Position numbers and translations under genes: made by a program
The notes under the pieces: model-generated
Told to the model about the DNA's origin: nothing
Databases searched by the model: none
The model's input: only the letters and a program-made list of their open reading frames with translations
Assembly (NCBI GenBank): GCA_003539375.1
Contig: DPPH01000052.1
Coordinates: 10,743 to 51,565, forward strand
Direction of reading: 5' to 3'
From: Clostridiales bacterium
Lineage (GTDB): Bacteria; Bacillota; Clostridia; Tissierellales; Dethiosulfatibacteraceae
DNA: 40,823 nt
Shown here: one piece after another, positions 1 through 40,823 of the stretch
How positions within the stretch are numbered: the stretch's first letter is position 1
Layout: each line of letters begins with the position of its first letter

Positions 1-2
1 GT

Positions 3-191
3 AGACAAATCTTAGGAGCTGTTATAGGAGGATTGCTAATGGGATACGGGGCTAGAATAGCTTTTGGATGTAATATTGGAGCACTATATAGTGGTATTTC
101 CACCCTGTCTTTATCCGGCTGGATTTATGGAATATTTATGTTTTTAGGTGCAGTAATAGGTAGCAAAATGCTTATGAAATTTTTTATATAA
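3..191 (+). CDS. 3' end of a YeeE/YedE-family sulfur (thiosulfate) / selenium-compound transporter gene; the 5' part lies outside the window
   Basis: Frame 3 is open from the window edge to TAA at 189-191. It reads RQILGAVIGGLLMGYGARIAFGCNIGALYSGISTLSLSGWIYGIFMFLGAVIGSKMLMKFFI, a Gly-rich TM segment with the FGCNxG cysteine loop typical of YeeE/YedE (Sulf_transp) proteins. It is absent from the ORF track because it has no start codon in the window. Confidence 0.55.
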   Translation, partial: RQILGAVIGGLLMGYGARIAFGCNIGALYSGISTLSLSGWIYGIFMFLGAVIGSKMLMKFFI

Positions 192-193
192 CT

Positions 194-1750
194 TTAATTT
201 GTAACTTTGTAGATTTTTACATTCCAAACATCCTCATACATATACATGCTTAACCTCATAGCGTAAGGGCTGTCAAATTGATGAATCAATTGACAGTTTT
301 CTTTTATGTATGATTCCATATCTTCGTAGTAGTAGTACAGATTACCATAAATGAAATTCCATACAGGTCTGCTGTTGTATATAAAATCCATTTCTTCTGG
401 ATATATTATATACTCTATGTTATTTTTTTGTATATATTCAGAGAAAGACATATCATTTTCTTTCAAAAAATGCAGATTCCTATAATCATATAAAGTATTA
501 TTGTGGAAATAATACTCAGTATTTAAGTTAGCTAAAACTGTTGATTCATCATCTATGTAATCACCAATATTTTCTAAATAATTTTTGTAATCATTATTTA
601 AATAAGGAATTATACTGAATATTGATATTATAAGTAAAACCAATGATAAAAAAAGTATCAGGATATTTTTATATTTAAAACTTCTTATGTTTTCAGCAAA
701 TAGAATCCAGAAGAATGGAAAAAGAAAAATAATACTGGTTTGATTATATCTTCCAATAACTATGTAAGTAATATTAATAGCCCCAATAATAAAAATTAAC
801 ATTCCTAGAAATCTAAATTTATCCGTGTTTTTCTTAATTAAAAACCTAACAAAACTGATTATATAAATAATTGAGAATAAAAGCAGTTGTAATTTAATAT
901 TAGGGATATAATAGGTTCCACTTACTTGATAGAAAAGCTTAAGATAAAAGTTTTTGATTTCACCTATCCTGTCTGTTGGCTTCGCAAAAACATTAAATTG
1001 ATCTCCAAATTCCTTATAATTTTGGAAAAAATTTGGATCAAAGTACAAATTTAAACCAACAAAAATAGCAGCAAAACTACCGGTAACTATAACATATACT
1101 AGCATAGATTTAAGGGTAGATTTTTTTCCAAATACTATATCGTAGATATACATAGAACCTAACACAGCAGCTATGAATAGACTATTAGGGTGAATTCCTA
1201 TATTTAAACCAGTTATTATACCAAGGACAATAGATTTCTTTAATGAATCTTCATATTTAATATAATAGAAAAAAACGAAAATCATAAAAAAAAGAATTAC
1301 AGCTTCTTGTCTTGCAAAATGTGAAGTATATATGAAGTGTATATCAAAAGCTAAAAGTACTGTAACTAAAAAAGACAGTTTACTAGAATTGAAAATTCTT
1401 AAGGATATTTTATAAATAAAATATAAAGAACCTATACTAAACAAAAGGGATATCAACCTAAAAGCAAATAAATTATATCCGAAAACCATCATAAATAATC
1501 CCTGAATATAATGGAAAAATATTTTTATACTGTGGGGAAATCTTGGAAGTAGGTCAAAAAAAGATTCGGTAACAATAGGAGTACCTTTTTCTATATACAA
1601 TCTTGACAAACCACTTAACCAAGATTCATCAGAATGCATAAAAGGATACTTTGTTAAAAATATAATGTTAAATATAAAATACAATGTTAAAAATAATGCA
1701 ATATATTTTTGGTCGAATTTATTTTTTATTTCTATTAAATATCTTTTCAT
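194..1750 (-). CDS. Polytopic membrane protein, GT-C fold glycosyltransferase (family 39 / PMT_2 / ArnT-like)
   Basis: 518 aa with many hydrophobic helices. The first extracytoplasmic loop has an acidic motif (FMHSDESWLSG), as in the DE/DxD loop of GT-C enzymes. A non-hydrophobic C-terminal domain of roughly 130 aa follows. Family call is by eye only. Confidence 0.5.
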   Translation of the reverse strand: MKRYLIEIKNKFDQKYIALFLTLYFIFNIIFLTKYPFMHSDESWLSGLSRLYIEKGTPIVTESFFDLLPRFPHSIKIFFHYIQGLFMMVFGYNLFAFRLISLLFSIGSLYFIYKISLRIFNSSKLSFLVTVLLAFDIHFIYTSHFARQEAVILFFMIFVFFYYIKYEDSLKKSIVLGIITGLNIGIHPNSLFIAAVLGSMYIYDIVFGKKSTLKSMLVYVIVTGSFAAIFVGLNLYFDPNFFQNYKEFGDQFNVFAKPTDRIGEIKNFYLKLFYQVSGTYYIPNIKLQLLLFSIIYIISFVRFLIKKNTDKFRFLGMLIFIIGAINITYIVIGRYNQTSIIFLFPFFWILFAENIRSFKYKNILILFLSLVLLIISIFSIIPYLNNDYKNYLENIGDYIDDESTVLANLNTEYYFHNNTLYDYRNLHFLKENDMSFSEYIQKNNIEYIIYPEEMDFIYNSRPVWNFIYGNLYYYYEDMESYIKENCQLIHQFDSPYAMRLSMYMYEDVWNVKIYKVTN

Positions 1751-1933
1751 AAAATACCATCTTTCATTTAAATATCAATAAATATTATACATAAAAATCA
1801 ACAAAAAATAAAGGATATAACCTAATCAAATACAGTATAATAAAAGACGGTATCAAAATGAAAACCTTTTATCATATAATATATTGTGTATTATTTAACA
1901 ATTAATTTCAAAATGAAAGGAATGGAGGTAGAG

Positions 1934-2851
1934 ATGCGAAAAATATCTTTAATATTGATTGCTTCCTTACTTCTAGCGTCAGTAGCTGGTCTAAGTGGTT
2001 GTGCTACATATGATTTCGCTGAAGAAGGGACAGTTATAATTTCACCAAGTGAAGCTTTAGAATTAGTAAAGGAAGAAAATGTAGTACTTATTGATGCTCG
2101 AAACGAAGCTGAATATGAAGCATATCATGTAGAAGGTGCTGTAAATATACCGAGAAGTGCAATAGTTACAGATAAGCCGTATCCAAATATGTTGGCACCA
2201 AAAGTTCGTATTGAAAATGTTATGGGCAATAGTGGTATATCTAATGATACATTAGTAGTTGTTTATGATAATAACAAAAATATGGATGCAGCTAGATTAT
2301 GGTGGACGCTTTTAGTATATGGACATGAAAATGCAAAAATCATAAACGGTGGAGTAAATGCTCTAGCTAAAGATGGAGTTGAATTTGTTCAGGAAGTTCC
2401 TGAAGTAGAAAAAGCTCAATTTACAGCTGAAGAACTTAATACAGATTACATTGCAACAAAAGAAGAAATTGAAGGTTATCTAAACGAACCTCAAGAAGAC
2501 ATTCTACTTTTAGATACAAGAACCCAAGAAGAATATGCAGCGGGAACTATACCAGGGTCAGTACTATATAATTTTGAAAACAATAATTATTCAACTGGAG
2601 CTTTTAAATCTCCAAAAGACATTCAAAATGATTATATTGATATTGGGATAACTCCAGATCAAACAATTGTAATGTTTTGTAAAACTTCTATAAGAGGAGC
2701 CCAATCATTTGCAGCCTTATATAATGCTGGATACAGAAATTTAAAGCTATATGATGGAGCATGGGTAGAATGGAGCGATAGTGATGAAGTGCCAGCTGAA
2801 GAACCAGCTGATACACCAGCACCGCCACCATCATCTTCAGATGGAAGTTGA
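1934..2851 (+). CDS. Exported two-domain rhodanese (thiosulfate/3-mercaptopyruvate sulfurtransferase-like) lipoprotein
   Basis: ORF 1886-2851 trimmed to ATG 1934, which is preceded by GGAGG at 1924-1928. Signal peptide MRKISLILIASLLLASVAGLSGC has a lipobox. The N-terminal rhodanese domain is inactive (VVVYDNNKNMDAARLWW) and the C-terminal domain is catalytic (loop FCKTSIRG). Pro/Ser-rich C-terminal tail: EEPADTPAPPPSSSDGS. Confidence 0.85.
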   Translation: MRKISLILIASLLLASVAGLSGCATYDFAEEGTVIISPSEALELVKEENVVLIDARNEAEYEAYHVEGAVNIPRSAIVTDKPYPNMLAPKVRIENVMGNSGISNDTLVVVYDNNKNMDAARLWWTLLVYGHENAKIINGGVNALAKDGVEFVQEVPEVEKAQFTAEELNTDYIATKEEIEGYLNEPQEDILLLDTRTQEEYAAGTIPGSVLYNFENNNYSTGAFKSPKDIQNDYIDIGITPDQTIVMFCKTSIRGAQSFAALYNAGYRNLKLYDGAWVEWSDSDEVPAEEPADTPAPPPSSSDGS

Positions 2852-2902
2852 TAAATAAATTAAATTTAGGGGTTAAAAATTAAATCAAATAGGAGGATTT
2901 AA

Positions 2903-4726
2903 ATGAACACACTTTTAAAAAGATTTTTAGTATTACTTACTGTAATAGCATTAGTATTTAGTATGGCAGCCTGCTCTCCAAGTGAAGAGCCAGCTGAAGA
3001 ACCAGAACAGGAAGAACCGGCTGAAGAGCCAGAAGAGGAAGAACCAGCTGAAGAGCCAGCTGAAATTGATCCGGCAACAGTTGAAGCTGCTGTAAATAGT
3101 TATTTTTCTGAAATGCCAGAAGATATTTATAAAATTGGACAGGCAGATTTCATAGAAAAAGTAGCTAACGGCGAAGACATGTTTGTTCTCGATATAAGAC
3201 AGGCAGATGCTTATGCTGAGGGACATATAATAGGAGCATATAATGCACCATGGGGCCCGGCAATAGCTGAAAACTTGGATAAATTACCAACGGACAAAAC
3301 TGTTTATGTTTACTGTTATTCAGGACAGACTGCAGGTCAAGCTGTAGCTACATTAAACATGGCTGGTATCGATGCAAAATCAGTAAACTTAGGTTTTAAC
3401 TATGGTATATCAAAAGTAGAAGGATACGAAGATTATATTGAAACTTATGAATATGAATTTGGTCCTGCGATTACAGATATAGATCCATCAATCCAAATGG
3501 CATTGACTGAATATTATGAAGGATTAGCAGATGTAGCAGGAACAACTTATGCAAATTACAAAATAAGTGAAGCAGACCTTAACACACTAATAGAAGAAGG
3601 CGACGACAGCATATATATATTATCTATTAGAGGTGAGGATGCATACAACGAAGGACATATAACTGGAGCTGAGTTACTACCATTTGGTAAAGGAATGCAA
3701 GAAGGATTCGGAGATTTACCAAAAGATAAAACCATCGTAGTATACTGCTACACAGGACAAACAGCAGGTCAAACCGTAGCAGGTCTTAGACTTTTAGGAT
3801 ACGATGCAGTTTCTTTAAATGGTGGTATTGGAATGCCTTCAAATTCACCTTTAGGATGGGTAAATCAAGGTTATCCACTTCATAACCAAGAGGGAACTGA
3901 AAATGTAGTGGAAGATGCAGCAATGGCTTATTTTGCTAACTTATCAGATGACATTAATAAAATTGGACAGGCTGAATTTTTAGAAAAAGTTGAAGCTGGA
4001 GAAGATATGTTTGTTCTTGATATAAGACAGGCAGATGCTTATGCTGAAGGTCACGTAAAAGGCGCTTACAACGCACCTTGGGGCCCTGCAATTGCAGAAA
4101 ATTTAGCAAAAATACCTCAGTTACCATCAGGGACTCCGGTTTATGTATACTGTTATTCAGGACAAACAGCAGGTCAAGCTGTAGCTACATTGAGAGTTGC
4201 AGGTATAGATGCTATATCAGTAAACTTAGGATTTAACTATGGAATAGCAAAAGTTGATGGATATGAAGCATATTTAGAGACAGAAGCTAATGAATTTGGC
4301 GAGGACGTAGCAGAAGTTGATCCAACCATTCAAGCAGCTATTACTGATTACTATGAAGGATTAGCAGATGTGGCTGGAACTACTTATGCAAACTATAAAA
4401 TTAGTGAAGCAGATCTTAATAGCCTAATCGAAGCTGAAGATGATAGCATATATGTGCTGTCAATAAGAAGTCAAAGTGCTTATGATGAAGGACATATACC
4501 TACTGCTGAACTTTTACCATTTGGTAAAGGAATGCAGGAAGGGTTCAGTGACTTACCAAAGGATAAGACTATTGTAGTTTACTGCTATACTGGTCAAACG
4601 GCTGGTCAAACAGTTGGAATATTGAGACTTTTAGGATACGATGCAGTTTCTCTTAACGGTGGAGTTGGAATGGAATCCAATGCACCATTAGGATGGGCAA
4701 ACCAAGGATTTGAATTAGTACAATAA
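2903..4726 (+). CDS. Exported lipoprotein with four rhodanese domains (A-B-A'-B'), each with an intact catalytic Cys loop
   Basis: 607 aa. Signal peptide ends in a lipobox-like MAAC, followed by an acidic EEPAE linker. Four rhodanese domains carry loops VYCYSGQTAGQ / VYCYTGQTAGQ / VYCYSGQTAGQ / VYCYTGQTAGQ (C-x-x-G-x-T spacing of sulfurtransferase-type rhodaneses such as GlpE). RBS AGGAGG lies upstream of ATG 2903. Confidence 0.85.
   Translation: MNTLLKRFLVLLTVIALVFSMAACSPSEEPAEEPEQEEPAEEPEEEEPAEEPAEIDPATVEAAVNSYFSEMPEDIYKIGQADFIEKVANGEDMFVLDIRQADAYAEGHIIGAYNAPWGPAIAENLDKLPTDKTVYVYCYSGQTAGQAVATLNMAGIDAKSVNLGFNYGISKVEGYEDYIETYEYEFGPAITDIDPSIQMALTEYYEGLADVAGTTYANYKISEADLNTLIEEGDDSIYILSIRGEDAYNEGHITGAELLPFGKGMQEGFGDLPKDKTIVVYCYTGQTAGQTVAGLRLLGYDAVSLNGGIGMPSNSPLGWVNQGYPLHNQEGTENVVEDAAMAYFANLSDDINKIGQAEFLEKVEAGEDMFVLDIRQADAYAEGHVKGAYNAPWGPAIAENLAKIPQLPSGTPVYVYCYSGQTAGQAVATLRVAGIDAISVNLGFNYGIAKVDGYEAYLETEANEFGEDVAEVDPTIQAAITDYYEGLADVAGTTYANYKISEADLNSLIEAEDDSIYVLSIRSQSAYDEGHIPTAELLPFGKGMQEGFSDLPKDKTIVVYCYTGQTAGQTVGILRLLGYDAVSLNGGVGMESNAPLGWANQGFELVQ
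2984..3064 (+). repeat. Imperfect in-frame tandem repeat encoding (E)EEPAE units (acidic Pro-rich linker)
   Basis: gaagagccagctgaa / gaaccagaacaggaa / gaaccggctgaagag / ccagaagaggaagaa / ccagctgaagagccagctgaa. Translation: EEPAEEPEQEEPAEEPEEEEPAEEPAE. Confidence 0.75.
3074..4723 (+). repeat. Intragenic direct tandem duplication: unit 1 = 3074-3901, unit 2 = 3902-4723, each encoding a two-rhodanese module
   Basis: aa 58-333 and 334-607 align end to end. Long identical stretches include GEDMFVLDIRQADAYAEGH, GAYNAPWGPAIAENL, YVYCYSGQTAGQAVATL, YYEGLADVAGTTYANYKISEADLN, ELLPFGKGMQEGF and DLPKDKTIVVYCYTGQTAGQTV. The DNA matches too: atgtttgtt at 3179 versus 4007, an in-frame offset of 828 nt. Confidence 0.9.
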
Positions 4727-4744
4727 TTTGAAAAAATAATGGAA

Positions 4745-4777
4745 GGTGGTCTTCAAAGGACCGCCTTTTTTCTTTTT
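4745..4777 (+). terminator. Rho-independent terminator after the rhodanese genes
   Basis: GGTGGTCT (4745-4752) pairs with GGACCGCC (4758-4765), including two G-U pairs, around a 5-nt loop. TTTTTTCTTTTT follows. Confidence 0.7.
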
Positions 4778-4784
4778 GAATATG

Positions 4785-4793
4785 TGGTATAAT
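4785..4793 (+). promoter_or_regulatory. Extended -10 promoter element (TGgTATAAT) for the selU gene
   Basis: TGG at 4785-4787 followed by TATAAT at 4788-4793, about 20 nt upstream of ATG 4815. No good -35 element seen. Confidence 0.4.
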
Positions 4794-4814
4794 AATCTAT
4801 TATAGGAGGGAAAA

Positions 4815-5852
4815 ATGCTTATAACTAGACCGTATGAAAAATTAAAAGACAACAGCATATTTATTGATGTAAGAAGTCCTGGAGAGCATAGTTCTGAAAG
4901 GATAATAGATTCTATAAACATCCCATTATTTAATGATGAAGAAAGAAGCCTCATAGGTACTGCATATAAACAGCAAAGTGTTACTGAAGCTAGAAGACTT
5001 GGAGTTGAAATTGTATCCAAAAAACTACCTAATTTTTTTGGAAAAATTAATGAATTAATTGATTCAGAAGATAAGCAGCTTGCGGCATACTGTGCGAGAG
5101 GTGGGTATAGAAGTACTTTTTTTGCTTCTGCATTCTCATCCGTTGGAATGAATATAATAAAAGTAGATGGTGGTTACAAAAAATACAGAAAATATATATA
5201 TGAAAATCTTCCTAAACTTAATGACAAAATGAAATATATAGTGATTCACGGTAATACAGGAGTAGGTAAAACTGAGATACTTAATGAATTAAAAAAAGAA
5301 GGTGAGTATATACTTGATTTTGAAAAGGCAGCAAACCACAGAGGGTCACTACTAGGAGGGATAGGACTAGGAGAACCTAGCAGTCAAAAAAACTTTGAAT
5401 CTAAAATATTTAATTACATGGATAAAGCAAAAGATGATTATATTTTTGTGGAAGCAGAAAGTAGAAGAGTTGGAAGTGCAATGATACCAAAATATATCCA
5501 TGATAAGATGAAATCGGGTATACACATATATGTAGATGCAAGTACTGAGAAAAGAATAGAGATACTAAGGAATGATTATATTCAAAACAAGTTTTGGAAA
5601 GAAGAATCCATAAAAAACATAGATAGATTGAAGAAATATATCTCAAAAGAAAGGATAAAAGAATTAAAAAATAAAGTTGAAAATAACGATTTTGACTATG
5701 TAGCTAAAGAATTAATGATAAATTACTACGATTCAATGTATCAAAATAAGTCTAAAGAATATGACTATGATTTGGAGTTGAAAAACGATAATTCTTATAA
5801 AACTGCTATAGAAATAATTAACTGGAAAAAAGAAAATATTCTTGGCAAATAG
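4815..5852 (+). CDS. selU: tRNA 2-selenouridine synthase (rhodanese domain + P-loop domain)
   Basis: 345 aa. The N-terminal rhodanese region resembles E. coli SelU/MnmH/YbbB: IDVRSPGEH, NIPLFNDEERSLIGTAYKQQ, catalytic AYCARGGYRS, VDGGYKKYR. It is followed by Walker A HGNTGVGKTE. RBS AGGAGGG lies before the ATG. Confidence 0.85.
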   Translation: MLITRPYEKLKDNSIFIDVRSPGEHSSERIIDSINIPLFNDEERSLIGTAYKQQSVTEARRLGVEIVSKKLPNFFGKINELIDSEDKQLAAYCARGGYRSTFFASAFSSVGMNIIKVDGGYKKYRKYIYENLPKLNDKMKYIVIHGNTGVGKTEILNELKKEGEYILDFEKAANHRGSLLGGIGLGEPSSQKNFESKIFNYMDKAKDDYIFVEAESRRVGSAMIPKYIHDKMKSGIHIYVDASTEKRIEILRNDYIQNKFWKEESIKNIDRLKKYISKERIKELKNKVENNDFDYVAKELMINYYDSMYQNKSKEYDYDLELKNDNSYKTAIEIINWKKENILGK

Positions 5853-5870
5853 TATTAAAAATGCTATAAT
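5842..5870 (+). promoter_or_regulatory. Near-consensus sigma-A promoter: TTGGCA - 17 nt - TGcTATAAT
   Basis: -35 TTGGCA at 5842-5847 (inside the last codons of selU), 17-nt spacer, TG at 5862-5863, TATAAT at 5865-5870. It lies 28 nt upstream of ATG 5898. Confidence 0.6.
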
Positions 5871-5884
5871 AGAACAAACGTTCT
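5871..5884 (+). promoter_or_regulatory. LexA (SOS / Cheo) box aGAACaaacGTTCt
   Basis: Perfect GAAC-N4-GTTC palindrome (GAAC 5872-5875, GTTC 5880-5883) starting immediately after the -10 hexamer, so it covers the expected transcription start. It matches the Gram-positive LexA/DinR consensus CGAAC-N4-GTTCG in the core. Confidence 0.65.
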
Positions 5885-5897
5885 TTATGGTGATAAT

Positions 5898-7127
5898 ATG
5901 GATAATTTAATAACAAAACTTAAAATTTTAGCTGAAGGTGCAAAATATGATGTATCATGCTCATCTAGCGGTGTAGAGAGAAAAAATAAGGGTAAAATTG
6001 GCAGTTCGAGGTCTTTTGGAATATGTCATACATGGTCAAGTGATGGTAGATGTATATCATTACTTAAGGTGTTGATGTCTAACAACTGCATTTATGATTG
6101 TACCTACTGTATTAATAGGGTTAGCAATGATATAAAGAGAGCTTCTTTTTCTCCGGAAGAAATAGCAAAACTAACTTTTGAATTTTATAGGAGAAATTAT
6201 ATTGAAGGTCTTTTTTTGTCTTCGGCAGTAGAAAAAAATCCTGACTACACATCTGAAAATATTTGTAAAGCTCTGGAAATACTTAGGTTTAAATACGGAT
6301 TTTCTGGATATATTCATGTGAAAGGAATTCCTAATACTTCTAAAGATTTAATGAATAAACTAGGATTTTTAGCTGATAGACTAAGTATAAATATAGAATT
6401 ACCAAGTGAAAAGAGTTTAAAACTTTTGGCTCCTCAGAAAAAAACAAAAACTCTACTTCTGCCGATGAGAGATTTAAATAACAAAATAATGGAAAATAGA
6501 GATGAAAGAAGCAGATATAAAAAGGCTAAAAAATTTTTACCTGCAGGACAAACGACCCAGATGATTGTAGGAGCATCTCAGGATAGTGATTATCAACTTT
6601 TAAAGACCAGTCAAATACTATATGATAAGTTTAGTTTAAAAAGAGTTTTTTATTCAGCATATATACCGGTGGTTGAAAACTCACTGCTACCGGCTGTCAA
6701 CACAAAACCTCCTTTAAAAAGAGAGCACAGATTATATCAGGCTGATTGGCTCTTAAGGTTTTATAACTTTAGAGCGGATGAATTACTATCTGAAGAAATT
6801 AGAAATTTCGACTTGGAGTTCGATCCCAAAATCAATTGGGCTTTCAATAACATTGGCCAGTTTCCAAAAGAAATAAACAAGGTATCCTATGACGAGCTTT
6901 TAAGAATACCAGGGATAGGTCCAAAATCAGCAGGAAGAATAGTAAAAGAGAGAAAATTTTTCCCTTTAAACTATGATAATCTAAAAAGAATTGGAGTGGT
7001 ATTGAAAAGAGCAAAATATTTTATAACTTGCAGTGGAAAATACTACGGTGGTATAGATATTAGTCCCGAGTTAATTAAGTACAAATTAGGAGAAATGGAA
7101 AACAGCCGACAGATATCATTTTTTTAA
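5898..7127 (+). CDS. Putative DNA modification/repair radical SAM protein (TIGR03916-like) with C-terminal helix-hairpin-helix
   Basis: 409 aa. CxxxCxxC cluster motif NNCIYDCTYCIN. C-terminal HhH LLRIPGIGPKSAGRIV. Always-paired partner gene lies immediately downstream. Confidence 0.85.
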   Translation: MDNLITKLKILAEGAKYDVSCSSSGVERKNKGKIGSSRSFGICHTWSSDGRCISLLKVLMSNNCIYDCTYCINRVSNDIKRASFSPEEIAKLTFEFYRRNYIEGLFLSSAVEKNPDYTSENICKALEILRFKYGFSGYIHVKGIPNTSKDLMNKLGFLADRLSINIELPSEKSLKLLAPQKKTKTLLLPMRDLNNKIMENRDERSRYKKAKKFLPAGQTTQMIVGASQDSDYQLLKTSQILYDKFSLKRVFYSAYIPVVENSLLPAVNTKPPLKREHRLYQADWLLRFYNFRADELLSEEIRNFDLEFDPKINWAFNNIGQFPKEINKVSYDELLRIPGIGPKSAGRIVKERKFFPLNYDNLKRIGVVLKRAKYFITCSGKYYGGIDISPELIKYKLGEMENSRQISFF

Positions 7128-7136
7128 GGAGGTCAA

Positions 7137-7865
7137 ATGGATTATTTATATGATGGTACTTACACAGGATTTATGACTTCTTTATACCTTCATTTTAAAT
7201 ACAGAGAAAGTACAGGTATTTATTCAAAAAAATTCTATCAAGAATCCTTGACATCAAATTATAAAATAGTGAAAACTAATGAAGATTTATCTCAAAAAAT
7301 GGAAGGATTAATAAGGGATAAAATTTCTAGTAGGGCCTTAAAGTTAATTTATTATAGTTTTCTATCAAACGAAGAAAAAAAAGAAATGTTTATTATAAAA
7401 TTTGTAAAATTAGGTTTAATAAAAGGAAATATTACTGGTCTATATTCTCATGAAGATACTTTTCCTCTTCAAAAAATATATGATAAAGTATCTAAAGAAA
7501 AACATAGATTTTTAGGGATAATTAGATTTAAAGATATTAATGGAGTGTTATTTTCAAAATATTCACCAGATCATGATATTACAGAACTTATTATGCCCCA
7601 TTTTTCCGATAGGTATAAAAATGAGAACTTAATAATTTTTGATGAAAAGAGATTAAAAGCTGGTACATATAATAAAAATGAATGGTATCTTTCAAAAATT
7701 GATAAAAGAATTTATGATAAATTCAAAGATGAAGAAGAAATTTATGAAAAAATGTGGAGAGAATATTTTAATTCTATAAGCATAGATGATAGGAAAAACT
7801 TAAAGGCTCAATTTCAATTTGTACCTTATAGGTATAGAAAAAATATTACGGAATTTAATAAATAA
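7137..7865 (+). CDS. DUF4130 / TIGR03915-like 'probable DNA metabolism protein', obligate partner of the radical SAM protein; no fused UDG domain
   Basis: 242 aa beginning MDYLYDGTYTGFMTSLY, the characteristic YDGsfeG-type N-terminus of this family. The start lies 9 nt after the stop of the radical SAM gene, with RBS AAGGAGG. Confidence 0.75.
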   Translation: MDYLYDGTYTGFMTSLYLHFKYRESTGIYSKKFYQESLTSNYKIVKTNEDLSQKMEGLIRDKISSRALKLIYYSFLSNEEKKEMFIIKFVKLGLIKGNITGLYSHEDTFPLQKIYDKVSKEKHRFLGIIRFKDINGVLFSKYSPDHDITELIMPHFSDRYKNENLIIFDEKRLKAGTYNKNEWYLSKIDKRIYDKFKDEEEIYEKMWREYFNSISIDDRKNLKAQFQFVPYRYRKNITEFNK

Positions 7866-7907
7866 TATTTATAATTAATTCTGAATAAAACCTTAATAAA
7901 TAAAGTG

Positions 7908-7945
7908 TACACCTTAAATAAACTTATGAAAGGTGTATTTTTTTT
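7908..7945 (+). terminator. Rho-independent terminator
   Basis: TACACCTT (7908-7915) pairs with AAGGTGTA (7930-7937). TTTTTTTT follows at 7938-7945. Confidence 0.65.
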
Positions 7946-8090
7946 GCGGACACAAGTTTTTAAAATTACACAAAACAGAATTCGAAAAAGTTTACTAAAG
8001 AAAAAATTAAAATAATAAACAAATAAGGTTGAAAAATTAATTTAATTTTGCTATGCTATATTCTAAAGTGAAATAGGTGGTGTAATAATT

Positions 8091-11000
8091 ATGAGAAAAT
8101 TTAAAAGAATTTTAGTGGCAAATAGGGGAGAAATCGCCATAAGAGTATTTAGAGCATGTAAAGAAATGGGAATTAGGTCTGTAGCTATTTATTCAGAAGA
8201 AGATAAAAATTCTCTTTTTAGAACAAAGGCCGATGAGTCCTATCAGATTGGTAAAAATAAAAGTCCAGTAGATGCTTATCTAGATATAGATGAAATTATA
8301 AACATGGCTATTTCAAAAGGTGTGGATGCAATACATCCAGGATACGGCTTTTTATCTGAAAATGTAGAATTTGCTAGAAAATGTAAAGAGTCTGGAATAG
8401 ATTTTATTGGACCAAACCATGAAATGATGGACCAGCTTGGAGACAAAATAAAATCTAAAAAAGTTGCTAACAAAGTAGGAGTCCCTACGATTCCAGGAAT
8501 TGAAAAAGCTGTAAAAAATCATAAAGATGCAGTAGATTTTGCAAACTATTGCGGATATCCTGTTATTTTAAAGGCAGCAGCTGGCGGCGGCGGAAGAGGA
8601 ATGAGAATTGTTAGAAAAGAAGAAGATTTAATTGACGAATTTAAAAGTGCAAAAAATGAAGCAAAAAAAGCTTTCGGCATAGACGATATTTTTATAGAAA
8701 AGTATTTAGAAAAGCCAAAGCATATTGAAGTACAGATATTAGGGGATAAACATGGTAATATTGTTCATCTATTTGAAAGAGACTGTTCTATTCAAAGGAG
8801 ACATCAGAAGATTATTGAATTTACCCCAGCTTTGTGTATAGATGATAAGAAAAGACAGGAAATATGTGAAGATGCCTTATCTATTGCAAAAGCAGTGGAT
8901 TACGTTAATGCAGGTACGGTAGAATTCTTAGTAGATTCTAAGGGAGACCACTATTTTATTGAGATGAATCCTAGAATACAGGTTGAGCACACGGTAACTG
9001 AAGAAGTAACTGGAATTGATATTGTACAATCCCAAATTTTGATTGCTGAAGGATATCCCTTAAGCTCAGAAGAAATAGGTATAAAATCTCAAGAAGATAT
9101 AAGACAGAATGGATTTGCAATACAGTGTAGGGTAACTACCGAAGATCCTGCTAACAATTTTGCTCCTGACACCGGTACTATTGATGTTTATAGGTCAAGT
9201 TCAGGATTAGGTATTAGACTTGATGGTGGAAATGGTTTTACAGGGGCTGTTATAAGCCCTTATTACGACAGTTTGCTTGTAAAGGTAACTTCCAAGGCTA
9301 GAACCTTTAAAGATGCTGTAAACAAATCCTCGAGAGCTCTAAGAGAGTTTAATGTTAGAGGCGTGAAAACTAACATAGGATTTCTTCTTAATGTTTTAAA
9401 TCATGAAACTTTTGTGAAAGGTATGTGTGATACTGGCTTTATAGCTGATAATCCGGAACTTTTTGATATTAGAAGTGGAAGAGATTCAGAACTTAGAGTT
9501 ATAAAATACATTGGAGAAAAAGTAGTAAATGAAACTAGGGGAGTAAAACCTCAATTTGATGTTCCTAGAATTCCTAAATATTATGAAAATTTCATAAAAG
9601 AAGGTACTAAAAATATCTTTGATAAAGAAGGATCAAAAGGAATAGTTAAATGGATTAAAAATCAAAAGAAATTACTACTTACAGATACAACTATGAGGGA
9701 TGCTCATCAGTCTCTTATGGCAACTAGAATGCGTACAATAGATATGCTCAAAATTGCTCCTGCTGTAGCAAGATTAGCTCCAGACTTATTTTCTATAGAG
9801 ATGTGGGGTGGAGCAACTTTTGATGTATCTTACAGATTTTTAAAAGAATCTCCCTGGGAAAGAATGGAAAAATTGAGAGAAGAAATTCCAAATATTCTTT
9901 TCCAAATGTTATTAAGAGGATCTAATGGAGTAGGATATAAAAATTATCCAGATAATGTTATTAGAGAATTTGTTAAGGAATCTGCCAATAGTGGCATTGA
10001 TGTATTTAGAATATTTGATTCCTTAAACTGGATTAAAGGAATGGAAATTTCAATTGACGAAGTTTTAAACCAGGGCAAGATAGCTGAAGCATGTATGTGT
10101 TATACTGGTGATATTTTAGATAAAAAAAGAGATAAATATTCTCTTAAGTATTACGTAAATATGGCTAAGGAACTAGAAAAAGCAGGAGCCCATATACTAG
10201 GGATAAAAGATATGTCGGGACTTTTAAAACCTTTGGCAGCAGATAAATTAATAAGGGCTTTAAAGAATGAAATTAGTATACCAATTCACTTACATACTCA
10301 CGATACTAGTGGTAACGGTGTGGCTGCATTACTAATGGCTGCAAATGCAGGAGTAGATATTGTAGATACAGCATTTAACAGTATGTCAGGACTTACAAGT
10401 CAACCGGCACTAAACTCGGTGGCAGCAGCTTTAGAAAATACTGAAAGAGAAACTGGATTAGATATGGAAAAGATACAGGAAATATCTGATTACTGGAGAA
10501 GCGTGAGGCCTGTTTACAATAAATTTGAATCGGACTTAAAGTCAGGAACTGCAGAAATATACAAATATGAAATTCCTGGAGGTCAGTATTCTAATTTAAA
10601 ACCACAGGTAGAAAGTTTTGGCTTAGGTCATAAATTTAAAGAAGTAAAAGAGATGTATAAAAAAGTAAACATAATGTTAGGAGACATAATAAAAGTTACA
10701 CCATCATCAAAAGTAGTAGGAGATTTGGCTATTTTCATGGTACAAAATAACTATACTCCAGAGAATATCTACGATAAGGCAAAAGGGCAGGATTTTCCTG
10801 ATTCAGTGGTTTCATATTTTAGAGGTATGATGGGCCAACCCCAAGGGGGATTTCCAGAAAAACTTCAGAAATTAGTATTAAAAGACGAGAAGCCTATTAC
10901 AGTGAGACCAGGAGAATTATTAGAACCTTTAGATTTTAACGAGATTAGAAATAAGATAGAAGAGAAGCATAAAATTAATGCCGGTATTAAAGACATACTA

Positions 11001-11519
11001 AGCTATGCCCTTTATCCTAAAGTATATGATGAATATTTGACTTATGTAGAGAAAGAAGGGGACTTTACCCTACTGGGAAGTGATGTTTATTTTCACGGTC
11101 TGGAAGAAGGAGAAACCTGTGAAGTAAAGATAGCTGAAGGTAAGATTCTTGTAGTAAAATTAGTTGAGGTAAGAAAATTAGACGAGGAAGGTTATAGGGA
11201 TGTGGCTTTTGAGATTAACGGAAACCGTAGAGTAGTTAGGATAAAAGATAAAAGTATTAAGGGTTCGATAATAAAAGAAGAAAAGCGAAAAGCAGATCCT
11301 GAAAATCAAAAAGAGATTGGAGCTAACATACCGGGTAAAATTATAAAAATTTTAGTAAAAGAAGACCAAGAAGTAGAAGTAAATCAACCGGTAGCTATTA
11401 TAGAAGCTATGAAGATGGAAACTAAGATTATAGCACCTGTGAAGGGGAAAATAAAGGAAATAAACATTAAAGAAGGACAGCAGGTGGAATCTCAAGAATT
11501 AATAGCTGTAATTGAATAA
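8091..11519 (+). CDS. pyc: Pyruvate carboxylase (biotin carboxylase + carboxyltransferase + biotinyl domains)
   Basis: 1142 aa. N-terminus RILVANRGEIAIRVFRA, ATP-grasp GGGGRGMR, carboxyltransferase LLLTDTTMRDAHQSL, biotinylation motif EAMKMET near the C-terminus. Confidence 0.97.
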   Translation: MRKFKRILVANRGEIAIRVFRACKEMGIRSVAIYSEEDKNSLFRTKADESYQIGKNKSPVDAYLDIDEIINMAISKGVDAIHPGYGFLSENVEFARKCKESGIDFIGPNHEMMDQLGDKIKSKKVANKVGVPTIPGIEKAVKNHKDAVDFANYCGYPVILKAAAGGGGRGMRIVRKEEDLIDEFKSAKNEAKKAFGIDDIFIEKYLEKPKHIEVQILGDKHGNIVHLFERDCSIQRRHQKIIEFTPALCIDDKKRQEICEDALSIAKAVDYVNAGTVEFLVDSKGDHYFIEMNPRIQVEHTVTEEVTGIDIVQSQILIAEGYPLSSEEIGIKSQEDIRQNGFAIQCRVTTEDPANNFAPDTGTIDVYRSSSGLGIRLDGGNGFTGAVISPYYDSLLVKVTSKARTFKDAVNKSSRALREFNVRGVKTNIGFLLNVLNHETFVKGMCDTGFIADNPELFDIRSGRDSELRVIKYIGEKVVNETRGVKPQFDVPRIPKYYENFIKEGTKNIFDKEGSKGIVKWIKNQKKLLLTDTTMRDAHQSLMATRMRTIDMLKIAPAVARLAPDLFSIEMWGGATFDVSYRFLKESPWERMEKLREEIPNILFQMLLRGSNGVGYKNYPDNVIREFVKESANSGIDVFRIFDSLNWIKGMEISIDEVLNQGKIAEACMCYTGDILDKKRDKYSLKYYVNMAKELEKAGAHILGIKDMSGLLKPLAADKLIRALKNEISIPIHLHTHDTSGNGVAALLMAANAGVDIVDTAFNSMSGLTSQPALNSVAAALENTERETGLDMEKIQEISDYWRSVRPVYNKFESDLKSGTAEIYKYEIPGGQYSNLKPQVESFGLGHKFKEVKEMYKKVNIMLGDIIKVTPSSKVVGDLAIFMVQNNYTPENIYDKAKGQDFPDSVVSYFRGMMGQPQGGFPEKLQKLVLKDEKPITVRPGELLEPLDFNEIRNKIEEKHKINAGIKDILSYALYPKVYDEYLTYVEKEGDFTLLGSDVYFHGLEEGETCEVKIAEGKILVVKLVEVRKLDEEGYRDVAFEINGNRRVVRIKDKSIKGSIIKEEKRKADPENQKEIGANIPGKIIKILVKEDQEVEVNQPVAIIEAMKMETKIIAPVKGKIKEINIKEGQQVESQELIAVIE

Positions 11520-11523
11520 AAAC

Positions 11524-11553
11524 TTGATAAAACCCTCCTAATTAAAATATAAT
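11524..11553 (+). promoter_or_regulatory. Possible mtnA promoter embedded in the terminator: TTGATA - 18 nt - TATAAT
   Basis: TTGATA at 11524-11529 and TATAAT at 11548-11553, the latter in the hairpin loop. A start near 11560 would give a short leader containing only the 3' arm, leaving the SD free. Confidence 0.35.
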
Positions 11554-11575
11554 ATATTTATTAGGAGGGTTTTTT
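11531..11575 (+). terminator. Strong hairpin plus T-tract after pyc; the 3' arm contains the mtnA Shine-Dalgarno
   Basis: AACCCTCCTAAT (11531-11542) pairs perfectly over 12 bp with ATTAGGAGGGTT (11560-11571), with a 17-nt AT loop. The T-run 11570-11575 leads directly into ATG 11576. Confidence 0.75.
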
Positions 11576-12682
11576 ATGCTTGTGAAAAATAAAAGATATA
11601 AAACTATATGGTTGGATGATGATGAAAGAGTTAAAATAATTGATCAAAGGTATCTACCACATAAATTTATAATAGAAACTATATCAACAACAAAGGATAT
11701 GGCAAAAGCAATAAAAGATATGCACTTAAGAGGAGCAGGATTAATAGGTGCAGCTGCAGGTTACGGAGTGTATCTTTCTGCCCAAGAAAATTTATCCCGA
11801 AAAATATCTGTTGAAAAATATAAGGATTATTTATTAAAAGATGCAGAAATGCTTAAAAAAACAAGACCAACGGCAGTAAATCTAGAATATGCTTTAAAGA
11901 GACAAATTAATAATATAAATACAACAGGTAGTAAAGAAGAGTTAATAAAGAAAATAAGACAAGAGGCTATAGATATAGCGAGAGAAGATGAATTAAGTTG
12001 TAAAAAAATAGGAGAATATGGAAGTAAAATTATTGAAGAAATAAGTAGAAAGAAAGACGGTAAAGTTGTTAATATACTTACCCACTGCAATGCTGGATGG
12101 CTAGCTTTTGTAGATTACGGTACGGCAACTTCTCCTATATACGAAGCTTATAGAAAAGGGATTAAGGTTCATGTTTGGGTTGATGAAACAAGACCACGAA
12201 ATCAAGGAGCCAGACTTACAGCCTGGGAATTAGGAAATCACGGTATTGATCATACTATTATAGCTGATAATGTAGGAGGATATCTCATGCAAAAGGGTAT
12301 GGTTGATATGGTTATAGTTGGATCAGATCGCACTACTTTTACAGGGGATGTTGCTAATAAAATAGGAACTTATCTGAAAGCTTTGGCAGCTTATGATAAT
12401 CAGGTGCCCTTTTATTCTGCTCTTCCATCTTCTACTATCGACTGGGAAATTAGAGATGGGGTTAATGAAATACCTATAGAAGAAAGAGGCGGTGAAGAAG
12501 TAAAGTACATCCAAGGTTGGCTAGACGGAGAAGTAAAAAAAGTTCTTTTAACTCCTAAAAAAAGTAAAGCCAAAAATTATGCTTTTGATGTTACACCATC
12601 AAAATATATTACCGGTATAATAACTGAAAAAGGTGTCTGCAGTGCTGATGAAAAATCTATAAAAAAAATGTTTGATAAATAG
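11576..12682 (+). CDS. mtnA: S-methyl-5-thioribose-1-phosphate isomerase family protein (eIF-2B alpha/beta/delta-like; MtnA-like)
   Basis: 368 aa. VKIIDQRYLPHKF, MHLRGAGLIGAAA, TRPTAVNL, active-site region LTHCNAGWLA...YGTATSPIY, VDETRPRNQGARLTAWEL, VGSDR. Substrate (MTR-1-P versus 5-deoxyribose-1-P or R15P) cannot be decided from the sequence alone. Confidence 0.8.
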   Translation: MLVKNKRYKTIWLDDDERVKIIDQRYLPHKFIIETISTTKDMAKAIKDMHLRGAGLIGAAAGYGVYLSAQENLSRKISVEKYKDYLLKDAEMLKKTRPTAVNLEYALKRQINNINTTGSKEELIKKIRQEAIDIAREDELSCKKIGEYGSKIIEEISRKKDGKVVNILTHCNAGWLAFVDYGTATSPIYEAYRKGIKVHVWVDETRPRNQGARLTAWELGNHGIDHTIIADNVGGYLMQKGMVDMVIVGSDRTTFTGDVANKIGTYLKALAAYDNQVPFYSALPSSTIDWEIRDGVNEIPIEERGGEEVKYIQGWLDGEVKKVLLTPKKSKAKNYAFDVTPSKYITGIITEKGVCSADEKSIKKMFDK

Positions 12683-12711
12683 TCGAAGAATATCGACTAT
12701 TTTTTTCTTTT
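12681..12711 (+). terminator. Rho-independent terminator after mtnA
   Basis: AGTCGA (12681-12686) pairs with TCGACT (12693-12698). ATTTTTTTCTTTT follows. Confidence 0.6.
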
Positions 12712-12781
12712 GTAGACGTTTTATAGACGTTATATATATATAATATAAATATAAAATTAAAATATTATAAGGAGGATTGTC

Positions 12782-14806
12782 ATGTTAAATAATGTTGATA
12801 TTTCCAAATCAATGACAATTAAATTAGATTCAGAATTACCTGAACATCCTGGATTCGACGATAAATACAGAAGAGCCCCAAAAAGAGAAGTTACTTTAAC
12901 AGAAAGAGAAATTAAACTAGCTTTAAAGAATGCATTGAGATACGTGCCTGAAGAGCACCATGAGACACTTGCACCGGAGTTTCTGGAAGAACTTATGACA
13001 ATGGGAAGAATTTACGGATATAGATATAGACCAAAAGGACACATCAAAGGAAAGCCTATAGAGGAATATAAAGGAAAATGTACTGAAGGTAAGGCAATGC
13101 AGGTCATGATAGATAACAATTTAGATTTTGATATAGCATTGTACCCTTACGAACTTGTTACCTATGGTGAAACAGGACAGGTTTGTCAAAACTGGATGCA
13201 GTATCGATTGATTAAAAAATACTTGGAAGAACTTACTACAGAACAAACCCTCGTAGTTATGTCTGGACATCCACTAGGATTATTTAAATCAAACGAAAAA
13301 AGTCCGAGGGTTATCTTGACAAATGGACTTATGGTGGGAATGTTTGATAATCCAGAAGACTGGGCAAAGGCTACAGCTATGGGAGTTTCCAGCTACGGAC
13401 AAATGACGGCAGGTGGTTGGATGTATATAGGACCACAAGGAATTGTACATGGTACCTTTAATACTCTATTAAATGCTGGAAGAATGAAATTAGGAGTAGC
13501 AGAAGATGGAGACATAAGAGGGCATCTTTTTGTATCTTCTGGTCTTGGTGGAATGAGCGGAGCTCAAGCAAAAGCGGTTGAAATAGCCAACGGAGTAGGA
13601 ATAATTGCTGAAGTTGATAAATCTAGAATAGAAACGAGAATAGAACAAGGTTGGGTATCTAAATCTACAGATAGTATTAAAGAAGCTTTTGCAATTGCTC
13701 AAGAGTACATAGAGAAAAAGGAACCAATGTCAATAGCTTATGAAGGAAATATAGTAGATTTATTAGAATATGCTGTAGATAATGATGTTAAAATAGAACT
13801 ACTATCAGACCAGACATCATGTCATGTGCCTTACGACGGAGGATACTGTCCTCAAGGACTAACTTTTGAAGAAAGAACAGAACTTCTTAAGAACAACAAG
13901 AAAGAATTTAAGAAAAAAGTTGACGAAAGTTTGATTAAACATTTTAAGTTGGTTAAGAAACTGGTAGATAAAGGGACCTATTTCTTTGATTATGGGAATG
14001 CATTTATGAGAGCGGTCTTTGATGCAGGAGCTAAGGAAATAGCAAAAAATGGTAAAGACACCAGTGAAGGATTTATTTTCCCTTCTTATGTTGAAGATAT
14101 TATGGGTCCAATGCTTTTCGATTATGGATACGGACCATTTAGATGGGTTTGCTTAAGCGGAAATCACGAAGATCTTATAAAAACCGATAAAGCAGCGATG
14201 GATATAATAGACCCTAATAGAAGAGGTCAGGATAGGGATAATTATGTGTGGATAAGAGATGCAGAGAAAAACAAATTAGTTGTAGGAACCCAAGCTAGAA
14301 TTTTATATCAAGACGCTTTGGGAAGAAGAGATATAGCTCTTAAATTTAACAAAATGGTAAGAGATGGTGAAATAGGACCTGTTATGCTGGGAAGAGACCA
14401 CCACGATACAGGGGGTACAGATTCACCTTATAGAGAAACTTCAAATATTAAAGACGGTAGTAACGTAACTGCTGATATGGCCATACACTGCTTTGCTGGA
14501 AATGCAGCAAGAGGAATGAGTTTAGTAGCTCTACACAACGGTGGTGGAGTAGGTATAAGCAAAGCTATTAACGGTGGTTTTGGAATGGTACTTGATGGTA
14601 GTAAAAGGGTTGATGAGATACTCATGAAATCAATTCCATGGGATACTATGGTAGGTGTTGCGAGAAGAAACTGGGCAAGATGTGAAAATTCTATAGATAC
14701 GGTTTCGGAGTATAACAATAAATTCAAAGGTGAAGACCACATAACCATACCTTATATAGCAGACGATGGGTTAATAGAAGAAACTTATAAAAATTTTAAA
14801 AAGTAA
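12782..14806 (+). CDS. hutU: Urocanate hydratase (long form)
   Basis: 674 aa. YPYELVTYGETGQVCQNW, GMSGAQ, GPFRWVCLSG, HDTGGTDSPYRETSN and ALHNGGGVGI are typical urocanase blocks. RBS AAGGAGG. Confidence 0.95.
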   Translation: MLNNVDISKSMTIKLDSELPEHPGFDDKYRRAPKREVTLTEREIKLALKNALRYVPEEHHETLAPEFLEELMTMGRIYGYRYRPKGHIKGKPIEEYKGKCTEGKAMQVMIDNNLDFDIALYPYELVTYGETGQVCQNWMQYRLIKKYLEELTTEQTLVVMSGHPLGLFKSNEKSPRVILTNGLMVGMFDNPEDWAKATAMGVSSYGQMTAGGWMYIGPQGIVHGTFNTLLNAGRMKLGVAEDGDIRGHLFVSSGLGGMSGAQAKAVEIANGVGIIAEVDKSRIETRIEQGWVSKSTDSIKEAFAIAQEYIEKKEPMSIAYEGNIVDLLEYAVDNDVKIELLSDQTSCHVPYDGGYCPQGLTFEERTELLKNNKKEFKKKVDESLIKHFKLVKKLVDKGTYFFDYGNAFMRAVFDAGAKEIAKNGKDTSEGFIFPSYVEDIMGPMLFDYGYGPFRWVCLSGNHEDLIKTDKAAMDIIDPNRRGQDRDNYVWIRDAEKNKLVVGTQARILYQDALGRRDIALKFNKMVRDGEIGPVMLGRDHHDTGGTDSPYRETSNIKDGSNVTADMAIHCFAGNAARGMSLVALHNGGGVGISKAINGGFGMVLDGSKRVDEILMKSIPWDTMVGVARRNWARCENSIDTVSEYNNKFKGEDHITIPYIADDGLIEETYKNFKK

Positions 14807-14891
14807 ATATAATTCAAAAATAAAATCAAGATAATGATGGAGTCAAAAGATTCTGTCATTATCTATTTAATAAAATATTTAGGAGGACAAA

Positions 14892-15782
14892 ATGGATAGA
14901 ATTGTAGAATGTGTACCAAATTTTAGTGAAGGTAGAGATTTAGATAAAATTGAAAAAATCGTAGAATCTTTTAGAGGTAAAAAAGGAGTTAAACTACTGG
15001 ATTACAGCAACGACGAAGACCATAACAGGTGTGTAGTGACTGTAGTTGGAGAACCAGAGGAATTAAAAGAAGCAGTACTAGAAGCTATTGACAAGGCTGT
15101 CGAGCTAATAGATTTAACTAAACATGAAGGACAACACCCAAGAATGGGAGCTGTAGATGTTATTCCTTTTATACCGATTAGAAATGTAACAGTAGAAGAA
15201 GCAGATAAATTAGCAAAAGAAGTAGCTGAAAAAGCTTCTAAAAAACACAACCTACCATTTTTCTTATATGAAAAATCGGCATCAGCATCTCATAGATCAA
15301 ATCTTGCTAAAATAAGAAAAGGACAGTTTGAAAAAATGTCTGAAAAAATGAAAGATGAAGAATGGAAGCCGGATTTTGGACCGGATAAGGTACATCCGAC
15401 TGCAGGAGTAACAGCCATAGGCGCTAGGATGCCTTTGGTAGCATATAATATAAATCTTGATACAGATAACTTGGAAATTGCTAATAAAATTGCCAGACAG
15501 ATCAGACACATAAACGGTGGATTTAGATACTGTAAATCAATAGGTATTGAACTTGAAGACAGGAATATTGTCCAGGTTTCAATGAACTTAACCGACTATA
15601 CTAAGACGGCTATATATAGAGTTTTTGAAACTGTAAAAATGGAATGTAGAAGATACGGTGTAAATGTACTAGGTAGCGAAATAATTGGATTAGTACCGAT
15701 GGCTGCATTAGTCGATACAGCTGAATACTATTTAGGATTGGAAGATTTTAAAATTGACCAGGTTTTAGAAACGAGACTTTAA
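14892..15782 (+). CDS. ftcD: Glutamate formimidoyltransferase
   Basis: 296 aa starting MDRIVECVPNFSEGRD, with HPRMGAVDVIPFIP; characteristic of the FTCD N-terminal transferase domain. Confidence 0.9.
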   Translation: MDRIVECVPNFSEGRDLDKIEKIVESFRGKKGVKLLDYSNDEDHNRCVVTVVGEPEELKEAVLEAIDKAVELIDLTKHEGQHPRMGAVDVIPFIPIRNVTVEEADKLAKEVAEKASKKHNLPFFLYEKSASASHRSNLAKIRKGQFEKMSEKMKDEEWKPDFGPDKVHPTAGVTAIGARMPLVAYNINLDTDNLEIANKIARQIRHINGGFRYCKSIGIELEDRNIVQVSMNLTDYTKTAIYRVFETVKMECRRYGVNVLGSEIIGLVPMAALVDTAEYYLGLEDFKIDQVLETRL

Positions 15783-15809
15783 TGTTATAATAAAACAGGT
15801 GGTGATAAA

Positions 15810-17057
15810 ATGAACAAAAAAATAATATACAATACTTCTGAAGTAGTAACCTGCTCAGGATTCAAACCAAAATTTGGTAAGGAAATGAATGATATCGGTA
15901 TCATTGAAAATGGAGCAGTAGTAATAGAAGGTGAAAAAATAAAAGCAGTAGGAAAAGAAACAGAAATTTTTGATAAATACAACAAAGATGAATATGTACT
16001 TATAGATGCAGGTGGAAAAACAGTTATGCCTGGATTCATAGATTCTCACACTCATTTTGTATTTGGCGGATACAGAGAAGAAGAATTCTCCTGGAGGCTT
16101 AGAGGAGATGACTATATGGATATTTTAAGAAGAGGCGGTGGAATAATAAGTACTGTTAAATCTACGAAAGAAGCTTCTTTAGAAGAACTTATTGAATCTG
16201 GAAAGAAAAGATTAGATTCAATGCTTGAGTTTGGTGTAACTACAGTTGAAGGAAAAAGCGGCTACGGATTAGATTTAGATACTGAAATCAAGCAGTTGAA
16301 GGCAATGGAAGAAATTAATAAGAATCATCCTATTGATGTAGCAGTAACATTTTTAGGACCTCATGCTGTTCCCCAAGACTATAAAGGCAGAGAAGATGAA
16401 TTCATAGATTTTCAAATAGAAAAAGTACTACCAGAGGTTGTAAAAAACAATCTAGCAGAATTTGCAGACATATTCTGTGAAGAAGGAGTATTTAACATAG
16501 AACAATCAAGAAGGTTTCTTCGAGAAGCTAAAAAAATGGGATTAAAGCTAAAACTTCATGCAGACGAAATAGTACAGCTAGGTGGAGCTGAACTAGCGGC
16601 GGAGTTAGAAGCTGTATCAGCTGACCATTTGCTTCAGGTTTCAGATCAGGGTATAAAAGATATGGCTGACAAAGGAGTTATTTCTACCCTGCTTCCTGGA
16701 ACGGCATTTTGCTTAAAAGAAGAATATGCAAACGGTAGAAAGATGATAGATGAGGGATGTGCAGTAGCTTTAGCTACAGATTTAAATCCTGGGAGCAGTT
16801 TCACGAATTCTATACCATTGATAATTGCTTTAGCTGCTTTATATATGAACTTATCCCCGGAAGAAATCCTAACGGCACTAACCTTAAATAGTGCAGCAGC
16901 ATTAGATAGGGTCGAAGAAACAGGAAGTATAGACCCAGGGAAAAAAGCCGATATATTAATACTAGATTATCCATCTTATAAATTCTTACCTTACTATGTA
17001 GGGGTAAATATCGTTAAAACGGTTATTAAGGATGGTAAAATAGTACAAAAAAACTAA
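15810..17057 (+). CDS. hutI: Imidazolonepropionase
   Basis: 415 aa amidohydrolase fold. PGFIDSHTHFVFGG, GKSGYGL, KLHADE, ALATDLNPGS. Confidence 0.95.
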   Translation: MNKKIIYNTSEVVTCSGFKPKFGKEMNDIGIIENGAVVIEGEKIKAVGKETEIFDKYNKDEYVLIDAGGKTVMPGFIDSHTHFVFGGYREEEFSWRLRGDDYMDILRRGGGIISTVKSTKEASLEELIESGKKRLDSMLEFGVTTVEGKSGYGLDLDTEIKQLKAMEEINKNHPIDVAVTFLGPHAVPQDYKGREDEFIDFQIEKVLPEVVKNNLAEFADIFCEEGVFNIEQSRRFLREAKKMGLKLKLHADEIVQLGGAELAAELEAVSADHLLQVSDQGIKDMADKGVISTLLPGTAFCLKEEYANGRKMIDEGCAVALATDLNPGSSFTNSIPLIIALAALYMNLSPEEILTALTLNSAAALDRVEETGSIDPGKKADILILDYPSYKFLPYYVGVNIVKTVIKDGKIVQKN

Positions 17058-17067
17058 GGAGGATAGA

Positions 17068-17685
17068 ATGAAAAATAAAACATTAGAAGAATTTTCAAAG
17101 GAAACAGCATCAAGCGAACCGGTTCCGGGAGGAGGAAGTATAGCTGCCTACAGCGGTGCTTTAGCAGCAGCCCTATCGGAAATGGTAGCAAATCTTACAG
17201 TTGGTAAAAAAAATTATGAAGATGTTGAAGAAGAAATGAAGTTGATAGTAGAAAAAGCAGATATGATAAGAAAAAATATGCTTGTAAATATAGAAAAAGA
17301 TTGCGAAGCTTTCGATAAGGTTATGGAAGGCTTTAAAATGCCAAAAAATACTGAGGAAGAAAAAGAAAATAGGAAGAAAACAATTCAGGAAGGACTTATA
17401 ACGGCAGCAGAAGTTCCTTTAGAAATAGCAAAAGAAGCCTTTGAGATTATGCCTATTGCAGAAATAGTGGTAGAAAAAGGAAATAAAAATGCTGTAACCG
17501 ACGGTTTAGTTTCAGCAATGTTGGCAAGAACTGCTGTTTTATCAGCACTACTCAATGTAAAGATTAATTTAGCTTCAATAAAAGATGAAAAATACGTAAA
17601 AAAGACTGGTGAAATAGTTAAAAATTTAGAGAAAATGGCTGTAGAAAAAGAAAAAGAAATATTGGATAAATCACCTCTTAAGTAG
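17068..17685 (+). CDS. Formimidoyltetrahydrofolate cyclodeaminase / cyclohydrolase-family protein (FTCD C-terminal-like)
   Basis: 205 aa. SSEPVPGGGSIAAYSGALAAALSEMVANLTVGKK and NAVTDGLVSAMLARTA are typical of the cyclodeaminase domain. Confidence 0.85.
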   Translation: MKNKTLEEFSKETASSEPVPGGGSIAAYSGALAAALSEMVANLTVGKKNYEDVEEEMKLIVEKADMIRKNMLVNIEKDCEAFDKVMEGFKMPKNTEEEKENRKKTIQEGLITAAEVPLEIAKEAFEIMPIAEIVVEKGNKNAVTDGLVSAMLARTAVLSALLNVKINLASIKDEKYVKKTGEIVKNLEKMAVEKEKEILDKSPLK

Positions 17686-17706
17686 TATAATCTATGTGGT
17701 GATAAA

Positions 17707-18147
17707 ATGAAAAAACAAGGAATAGGTAAAATTGCAATTAGTATTTCAATTTCAGACGAAGATAATAAGCTGGATCTGATTAATAAATTTTCTAATAAAG
17801 GATATGTTATTTTAACTGGTCAAGTTGGGTCGATGGATTCTAAAAACATTATAGCAGCAATTGAAACTGCGGCTATGAGAAAAGATTTCATAAGAGAAAA
17901 CTATAGAGAAGAACATGCCCTCTACCACGCTACTATGGAAGCTTTTACAGGTTACTGTAGAGGACACATAGAGTTAGGTGAAGTTCTTAGAAGTACAGGT
18001 TTAGTATATACCCTGGTAAGAGGCAACTTAATTGAAGGAGATAAATCTTCTGGAGATTGGTTAGCAGTAGTTCTTTACGGTGAAATTGGTTCTCCAAGAC
18101 AGGGTTTTGAACACGAAGCTATAGGCATGGGTGTTCAGCCTGTTTAA
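17707..18147 (+). CDS. hutP: HutP, histidine-activated RNA-binding antiterminator
   Basis: 146 aa. It aligns by eye with B. subtilis HutP blocks: GQVGSMDSKNIIAAIETA, YREEHALYHATMEA, GDWLAVVLYGEIGSP, GFEHEAIGMG. Confidence 0.9.
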   Translation: MKKQGIGKIAISISISDEDNKLDLINKFSNKGYVILTGQVGSMDSKNIIAAIETAAMRKDFIRENYREEHALYHATMEAFTGYCRGHIELGEVLRSTGLVYTLVRGNLIEGDKSSGDWLAVVLYGEIGSPRQGFEHEAIGMGVQPV

Positions 18148-18191
18148 ATTGACTAAAATTTAAAAATATAGTAAAATGAAATTAATTAAAT

Positions 18192-18215
18192 AAGCCTATA
18201 GAAATTAGATATTAG
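18192..18215 (+). promoter_or_regulatory. HutP RNA-binding site: AAG-ccua-UAG-aaau-UAG-auau-UAG (NAG triplets with 4-nt spacers)
   Basis: TAG at 18199-18201, 18206-18208 and 18213-18215, each separated by exactly 4 nt, preceded in phase by AAG at 18192-18194. The site ends 2 nt before the 5' arm of the terminator. Confidence 0.65.
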
Positions 18216-18217
18216 AA

Positions 18218-18262
18218 GGCAAATTTGGACTGTTATACAGTCCTGATTTGCCTTTTTATTTT
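18218..18262 (+). terminator. Regulated intrinsic terminator between hutP and hutH
   Basis: GGCAAAT (18218-18224) pairs with ATTTGCC (18246-18252). Inner stem GGACTG (18227-18232) pairs with CAGTCC (18238-18243), loop TTATA. TTTTTATTTTT follows. Confidence 0.8.
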
Positions 18263-18341
18263 TCAAAGACTAACTATCAAAAGTCAAAAGAAAAAACAAA
18301 AAAATTATTGAATAAAAATGCACAACAAAAAGGAGATAGAA

Positions 18342-19862
18342 ATGGGAAAAGTATTAATAGATGGAAACAGCTTAAATTTAGAAGAACTCGTTCAAGTAGC
18401 GAGAGAATACCACAAAGTAGAATTAAAGGAAGAGGCTGTTAAAAAAATTAACGAATCTAGGAAAAAAGTTGAATTTTTCTTAGAAAAAGATAAAAAAATA
18501 TACGGCATCAATACAGGTTTTGGTAAATTCAGTGATGTAATTATATCCAAAGAAGAATCTAAATTACTTCAAAAAAACCTCATAATTTCCCACGCTGTCG
18601 GAGCTGGAGAATTATTTGCAACAGATATAGTTAGGGGTATAATGCTTTTAAGGGTAAATGCCCTATCCAAAGGTTATTCTGGCATTAGGTTATCTACAAT
18701 AAAAACATTAATAGATATGCTTAATAAAGAAGTACATCCATTAATTCCGGAAAAAGGATCCCTTGGAGCTAGTGGTGATTTAGCACCTTTATCACATATG
18801 GTTTTGCCTATGATAGGACTTGGTAAAGTCGAATATAAAGGTAAAATTTATTCTGGAAAAGAGGGCATGAAATTAGCAGGCATCGATATAATAGAATTAA
18901 CTTCCAAGGAAGGCTTGGCATTAATTAATGGAACTCAAGTCATGACTGCTGTTGGAGCTCTAGCCCTATATGATGGAATTAAATTATCTAAACTAGCGGA
19001 TATTTCAGCTGGATTATCTTTTGAGGCACAAAATGGTATTACAACTGCTTTAGACCCGAGGGTACATGAAGTACGTCCCCATAAAGGACAGAAAAATACA
19101 GCTTTAAACCTAAGAAAATTGTTAGATAAAAGCAAAATGACAACCAGTCAAGGTGAAATAAGAGTACAAGATGCTTATTCCTTAAGATGCACACCTCAAG
19201 TACACGGTGCAACTAAGGATGCTTTAAATTATATAAAAGAAAAAGTTTTAATTGAAATAAATTCTGTCACTGATAATCCTATTATTTTCGATGAAACAGG
19301 TATATCAGGAGGAAACTTTCATGGGCAACCGGTAGCATTGCCTTTTGATTTTTTAAGCATAGCTTTAGCTGAACTAGCAAATATTTCTGAAAGAAGATTG
19401 GAAAGATTGGTAAATCCATCACTGAGTAAATTACCTGCTTTTCTTGTTGAAAAAGGCGGGCTAAACAATGGTTTCATGATAGTACAGTATTCTGCCGCTT
19501 CTTTGGTATCGGAAAACAAAACTTTGGCTCATCCGGCTAGTGTAGATAGTATACCTTCTTCAGCTAATCAGGAAGATCACGTATCTATGGGAACCATAGG
19601 TGCAAGGAAAGCAATGGAAATTATGAAAAATACTAGAAGAGTTTTAGCAATGGAAATGATGTGCGCGTGTCAAGGTATAGATCTTAGAGGAAATAAAGGT
19701 TTGGGTACCGGCACAAAGATAGCTTATGAAACAATAAGAGAAAAAGTATCTAAATTGACAGAAGATAGAGAATTATATGAAGATATAAACGAATGCGAAA
19801 GATTATTAATAAATGATGAACTGCTGAAAAGAGTAGAAAAATTAACCACTTTCGCAATTTAG
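18342..19862 (+). CDS. hutH: Histidine ammonia-lyase
   Basis: ORF 18318-19862 trimmed to ATG 18342 (MGKVLIDGNSL), preceded by AAGGAG. MIO-forming GSLGASGDLAPLSH motif; typical QEDHVSMG block. Confidence 0.95.
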   Translation: MGKVLIDGNSLNLEELVQVAREYHKVELKEEAVKKINESRKKVEFFLEKDKKIYGINTGFGKFSDVIISKEESKLLQKNLIISHAVGAGELFATDIVRGIMLLRVNALSKGYSGIRLSTIKTLIDMLNKEVHPLIPEKGSLGASGDLAPLSHMVLPMIGLGKVEYKGKIYSGKEGMKLAGIDIIELTSKEGLALINGTQVMTAVGALALYDGIKLSKLADISAGLSFEAQNGITTALDPRVHEVRPHKGQKNTALNLRKLLDKSKMTTSQGEIRVQDAYSLRCTPQVHGATKDALNYIKEKVLIEINSVTDNPIIFDETGISGGNFHGQPVALPFDFLSIALAELANISERRLERLVNPSLSKLPAFLVEKGGLNNGFMIVQYSAASLVSENKTLAHPASVDSIPSSANQEDHVSMGTIGARKAMEIMKNTRRVLAMEMMCACQGIDLRGNKGLGTGTKIAYETIREKVSKLTEDRELYEDINECERLLINDELLKRVEKLTTFAI

Positions 19863-19925
19863 TAAAGTATTAAATAATTAAATCCGGGTATAAAATAAAT
19901 AAGAAATATGATAGGAGGTATTAAA

Positions 19926-20132
19926 ATGGATCCTTTAAAAATCATAGGACTTATCGTAATAATATATGCCGGATTTCTTTTTATGTGGACAAATTCCAAA
20001 CCTCATTTTGTCTGGAATAGTTTTAATGTAAAATTCTTGAGAAATAAATTAGGCGACGACGCTGCAGAAAAAATTTTATATGCCTTATCTGTACTAATTG
20101 CAGTAGTTGGTATAATTATGGTAATTATGTAG
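19926..20132 (+). CDS. Small hypothetical membrane protein (two predicted TM helices)
   Basis: ORF 19908-20132 trimmed to ATG 19926 (MDPLKIIGLIVIIYAGFLF...), preceded by AGGAGG. Hydrophobic N- and C-terminal segments. No family recognised. Confidence 0.45.
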   Translation: MDPLKIIGLIVIIYAGFLFMWTNSKPHFVWNSFNVKFLRNKLGDDAAEKILYALSVLIAVVGIIMVIM

Positions 20133-20193
20133 CAATTAACTTTTTTCAAATTACATGATAATATACAGTTAAAAATAAATTAAGAGGTGAATT

Positions 20194-21303
20194 ATGGAAG
20201 ATAAGATTACATGGGTTGATTTTGATGTTTTAGAAAATTTCATGAGAGATGTTTTTGTACAGATGGATGTGCCTAAAGAAGATGCTGAAATAGTAGCGGA
20301 CGTTTTAATAAGTGCTGATAAAAGAGGAATAGATTCCCACGGAATCGGAAGATTTAAACCAATTTATGTTGACAGAATAGATGATGGCATATTAAATGTT
20401 AAAACTAAGATAGATATAATCAAAGAAAGTCCTACTACAGCCCTTTTAGATGGTAATGATGGGCTAGGACATGTAATATCAAAGAAAGCTATGGAAATGG
20501 CAATTAAAAAGGCAGAGATGTACGGAATGGGGATGGTAGTAGTAAGGAATTCTTCCCATTATGGATTTGCTGGATACTACCCTCTTATGGCAGTAGAGAA
20601 TAATATGATAGGAATAACAGGAACGAATGCTAGACCCTCTATAGCCCCAACCTTTGGTGTAGAAAATATGCTCGGAACGAATCCTTTGACTGTAGGTATG
20701 CCATCAGACGAAGAATTTCCATTTTTGCTCGATTGTGCTACTTCTATTTCTCAAAGAGGAAAGATAGAAAAGCTAGCTAGAGAAGGAAAAGAAACACCGG
20801 CAGGATGGGTAATAGGAAGAGATGGCACAGCAAGAACCGATACAGAAGAAATTCTGAAAGATTTGGTAAAAGGTAAGGCTGCCCTAAGTCCTTTAGGAGG
20901 AATAGGAGAAGAACTAGGTGGATATAAAGGGTATGGATATGCTACAGTTGTAGAAATATTATCTTCAGCTTTACAGGGAGGAATATTTTTAAAGGCTTTA
21001 TCAGGTTACGATAGTGAAGGTAAAAAACAACCTTACCACTTAGGACATTTCTTTATTGTCATAAATATTGAAAGTTTTATTGAACCTGAAGAGTTTAAAA
21101 AAACAACAGGAGAGATATTAAGACAGCTAAGGAACTCTGAAAAGATGCCTAAAGCTGATAAAATATATACTGCTGGGGAAAAAGAGTATATAGCTTGGAA
21201 AGAAAGAAAACACAAAGGTGCACCTTTGAATAGGGTTTTGAGAGAACAGCTAGTTGAGCTAAGGGATAGGTTTTCTTTAGATTACAAATTTGATTTTGAA
21301 TAA
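20194..21303 (+). CDS. Ldh_2 family (malate/L-lactate/ureidoglycolate/sulfolactate dehydrogenase type 2) oxidoreductase, substrate unknown
   Basis: 369 aa. RGIDSHGIGRF, VVVRNSSHYGFAGYY, GTNPL and GGYKGYG blocks are typical of the family. Confidence 0.8.
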   Translation: MEDKITWVDFDVLENFMRDVFVQMDVPKEDAEIVADVLISADKRGIDSHGIGRFKPIYVDRIDDGILNVKTKIDIIKESPTTALLDGNDGLGHVISKKAMEMAIKKAEMYGMGMVVVRNSSHYGFAGYYPLMAVENNMIGITGTNARPSIAPTFGVENMLGTNPLTVGMPSDEEFPFLLDCATSISQRGKIEKLAREGKETPAGWVIGRDGTARTDTEEILKDLVKGKAALSPLGGIGEELGGYKGYGYATVVEILSSALQGGIFLKALSGYDSEGKKQPYHLGHFFIVINIESFIEPEEFKKTTGEILRQLRNSEKMPKADKIYTAGEKEYIAWKERKHKGAPLNRVLREQLVELRDRFSLDYKFDFE

Positions 21304-21314
21304 AGTATAAAATT

Positions 21315-21340
21315 AAGGCTACTTCTTAAGAAGTAGCCTT
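21315..21340. terminator. Perfect 13-bp palindromic hairpin between convergent genes (probable bidirectional terminator)
   Basis: AAGGCTACTTCTT / AAGAAGTAGCCTT at 21315-21340. Flanking A/T runs are short on both sides. Confidence 0.55.
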
Positions 21341-21432
21341 AATAATCTATCGCAGAAAACTGCAAGATAGGGGGAGTGGGGACATTTCATATATATTATA
21401 CCCCTGATGTTATTTTATATACACCACAAGTG

Positions 21433-22788
21433 TTAAGAATTTGTAATAATATCCCCTACTTTATAAACATCTCCTGCACCCATAGTCATAATTATGTCTT
21501 TAGATTCAGAATTTTTCATCAAATATTCTGCGGCTTTTTCAAAACTCTCCATATATACAGCATCTACTTGGTTTTTCTTTAATTCAGCTACTAGATCTTT
21601 AGAAGAAACCCTACCGTCATTTTTTTCTCTAGCTGCATAAATATCTATAAGCACAACTTTTTTTGCTGAAGAAAAAGATTTGGCAAACTTATCTAAGAGT
21701 TTTTCCGTTCTTGAGTAAGTGTGAGGTTGAAAAACTACAAGAACATTTCCTTCTGTTAGGGTTGAAACAGTGTCTAGAGTAGCCTTTATTTCTGTAGGAT
21801 GATGAGCATAATCATCAATTATTATTCTGCTTTTATAGTTTCCCTTATATTCAAAACGCCTTTTTGTTCCATTAAAATTCTCTAAACCATTTTTAATTGA
21901 ACAATTAGCTACTCCCGATATATATGCACATGTAGCGGCAGCGAGAGAATTATAAATATTATGTAATCCCGGGACCTTTAATTTAACATGGCATATTTTT
22001 TCCTTTTCTATGTATAGATCATAAGAAGGATAAGGATTAAACTTCACATCTACAGCCTTTGCATATGCATTGTTTTTTATACCAAAAGTTTTTATGTTGC
22101 AATCAAGTCCATCGTAAAGGTTTTTCTGGTTTTCATCATCTGCATTACTTACTAGAAAACCGTAGCTTGGAACTTTTCCAGCAAATTCTCTAAAAGCTTC
22201 CTTTATTTCATCAATATCTTTAAAATAATCAAGATGATCTTCTTCTATGTTCAAGATAACTCCAATATAAGGATTGAAGTTCAAAAAGTTTTTCTTGTAT
22301 TCACAGGCTTCAGTTAAAAAATAATTTTTCTTTCCAAGTCTAATATTACCTTCCATAGCTTGATATTCTCCACCTAGCAGGATGGTAGGGTCTATCTCTG
22401 TATTCATCATAATATTGGCAAGCATACCAGTTGTTGTAGTTTTTCCGTGAGTACCGGCTATTGCAGTTGATTTATAGTAATCGTCCATTAATTTGCCTAA
22501 AAAGACTGCTCTTTCCATTAATGGAATATTATTAGCCGAAGCTTTCATATATTCAGGATTATCTTCTCCGATTGCTGAAGTATAAACTACTAAATCAACA
22601 TCTTTTAAGTTGTTTTCCTTATGCCCAATAAAAATCTCAGCACCTTTTTTTTCGAGCAAATCAGTAATATTTGATTTGGTAATATCTGATCCAGATATTT
22701 TTGCTCCTCGGTCCAGCATAATTTGAGCTAATGCACTCATACTAATACCGCCTATTCCAATAAAATGAATAGTCTTATATTCTTTCAT
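21433..22788 (-). CDS. murC: UDP-N-acetylmuramate--L-alanine ligase
   Basis: 451 aa. HFIGIGGISMSALAQIM, AIAGTHGKTTTTGM, Mur-ligase middle and C-terminal blocks. RBS GGTGG. Confidence 0.95.
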   Translation of the reverse strand: MKEYKTIHFIGIGGISMSALAQIMLDRGAKISGSDITKSNITDLLEKKGAEIFIGHKENNLKDVDLVVYTSAIGEDNPEYMKASANNIPLMERAVFLGKLMDDYYKSTAIAGTHGKTTTTGMLANIMMNTEIDPTILLGGEYQAMEGNIRLGKKNYFLTEACEYKKNFLNFNPYIGVILNIEEDHLDYFKDIDEIKEAFREFAGKVPSYGFLVSNADDENQKNLYDGLDCNIKTFGIKNNAYAKAVDVKFNPYPSYDLYIEKEKICHVKLKVPGLHNIYNSLAAATCAYISGVANCSIKNGLENFNGTKRRFEYKGNYKSRIIIDDYAHHPTEIKATLDTVSTLTEGNVLVVFQPHTYSRTEKLLDKFAKSFSSAKKVVLIDIYAAREKNDGRVSSKDLVAELKKNQVDAVYMESFEKAAEYLMKNSESKDIIMTMGAGDVYKVGDIITNS

Positions 22789-22862
22789 TTATTAACCACC
22801 TTTTTCAATATTAGCTTTATTATACCAAAAATAAAAAATATTTAAAAGTTTCAATTCTTGTA

Positions 22863-22906
22863 ATTAACGAACGAACACTGTATAATTATAATAATAATTC
22901 GTAATG
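22863..22906 (+). promoter_or_regulatory. Possible PurR operator (inverted PurBox-like CGAAC / TTCG elements) bracketing a TATAAT
   Basis: ATTAACGAACGAA (22863-22875, tandem CGAAC) and an inverted ATTCGTAATG element (22897-22906) flank TATAAT at 22881-22886. Each matches about 10 of 13 positions of the recalled B. subtilis PurBox consensus AWWWCCGAACWWT. The spacing is not clearly the canonical 16-17 bp. Confidence 0.3.
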
Positions 22907-22916
22907 AGGTGAACTA

Positions 22917-23744
22917 ATGAAAAAATTTAAAAGAAATGAAAGAATTGGAGCTTTGATGAAGATGTTTTCAGAAAGGCCAAATCATATATTCTCCTACAAC
23001 TATTTTTCTGATATTTTCAACTCGGCTAAATCTACTATCAGTGAAGACATTGTAATTGTAAAAAAAATCGTGGAAGATTTTAACTACGGGGAAATAAAAA
23101 CAATTGCTGGTGCAGCTGGAGGAGTGGTTTTCACGCCTAAAATAAAAAACGATGAAGTAGTTAAAATTCAGGAGGAACTTTGTGATGTTTTTTCAGATGA
23201 GAAAAGAATAATTCCCGGGGGATTTATCTACATGACGGATGTTTTTAACAACCCATACTATGTACACAACATAGCAAAAATAATTGTATCTATGTATGAA
23301 AACAAAAAAATTGATTACGTGGTGACAGTTGAAACCAAAGGGATACCGGCAGCTCTTATGACCGCCAGAGAAATGGATGTACCCTTAGTAGTTATTAGAA
23401 GAAATACCAAGGTAACAGAAGGAAGTACATTAAGCATAAATTACGTTTCCGGATCTTCAAGTAAAATTCAAACCATGACTTTATCTAGAAGAGCTTTAAA
23501 AGAAGGATCCAAAGTACTGATAGTGGATGATTTTATGAAAGGTGGCGGTACGGTAAGAGGCATGAGAGATATGATGAGGGAATTCGATGTTGAGGTAGAA
23601 GGAGTAGCAGTAGTGGTTTCTACAAAGGAACCTAAAAAGAAACTTTTCAACGACTTCAATTCATTATTGCTCCTGGAAAAGGTAGATGAAGAGAATAAGA
23701 AAATCCTAATCAAACCTAATAGATTAGAAGGTTTTAAAGAATAA
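22917..23744 (+). CDS. purR: Purine operon repressor PurR
   Basis: 275 aa, collinear with B. subtilis PurR: SAKSTISEDIVIVKK, GAAGGV, ETKGIPAA, VTEGSTLSINYVSGSSSKIQTMTLSRR, PRT motif VLIVDDFMKGGGT. Confidence 0.9.
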   Translation: MKKFKRNERIGALMKMFSERPNHIFSYNYFSDIFNSAKSTISEDIVIVKKIVEDFNYGEIKTIAGAAGGVVFTPKIKNDEVVKIQEELCDVFSDEKRIIPGGFIYMTDVFNNPYYVHNIAKIIVSMYENKKIDYVVTVETKGIPAALMTAREMDVPLVVIRRNTKVTEGSTLSINYVSGSSSKIQTMTLSRRALKEGSKVLIVDDFMKGGGTVRGMRDMMREFDVEVEGVAVVVSTKEPKKKLFNDFNSLLLLEKVDEENKKILIKPNRLEGFKE

Positions 23745-23821
23745 AAATTTTGCTTTTTTTATTAATTTATAGTAAAATATATTATAGTTTGGACATAATT
23801 TTTTAAGAAGGTGGTGAAACC

Positions 23822-24091
23822 ATGCAAATAACCGATGTAAGAGTTAGAAAAATAAACTCTGAAGGCAAAATGAAAGCCATCGTTTCTGTTACTTTTGATG
23901 ATTGCTTTGTTGTACACGACATTAAAATTATCGACGGACAAAATGGACCTTTCATAGCTATGCCAAGTAGAAAGATGCCGGACGGCGAATTCAAAGATAT
24001 AGCACACCCAATCAACTCTGAGACTAGAGCTATGATACAGGATGCTGTGTTTGCTGCTTATGAAGAAAAGTTAGCGGAAGATGAGGAATAA
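23822..24091 (+). CDS. spoVG: Septation/regulatory protein SpoVG
   Basis: 89 aa: [51 protein letters not shown]..., the canonical SpoVG sequence. Confidence 0.95.
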
Positions 24092-24109
24092 TTTAATATT
24101 ACTATCCGC

Positions 24110-24135
24110 AAGGGTCTAATTAGACCCTTTTTTAT
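24110..24135 (+). terminator. Rho-independent terminator after spoVG
   Basis: AAGGGTC...GACCCTT palindrome at 24110-24129, followed by TTTTTAT. Confidence 0.7.
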
Positions 24136-24164
24136 TGTGTTATTTGATTACTTTAGATATAATA

Positions 24165-24193
24165 TTGTCAACAAGGTCATATAGTTGTATAAT
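24165..24193 (+). promoter_or_regulatory. Sigma-A-type promoter TTGTCA - 17 nt - TATAAT for glmU-prs-pth
   Basis: TTGTCA at 24165-24170 and TATAAT at 24188-24193, 23 nt upstream of ATG 24217. Confidence 0.5.
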
Positions 24194-24216
24194 ATCATAG
24201 AAATTGAGGTGATAAT

Positions 24217-25587
24217 ATGAATATAGGAATAATTTTGGCAGCAGGGGAAGGTACTAGAATGAAATCAAAAACCCCTAAAGTTTTACATGAAGTAATGGGC
24301 AAGAAAATTATTCAGTATGTTCTTGATGCTTGTAGTGAAGCCAATATAAATGAAAAAGTAATGATACTTGGCCACGGCAAGGAAAAAATAATTGAAACAT
24401 TGAAGGATAAAGATTTCAAATGGAAAGAACAACCTATTGGAGAGGATAAGCCTTACGGTACTGGATATGCAGTAATGCAGGCAGAAGATTTAATAGAGGA
24501 TAATGCTACTGTTGTAATTTTAAATGGAGATGTTCCCCTAATAGAAGGAAAAACTCTTGATAATTTTATTAATTTTCACAAAAAAAATAGCAACTCTGCT
24601 TCAGTACTTACAGCAAAATTGGAAGACCCATATGGATACGGTCGAATTATTAGAAAAGATGATAAAATCCTGGGTATAGTTGAAGAAAAAGATGCATCTG
24701 AAGAACACAAAAGAATTAATGAAATAAATTCAGGTATATACTGTTTCAATGGAAATGAGCTAAAAGAAATATTGAAAGAATTAGATACGGATAATTCCCA
24801 ACAGGAATATTACATAACAGATGGCATTAAAAAAATTGTTGAAAAAGGTTTAAAAGTAGGCGGTTATTTAATAGAGGACGCTATACAAATTAAAGGAGTA
24901 AATAACAGGATTCAACTCTCCGAATTAAGCACTGAGGAAAAAATTAGAATAAACAAAAAACATATGCTTAATGGAGTTAATATAATTGATCCTGATAATA
25001 CATATATAGAAAAAGACGTTGAGATAGGAATGGATACTACAATATACCCTAATACTTTTCTTGAAGGAAAAACTATTATTGGTGAAGATAATATTATAGG
25101 TCCCGGTACAATAATTCAAAACTCAAAAATTGGTAATAATAATAAAATTGAAAATTCTAAGATAATAAAATCTACATTAGAAAACCATAATAAAATTGGA
25201 CCTTATGCATATATTAGACCAAATTGCAAAATAGGAAGTTGTGTAAAAGTTGGAGATTTTGTAGAATTAAAAAATACAACTATAGGAGATAACTCAAAAG
25301 CTTCTCATCTTGCTTATTTAGGTGATGGTGAAGTAGGAGATAATGCTAATATAGGATGTGGAGTAATATTTGTAAATTATGATGGGAAAAACAAGCATAA
25401 GACAATAATAAAAGATGGAGCTTTCGTTGGAAGTAATTCTAACTTAGTCGCACCAATTGTTGTGGAAAAAGGAGCATATATTGCCTGCGGTTCTACAATT
25501 ACTGAAGATGTGGAAGAAAATGCTTTAGCTATTGGAAGAGCAAGACAGGTTACAAAAATAAATAAAGGTAAGGATAGATATAAATAG
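24217..25587 (+). CDS. glmU: Bifunctional UDP-N-acetylglucosamine pyrophosphorylase / glucosamine-1-phosphate N-acetyltransferase
   Basis: 456 aa. ILAAGEGTRMKS, NGDVPL, C-terminal left-handed beta-helix hexapeptide repeats. Confidence 0.95.
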   Translation: MNIGIILAAGEGTRMKSKTPKVLHEVMGKKIIQYVLDACSEANINEKVMILGHGKEKIIETLKDKDFKWKEQPIGEDKPYGTGYAVMQAEDLIEDNATVVILNGDVPLIEGKTLDNFINFHKKNSNSASVLTAKLEDPYGYGRIIRKDDKILGIVEEKDASEEHKRINEINSGIYCFNGNELKEILKELDTDNSQQEYYITDGIKKIVEKGLKVGGYLIEDAIQIKGVNNRIQLSELSTEEKIRINKKHMLNGVNIIDPDNTYIEKDVEIGMDTTIYPNTFLEGKTIIGEDNIIGPGTIIQNSKIGNNNKIENSKIIKSTLENHNKIGPYAYIRPNCKIGSCVKVGDFVELKNTTIGDNSKASHLAYLGDGEVGDNANIGCGVIFVNYDGKNKHKTIIKDGAFVGSNSNLVAPIVVEKGAYIACGSTITEDVEENALAIGRARQVTKINKGKDRYK

Positions 25588-25596
25588 GAGGTTAAG

Positions 25597-26544
25597 ATGC
25601 TTTTACAAAATGCAGGAATCAAACTTTTTAGTGCTGGTTCCAATAAGGATTTAGCTGAAAAAGTTAGCAAAGAATTAGGACAACCCTTAGGAAATTGTAC
25701 AGTTGGTGCATTTAGCGATGGAGAAACATCTGTAGAAATAAAAGAATCTGTTAGAGGGGCAGATGTATTTGTTATTCAACCCACATGTCCCCCTGTAAAC
25801 GAAAATCTTATGGAGTTACTTATATTCATTGATGCTTTAAAGAGAGCATCAGCAGGGAGAATTAATGCAGTAATTCCTTATTACGGATATGCAAGACAGG
25901 ATAGAAAGACCAAAGCTAGAGACCCAATTACATCAAAACTAGTAGCTGATATGATTACAGCAGCAGGAGCACATAGGGTAGTTACTATGGATTTACATGC
26001 TGGTCAGATTCAGGGATATTTTAACGTACCAGTAGACCATCTTTTAGGAGGACCAATTCTTGCAAGATATATAAAACCAATTATTGATGAAAACACAGTA
26101 ATTGTGTCTCCAGATGTTGGAGGGGTTTTGAGAGCTAGGAATTTTGCGACTTCTTTGGATCTCCCTATAGCAATCATAGAAAAAAGAAGACAAAAAGCCA
26201 ATGTTTCGGAAGTTATGAATGTAGTAGGAGATATAAAAGAAAAAAATGTAGTACTAATAGATGATATAGTAGATACTGCTGGATCCCTAACTAAGGCGGC
26301 TAAAGTACTCCAAGATTTAGGTGCGAAAAAGGTATACGCTTGTGCAACCCACGGAGTATTGTCAGGACCGGCAATAGAAAGAATTGAAAATTCTGTAATT
26401 GAAAGATTGGTTATAACTGATACGATTCCTTTATCAGAAGAAAAACAGATTGATAAGATAAAAGTTGTAAGTACAGCACCTCTTTTAGCTGACGTTATAA
26501 AGAGAGTATCTGAAGGTAGATCTATAAGTAAGCTTTTCGAATAA
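25597..26544 (+). CDS. prs: Ribose-phosphate pyrophosphokinase
   Basis: 315 aa. PYYGYARQDRK, DLHAGQIQGYF, PRPP-binding loop VLIDDIVDTAGS. Confidence 0.95.
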   Translation: MLLQNAGIKLFSAGSNKDLAEKVSKELGQPLGNCTVGAFSDGETSVEIKESVRGADVFVIQPTCPPVNENLMELLIFIDALKRASAGRINAVIPYYGYARQDRKTKARDPITSKLVADMITAAGAHRVVTMDLHAGQIQGYFNVPVDHLLGGPILARYIKPIIDENTVIVSPDVGGVLRARNFATSLDLPIAIIEKRRQKANVSEVMNVVGDIKEKNVVLIDDIVDTAGSLTKAAKVLQDLGAKKVYACATHGVLSGPAIERIENSVIERLVITDTIPLSEEKQIDKIKVVSTAPLLADVIKRVSEGRSISKLFE

Positions 26545-26557
26545 AAGAGGTGGTAGC

Positions 26558-27118
26558 ATGCATTTAATAATAGGCTTAGGTAATGTTGGCAGAAAGTATA
26601 ATGGAACCCGTCACAATGTAGGCTTTGATACAATTGACTATCTTGCATATAAAAACAAGGTAAAACTTGATAAAGCAAAATTTAATGCAGTTTTTGGTGA
26701 ATATAGAATTAATGGTGAAAAAGTTCTTTTAGTTAAACCCACTACTTATATGAACAGAAGCGGTTTTGCCGTTGTAGATTTAAAAAACTTTTACAAAGTC
26801 CCTAAAGAAAATATAATAGTAATATATGATGATGTAGATCTCGAACTAGGCAAATTGAGAATACGTCCAAGAGGAAGTGCCGGATCACACAACGGAATGA
26901 AATCAGTAATATACCAACTGGGAGATGATAATTTCCCTAGAATCAGAATAGGGGTAGGAAAAGACGAAAGAATGGATTTGGCAGCTTACGTACTTCAGAA
27001 ATTTCCTGATGATGAAAGAGAATTAGTAAAAGAAATAATAGAAAAAGCTGGAGATTCAGCCGAAGAAATTGTAAAAAAAGATGTAGATAAGGCTATGAAT
27101 AGGTTTAATATAAGATAA
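26558..27118 (+). CDS. pth: Peptidyl-tRNA hydrolase
   Basis: 186 aa. LIIGLGNVGRKYNGTRHNVGF, YMNRSG, GSAGSHNGMKS. Confidence 0.95.
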   Translation: MHLIIGLGNVGRKYNGTRHNVGFDTIDYLAYKNKVKLDKAKFNAVFGEYRINGEKVLLVKPTTYMNRSGFAVVDLKNFYKVPKENIIVIYDDVDLELGKLRIRPRGSAGSHNGMKSVIYQLGDDNFPRIRIGVGKDERMDLAAYVLQKFPDDERELVKEIIEKAGDSAEEIVKKDVDKAMNRFNIR

Positions 27119-27123
27119 AACAT

Positions 27124-27150
27124 GCTCGGGTAAAAATTTACCCGAGCTTT
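27124..27150 (+). terminator. Hairpin with short T-tract between pth and mfd (weak terminator/attenuator or mRNA stabiliser)
   Basis: GCTCGGGTAA (27124-27133) pairs with TTACCCGAGC (27138-27147). Only TTT follows. Confidence 0.35.
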
Positions 27151-27170
27151 AGCAGGTTAAGGATGAAGGC

Positions 27171-30100
27171 ATGAAAGATATATATGTAAAAACTTTAGAG
27201 GAAAATAGAAAAATAAAAGAAATTATTAATGAAATTAACCAGGGCATTAATCCTATCATCTACGGCTTAAATGAAGATGCACTGGCTTTTTTAGCTGCCT
27301 TTATTAAGAGTAAAGAAAATAAAAAGGTTTTAATTATTACCTATGACGATATAAGAGGTAGCAAAATCAATAGTAAAATTAAAGCTTTTACAGAAGAAGC
27401 TTTTCATTTAAAGAGTAAGCAATTTATTCTATACGGAATAGAAGCTCTTAGTAGAGATGATATGTACAGTAGAATAAATGTAATGGAACAGGCTGTAAAA
27501 GATAAAAATGGGGTTTTTGTTGCATCTCAAAAGGCTGTAACCGATAGGGTAATGAAAAAAGAGAGATTTAAAAGATATTCCTTGAAAATTAACTACGATA
27601 CATTAATAAATCAAGAAGAATTATCAAAGAATCTTATACTAATGGGATATAAAAGAGTTTCACAAGTAGAAGGTAAGGGACAGTTTTCTTTAAGAGGAGG
27701 AATAATAGATGTTTTTTCTCCATGGCAGGAAAATCCCTATAGAATTGAATTGTTTGGTGATGAAGTTGATTCAATTAGAACCTTTGACTATAGAAGTCAA
27801 AGGTCTATAGAAAATATAGATGAATGTCTTCTCATCCCCTGCTGTGAAATATTATTGGATGATGAAGAAATCTCTATAACAAAAAATAATATTAAAGAAG
27901 ACTACGAAGTATCTATGGAGAATATATCAAATAGAGAAACAGAAGATAATTTAAACAATTTATTTAGTGTTATGATGGAATCTTTAGATAATAGAGACTA
28001 TATTGATAATGCAGAATTTTTTTCTCCCTATACTCCCTTAGAGTATTCTAATTTTTTGGACTATTTTGATGAAAATACAATAGTTTTTTTTGATGAACCT
28101 AATAGAATTACTGAAGAGGATAAAATTAGAGAACTTGAATTTAATGAAAAATATATTGATTTATATGAAAAAGGAAAGGTTTTAACTAAACATAGAGATA
28201 TTTTCATTAATCACACAAATATTTTTAATACAATTAAGAAAGAATTAAGATACATAGTATATAATTCAATACTGAAAAACAATAAAGATTTTAAAGAAAA
28301 TGAAAAGATTCATTTTGAGAGTAAAGAAGTCAGGTCTTATTACGGTAATTTAGGTGAACTGGCAGAAGATATTAATAATTATAAAAAGAAAGGGTATAGA
28401 ATCGTAGTTACTATATCCTCATTAGAAAAAGGCATCAAATTATTTGATGATTTAAAAACCTTAGACTGTCAAGTAGGAGTTTCAGGAAAAGGAGATACAA
28501 AGGTACTAACTTCTCATGGACTGATAACTAGAGGTTATGTAGAAAAGGGTTTTGAGTTTCCTTTAGAAAAGTTTATTCTTTTAACAGAAAAAGAAATATT
28601 TGGAAGAATAAAAAAGAAGAAATCGAAAAAAAGAAAATCTAAAGGTTCAAAAATTGAAACTTTTACAGACCTTAATGTAGGAGATTACGTAGTTCACGAA
28701 CACCATGGAATAGGCAAGTATATAGGTATAGAAAAAATAGAAGTTAAAGAAATCACTAAAGATTACCTTACTATTGAATACAGGGGCAATGATAAACTCT
28801 TTGTACCTGTAGATCAGATGGACCTGGTACAAAAATACATCGGTTCTGATTCTGAAAAACCTAGAATAAATAAAATGGGCGGCAGCGAATGGATTAAGAA
28901 AAAAGCTAAAGCTCAAAAAGCTATAGAAGATATGACTGATGAACTTCTAGAATTATATGCTAAAAGAAAATCTATAGAAGGATATGCTTTTTCAGAAGAT
29001 AGTGAATGGCAAAAAGAATTCGAAGAAGAATTTCCTTATGAAGAGACAGACGACCAGCTTAGATGTGTTGAAGAAATTAAGGAAGATATGGAAAGTAAAA
29101 CTCCTATGGATAGACTTTTATGTGGTGATGTAGGTTTTGGAAAAACCGAAGTAGCAATTAGAAGTATTTTCAAAGCAGTATTTGAAGGTAAGCAGGCTGC
29201 AGTACTTGTGCCTACTACTATATTAGCTCAGCAGCATTACTCAAACATGATTGAAAGATTCAGAAACTACCCTATAACAATAGAAATGCTAAGCAGATTT
29301 AGAACTAAAAATCAGCAAAAAGAAATTTTGAAAAAGTTAAAATCTGGATTAGTAGATGTAGTAATAGGAACTCATAGGCTTTTATCCAAAGATGTAAAAT
29401 ATAAAGATTTAGGTTTGCTTGTAGTAGATGAAGAACAAAGATTTGGGGTAAAACATAAGGAAAAAATAAAAGAAATAAAAACAAATGTAGATGTATTAAC
29501 CCTTACAGCTACACCGATACCTAGAACATTACATATGTCCTTGATTGGTATAAGAGATATGTCTGTTATTGAAGAACCCCCGGGAGAAAGACTGCCTATT
29601 CAGACATTTGTTTTAGAAAACAACCCAGGATTTATAAGAGAAGCACTTACGAAGGAATTATCTAGAGGTGGACAGGTTTATTATGTCCACAATAGAGTTC
29701 ACGACATTCATAAAAAAGCTTCTAAAATCCAGGCACTTGTACCGGAGGCAAAAATTGCAGTAGCTCATGGACAGATGAATGAACACGAACTGGAAAACAT
29801 CATGATAGATTTCATAAATAGTAAGTATGATATATTGGTTTGTACAACTATAATAGAAACTGGAATGGATATAAAAAATGTTAACACTATGATAATTGAC
29901 GAAGCTGATAAATTTGGATTATCTCAACTTTATCAGCTAAGAGGAAGAATAGGAAGAAGTAGTAGGACTTCTTTTGCCTACCTAACTTACGAAAGAGATA
30001 AAGTTTTATCAGAAATTGCTGAAAAAAGACTCAAAGCTGTAAAAGAGTTTACAGAATTCGGCTCGGGATTTAAAATAGCTATGAGAGATTTAGAATTAAG

Positions 30101-30683
30101 AGGAGCAGGTAACTTGCTAGGGGCTCAGCAGCATGGTCACATGACAGCTATAGGATACGATTTATTTGTAAAGATGCTGGAACGTACAGTTAAAAAAGTT
30201 AAAGGTATGAAAAAAGAAACTTATGAAGACACAACGGTAACTATAGATTTAAATGTAGATGCTTTTATACCAAATTACTACATAGTAGATGAAGAACAGA
30301 AGATTGAGATATACAAAAAAATCTCAGCCCTTGAAGAAAAAGAAGACATACTTGATGTATCAGATGAGATTATTGATAGATATGGAGAAATACCTAGAGA
30401 AGTCAACAATTTACTAAAACTATCAAGCATAAAGATATTTGCTTCGAAAATTGGGATTAAAGAAATTAAACAAAAGAACAACAAACTTCACGTTGAGTTT
30501 AGGAAAGATGATGATTTAATTAACAAAACATTAGGAGAAATGTTTAAAGATAATAAAGAAAGTATTGAAAAAGTAACGAAAGATTACAAATTAATATATA
30601 AAATCAAAGAAGATGATAAGAGCATTTTAGACAACCTTGAAAATGTATTCGAAAAAATATATGATCAAGTAGCTAACGTGTAA
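27171..30683 (+). CDS. mfd: Transcription-repair coupling factor
   Basis: 1170 aa. RNAP-interacting region, superfamily 2 helicase motifs GDVGFGKTEVA, DEEQRFGV, LTATPIPRTL, QLRGRIGRS, and a TRCF C-terminal domain. Confidence 0.97.
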   Translation: MKDIYVKTLEENRKIKEIINEINQGINPIIYGLNEDALAFLAAFIKSKENKKVLIITYDDIRGSKINSKIKAFTEEAFHLKSKQFILYGIEALSRDDMYSRINVMEQAVKDKNGVFVASQKAVTDRVMKKERFKRYSLKINYDTLINQEELSKNLILMGYKRVSQVEGKGQFSLRGGIIDVFSPWQENPYRIELFGDEVDSIRTFDYRSQRSIENIDECLLIPCCEILLDDEEISITKNNIKEDYEVSMENISNRETEDNLNNLFSVMMESLDNRDYIDNAEFFSPYTPLEYSNFLDYFDENTIVFFDEPNRITEEDKIRELEFNEKYIDLYEKGKVLTKHRDIFINHTNIFNTIKKELRYIVYNSILKNNKDFKENEKIHFESKEVRSYYGNLGELAEDINNYKKKGYRIVVTISSLEKGIKLFDDLKTLDCQVGVSGKGDTKVLTSHGLITRGYVEKGFEFPLEKFILLTEKEIFGRIKKKKSKKRKSKGSKIETFTDLNVGDYVVHEHHGIGKYIGIEKIEVKEITKDYLTIEYRGNDKLFVPVDQMDLVQKYIGSDSEKPRINKMGGSEWIKKKAKAQKAIEDMTDELLELYAKRKSIEGYAFSEDSEWQKEFEEEFPYEETDDQLRCVEEIKEDMESKTPMDRLLCGDVGFGKTEVAIRSIFKAVFEGKQAAVLVPTTILAQQHYSNMIERFRNYPITIEMLSRFRTKNQQKEILKKLKSGLVDVVIGTHRLLSKDVKYKDLGLLVVDEEQRFGVKHKEKIKEIKTNVDVLTLTATPIPRTLHMSLIGIRDMSVIEEPPGERLPIQTFVLENNPGFIREALTKELSRGGQVYYVHNRVHDIHKKASKIQALVPEAKIAVAHGQMNEHELENIMIDFINSKYDILVCTTIIETGMDIKNVNTMIIDEADKFGLSQLYQLRGRIGRSSRTSFAYLTYERDKVLSEIAEKRLKAVKEFTEFGSGFKIAMRDLELRGAGNLLGAQQHGHMTAIGYDLFVKMLERTVKKVKGMKKETYEDTTVTIDLNVDAFIPNYYIVDEEQKIEIYKKISALEEKEDILDVSDEIIDRYGEIPREVNNLLKLSSIKIFASKIGIKEIKQKNNKLHVEFRKDDDLINKTLGEMFKDNKESIEKVTKDYKLIYKIKEDDKSILDNLENVFEKIYDQVANV

Positions 30684-30710
30684 ATTGTCATAAAATAATA
30701 GGAGGAAAAA

Positions 30711-31763
30711 ATGAAAAACAAAAAAATAATTTTAATTTTAACATTAGTTTTAACAATAGGGATGCTTTCAGGATGTATTCAAAAAGCAGAAAGTGAAGAA
30801 GTAGCAACAGTAAATGGTGAAAGTATATCTAGAGAAGCATATTTAAACGAATTAAATATCTATAAAAATATGTATGAAACTCAGTACGGCAAGGATGTTT
30901 GGAGTATAGAAATAGAAGAAGGAAAAACCTTTGAAAGATTTCTTAAAGAGTCAGTTTTAGAAAATATGATAACAGATAAAGCTTTAGAACAGGTTGCAGC
31001 AGAATACGGTGTAGAGGTTACTGATGAAGATTTAGAGAGCCAATTCGAAACATATAAAGCTCAGTTTCCATCAGAAGAAGATTATCAAACCTTTATAGAG
31101 TCTAATAATATGACTGAAGAATATTTAAAAAATACTATAAGAAAAGATAAATTAATAAATACTTATCTGACAAACTATACTGAGGAATTAGAAGTGACGG
31201 AAGATGAGTTAAAGACTTACTACGAAGAAAATAAAGATCAGATAGACAAAGTAAGAGCAAGCCATATTTTAGTTGAAGACCCTGTTCTTGCTCAAGACAT
31301 ACTAGCAAAGCTTTACGATGGAGAAGATTTTGCTAAATTAGCAGAAGAGCACTCAATAGACAGTACATCAAAAACCGGTGGTGACTTAGGATTCTTTGGT
31401 AAGGGAGAAATGATTCCGGAATTTGAAGAAGTAGCCTTCAGCTTAGATGTTGGAGATTTAAGTGGACTTGTTGAAAGCCAGTTTGGAATTCATATAATAA
31501 AAGTTACTGAAAAACAAACTACTTTTGAAGAGAATAGAGAAGCTGTGGAAGAACAGTATAGAAGTACACTTTTTAATGAGAGAGTTACTGAAGTAAAAGA
31601 AAATGCAGAAGTGGAAAAATCCGTAGACTATGATAAAATAGATTTAGGAATCGAGGAATCACCTGAAGAAGAGTCAGATTCAACAGGGGAAGAAGAGTCA
31701 CAAAATCAAGAATCCGATGATTCAGAAAATGAAGATGGTGAAGGAAGCGAAGAAACAGAATAA
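30711..31763 (+). CDS. prsA: PrsA/SurA-like peptidyl-prolyl isomerase lipoprotein (parvulin domain) with acidic C-terminal tail
   Basis: 350 aa. Signal peptide with lipobox LSGC. Parvulin block RASHILV...GGDLGFFGKGEMIPEFEE...FGIHIIKV. C-terminal SPEEESDSTGEEESQNQESDDSENEDGEGSEETE. Confidence 0.8.
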   Translation: MKNKKIILILTLVLTIGMLSGCIQKAESEEVATVNGESISREAYLNELNIYKNMYETQYGKDVWSIEIEEGKTFERFLKESVLENMITDKALEQVAAEYGVEVTDEDLESQFETYKAQFPSEEDYQTFIESNNMTEEYLKNTIRKDKLINTYLTNYTEELEVTEDELKTYYEENKDQIDKVRASHILVEDPVLAQDILAKLYDGEDFAKLAEEHSIDSTSKTGGDLGFFGKGEMIPEFEEVAFSLDVGDLSGLVESQFGIHIIKVTEKQTTFEENREAVEEQYRSTLFNERVTEVKENAEVEKSVDYDKIDLGIEESPEEESDSTGEEESQNQESDDSENEDGEGSEETE

Positions 31764-31779
31764 ATCAAAGGAGTGTACT

Positions 31780-33468
31780 ATGAAAATAAAATTTACCGGA
31801 GCAGCGGGAACAGTTACCGGATCATGTCATTATTTAGAAATTGAAGATAAAAAAGTTCTTTTAGATTGCGGCTTATTTCAAGGGAAAAAAGAAGTAGAAG
31901 AATTAAATTATGAAGAATTTCAATTTAATCCAAAAGAAATAGATTATTTATTTTTAAGTCATTCTCATATTGATCACAGTGGCAGAATTCCTTTATTAGT
32001 AAAAAAAGGTTTCCAAGGAAAAATTTATGCAACAAAGCCAGCAAGTGACTTATGTTCAATTATGCTAATGGATAGTGCCCACATACATGAAGTAGAAGCA
32101 GAGTGGAAAACTAGAAAGGCCCTAAGAAAAGGTGAAGAAGAAGTTAAACCCTTATATACTAGTGAAGATGCTTCTGAATCTCTGAAGTTGTTCAATCCTG
32201 TTCTGTACAATCAAAAAGTTGAAATTGATGAAAATATTACTTTGAGATTTAAAGATGCAGGTCACATACTTGGTTCAGCTATTATAGAACTATGGATAAA
32301 AGAGAACGGCGAAGAGGAAAAGCTTGTATTTACTGGAGACTTAGGAATGAAGGATAAACCTATTCTTAGAAATCCTGAAATAGTTGAAGAATGTGATTAT
32401 CTAATCATAGAGTCTACATATGGAAATAGACTACATGAAGAAGTTGAAAAGAGAACGGATAAATTAATAGATGTACTTGTTAAAACAATAAAAGAAGAAG
32501 GAACCGTTGTTATTCCATCCTTTGCTGTAGGTAGAACCCAAGATATTATTTATGAACTTAACAAATATTATGATGGCAAGGAAACAGAGTCGAAAAAAAT
32601 ACTACAGGACATACCTGTATATATAGATAGTCCTCTAGCTACTAAAGCTACTCAGATATTCAATCAAAATCCTCAAGCCTTTGATAAAGAGGCTAGGGAT
32701 TACATTATGAAAGGTGATAATCCTTTATTCTTTAAAAATTTACATTTTACACAAAGTGTAGATGATTCTAAAGCTCTTAATATATCTACAGAACCTAAGA
32801 TAATAATTTCTGCAAGTGGGATGTGTGAAGCTGGTAGGATAAGACATCATTTAAAACACAATCTGTGGAGACATAATGCAGCAGTTGTTTTTGTAGGTTA
32901 TCAAGCTGATGGTACCTTGGGTCAGAGATTGAAAGATGGCGAAAAGGAAGTAAAAATATTAGGAGAAGAAATAAAAGTAAACGCAAATATATACAGTATT
33001 GAAGGATTTTCCGGACATGGCGATAGAGATGATCTGCTAGCATGGTTAAAGGAAATTAAGAAAACTCCAAAGAAAACCTTTATAGTACATGGAGAAGAGG
33101 ATGCAAGAGAAGAATTTGCTGAAACTATTAAGAACCAACTAGGTCTGGAAACTATTATTCCAAAAAAAGATGAAGAGTTTCAAGTAACTTTAGAGAGCGT
33201 AGAAAGTTTGGGGCATGAAGATAGCAGAACTTTATTCAAATCTTTAAGAAGGATTGCTGAAGAAGAAAGTCAACTGGTAGAAGTAGAGAAGGTAAAGGAA
33301 TTAAAAGATAAACTAAAAGAATTAAAAGTACTGTTTAGTAAGACTACTGAAATTACAGATAGTAATTTAAAAGAAGAATTAACAACTAAAGATTATAATA
33401 AAATCAAAAATCATATAATAGAATTGGAAAAAAGCATTGTTAACCTTACAATGTCAAGTGGAAAGTAA
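31780..33468 (+). CDS. MBL-fold beta-CASP family hydrolase (RNA-metabolising metallo-beta-lactamase type) with C-terminal helical extension
   Basis: ORF 31717-33468 trimmed to ATG 31780 (MKIKFTGAAGTVTGSCHYLE), preceded by AAAGGAG. HSHIDHSG metal motif, beta-CASP-type blocks (ESTYG, SASGMCEAGRIRHHL, GFSGHGD). The last roughly 90 aa are charged and coiled-coil-like. Confidence 0.8.
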   Translation: MKIKFTGAAGTVTGSCHYLEIEDKKVLLDCGLFQGKKEVEELNYEEFQFNPKEIDYLFLSHSHIDHSGRIPLLVKKGFQGKIYATKPASDLCSIMLMDSAHIHEVEAEWKTRKALRKGEEEVKPLYTSEDASESLKLFNPVLYNQKVEIDENITLRFKDAGHILGSAIIELWIKENGEEEKLVFTGDLGMKDKPILRNPEIVEECDYLIIESTYGNRLHEEVEKRTDKLIDVLVKTIKEEGTVVIPSFAVGRTQDIIYELNKYYDGKETESKKILQDIPVYIDSPLATKATQIFNQNPQAFDKEARDYIMKGDNPLFFKNLHFTQSVDDSKALNISTEPKIIISASGMCEAGRIRHHLKHNLWRHNAAVVFVGYQADGTLGQRLKDGEKEVKILGEEIKVNANIYSIEGFSGHGDRDDLLAWLKEIKKTPKKTFIVHGEEDAREEFAETIKNQLGLETIIPKKDEEFQVTLESVESLGHEDSRTLFKSLRRIAEEESQLVEVEKVKELKDKLKELKVLFSKTTEITDSNLKEELTTKDYNKIKNHIIELEKSIVNLTMSSGK

Positions 33469-33482
33469 TTTTAAAAGTATAG

Positions 33483-33522
33483 AACCTTACATCTGTTTAA
33501 TTAACTGATGTAAGGTTTTTTT
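33483..33522. terminator. Bidirectional terminator between convergent beta-CASP gene and Mrp-like operon
   Basis: AACCTTACATC (33483-33493) pairs with GATGTAAGGTT (33507-33517), then TTTTTT. The T-run overlaps the stop codon of the minus-strand gene. Confidence 0.75.
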
Positions 33523-35731
33523 ATGTGTTGAATATGATTAAAGCAAGAAGAACAACAACCATTACAATACCTACTAGATAAATTGAATAAGTTATACTAT
33601 TCATCTTGTACTTAGTTTCATCAAAATCTTTCTTTATAGTAGTAATTTTTTCACTATCTTTGATTTTATTGACTGTTTTTTCTTTAATATGAATGTTTTT
33701 CCCGGATTCTACAGTGTGTTTAATATTTGATTTAAAATTTTCTTTCGCATTTAATTCATAATCTTTTATTTTGCCTTCTAATTCAGAGAGGTTAATTTTC
33801 ATATGAGGTTTATTATAAGATTCTTTTATTTTATCTTTTAACTTGTGTTCTTTCTTAGTTTTCTTGCTTTTCCTATCTTTAAATTTAATATAAAAACTAT
33901 AAATCATAGAATTTAATTTATCCATAGGATTAGGATATGTTTGAAATTCAATATTCGCAGCAAATCTTAATGAATAAGATATATAGGCTGCGATTTTTAA
34001 GAGCAGAGTATCAAAAATTCTAAGAATAAATGTTGATACTAAAAACATGAACTTGAAAACAGGGTTGTATATATTTTCTTCAATAGATATCCAGTTTCTT
34101 GTTTTGTCAAAATAATCCATATGGCCATTTTTTTCTTGTCTAAGGTTAGGAAGGACATATTTCAAATATATAATTATACCTAATCCTATAGTTAGAAAAG
34201 AAGAAAACATGTTTTTAAGAGAATAAAACTGTATAGTATGAACACTATGCAAATCTATGCTGAAAATATTATATAGGCTAAAGAAATATCTTTCGAAAAT
34301 ATTTGGATTAATTCCGATGTAAATTATAATAATAGATGAAATAACCATAGGAAATAAGGCTCTTTTATTAATATACTTTCTATAAGAAGCATAATACTTG
34401 CTGTTGTCTTCTACAAATAAACTGATGTAAAGTTTCAATAAATATGCAGTAGTAATTGAGCTTCCAAGGGTAAAAAGTATTTCAACTGTAATCCTAATTG
34501 GTGATGAAAAATCATGAAGATATTCCGTTAGACTGTGGTGTATTAATGTTTTGCTTAGATATCCGTTGAAACCGGGCAATCCTATAATAGCACAGAATCC
34601 TATAAAAAAAGTTATTTTTAAGATTGGTTTAAACCTACCAAATCCGTATAGTTTGTTTATGTTTAACTCATGGGTAATCATGTAAATTATACCCACACCC
34701 ATAAATAGCATAACTTTAAAAACAGCATGGTTAAAAATATGAAACATAGTCCCGTAAACAGCCAGATATCCATGGTCTTTCATTAAACCCATGAGACCGA
34801 TCCCTAGAATAATATATCCTATTTGACTCATGGTGCTGTATGCTAAAGTTCTTTTTATATTTACTGGGAAAAGAGCCAATATTCCTCCTGTAAAGATATT
34901 AATAAAACCAAATATTACCATACCTAATGAAAGATAAAAATCCTTATCCATTAAGAATATAACAGTTAACATAACACCAAAGATTCCGGTTTTTACAAGT
35001 ATACCGGAAAGTATAGCACTTGCAGGAGTAGGTGCTGCAGGATGAGCCTTAGGAAGCCATATATGTAGAGGAACTATACCGGCTTTTATTCCAAAACCTA
35101 TTATTAAAAGTGAACTAATTACATATTTTATAGGACCAATTCTTGGTAAAACTAGATATAACTCTGAAACATTTAGAACCTGGGTGTAAGAATACATGAT
35201 AAATATACCCATAAGTAAAATCATTCCTCCTGCTACTGCCATATTCATGTAAGTTTCTCCAGCTTCATGAGCTTCGTCGTCCTCATCATGAATTATAAGA
35301 GGATATGAGGAAAAAGACATAATTTCAAAAAATGTAAATAGATTAATAATATTTTCTGAAATAAATATTCCTAAGGTACTTATGTAAGTAACCATAAAGA
35401 AAAAGTGATATCTATTTCTATGTATGTAATTGAACAAATACTGACTTGAGTATATATTTACAATAAACCAAATAAAACTAGTGATTAAAACAAAAATGTA
35501 CCTAAATGAGTTCAATTTTAAATTAAGTCCCGTTCCCATTACATAGGTTACTTGAAAATTTAAAGTACCCTCCTTTATATATTTGTACATATAAAGGATA
35601 ACAAGAAAATTTACCAAGGTTGTTAGTATATTTATTATATTTCTATATAATTCATTTCTTTTACCAACAAAATACGAAATAGACGTTGTAATTGTTGGAA
35701 ATAAAAGTATGAATAGTAGTAGTCTGTCCAT
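33521..35731 (-). CDS. Antiporter-like (NuoL/M/N - MrpA/D family) proton-conducting membrane subunit with extra TM helices, a Lys-rich tail of about 100 aa and a terminal TM anchor
   Basis: 736 aa polytopic protein. Family signature HIWLPKAHPAAPTPASAILSGILVKTG. C-terminus KFKDRKSKKTKKEHKLKDK...DFDETKYKMNSITYSIYLVGIVMVVVLLALIIFNT. Confidence 0.8.
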   Translation of the reverse strand: MDRLLLFILLFPTITTSISYFVGKRNELYRNIINILTTLVNFLVILYMYKYIKEGTLNFQVTYVMGTGLNLKLNSFRYIFVLITSFIWFIVNIYSSQYLFNYIHRNRYHFFFMVTYISTLGIFISENIINLFTFFEIMSFSSYPLIIHDEDDEAHEAGETYMNMAVAGGMILLMGIFIMYSYTQVLNVSELYLVLPRIGPIKYVISSLLIIGFGIKAGIVPLHIWLPKAHPAAPTPASAILSGILVKTGIFGVMLTVIFLMDKDFYLSLGMVIFGFINIFTGGILALFPVNIKRTLAYSTMSQIGYIILGIGLMGLMKDHGYLAVYGTMFHIFNHAVFKVMLFMGVGIIYMITHELNINKLYGFGRFKPILKITFFIGFCAIIGLPGFNGYLSKTLIHHSLTEYLHDFSSPIRITVEILFTLGSSITTAYLLKLYISLFVEDNSKYYASYRKYINKRALFPMVISSIIIIYIGINPNIFERYFFSLYNIFSIDLHSVHTIQFYSLKNMFSSFLTIGLGIIIYLKYVLPNLRQEKNGHMDYFDKTRNWISIEENIYNPVFKFMFLVSTFILRIFDTLLLKIAAYISYSLRFAANIEFQTYPNPMDKLNSMIYSFYIKFKDRKSKKTKKEHKLKDKIKESYNKPHMKINLSELEGKIKDYELNAKENFKSNIKHTVESGKNIHIKEKTVNKIKDSEKITTIKKDFDETKYKMNSITYSIYLVGIVMVVVLLALIIFNT

Positions 35732-35749
35732 ATTAACGCATTCCTTTTT

Positions 35750-37198
35750 TTAAAATAATTTATTTGCGGTTGCTTGGATTGTATTTATAAGCCAGTTAGG
35801 GAAAAATCCCAAAATTATATTTATCGCTGCTAGCAAAATAATAGGGACTAGCATAAAATTTTTAGGTTCTGATACTTCCACTTCTTTAGAAGGATCTCCT
35901 TTAAAAAAAGCTGTAGATATAACAGGGATTAAATAGGCAGCTGTGAAGAAAGCACTTAATAAAAGAATAATAGGAATAAGATAATTACCCTGGTCTAAAC
36001 CGCCGATAGCAAGAAACCATTTACTAACAAAGCCATTTGTAGGAGGAATTCCAATAAGGCAAAAAGATGCTACACTAAAACTAATCATAGTCTTTGGCAT
36101 TCGTTTACCAATTCCTGCTATTTCACTTAATTCTGTTTTCTTCTCATAATGCATTATAGCACCAACACAGAAAAACAGGGTTATTTTCACAGTAGCATGG
36201 AAGAGCATATGAAGAAAACCACCTACATAGGCACTATCTTCAAATATAACCAGTGCAAGCATAACATAACCTAACTGGCTAATGGTTGAGTAAGCTAGTC
36301 TTCTCTTTAGATTTTCCTGATGTATTGCTAAGAAAGAACCCATTAAAATTGTTAGAAGAACCAAAATCAAAGTATATCGATTACCTCCGGTAAAATCTAT
36401 TACCCTCCAACCTAAGACGAAATAAGTCATCCTACCCAATGCAAATATTCCGGACTTAACAACGGCTACAGCATGAAGTAAAGCGCTAACAGGAGTTGGA
36501 GCAACCATAGCAGATGGAAGCCATGAATGAAAAGGAACCAAAGCAGCTTTAACACCAAATCCTAAGAATAATAGTAAATAAACCATTAGATATAAATTCT
36601 TATTATCATAAACTAAAATTCCAACAACTCCACCCGGGACAAAGGATAAATTTTGAGTTTGGCTAAATAATAATATAATACCAAAAAGTACCATTGTTGC
36701 TCCAAAAAAGGAATAGATTAGATATTTCTTTCCAGCTCTTAATGCTTCTTCTGATCCTTTTTCAATAACTAGAGGAAAAGTTGACAGGGTAAGTAGTTCG
36801 TAAAAAAGATATAAGGTAATAAGATTCCCAGAAAAAGCAATACCCAAGGTGACTCCTTCCGTTATAAGATAAAACATAAAAAATTTATTTAGTCCATCAC
36901 CTTTACCCATATAATCTATAGAATAAAAGGTAGTAAATATCCACAAAGCAGAAACCAAAATGGCAAAGGTTTTACCTATATTATCAGGCATTAGGTAGAG
37001 GTTTAACAGTTCGTTTATCTTTACCATATGAAAAAGAGTATTTGTCTTAAATAACACAATATAAACTACCAGAAAAAGATTTATTATGGTAGTTGATATA
37101 ACGATAGTGTTTCTTCTATTGTAAGCAGGTTTGCTTAATCCTACAATAAATCCGGAGATAATAGGTATCAGTATAGGCAGTAAAACAGCAAAATTCAT
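35750..37198 (-). CDS. Antiporter-like subunit with MrpA/NuoL-type signature (complex I subunit 5 family), no C-terminal extension
   Basis: 482 aa. HSWLPSAMVAPTPVSALLHAVAVVKSG has the AM..PTPVSALLH pattern I recall from NuoL/MrpA. RBS AAGGAG. Confidence 0.85.
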   Translation of the reverse strand: MNFAVLLPILIPIISGFIVGLSKPAYNRRNTIVISTTIINLFLVVYIVLFKTNTLFHMVKINELLNLYLMPDNIGKTFAILVSALWIFTTFYSIDYMGKGDGLNKFFMFYLITEGVTLGIAFSGNLITLYLFYELLTLSTFPLVIEKGSEEALRAGKKYLIYSFFGATMVLFGIILLFSQTQNLSFVPGGVVGILVYDNKNLYLMVYLLLFLGFGVKAALVPFHSWLPSAMVAPTPVSALLHAVAVVKSGIFALGRMTYFVLGWRVIDFTGGNRYTLILVLLTILMGSFLAIHQENLKRRLAYSTISQLGYVMLALVIFEDSAYVGGFLHMLFHATVKITLFFCVGAIMHYEKKTELSEIAGIGKRMPKTMISFSVASFCLIGIPPTNGFVSKWFLAIGGLDQGNYLIPIILLLSAFFTAAYLIPVISTAFFKGDPSKEVEVSEPKNFMLVPIILLAAINIILGFFPNWLINTIQATANKLF

Positions 37199-37211
37199 AA
37201 GAGACTCCTTA

Positions 37212-38669
37212 CTATATGTTGAATAGTTCTATTAAGTTAAATGATATTCCACCAATTATCATCATGGCTAAAACAAGTAAAACAATAGGTAAAATCCTTA
37301 TAAATTCTACTTTTTTAGAATTATAAACTTTGCCATCTAAATTATCATTTCCAAAATATCCATTGATTACTATAGGAAAATAATAGAGAACATTTAATAA
37401 GGAACTTGCTAAAATTATTAGTATTAAAGGAACTCTTCCTACTTCTATACATGTTAGTGACAGATACCATTTAGAAATAAACCCAGGTAAGATTGGAATA
37501 CCTACCATTGAAAAAGCACCTAAAGTAAATAGTCCTAAAGTCAGAGGCATTTCTCTTCCTATTCCCTTAAGATCTTCAATTTTTTTACTTCCGGTTTTTT
37601 CTATAAATAGGCCTGATATTAAAAACAGTGAAGATTTAGTCACGGCATGACCTATAATATGGTAAATAGCTATAGCTGTACCGGTTACAGTACCTAATCC
37701 TATACCAAAAACAATATATCCCATTTGAGCTACACTTGAATAAGCCACCATTCTTTTTAATTCTTTTTGCATGATAGCCATTATAGAGCCAAAAATCATT
37801 CCCATAGATCCTAATAGTAGGATAATATCCATTATTATAAAACTATTTACTATTTCATAATTAAACATTCTAAACAGCACCTTCATAAGCATGAACACGT
37901 AAACTTTAATCACAAGAGCTGAAAGAGCAGCACTAGCTGGAGTTGGAGCTGAAGAATGAGCATCTGGAAGCCAACTGTGTAGTGGAAAAACAGCACTTTT
38001 TATACCTAAACCGATAGTAAATAATCCCAGAATAATAAGAACAGCATTTTCATGATATTGATAATTCCCAACTATGGTTTCATGTATAAGAGAAATATTT
38101 AGATGACCTGTAATAGAATAAATATAGGCTATAGCCATAAGTACCAGTCCAGAACCTATGGTACTCATTATAAGGTATTTAACTGTAGCTTTAATATTTT
38201 CTTTTTTATCTTTGAGGATTATTATTCCGCAAGCTGAGAGGGTTGAAACTTCAATAAATACGTAACTATTAAAAAGATCATTAGAATAAATTACTCCCAG
38301 TAAAGAAGCTAGTAGAATATTGATTAGAACATAAAAAAATGAAATTCTATTTTCAGGAACTTCCTTTTCAAGAGCAAAGTTTGAAAACCAGAGAATCATC
38401 AACATAACAAAAGTAAAAACTAAGGTTACTACAGATTCGGATTTTCCTATATAAAACTCTATACCTAATAAGTTATTGGGATTACCTATAGATAATGTAA
38501 TAACTTCTCTAGATATACTGTAAACCATAAGAAAAATCGAAAGTAAAAATACTACTAAATTAGAGCCAATAGATATGTACTTGATTTTTTTCTTGTCTTT
38601 AAAAAGCATCATAACAAATGAAAACAATATAAGTATCAATATATTTATAATAGGAATATAATTAGTCAT
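37212..38669 (-). CDS. Antiporter-like subunit, MrpD/NuoM/N-type
   Basis: 485 aa. HSWLPDAHSSAPTPASAALSALVIKVYV. Its start overlaps the stop of the MnhC-like gene by 8 nt. Confidence 0.85.
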   Translation of the reverse strand: MTNYIPIINILILILFSFVMMLFKDKKKIKYISIGSNLVVFLLSIFLMVYSISREVITLSIGNPNNLLGIEFYIGKSESVVTLVFTFVMLMILWFSNFALEKEVPENRISFFYVLINILLASLLGVIYSNDLFNSYVFIEVSTLSACGIIILKDKKENIKATVKYLIMSTIGSGLVLMAIAYIYSITGHLNISLIHETIVGNYQYHENAVLIILGLFTIGLGIKSAVFPLHSWLPDAHSSAPTPASAALSALVIKVYVFMLMKVLFRMFNYEIVNSFIIMDIILLLGSMGMIFGSIMAIMQKELKRMVAYSSVAQMGYIVFGIGLGTVTGTAIAIYHIIGHAVTKSSLFLISGLFIEKTGSKKIEDLKGIGREMPLTLGLFTLGAFSMVGIPILPGFISKWYLSLTCIEVGRVPLILIILASSLLNVLYYFPIVINGYFGNDNLDGKVYNSKKVEFIRILPIVLLVLAMMIIGGISFNLIELFNI

Positions 38670-39033
38670 TTTGATCTCCTCTCATTTTTAGTATATCCTC
38701 TAAATCCACTGTTCCGTAATGTTGGTATAACTTTATAGTTAAAGCTAAGGCAAAAGCAGTAGTTGTAACTGCGACTACTATACCCGTAAGCATTAAAGCA
38801 CTCGGTACCGGGTTTACATAGCTATCAACTCCCTTAAACTTATCAACTATTATGGGTGCATCTTTTCCAAATATATAGCCTTTTGCTATAAAAAAAAGAA
38901 AAACAGCAGTATCCATAATATTTAGACCTATAATTTTTTTTATGAGATTTCTATGGAGCATCAAAGTAGCAAAGCCAATACCAAAAAGTATTACAGCTCC
39001 AGTTTCATAATAATTAGTTATAAAAACATCCAT
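38662..39033 (-). CDS. Cation:proton antiporter subunit C (MnhC/MrpC, NuoK-like)
   Basis: ORF 38662-39045 (GTG) trimmed to ATG 39033 (MDVFITNYYETGAVILFGIGF...), preceded by GTGAGGTG. Three-helix small subunit with the typical NIMDTAVFLFFIA segment. Confidence 0.8.
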   Translation of the reverse strand: MDVFITNYYETGAVILFGIGFATLMLHRNLIKKIIGLNIMDTAVFLFFIAKGYIFGKDAPIIVDKFKGVDSYVNPVPSALMLTGIVVAVTTTAFALALTIKLYQHYGTVDLEDILKMRGDQND

Positions 39034-39034
39034 G

Positions 39035-39451
39035 TTACACCTCACTATTTATAAATATAGTAAATATAATATAAAAAACAGATGCTACTAAAAAACCAAC
39101 GGCAATATTTAAAGGTAATATAAATCCTGCGCTTAAAATTCTTCCTGTAACTCCTGCACTAGGGTGAGGTAGATGTAGTTGATAAGATAAAAAACTATAT
39201 CCTTTAATTAATGTATAAAAGATTAGTGAAATACTTAATGATGTTATAAGTCTTTTTCTAGAATAGATTTTCATTATAAAATCTTTTCCGTAAATCAAAT
39301 GCATAATTATTAAAGATGTACCTAAAATAGTACCGCCTGAAAATCCACCACCAGGAGAAAGATGTCCGTTTATAATAACATATAATCCGAAAAGCTGAAT
39401 AAGAGGGATTAAGATTTTTCCTACTTCTTTTAATATAATATCTCTTTCCAT
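39035..39451 (-). CDS. MnhB/MrpB-domain subunit (MbhF-like)
   Basis: 138 aa. INGHLSPGGGFSGGTILG matches the GHxxPGGGFxGG MnhB motif. RBS AGGAG. Confidence 0.8.
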   Translation of the reverse strand: MERDIILKEVGKILIPLIQLFGLYVIINGHLSPGGGFSGGTILGTSLIIMHLIYGKDFIMKIYSRKRLITSLSISLIFYTLIKGYSFLSYQLHLPHPSAGVTGRILSAGFILPLNIAVGFLVASVFYIIFTIFINSEV

Positions 39452-39460
39452 TTATGACTC

Positions 39461-39736
39461 CTAACTTTTAAACAATAATAAAACAACGGTTGCACCGCTA
39501 AATAATACTGTAGCTTCTAATAGGGTATCCAAAGCTCTATAATCTAATATTATACCGGTTATAATATTAAGAGATCCTGTTTCCTGAGTAGTTTGAGATA
39601 AATAAGTTTTACTTAAAATATTATTGCTAGGATTTTCTTCTCCACCAAAATCAGGAAGATCTTTAACACCTATTAATAAAATTACAATAAGAATAATAGT
39701 AATTAAAACAGCACTAACTTTTCTCATCATTACCAC
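39461..39736 (-). CDS. Small membrane subunit, MbhE-like / N-terminal MnhB-related
   Basis: 91 aa (GTG 39736, or ATG 39730/39727). NIITGIILDYRALDTLLEATVLF resembles the xVTAILxDYRGxDTLGE motif of MrpB/MbhE-type subunits. Confidence 0.6.
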   Translation of the reverse strand: MVMMRKVSAVLITIILIVILLIGVKDLPDFGGEENPSNNILSKTYLSQTTQETGSLNIITGIILDYRALDTLLEATVLFSGATVVLLLFKS

Positions 39737-39962
39737 CGGATACCTTTCTTACGGTTAAAACAAAAAGTATTGTAGTTATACCAGCACCAACAGCAGCTTC
39801 AGTAATTGCTAAATCTGGAGCATTTAACTGCTGCCAGAGTATTGCCATTAATAAACTGTAAACCATAAAAACTACTACACTAGCAAGAAGGTTTTTAATA
39901 AGAGAAACGGAAATCGAAAATACAATCATAAAAATAATTATAATAATACTAAAAGTCTCCAT
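39714..39962 (-). CDS. DUF4040 / MbhD-like subunit (corresponds to the C-terminal part of MrpA)
   Basis: ORF 39714-40001 trimmed to ATG 39962 (METFSIIIIIFMIV...), preceded by GAAAGGAAG. The APDLAITEAAVGAGITT motif is typical of DUF4040. Confidence 0.7.
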   Translation of the reverse strand: METFSIIIIIFMIVFSISVSLIKNLLASVVVFMVYSLLMAILWQQLNAPDLAITEAAVGAGITTILFVLTVRKVSGGNDEKS

Positions 39963-40248
39963 TTTTAGAATCTTCCTTTCTCTCGTAATTTCCCCTTGCA
40001 ATGATGTGGGTTGCAGTAGGAGTAGTTATAAATAAAAAAATAATTATAAGTACAATTTTTAAGGTAACCATATTTAAACCATTATAGATACAGAAGGATA
40101 TCAAGGTTAGAAAAGCTCCTAAAGTATCGCATTTTGCAGAACTGTGAGCCCTAGTATAAAGATCAGGAAATCTTAATATGCCCAAGGTTCCAACTGCGAA
40201 AAAAAATAAACCACCTATTAAAAAAATAAAGAAAAATATAGATTTCAT
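39949..40248 (-). CDS. Monovalent cation/H+ antiporter subunit G (MnhG/MrpG, MbhC-like)
   Basis: 99 aa. GTLGILRFPDLYTRAHSSAKCDTLGA matches the G-x-RxPDxxxRxHaxxKxxTxG MnhG signature. Confidence 0.85.
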   Translation of the reverse strand: MKSIFFFIFLIGGLFFFAVGTLGILRFPDLYTRAHSSAKCDTLGAFLTLISFCIYNGLNMVTLKIVLIIIFLFITTPTATHIIARGNYERKEDSKNGDF

Positions 40249-40249
40249 A

Positions 40250-40504
40250 TTAGGACTCCTTGATAACTTTTGATATAAGAATTGATGCAGTAAAACTAAT
40301 TAAAGCATATACTAATGCCACATCAATAAAATAGGTTTCATGATAGATGAAAGATACGCCAATAATTATTGTTATTACCTTTGTATTAACAACATTTATT
40401 GCAATAATCCTATCAGCTATAGTAGGTCCTTTTATTGCTCTGTACATACATAAAAAAATTGTAAATGATAAAAAAATTAAAGAAAAATTTAATAGACTAA
40501 TCAT
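40250..40504 (-). CDS. Monovalent cation/H+ antiporter subunit F (MnhF/MrpF, MbhB-like)
   Basis: 84 aa. YRAIKGPTIADRIIAINVV matches the GPtxxDRxxAxD MrpF motif. Confidence 0.85.
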   Translation of the reverse strand: MISLLNFSLIFLSFTIFLCMYRAIKGPTIADRIIAINVVNTKVITIIIGVSFIYHETYFIDVALVYALISFTASILISKVIKES

Positions 40505-40823
40505 AATATCTTTCCTCTATTGTCAGCAGTATTTTTTCGAATTTTGAATTCAATATTCCAGACTCGAACTCTTTTTTTAAGCAGTGTACCTTAAGGAGAT
40601 TGTTATCTAAGCTTACTGTTAAAGTTCCAGGAGTCAAAGTTATAGAATTAGCAAAAACCATCCTGTGAAAATCAGATTTTAATTTAGTGTGATATTGTAT
40701 TATTTCAGAATCTAGATTTGGATTAGGATTTAAAATTATTAGGGCTACGTGAATGTTTGCTTTTACAATTTCTATTAATAAAACAAACAAATATTCAAAA
40801 AATAAAATAAAATAACCAAGCTT
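40497..40823 (-). CDS. Monovalent cation/H+ antiporter subunit E (MnhE/MrpE, MbhA-like), 5'-truncated by the window edge
   Basis: The track ORF starts at TTG 40790, but the frame stays open to position 40823 (...KLGYFILFFEYLFVLLIEIV...). ANSITLTPGTLTV is a typical MnhE block. The stop overlaps the MnhF start by 8 nt. Confidence 0.7.
   Translation of the reverse strand, partial: KLGYFILFFEYLFVLLIEIVKANIHVALIILNPNPNLDSEIIQYHTKLKSDFHRMVFANSITLTPGTLTVSLDNNLLKVHCLKKEFESGILNSKFEKILLTIEERYYD

Follow-up and report, generated by a model that had tools for sequence, protein, structure and literature searches.

In Firmicutes, persulfide-stress operons of the CstR type combine rhodaneses with CoAPR and YeeE-like transporters, and the E. 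coli rhodanese PspE can assist extracytoplasmic thiol-disulfide chemistry. A connection with selenite has been drawn for ExtH, a rhodanese-like lipoprotein of Geobacter (Jahan et al., 2019, as cited in PMC13510729), and RdlA, a rhodanese-like protein of Halanaerobium, was put forward as a component of the non-respiratory reduction of thiosulfate by oil-field fermenters (Ravot et al., 2005, as cited in PMC7046593). Three-component transmembrane glycosylation systems have been reviewed as well (PMC8035078).

The window, a 40,823-nucleotide stretch of contig DPPH01000052.1 from a genome that is 77% complete, carries at its left end five genes whose positions and families, as given in the initial annotation, were confirmed by profile searches (Table 1). 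Extending the contig leftwards revealed the remainder of a split YeeE, with genes for a TusA-like protein, a partner that the initial annotation had suggested looking for, and a divergently oriented LysR regulator directly upstream as well as a GT2 and an ATP-grasp ligase. The left end of the window probably represents the downstream half of a two-module gene cluster conserved in Clostridia, and this cluster of anaerobic Clostridia has apparently not been described before. Its core module, located for the most part directly upstream of the window, comprises LysR, the TusA-like protein and the split channel, and its accessory surface module the two rhodanese lipoproteins together with the glycosylation genes.

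Table 1. Features at the left end of the window
Feature	Position	Strand	Evidence
YeeE/TsuA-type channel, second half (last 62 residues)	3..191	+	Sulf_transp PF04143, E 3e-18
GT-C membrane glycosyltransferase, PMT_2-like	194..1750	-	Pfam PMT_2/PMT 38.6 bits (cut-off 26.1)
Divergent intergenic region, GT-C / rhodanese operon	1751..1933	.	Direct sequence reading
Rhod2, tandem-rhodanese lipoprotein (SseA/TST-like)	1934..2851	+	PF00581, two stretches, E 7e-36
Rhod4, four-rhodanese lipoprotein	2903..4726	+	PF00581, four stretches, E 4e-56
Intrinsic terminator closing the rhodanese operon	4741..4778	+	13-bp stem, 5 GC pairs, T-run
Extended -10 element TGgTATAAT, selU promoter	4785..4793	+	Direct sequence reading
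MnmH/SelU, tRNA 2-selenouridine synthase	4815..5852	+	NF008750 343 bits (cut-off 241); TIGR03167 313 bits (cut-off 220)

Some of the second half of yeeE, which begins upstream of the window at L001 10209, is masked by N. The first half (L001 9569-10240) was aligned to residues 8-129 of S. thermophila YeeE, and an unmasked orthologue of the second half (L007:6726-7283) to residues 235-326, including its GGCNIG loop; in the present genome this loop, AFGCNIG, supplies the third channel cysteine. Both halves were thus shown to be colinear with the S. thermophila channel, and the equivalents of C22, C91 and C293 were all kept. The TusA-like protein encoded beside the channel has a CPxP motif. In model searches, the two halves scored 105 and 107 bits against the E. 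coli/Campylobacter YedE/FdhT "selenium" model and lower, 80 and 70 bits, against the TsuA models, in every case below cut-off. The top match of the cluster LysR was likewise a selenium-associated LysR model (181 bits, cut-off 250).

As the initial annotation had stated, the two rhodanese lipoproteins together hold six domains, five of which have a catalytic Cys, and each opens with a predicted signal peptide that ends in a lipobox (LSGC in Rhod2, MAAC in Rhod4). Ahead of the lipobox stand an n-region with K/R and a hydrophobic core. In Rhod2, domain 1 is inactive, YD replacing the Cys, domain 2 carries the loop CKTSIRG, and the C-terminal tail is rich in Pro and Ser; its top NCBIfam match was 3-mercaptopyruvate sulfurtransferase (91.6 bits, under the cut-off of 250). 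Rhod4, of which more than 500 homologues were found, consists of four single-Cys rhodanese domains forming a duplicated two-domain unit, every loop reading CY[ST]GQTAGQ, and has an acidic tether some 35 residues long. Its two halves share 76% DNA identity and cluster by lineage. The lipobox C24 and the catalytic C138, C282, C417 and C561 were invariant in 12 diverse orthologues. In a rule-based test, the lipobox was kept in 63 of 66 Rhod2 and 67 of 80 Rhod4 orthologues, those failing the rule being truncated loci or near-lipoboxes.

The two rhodanese genes are indeed richer in GC (0.35 and 0.38, versus 0.326 in the long ORFs of the genome), but this is no hint of foreign origin, as their GC3 (0.137 and 0.189) does not exceed the mean of the genome, 0.222. 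The excess is confined to codon positions 1 and 2, in keeping with proteins rich in Ala, Gly, Glu, Asp and Pro, and hence reflects amino-acid composition. The intergenic region upstream of Rhod2 contains TATAAT at 1875-1880 and a Shine-Dalgarno GGAGG at 1924-1928. Metatranscriptome contigs cover yeeE, Rhod2 and Rhod4; in four runs they start at 1923-1927, leaving the stretch between GT-C and Rhod2 uncovered, and in three of the four they are interrupted near the terminator. For selU, two runs gave RNA contigs beginning at 4836 and 4844. The sequence was recovered from oil-field, gas-well, subsurface and wastewater metagenomes.

Conservation was assessed on 49 loci, counted at species level, that had 9 kb or more of sequence on each side. 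TusA, GT2 and ATP-grasp were each present in 46 of these full loci, GT-C and DegT in 44, Rhod2 in 42, a TrxR-Trx fusion in 32 and SelU in 2, while at least 39 had some YeeE, a minimum count since this gene often falls beyond the locus edge. Since the grouping is conserved across dozens of species, it is far beyond chance, and the proposed link of the rhodanese lipoproteins to a YeeE-type channel was kept in nearly all orthologous loci. In Christensenellales-type loci the genes run on one strand, except LysR, in the order YeeE1-TusA-YeeE2-TrxR-Rhod2-Rhod4-GT-C-DegT-GT2-ATP-grasp. Compared with fuller versions, the copy in the present genome is missing three components, namely, reductase, WecE-like transaminase and ABC importer; a CoAPR (CoADR-rhodanese fusion) with a second YeeE next to it was found on another contig of this genome.

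The GT-C gene had been taken to separate yeeE from the rhodaneses, and yet it proved to be their tightest co-inherited partner. Among 401 class-wide genomes, the rhodanese lipoprotein was present in 14 and the GT-C in 16 (the same 14 plus two incomplete ones), with no GT-C match at E ≤ 1e-10 in the remaining genomes (Fisher p = 5e-24, without phylogenetic correction). The two genes adjoin in 12 of the 14 genomes with both and lie apart in two fragmented assemblies, and the ATP-grasp orthogroup was found in 15 of the 16 GT-C genomes. Because it occurs in the same genomes and next to the same genes, the GT-C is no interruption but the most faithful, dedicated partner of the rhodanese lipoproteins. 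Its predicted structure (AF2, mean pLDDT 94.9) matched GT-C enzymes in all of the top 26 Foldseek matches against the PDB, and the HSDE motif of the first outer loop (H39, S40, D41 and E42) was invariant across 38 orthologues. The GT2, closest to ArnC and PgfS, and the ATP-grasp ligase, both overlooked in the initial annotation, belong to the same module. Fuller clusters additionally encode a WecE-like transaminase (479 bits, cut-off 375) and an RmlB-like dehydratase (416 bits, cut-off 365).

Taken together, we favor as the best, and a reasonably probable, reading that the cluster serves the capture and import of thiosulfate or polysulfide and is equipped with a dedicated surface glycosylation module. 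The genes involved, their conservation and co-inheritance, their folds and motifs and their in situ expression are established above; beyond this, the substrates, the direction in which sulfur flows and the target of glycosylation would be as follows. The surface rhodaneses would withdraw sulfane sulfur from thiosulfate, polysulfide or S0, bind it in the form of Cys-persulfides and release it at the mouth of the YeeE channel, which would import thiosulfate or sulfane sulfur and pass it to TusA for reduction to sulfide, as an electron sink and/or for sulfur assimilation; in other genomes this core includes a candidate for the reductase, either a flavoprotein resembling thioredoxin reductase or an enzyme resembling CoA-persulfide reductase. 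Meanwhile, GT2 would load a sugar, in fuller clusters dTDP-4-amino-4,6-dideoxyhexose made by the RmlB-like and WecE-like enzymes, onto polyprenyl phosphate, the ATP-grasp ligase would probably N-acylate the amino sugar, and the GT-C would move it onto an acceptor outside the membrane. The GT-C would most likely glycosylate the rhodanese lipoproteins, at their acidic Ser/Thr/Pro-rich tethers, or the envelope immediately around them; the acceptor may instead be teichoic acid or some other component of the envelope.

The carriers lend support to this import reading. The nearest named relative (69% identity) is Dethiosulfatibacter aminovorans, a known thiosulfate reducer (Takii, 2007, as cited in PMC7046593). 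Fusibacter species also carry the cluster, and the genome of one of them, F. ferrireducens, gave no molybdopterin-oxidoreductase match. On the other hand, some carriers belong to Vallitalea, which to our knowledge have not been described as sulfur or thiosulfate reducers, and this counts against sulfur reduction.

Alternatively, instead of capturing a nutrient or an electron acceptor, the surface rhodaneses might protect the envelope by detoxifying oxidants, cyanide or reactive sulfur species, or might aid extracytoplasmic thiol-disulfide chemistry in the fashion of PspE, with the glycan shielding the wall. The PspE/GlpE-like character of the domains (NF007627, 92 bits, and NF001195, 87 bits, both just under cut-off), the sulfidic oil-field and subsurface water habitat and the makeup of CstR-type operons are consistent with such protection, but an obligatory importer-type channel and cytoplasmic reductases fit import better and organisms known to reduce thiosulfate or sulfur are overrepresented among the carriers of the family, so that we regard it as unlikely. 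Still less probable is that the glycan itself is the product, namely, an unusual lipid-linked N-acyl-4-amino-6-deoxyhexose glycoconjugate with sulfur as ingredient or cargo. In that case, sulfur delivered by YeeE, TusA and the rhodaneses would enter the glycan in an acyl group with a thio or sulfonate function, or these proteins would act extracellularly on the glycan as a sulfur carrier. The single phyletic pattern of rhodanese lipoprotein, GT-C and ATP-grasp, and the SsuA-family ABC importer encoded between ATP-grasp and GT-C in 29 of the 49 loci, point in that direction. Nevertheless, the cluster has no sulfur-inserting enzyme of the radical SAM, PP-loop or YcaO type, the version in the window lacks both the importer and the transaminase, and the YeeE core is widespread in the absence of glycosylation genes, where it pairs with reductases.

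Very improbable is a selenium relay, in which surface rhodaneses would bind selenium in the form of perselenide or selenotrisulfide and send it through a YedE-like channel to SelD and thereby to SelU. In its favor are the adjacency of SelU (CARGGYRS loop, GNTGVGKT P-loop) in the window and its nearest relatives, the selenium-associated top models of the YeeE halves and LysR, the link of ExtH to selenite, and the Sec-type selD sought by the initial annotation, which was found elsewhere in the genome along with tRNA-Sec and occurs in 25 of 30 cluster-bearing genomes. However, this selD lies in a separate canonical selenium locus with LysR_Sec_metab (333 bits), SclA-like, seleno_YedE (TIGR04112, 521 bits) and YedF-like genes, and the other five carriers, apparently complete chromosomes among them, had no selD above cut-off. 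SelU draws on selenophosphate from SelD and not on rhodanese-borne selenium. It adjoins Rhod4 in only 5 of the 68 loci with enough downstream sequence, all five from nearest relatives, behind a terminator (4741-4769 plus T-run) and a promoter whose presence the initial annotation had noted, and is a separately transcribed, lineage-local neighbor outside the conserved cluster. Moreover, the YeeE/TusA/LysR core occurs without the rhodanese module in 13 further genomes, and in 12 such loci examined it stood beside TrxR-like or CoAPR-like genes in 8 and beside selenium genes in none. Thus, of the capture and relay initially envisaged, the connection between rhodanese lipoproteins and a YeeE-type channel is supported, whereas the selenium branch, including the feeding of SelU from the surface, is not.

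With regard to known systems, the cluster shares the Sulf_transp fold, the three channel cysteines and an adjoining gene for a TusA-like CPxP protein with YeeE (TsuA)/YeeD (TsuB) of S. thermophila and E. coli (PDB 6LEO, 8J4C), but its channel is split over two genes, scores under the TsuA equivalog cut-offs and comes with divergent LysR regulation, and it occurs together with extracytoplasmic rhodanese lipoproteins and a module for glycosylation, neither of which the known TsuA/TsuB systems have. As in E. coli PspE, Wolinella Sud and Geobacter ExtH, rhodanese domains with catalytic Cys are placed outside the cytoplasmic membrane, and ExtH is, like Rhod2 and Rhod4, a lipoprotein; model scores were nevertheless under cut-off (PspE 92, cut-off 102; ExtH 58, cut-off 200). 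PspE and Sud each consist of a single domain and are soluble in the periplasm of Gram-negative bacteria, in contrast to the 2-, 4- and 6-domain lipoproteins of these Gram-positive-type Clostridia, and we know of no dedicated GT-C for PspE, Sud or ExtH. RdlA of thiosulfate-reducing Halanaerobium is rhodanese-like as are the cluster lipoproteins, but is a cytoplasmic protein not known to have such a gene context. CstR/cst-like operons and the NADH-dependent persulfide reductases (CoAPR/Npsr) share the CoADR-rhodanese fusion beside YeeE with fuller clusters, but are cytoplasmic stress responses with cytoplasmic rhodaneses and have neither surface lipoproteins nor a glycosylation module. Finally, as in three-component systems (GtrB/CsbB-type GT2, flippase and GT-C; ArnC/ArnT; S. 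mutans PgfS/PgfM; actinobacterial Ppm1/Pmt), the cluster pairs a GT2 with a PMT_2-type GT-C having an Asp-Glu motif in the first outer loop, and its amino sugar comes from a WecE/ArnB-class transaminase; unlike them, it has no identified flippase, includes an ATP-grasp ligase, in many loci accompanied by an SsuA-like ABC importer, and has a GT-C family that adjoins rhodanese lipoprotein genes (12/14 genomes).

Five genes occupy the left end of the window, and both the ORF listing and the family scans placed them as the initial annotation had done. Extension of the contig to the left, where a full yeeE and a tusA-like partner had been sought, uncovered a YeeE split between two genes together with a TusA-like protein, and the features of the enlarged locus are summarized in the table below. 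The source genome, in which the window corresponds to positions 10743-51565 of contig C146, comprises 2.1 Mb in 286 contigs, is 77% complete, and has a GC content of 30.6%.

Features of the cluster and of the selenium locus of the source genome (plain coordinates refer to the window; L001 coordinates to the locus reaching left of it; L005 coordinates to the locus on contig C256)
Feature	Coordinates	Strand	Evidence or remark
ATP-grasp ligase with L-amino-acid-ligase C-domain	L001 6237-7478	-	
GT2, nearest ArnC and PgfS	L001 7475-8227	-	
TusA-like protein, 73 aa	L001 8323-8544	+	PF01206, CPVP motif
LysR regulator	L001 8541-9437	-	
First YeeE half, 223 aa	L001 9569-10240	+	PF04143, E 1.5e-30
Second YeeE half, partly N-masked	L001 10209-10933	+	its end is the window's first ORF
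Sulf_transp protein C-terminus, AFGCNIG loop	3-191	+	PF04143, E 3e-18
PMT_2-type GT-C membrane protein	194-1750	-	PMT_2 above gathering score
Rhod2, two-domain rhodanese	1934-2851	+	ORF listing, family scans; PF00581, two stretches
Rhod4, four-domain rhodanese	2903-4726	+	ORF listing, family scans; PF00581, four stretches
Strong terminator with T-run, between Rhod4 and selU	4741-4769		
Extended -10 element TGgTATAAT, between Rhod4 and selU	4785-4793		
MnmH/SelU, tRNA 2-selenouridine synthase	4815-5852	+	NF008750, 343 bits (cut-off 241); TIGR03167, 313 bits (cut-off 220)
Canonical selenium locus	C256, L005 10024-14863		separate contig from window

Because a run of N just left of the window (L001 10445-10742) hides the middle of the second YeeE half, the corresponding sequence of an 80%-identical relative (L007:6726-7283) was used in its place. 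The halves were colinear with the YeeE of S. thermophila (6LEO), the first matching residues 8-129 and the second residues 235-326, and they kept all three channel Cys residues, namely those in RFCF and GGCASG of the first half (equivalents of C22 and C91) and that in FGCNIG of the second (equivalent of C293). Judged by these motifs, the gene at the window edge and the gene upstream of it are predicted to constitute a split TsuA-like channel with a TusA-type partner. The best NCBIfam match of the halves was the E. coli/Campylobacter YedE/FdhT model NF033796 (105 and 107 bits, cut-off 350), and they scored 80 and 70 bits on the TsuA model NF052577 (cut-off 400), 68 and 38 bits on NF041049 (cut-off 645), and 31.6 bits on the selenium YedE model TIGR04112 (cut-off 200), whole-protein cut-offs being hard to apply to a channel split in two genes.

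The two large rhodaneses carry six domains, five of which have a catalytic Cys as previously read: in domain 1 of Rhod2 an Asp replaces this residue, so that the domain is inactive, domain 2 has the loop CKTSIRG when the sequence is read directly, and the loop CY[ST]GQTAGQ occurs in every one of the four domains of Rhod4. The four catalytic Cys residues of Rhod4 and its lipobox Cys were invariant in 12 diverse orthologues. Both proteins thus have the rhodanese fold with its active-site Cys loop and are predicted to be sulfurtransferases. In a rule-based test, their signal peptides ended in a lipobox Cys (LSGC and MAAC, respectively) in agreement with the initial annotation, and the lipobox was kept in 63 of 66 Rhod2 and 67 of 80 Rhod4 orthologues, by which both are classed as putative bacterial lipoproteins. 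A PDB search with Rhod4 retrieved nothing beyond generic rhodanese domains and 1YT8, a cytoplasmic protein with four domains. Its homologues number more than 500, mostly of 580-610 aa with six-domain forms of about 865 aa as well, and bear, where named in databases, the generic name "rhodanese-like domain-containing protein". Clusters differ in their number of rhodanese domains (2, 4, or 6), and not all of them include Rhod2.

The signal peptide of Rhod4 is followed by an acidic, EEPAE-rich tether. Across orthologues, the lipoprotein tethers had a mean length of 39 aa and a composition of 23% Ser+Thr, 24% Asp+Glu, and 8% Pro. In Rhod4 orthologues (e.g., those of loci L024, L019, and L036), a motif [ST]-M-[DE]-[LV]-[TS] lies about 8-12 residues past the lipobox Cys and is conserved in the Fusibacter, Vallitalea, Acidaminobacter, and Oceanirhabdus lineages, the rest of the acidic tether being variable; it may serve as a site for recognition or modification. 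The window's own Rhod4 does not have it. Two loci, L083 (Negativibacillus massiliensis) and L092, were the sole full-flank loci without any cluster partner, and their Rhod4 homologues have a signal peptide and no lipobox, a coincidence that fits lipid anchoring and the GT-C going together.

The halves of Rhod4 are 76% identical in DNA. A young internal duplication was not supported, given this value and the four-domain architecture common across orders. The two-domain halves grouped by lineage and not by position (identity was 49-94% when both came from one protein and about 59% when they came from different proteins), suggesting concerted evolution or repeated independent duplication. The rhodanese genes are indeed more GC-rich than their neighbours, as had been estimated by eye, and this excess comes from codon positions 1 and 2; because their GC3 values (0.137 and 0.189) lie at or below the genome mean (0.222), there was no sign of a foreign origin, which was rejected.

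To establish how far this neighbourhood is conserved, 80 loci obtained from a scan of one genome per species were searched by tblastn with the window proteins, and 49 of them had at least 9 kb on both sides. Within these 49 loci, TusA, GT2, and the ATP-grasp ligase were each found in 46, GT-C and a DegT-type transaminase each in 44, Rhod2 in 42, a TrxR-thioredoxin fusion in 32, and an SsuA-like ABC importer in about 29, while any YeeE was present in at least 39, a lower bound because the gene often lies beyond the locus edge. The linkage of the rhodaneses to YeeE that the initial annotation had proposed to find in orthologous loci was therefore upheld. The same partners occur at loci in Vallitalea, Fusibacter, Helicovermis, and a MAG, and in Christensenellales-type loci all genes except LysR share a single strand (YeeE1-TusA-YeeE2-TrxR-Rhod2-Rhod4-GT-C-DegT-GT2-ATP-grasp).

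A phyletic test on 401 genomes drawn evenly across the class revealed that the rhodanese lipoprotein family (E <= 1e-60) is restricted to 14 of them and the GT-C family (E <= 1e-10) to 16, namely the same 14 carriers and two incomplete genomes of a family otherwise having both proteins; outside those 16, no GT-C match at this threshold was obtained among the 401. The co-occurrence was significant without phylogenetic correction (Fisher p = 5e-24; about 8 families, 10 genera). In 12 of the 14, the GT-C and rhodanese genes adjoined each other; in the other two, which are fragmented assemblies, GT-C was located on another contig or farther off. Initially regarded as a gene separating yeeE from the rhodaneses, it is instead their co-inherited partner in all 14 rhodanese genomes. 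The ATP-grasp orthogroup (E <= 1e-86, 37-46% identity) stood cleanly apart from widespread paralogues (<= 30% identity) and was present in 15 of the 16 genomes with a GT-C; in the 16th, the contig stops short of the gene.

The YeeE subfamily (E <= 1e-55) was broader, occurring in 28 genomes, of which 15 belong to the 16 with a GT-C and 13 do not. In 12 of these 13 the locus reads TusA-LysR-YeeE1-(TusA)-YeeE2, followed in 8 of the 12 by a TrxR-like or CoA-persulfide-reductase-like gene. These 12 lone loci contained no rhodanese lipoprotein of the window family, GT-C, or selenium gene, and a weak Rhod2-like match was seen at two. Since the YeeE core also occurs alone, the cluster is a widespread importer/reductase core to which a surface module of rhodanese lipoproteins, GT-C, and sugar pathway has been added as a unit.

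A sequence search of the PDB with the GT-C gave no match, and a fold search was therefore needed. The AlphaFold (AF2) model, built from 38 orthologues, had a mean pLDDT of 94.9 and a pTM of 0.93, and the top 26 Foldseek matches in the PDB were all GT-C enzymes (TM 0.5-0.6 for the best), including ALG12, STT3/PglB, ALG9, ArnT, Pmt4, DPY19, and AftB. The modelled protein accordingly has the GT-C membrane fold, as do PMT_2/ArnT-like enzymes, and its residues H39, S40, D41, and E42, invariant in the 38 orthologues, match the acidic catalytic motif of the superfamily in the first extracytoplasmic loop. Because the matches include both protein-modifying and lipid- or glycan-modifying enzymes, the fold does not reveal the acceptor. 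A putative donor sugar is suggested by the neighbouring GT2, WecE-like, and RmlB-like genes: the cluster transaminase is WecE-like (dTDP-4-amino-4,6-dideoxyhexose; 479 bits, cut-off 375), the epimerase-family gene that accompanies it was assigned to RmlB (416 bits, cut-off 365), and the GT2 scored 120 bits on ArnC and 111 bits on PgfS, below the equivalog cut-offs, and above the cut-off of PF00535. A PDB search with the ATP-grasp protein gave only generic L-amino-acid-ligase, PurD-like, and Ddl matches, and its substrate could thus not be named.

Two other loci of the source genome concern sulfur handling. Positions 3129-8432 of contig C259 encode a fused 501-aa YeeE, a CoADR-rhodanese that is CoAPR-like and 70% identical to the copy in locus L012, an ABC permease, and an SsuA-like lipoprotein, and positions 18898-21402 of C92 encode a metallo-beta-lactamase-rhodanese fusion (persulfide-dioxygenase-like) and two YeeE/YedE half-genes. 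As for the flanks of the cluster, a Na+-translocating methylmalonyl-CoA decarboxylase-type operon lies upstream (L001 1-3461; carboxyltransferase, small subunit, biotin carrier, and membrane beta subunit), followed by dprA and a GalT/HIT-like gene in the same order as in the close relative L007, which also keeps the radical SAM/HhH (TIGR03916, 622 bits) and DUF4130 (TIGR03915) pair found downstream of selU at window 5898-7865.

Several Fusibacter species carry the cluster. F. ferrireducens is said in its species description to reduce sulfur; because an enzyme census of its genome gave no molybdopterin-oxidoreductase match, any such reduction cannot use Phs/Psr-type enzymes. The source genome itself has four such matches, which are unclassified, and the census is only suggestive. 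Among named carriers, Dethiosulfatibacter aminovorans is the nearest (69% identity); this species is known to reduce thiosulfate and becomes enriched when thiosulfate-reducing cultures are grown from shale-gas water (PMC7046593). Near-identical DNA was found in metagenomes of oil fields, gas wells, the subsurface, and wastewater.

Metatranscriptome contigs from four runs covered yeeE and Rhod2-Rhod4, with weak and patchy coverage of GT-C. These contigs, whose depth is a poor measure, document expression and the probable boundaries of operons. In all four runs contigs began at 1923-1927, within the Rhod2 Shine-Dalgarno region and about 36 nt downstream of the start expected from TATAAT at 1875-1880. 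The selU contigs were similarly offset, probably as a result of assembler trimming of contig ends. In three runs the contigs broke between Rhod4 and selU, where the terminator and promoter attributed to selU by the initial annotation were located; one contig of the remaining run spanned Rhod2 through selU. Transcription of selU independently of Rhod4 is likely, albeit not proven.

From the observed anatomy, folds and motifs, conservation, co-inheritance, and expression, a route may be envisaged in which the surface rhodaneses would take sulfur from thiosulfate, polysulfide, or S0 as persulfides and pass it to the YeeE channel, TusA would receive the imported sulfur inside the cell, and a TrxR-like or CoAPR-like enzyme, encoded elsewhere in the source genome (YeeE and CoAPR on C259), would reduce it. 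The GT2/ATP-grasp/GT-C route would place an N-acylated 4-amino-6-deoxyhexose on the lipoprotein tethers or on nearby envelope polymers. As the GT-C family is found only beside extracytoplasmic rhodaneses, it suggests that lipoproteins or the envelope are glycosylated in a way specific to the handling of sulfur, and this exclusive pairing favours, without proving, the lipoproteins as the target. A bolder proposal, tentative and on balance rather unlikely, unites the rhodanese lipoproteins and the GT-C/ATP-grasp pathway exclusive to them in a single machine outside the membrane. Sulfur harvesting would then require the sugar, borne by the tethers or by a nearby lipid or polymer, perhaps to hold the enzymes in position through the wall or as a carrier of sulfane sulfur to the mouth of the YeeE channel. 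If true, this would represent a novel class of surface apparatus for acquiring sulfur and would explain Mo-enzyme-independent reduction of thiosulfate and S0 by fermentative sulfidogens in oil fields and sediments.

The conserved YeeE/TusA linkage sustains the part of the initially proposed relay that concerns sulfur capture and import. Protection of envelope thiols by the cluster is, in our judgement, decidedly unlikely, and a reading centred on the glycan is very doubtful.

The selenium part of that relay did not stand. SelU bears the rhodanese Cys loop CARGGYRS and the P-loop GNTGVGKT when read directly, and the source genome does possess selD, with an in-frame TGA (Sec-containing), as well as tRNA-Sec. 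This selD, searched for elsewhere in the genome as had been suggested, belongs to the separate C256 locus together with LysR_Sec_metab (333 bits, cut-off 250), an SclA-like desulfurase, seleno_YedE (TIGR04112, 521 bits, cut-off 200), a 68-aa YedF/TusA-like protein, and a 78-aa small ORF. SelU follows Rhod4 in only 5 of the 68 loci that extend far enough downstream, and these five come without exception from the closest relatives, in the Dethiosulfatibacter/Tissierellales lineage; in the 49 full-flank rhodanese loci, as searched for SelU, it occurs in 2. Among 30 cluster-bearing genomes, selD was above its cut-off in 25, the five without it including single-contig or chromosome-level assemblies, and no homologues of SelD, SclA, or seleno_YedE were detected in the 12 further YeeE-core loci searched. 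The rarity of SelU adjacency, the separate canonical locus, and the carriers lacking selD argue against the cluster being a selenium system; a selenium relay as its core function was rejected, also in view of the 12 core loci, as highly improbable, and the tempting link to selenium metabolism is hereby corrected as unsupported.

Fermentative Clostridia such as Dethiosulfatibacter and Fusibacter produce sulfide from thiosulfate or sulfur and play a part in the souring and corrosion of oil, gas, and wastewater systems. To our knowledge, how these compounds are captured and reduced without classical respiratory enzymes is poorly defined, and the cluster offers a concrete candidate route from surface rhodaneses through YeeE/TusA import to a flavoprotein reductase. 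With the YeeE/TsuA thiosulfate transporter, the system of the window shares the Sulf_transp fold, the three channel Cys residues, and an adjoining TusA/YeeD-like Cys partner, whereas its halves fall below the TsuA equivalog cut-offs. On the model of the ExtH selenite/tellurite rhodanese lipoprotein (NF040901), Rhod2 (58 bits) and Rhod4 (15 bits) both remain below the cut-off of 200. Of the parts of a three-component transmembrane glycosylation system, a GT2 and a GT-C are present, and no GtrA-type flippase was seen within the cluster. YeeE/TusA uptake, extracytoplasmic rhodaneses, and a putative three-component glycosylation route are known kinds that occur here in a combination of which our literature searches found no published description; what is chiefly added is that GT-C, GT2, and ATP-grasp belong to the cluster as integral genes inherited together with it.

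Follow-up and report, generated by a model that had tools for sequence, protein, structure and literature searches.

We think it reasonably probable, taking all of its parts together, that the gene pair described here is a two-gene SOS operon under LexA control, encoding a radical-SAM-DUF4130 complex that would act on DNA while tethered to the beta sliding clamp. The pair lies in a clostridial stretch of 40.8 kb (the window, by which we mean the whole of the DNA that was analysed) and belongs to TIGR03916 and TIGR03915, a combination that ranks among the most widespread gene pairs induced by DNA damage for which no reaction has been assigned. An earlier model-made reading of the letters (the sequence-only reading) had called the chemistry of this pair unassigned, and it was still so in the latest paper that we found (August 2026). 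The features of the operon are collected in Table 1.

Table 1. Features of the operon and its flanks, in window coordinates.
Feature	Position	Strand	Basis or remark
-35 hexamer TTGGCA	5842..5847	+	within last mnmH codons; sequence reading, kept in relatives L001-L006
Extended -10 element TGcTATAAT, TGCTATAAT	5862..5870	+	invariant in 7/7 syntenic sequences
Candidate LexA operator, Gram-positive (Cheo box) type, aGAACaaacGTTCt / AGAACAAACGTTCT	5871..5884	.	motif and conservation
Shine-Dalgarno-like GGTGA	5889..5893	+	4 nt before ATG; read from sequence
Radical-SAM/HhH protein, TIGR03916 (COG4277), 409 aa	5898..7127	+	family profile match
N-terminal Cys-rich segment: C21, C43 then H44, C52	5958..6053	+	candidate auxiliary Fe-S cluster site
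CX3CX2C radical-SAM cluster motif CIYDCTYC, aa 64-71	6087..6110	+	sequence reading, alignment
Helix-hairpin-helix DNA-binding region, aa 326-353	6873..6956	+	PF00633, PF12836
QISFF pentapeptide, aa 405-409, candidate beta-sliding-clamp-binding motif	7110..7124	+	conservation, disordered tail
TIGR03915/DUF4130 partner, 242 aa, stand-alone	7137..7865	+	family profiles, alignment, AF2 model
Probable intrinsic terminator	7907..7946	+	9-bp stem, large loop, then T8

The radical-SAM enzyme and its DUF4130 partner

The sequence-only reading had described a radical-SAM protein with a CIYDCTYC motif and a C-terminal helix-hairpin-helix (HhH), followed 9 nt downstream by a DUF4130 partner; we find the same arrangement, with GGAGG in the gap. 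The two family assignments proposed there hold far above the curated cut-offs: the enzyme scores 622.2 bits against TIGR03916 (cut-off 343.5), with residues 5-403 covering profile positions 2-401 of 415, and the partner scores 207.6 bits against TIGR03915 (cut-off 112.25) and 133.2 bits against PF13566 (cut-off 27). The enzyme also matches Pfam Radical_SAM (PF04055) and HHH, and its HhH region, which contains LLRIPGIGPKSAGRI (PF00633, aa 326-349), matches the ComEA-related chain 2duy in a PDB sequence search (E 0.0014). Its AF2 model has a TIM-barrel core, and in Foldseek it resembles radical-SAM enzymes: the 50 top-ranking neighbours are HydE, ThiH, HydG, BioB, viperin, LipA and MiaB/RimO. 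The family comprises 788 clusters at the 50% identity level (E 1e-30 or lower), and the enzyme is 45-60% identical across phyla. Radical-SAM clusters are oxygen-labile; the family also occurs in aerobes despite this, which counts against our explanation.

C21, C43-H44 and C52 are invariant in the radical-SAM alignment, and 215 of 217 homologues, as well as Alphaproteobacteria, show the pattern; residues 16-51 of the enzyme have AF2 pLDDT below 50. These three extra invariant cysteines are new here, and from their conservation they probably hold a second Fe-S cluster. Among the fold neighbours, the methylthiotransferases MiaB/RimO and the sulfur-inserting enzymes BioB/LipA have a second cluster held by three cysteines, which in MiaB/RimO precedes the radical-SAM motif.

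The analogy with spore photoproduct lyase (SPL) that the sequence-only reading had drawn is left without specific support. No SPL model matches the enzyme at E 0.001 or better, a PDB sequence search down to E 1 gave no SPL chain, and SPL is missing from the 50 top fold matches. Like the enzyme, SplB (COG1533) is a member of the radical-SAM superfamily; it acts on DNA, and its general logic, in which a 5'-deoxyadenosyl radical abstracts hydrogen from a damaged pyrimidine, is like that of our proposal, but unlike the enzyme it needs no DUF4130 partner. To our knowledge SPL has neither an HhH module nor a clamp motif. SOS regulation of SplB has been reported in several phyla (PMC8565304).

Of the 100 sampled loci with enough downstream sequence, 98 have the DUF4130 gene behind the radical-SAM gene, so that the co-occurrence of the pair, claimed earlier, holds in this sample. 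Fold searches with the partner returned only weak matches, to DHH-family proteins, which fall short of significance (best E 0.013, TM no higher than 0.31). In an AF3 prediction the radical-SAM and DUF4130 proteins form a heterodimer with a narrow channel (bioRxiv 10.64898/2026.08.19.745780).

The enzyme ends in QISFF, of which Q405 is invariant in the alignment, within a tail (residues 400-409) that is predicted to be disordered (pLDDT below 50). Of 217 homologues, 180 end in a QLSLF-type motif, which none of 563 control ORFs has; Alphaproteobacteria, E. eligens and Gemmatirosa have it too. In the most distant lineages it is degenerate and is found (38 of 65, versus a background of 4%) only with a permissive pattern. 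The beta-clamp-binding consensus set out by Dalrymple et al. in 2001 is reportedly of the QL[SD]LF type, and a pentapeptide of that type in an exposed or disordered terminus is what the enzyme carries. Beta-clamp clients (Pol IV, UmuC, MutS, Hda and others) likewise have a short QLSLF-type peptide in a disordered terminal tail, conserved while flanks and tail length vary, and share SOS regulation with the enzyme, but they are polymerase, mismatch-repair or replication-control proteins, whereas the catalytic domain here is radical-SAM. The conserved putative clamp motif is new here, and in the searchable literature no radical-SAM enzyme is linked to the clamp. The motif could instead serve to bind DUF4130 or some other protein. 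That the TIGR03916 enzyme is a clamp client, its QLSLF docking on DnaN so as to bring radical chemistry to damaged single-stranded template where forks stall or gaps are left, with UdgX (TIGR03914) as an optional downstream module, is a tentative reading to which we give slightly less than an even chance.

Proposed action on DNA and alternative activities

We propose that the two products form a complex, in which the radical-SAM subunit, with its CX3CX2C cluster, its probable second Fe-S cluster on the three cysteines and its HhH DNA-binding module, would cleave SAM reductively, the resulting 5'-deoxyadenosyl radical abstracting hydrogen from a damaged nucleotide. DUF4130 may be a degenerate DHH/RecJ-like nucleotide-binding fold that holds the substrate, probably single-stranded. 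The disordered C-terminal QISFF/QLSLF would tether the enzyme to the beta sliding clamp and thereby direct it to stalled forks or post-replicative gaps, where excision repair would be impossible and direct reversal or conversion of the blocking base would be useful.

The SOS-induced pair might instead modify DNA, turning normal bases (e.g. thymine, uracil) into a modified or miscoding form in damage-induced mutagenesis. Aravind and colleagues called DUF4130 a 'predicted mutagenesis-related enzyme' which might modify thymines, and the pair has been tied to ImuB-C and mutagenic polymerase neighbourhoods (PMC3765255). The clamp motif is also typical of translesion polymerases, and DUF4130 could itself be catalytic, since many of its own polar residues are invariant (H105, E121, R130, D145, H155, R159, E163, D169 and R172 in the alignment). 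However, no polymerase, ImuA/B or SRAP occurs among the recurrent neighbour clusters of ~100 loci, and DUF4130, in which the conserved DHH catalytic residues are absent, has been judged unlikely to be catalytic (bioRxiv 10.64898/2026.08.19.745780). We consider a mutagenic role of this kind unlikely, if deserving of some weight.

A second alternative arises from the domain that other phyla add to the partner. The sequence-only reading stated that fusion of the partner to a UDG-like domain is common but that such a domain is absent here, and both halves of this are borne out: the profile search of the 242-aa window partner gave the TIGR03915 match only and no UDG/UdgX domain, and the orthologous operons of Rhizobium, Phaeobacter and Azospirillum have the fusion. 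The fused domain bears GEQPG, KRRIH/KRRLH and HPSYLLR; UdgX is defined by GEQPG, a KRRIH loop and HPS(S/A)(L/V)(L/V)R (PMC10359453). By these motifs it is specifically of the UdgX type, an assignment that is new here. The fusion is found in ~40% of lineages, and no UdgX domain was found in ~100 Firmicutes-type loci. The COG1573-COG4277 operon of Alphaproteobacteria, Verrucomicrobia and Bacteroidetes, known as the 'UDG base-excision' operon (PMC8565304), has an orthologous enzyme (45-49% identity) and shares the N-terminal cysteines, the C-terminal QLSLF and a LexA operator just upstream; its partner is a 485-aa protein with DUF4130 and a UdgX-type domain (TIGR03914), whereas the window partner is without UdgX, and its operator is the phylum's own GAAC-N7-GAAC or CTAA-N5-TTAG, in contrast to GAAC-N4-GTTC in the window.

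Once it has excised uracil, UdgX becomes cross-linked to the abasic site, and removal of the UdgX-DNA complex is RecA-dependent (PMC4787834; PMC10359453). In lineages with the fusion, our proposal is that the UdgX-type domain would excise uracil-like bases and cap the abasic site covalently, a step that the clostridial version would do without. The pair could alternatively resolve covalent adducts at abasic sites, cutting the bond between DNA and a UdgX- or SRAP-type protein or processing the abasic sugar, rather than acting on a damaged base: the domain fused to the alphaproteobacterial partner is a genuine UdgX, and a dependence on RecA is what is reported of how its cross-linked complex is removed (PMC4787834; PMC10359453). 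But the window and ~100 Firmicutes-type loci retain the pair and its SOS control without UdgX, so the core function cannot depend on it, and the UdgX literature that we searched makes no mention of a radical-SAM partner or of a link to this pair. This explanation we find decidedly doubtful.

The gene upstream of the pair, mnmH (tRNA 2-selenouridine synthase), ends 45 nt from the radical-SAM start with its stop codon (5850-5852) inside the promoter, and no terminator was found between the two genes. This arrangement would suit an enzyme that modifies tRNA or rRNA in the manner of MiaB, RimO or RlmN and is tied to mnmH, the palindrome being incidental; MiaB and RimO are among the structural neighbours and also have an N-terminal auxiliary cluster on three cysteines, and the radical-SAM-DUF4130 complex has been compared with MiaB (bioRxiv 10.64898/2026.08.19.745780). 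Yet the synteny with mnmH is limited to the closest relatives (loci L001-L006 and L027) and absent elsewhere, while the operator is conserved across phyla, the partner can be fused to a uracil-DNA-binding domain and the clamp-type motif is present. As a MiaB/RimO methylthiotransferase the enzyme shows generic core similarity only, with no MTTase model and no UPF0004 or TRAM domain matched in Pfam or NCBIfam, and it differs from MiaB/RimO in its presumed DNA substrate context and in having a separate DUF4130 subunit instead of a TRAM domain. RNA modification is very unlikely. What ties the pair to DNA is the HhH region and the UdgX fusion.

Promoter, operator and probable SOS control

The -35 hexamer and the extended -10 element are separated by a 17-nt spacer and together (5842-5870) form the top promoter match between 5600 and 8150 (11/12 plus TG). 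The operator begins 1 nt after the -10 element (TATAAT) and so covers the expected transcription start, a placement over core promoter and start site as in the Gram-positive LexA regulon. Judged against the Cheo box CGAAC-N4-GTTCG, aGAACaaacGTTCt has two perfect half-sites and a spacer, AAAC, that fits RNRY. The sequence-only reading had pointed out both this promoter and the perfect GAAC-N4-GTTC, and both are there in the sequence, the palindrome as the sole copy in the window. The predicted leader is only ~20 nt, and no Rfam element was found. At the other end of the operon, the terminator forms a hairpin in the MFE and centroid structures but is tentative, because a strict scan does not call it.

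In undamaged cells a LexA dimer on GAAC-N4-GTTC would block the near-consensus sigma-A promoter and, as there is no terminator between the genes, would probably also be a roadblock to read-through from mnmH. DNA damage would lead to RecA-stimulated self-cleavage of LexA, freeing the promoter for expression of the two translationally close genes. The 40.8 kb window contains no lexA, recA or dnaN gene, and the cognate LexA, RecA and DnaN are therefore assumed.

The motif match alone is weak evidence, because at least one GAAC-N4-GTTC appears in 22 of 100 shuffles of the window; the weight is carried by position and conservation. Chance, or the operator of another regulator, might explain the palindrome, the more so as lexA is not in the window, but we see very little probability in this given how the site behaves in relatives. 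Promoter and box are invariant in six syntenic relatives (L001-L006) while the adjacent 3' coding end of mnmH drifts: the block AAAATGCTATAATAGAACAAAyGTTCTTT is unchanged in 7/7 syntenic sequences, and the sole change within the operator among the six relatives is C to T in the spacer, the half-sites being invariant. Relatives at 55-68% protein identity keep the operator but shift its position, so that it overlaps the -35, lies between -35 and -10, or follows the -10; the window has a single operator immediately after the -10, in a promoter embedded in the end of mnmH, and the relatives have one or two boxes elsewhere in the promoter.

A scan of orthologous upstream regions, which the sequence-only reading had suggested, found a box with at most one mismatch in 68 of 101 distinct regions, where ~7 were expected from the background rate within the same loci (~10-fold enrichment), and a perfect box in 32 (~0.4 expected); the third of the regions without a box at one mismatch or fewer counts against SOS control. 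The symmetrised consensus of the boxes, (C/A)GAACA(T/A)(A/T)TGTTC(G/T), matches the canonical Cheo box CGAACATATGTTCG at the positions that the search left unconstrained. In other phyla the orthologues have their own phylum's LexA motif in the same place (a perfect GAAC-N7-GAAC in three alphaproteobacterial operons, CTAA-N5-TTAG at one Bacteroidota locus), and an Oscillospiraceae-like clade without the box has an HTH-S24 LexA-like repressor gene directly upstream of the pair. Comparative genomics thus strongly supports the predicted LexA repression and damage induction of the operon; for the present organism, LexA binding and induction are what we infer.

Published reports agree with SOS control (PMC8565304; PMC3828012). 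In C. acetobutylicum, CAC3343-CAC3344 has a reported LexA site and co-expression, and the orthologue clusters in expression with lexA, recA and uvrB (PMC3828012). This locus has the same two families, gene order and tight spacing as the window pair, with a Gram-positive LexA box in the promoter and a stand-alone clostridial partner, and nothing essential differs between the two. COG1573-COG4277 is SOS-regulated in Verrucomicrobia, Alphaproteobacteria and Bacteroidetes (PMC8565304), and in Acinetobacter the pair belongs to the DdaA damage regulon (PMC12392091). The earlier inference of a LexA-controlled, damage-inducible operon was thus right but is not new, since SOS control of the pair had already been published for C. 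acetobutylicum and three other phyla.

An anti-phage or other mobile-element DNA modification system is hardly credible: radical-SAM enzymes are known from defence systems and many large plasmids carry members of the family, but these plasmids are mostly non-mobilisable megaplasmids or chromids, neither protein has a match in PADLOC (0 families) or PHROG, and the pair sits in a housekeeping chromosomal context of unremarkable composition.

Significance of the gene pair

As far as regulation is concerned, the window adds one more clean instance and leaves existing knowledge unchanged. From the three extra invariant cysteines we predict a second Fe-S cluster, and from the clamp-type motif the place and time at which the enzyme acts. 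The UdgX-type fusion joins two 'orphan' problems, namely what UdgX does and what the radical-SAM pair does, and the clostridial stand-alone version is a minimal system, the simplest for anaerobic reconstitution. If the clamp reading is true, the pair would represent a pathway of direct reversal or lesion conversion that is coupled to the replisome and present in hundreds of bacterial lineages.

Operon anatomy and chromosomal setting

The promoter, palindrome and reading frames described in the sequence-only reading proved accurate to the base when the sequence was re-checked, and they are collected in the table. In a promoter scan of 5600-8150 this promoter is the top sigma-70-type match, with 11 of 12 positions plus the TG extension. 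The upstream gene encodes the tRNA 2-selenouridine synthase MnmH (343 bits in a profile search), and there is no terminator between mnmH and the radical-SAM gene. Profile searches also confirmed the families that had been proposed for the pair, a radical-SAM/HhH enzyme (TIGR03916) and a full-length TIGR03915/DUF4130 partner (207.6 bits against a cut-off of 112.25), and found no UDG-type domain in the 242-aa partner, as had been claimed. The transcript probably ends at a hairpin followed by T8 that is visible on RNA folding; a strict terminator scan made no call at the operon end, this hairpin included. The 3′ neighbour, a pyruvate carboxylase gene, has its own promoter. A leader RNA or riboswitch was ruled out because 5500-8200 gave no Rfam match at E <=1 and the leader is only ~20 nt long.

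Features of the operon and of related loci (positions are those of the window unless a locus or residues are named; L numbers are loci encoding enzyme homologues)
Feature	Location	Strand	Remarks
-35 TTGGCA	5842-5847	+	within last codons of upstream mnmH; sequence reading
mnmH stop codon	5850-5852	+	inside promoter spacer
Extended -10 TGcTATAAT	5862-5870	+	17-nt spacer from -35
LexA-type box, 14-mer aGAACaaacGTTCt	5871-5884		starts 1 base past -10, over expected transcription start
Ribosome-binding site GGTGA	5889-5893	+	before ATG at 5898
Enzyme, first ORF, 409 aa	5898-7127		radical-SAM/HhH protein
N-terminal cysteines C21, C43, C52	5958-6053		C43 followed by H44
CIYDCTYC	residues 64-71 of enzyme		radical-SAM cluster motif
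HhH region	residues 326-353 of enzyme		profile searches
C-terminal QISFF	7110-7124		residues 405-409 of enzyme
Partner, second ORF, 242 aa	7137-7865	+	starts 9 nt after first ORF; GGAGG ahead of start
Hairpin + T8	7907-7946		probable transcript end
204-aa HTH_3 + Peptidase_S24 gene	L011 2202-2816		same position in L044, L049, L051, L054, L057, L060 and others
Fused DUF4130-UdgX partner, Alphaproteobacteria	L109 4224-5678; L110 4224-5669; L111 4222-5682

The remaining genes of the window are those of an ordinary chromosome (rhodanese proteins, MtnA, the hut operon, MurC, PurR, GlmU, Prs, Pth, Mfd, PrsA and Mrp), and no lexA, recA, dnaN or UDG gene lies within its 40.8 kb. With no PADLOC or PHROG matches and an unremarkable composition, an origin in a defence system or phage was rejected, and it is unlikely that the pair acts as a defence system. 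A functional link to mnmH was likewise rejected, since synteny with that gene is confined to close relatives. Ahead of the operon, 1886-5852 holds a run of sulfur/selenium-trafficking genes, whose products are a rhodanese protein of 321 aa, a protein of 607 aa, and MnmH. The N-terminus of the 607-aa product resembles a signal or lipoprotein sequence; this protein also contains acidic EEPAEEPE repeats and is internally duplicated, the duplication bearing several rhodanese domains. A 583-aa metallo-beta-lactamase/beta-CASP protein is encoded at 31717-33468, with a 47-nt overlap into the end of the PrsA-like gene. Its best NCBIfam match, ‘type VII CRISPR-associated Cas14’, scores 446 bits, far short of the 800-bit cut-off, and an aCPSF1/RNase J-like nuclease is the likelier identity.

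The LexA box in the window and in other lineages

GAAC-N4-GTTC occurs once in the 40.8 kb, and at least one copy was present in 22 of 100 shuffles. There is no second perfect box in the window and one-mismatch sites are not enriched, the one perfect and four one-mismatch sites making five against 8.3 expected by chance. The box by itself is no more than chance would supply, and the case for LexA depends on its position and conservation. The six syntenic relatives keep the order mnmH, radical-SAM gene, DUF4130 gene, pyc, with enzymes 85-88% identical to that of the window; all six carry AAAATGCTATAATAGAACAAAyGTTCTTT unchanged next to a diverging 3′ end of mnmH, and the only substitution within the box falls at a position of the N4 spacer. 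Relatives at 55-68% identity keep the box in shifted and often doubled form, lying over the -35 (GAACATATGTTTGACA type), between -35 and -10, or after the -10.

The scan of orthologous upstream regions, which the sequence-only reading had put forward as a check, covered 101 distinct regions from genome and metagenome contigs, with the background rate taken from the same loci. A box with at most one mismatch lies within 200 nt in 68 of them (~7 predicted) and a perfect box in 32 (0.4 predicted). The symmetrised consensus of 107 sites is (C/A)GAACA(T/A)(A/T)TGTTC(G/T), whose flank and spacer positions, unconstrained in the search, match the canonical Gram-positive LexA box CGAACATATGTTCG, a consensus said to come from Cheo, Winterling, Au et al. 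Position, conservation and enrichment in orthologues all support the proposed LexA control of the window operon, which we consider very likely; that the palindrome is not a LexA site at all is unlikely.

Such control has been published before. Wang et al. described a LexA site that is conserved upstream of C. acetobutylicum CAC3343-CAC3344; with footprinting and expression data as their basis, they suggested that LexA controls these genes (PMC3828012). Sanchez-Osuna et al. give the COG1573-COG4277 operon as SOS-regulated in Bacteroidetes, and cite earlier reports of its SOS regulation in Verrucomicrobia and Alphaproteobacteria (PMC8565304); Aravind's group had in 2013 tied DUF4130 to SOS neighbourhoods, together with UDGs and the radical-SAM enzyme (PMC3765255), and in LexA-less Acinetobacter the radical-SAM gene and the TIGR03915 gene lie within the DdaA damage regulon (PMC12392091). 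The window contains another member of this known SOS module, the regulatory conclusion is already in the literature, and the LexA finding as first written adds nothing to it.

Other phyla retain the logic of damage control through their own LexA motif. A perfect GAAC-N7-GAAC stands at -17 to -43 in three alphaproteobacterial operons, and a Prolixibacteraceae locus carries ACTAAAAATATTAGT, an instance of CTAA-N5-TTAG, which is the motif of the non-canonical LexA in Bacteroidetes (PMC8565304). One high-GC clade, which is Oscillospiraceae-like, lacks the Cheo box (the GAAC-N4-GTTC operator) and has instead, directly upstream on the same strand, a gene for a 204-aa HTH_3 and Peptidase_S24 repressor; this protein combines a LexA-like catalytic domain with an XRE-type DNA-binding domain.

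Several loci depart from these arrangements. Radical-SAM proteins identical within each contig pair are preceded by differing upstream sequence in L020 versus L019 and in L022 versus L023. Immediately upstream of the radical-SAM gene in L020 and L022 is an IS30-like (HTH_38) transposase gene, and the LexA box and -35 (L020) or the entire promoter (L022) have been replaced; the same promoter has thus been hit by two independent insertions, which might render the operon constitutive. L016 (Halanaerobacter) and L018 have no Cheo box; about 20-75 nt before the radical-SAM start they share an 11-bp inverted repeat, CCTGATTATAA...TTATAATCAGG, with arms ~25 nt apart just before the start codon, which could serve either as another kind of operator or as a hairpin in the leader. 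In L025, several tandem ~27-nt units (AATTAGCTATAATTTTTATGAATAATA) directly precede the promoter and LexA box, at 100-200 nt from the start of the radical-SAM gene. A high-GC clade (L033, L036, L043, L048, L059, L061, L067, L073, L078, L079, L082, L083, L087 and L102) has two Cheo boxes ~29-35 nt apart and unusually far upstream (150-200 nt) from the radical-SAM start, so that either the leader is long or the start codon is mis-set. These boxes sit at the end of a recurrent upstream 556-aa ORF, which matches no family and is possibly not a genuine gene.

Cysteines, fold and C-terminal tail of the enzyme

The proposed analogy with spore photoproduct lyase (SPL) found no specific support, and kinship with SPL was rejected: the SPL family model gave no match to the enzyme in the profile search, no SPL was matched among PDB sequences, and none is among the 50 best structural neighbours of the enzyme model. 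A PDB sequence search found no solved structure of either protein; the enzyme matched HhH proteins only (the ComEA-related 2duy, E 0.0014, and RuvA) and the DUF4130 protein matched nothing. The best fold neighbours of the AlphaFold2 model of the enzyme (pLDDT 78, pTM 0.77) are HydE, ThiH, HydG, BioB, viperin, LipA, PFL-AE and MiaB/RimO, at E ~1e-7 to 1e-5 and TM ~0.35-0.42. The enzyme is a radical-SAM protein carrying a DNA-binding module, and the fold gives nothing more specific. It is unlikely that the enzyme modifies RNA.

Besides CX3CX2C, three N-terminal cysteines, C21, C43 (then H44) and C52, are invariant in the alignment; the pattern is complete in 215 of 217 homologues and extends to Alphaproteobacteria. 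This suggests a second, auxiliary Fe-S cluster on C21/C43/C52. The low confidence of residues 16-51 in the AlphaFold2 model is what a loop that depends on a cofactor would be expected to show.

The last five residues of the enzyme are QISFF, with an invariant Q405, and disorder is predicted for residues 400-409. The pattern Q-[LMI]-[S/N/T]-[L/F/I/M]-[F/W], most often exactly QLSLF, occurs in the C-terminal tail of 180 of 217 distinct homologues and in none of the last 75 residues of 563 control ORFs (>=150 aa, same loci). Its distance from the last folded element is 29-44 residues, and 0-34 more residues come after it, in a variable tail whose flanks are not conserved. The last residues are QLSLL in Rhizobium, QLALF in Phaeobacter and QLSLF in Azospirillum; E. 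eligens has QQLSLF and a 37%-identical Gemmatirosa homologue QLSLW. The most divergent representatives of 50%-identity clusters were compared where the C-terminus is complete: a penta- or hexapeptide variant occurs in 38 of these 65, compared with 4% of control ORFs, and many of the remainder have degenerate forms. QL[SD]LF is reportedly the consensus beta-sliding-clamp-binding motif (Dalrymple et al. 2001), which makes the enzyme a candidate for clamp binding via QISFF/QLSLF; the motif could instead be a contact for another partner. Our literature search found no paper tying a radical-SAM enzyme to the sliding clamp or a clamp-binding motif.

A second conserved peptide, absent from the window's protein, lies at the extreme C-terminus of 37 of 217 homologues (e.g. 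L011, L012-L014, L032, L038, L044, L049, L055, L058, L084 and L088), 15-35 residues past the QLSLF motif, in the forms ..E(E/D)xxxCL(T/A)GQ(I/L/M), ..ALSALTGEL and ..EEAVQCLA(K/R)AL.

The partner and a proposed repair mechanism

Where fused, as in Alphaproteobacteria, the partner bears the PGAP annotation ‘UdgX family uracil-DNA binding protein’; the fusion matches TIGR03915 and TIGR03914, and carries GEQPG, KRRIH/KRRLH/RKRLH and HPSYLLR. Judged by the UdgX signature motifs as set out in PMC10359453, the fused domain is of the genuine UdgX class. UdgX excises uracil and then cross-links to the abasic site, and its role is known only as dependence on RecA (PMC4787834). No paper naming both UdgX and radical SAM was found in our literature search.

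DUF4130 shows invariant polar residues of its own, and its C-terminal segment F-V-P-x-R-Y-R-K-N-x-x-E-F is basic and conserved. Its model (pLDDT 75) gave non-significant matches (E >=0.013, TM <=0.31) to DHH-family folds, namely PAP phosphatase, PggH, NrnA, RecJ and Cdc45. An August 2026 preprint (bioRxiv 10.64898/2026.08.19.745780) describes DUF4130 as a degenerate, non-catalytic DHH/RecJ-like fold and predicts a confident AlphaFold 3 heterodimer of both proteins; our fold matches agree with it but are not evidence alone. The same preprint, the latest paper found, concludes that the reaction of the pair cannot yet be determined, so that the earlier description of its function as unassigned still stands.

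Taking operon anatomy, family membership and the conservation of operator, cysteines and tail motif as established, we propose that LexA would cover the promoter and transcription start, and that its cleavage upon DNA damage would allow both proteins to be co-expressed. The enzyme would pair with DUF4130 as a heterodimer; DNA, probably single-stranded, would be held over the radical-SAM active site by DUF4130 and the HhH region, and the beta clamp might bring the enzyme to stalled forks or gaps. There a 5′-deoxyadenosyl radical would take hydrogen from a damaged nucleotide, which would be restored or else converted to a form manageable by downstream enzymes, in other phyla possibly the fused UdgX domain. 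As to the lesion, saturated or otherwise altered pyrimidines, or abasic-site adducts, are our guesses. Two other activities deserve mention: the pair might introduce deliberate mutagenic modifications into DNA, which we regard as improbable, or it might act specifically to resolve covalent abasic-site adducts, to which we give a slightly lower probability still.

Beyond what was already published, the added value here lies in the observations on the clamp-type motif, the second cluster and UdgX, and interest in the system would be substantially higher if these hold up. The enzyme family is an important unsolved problem, and experiments on it could well start from the minimal version found in Clostridia.
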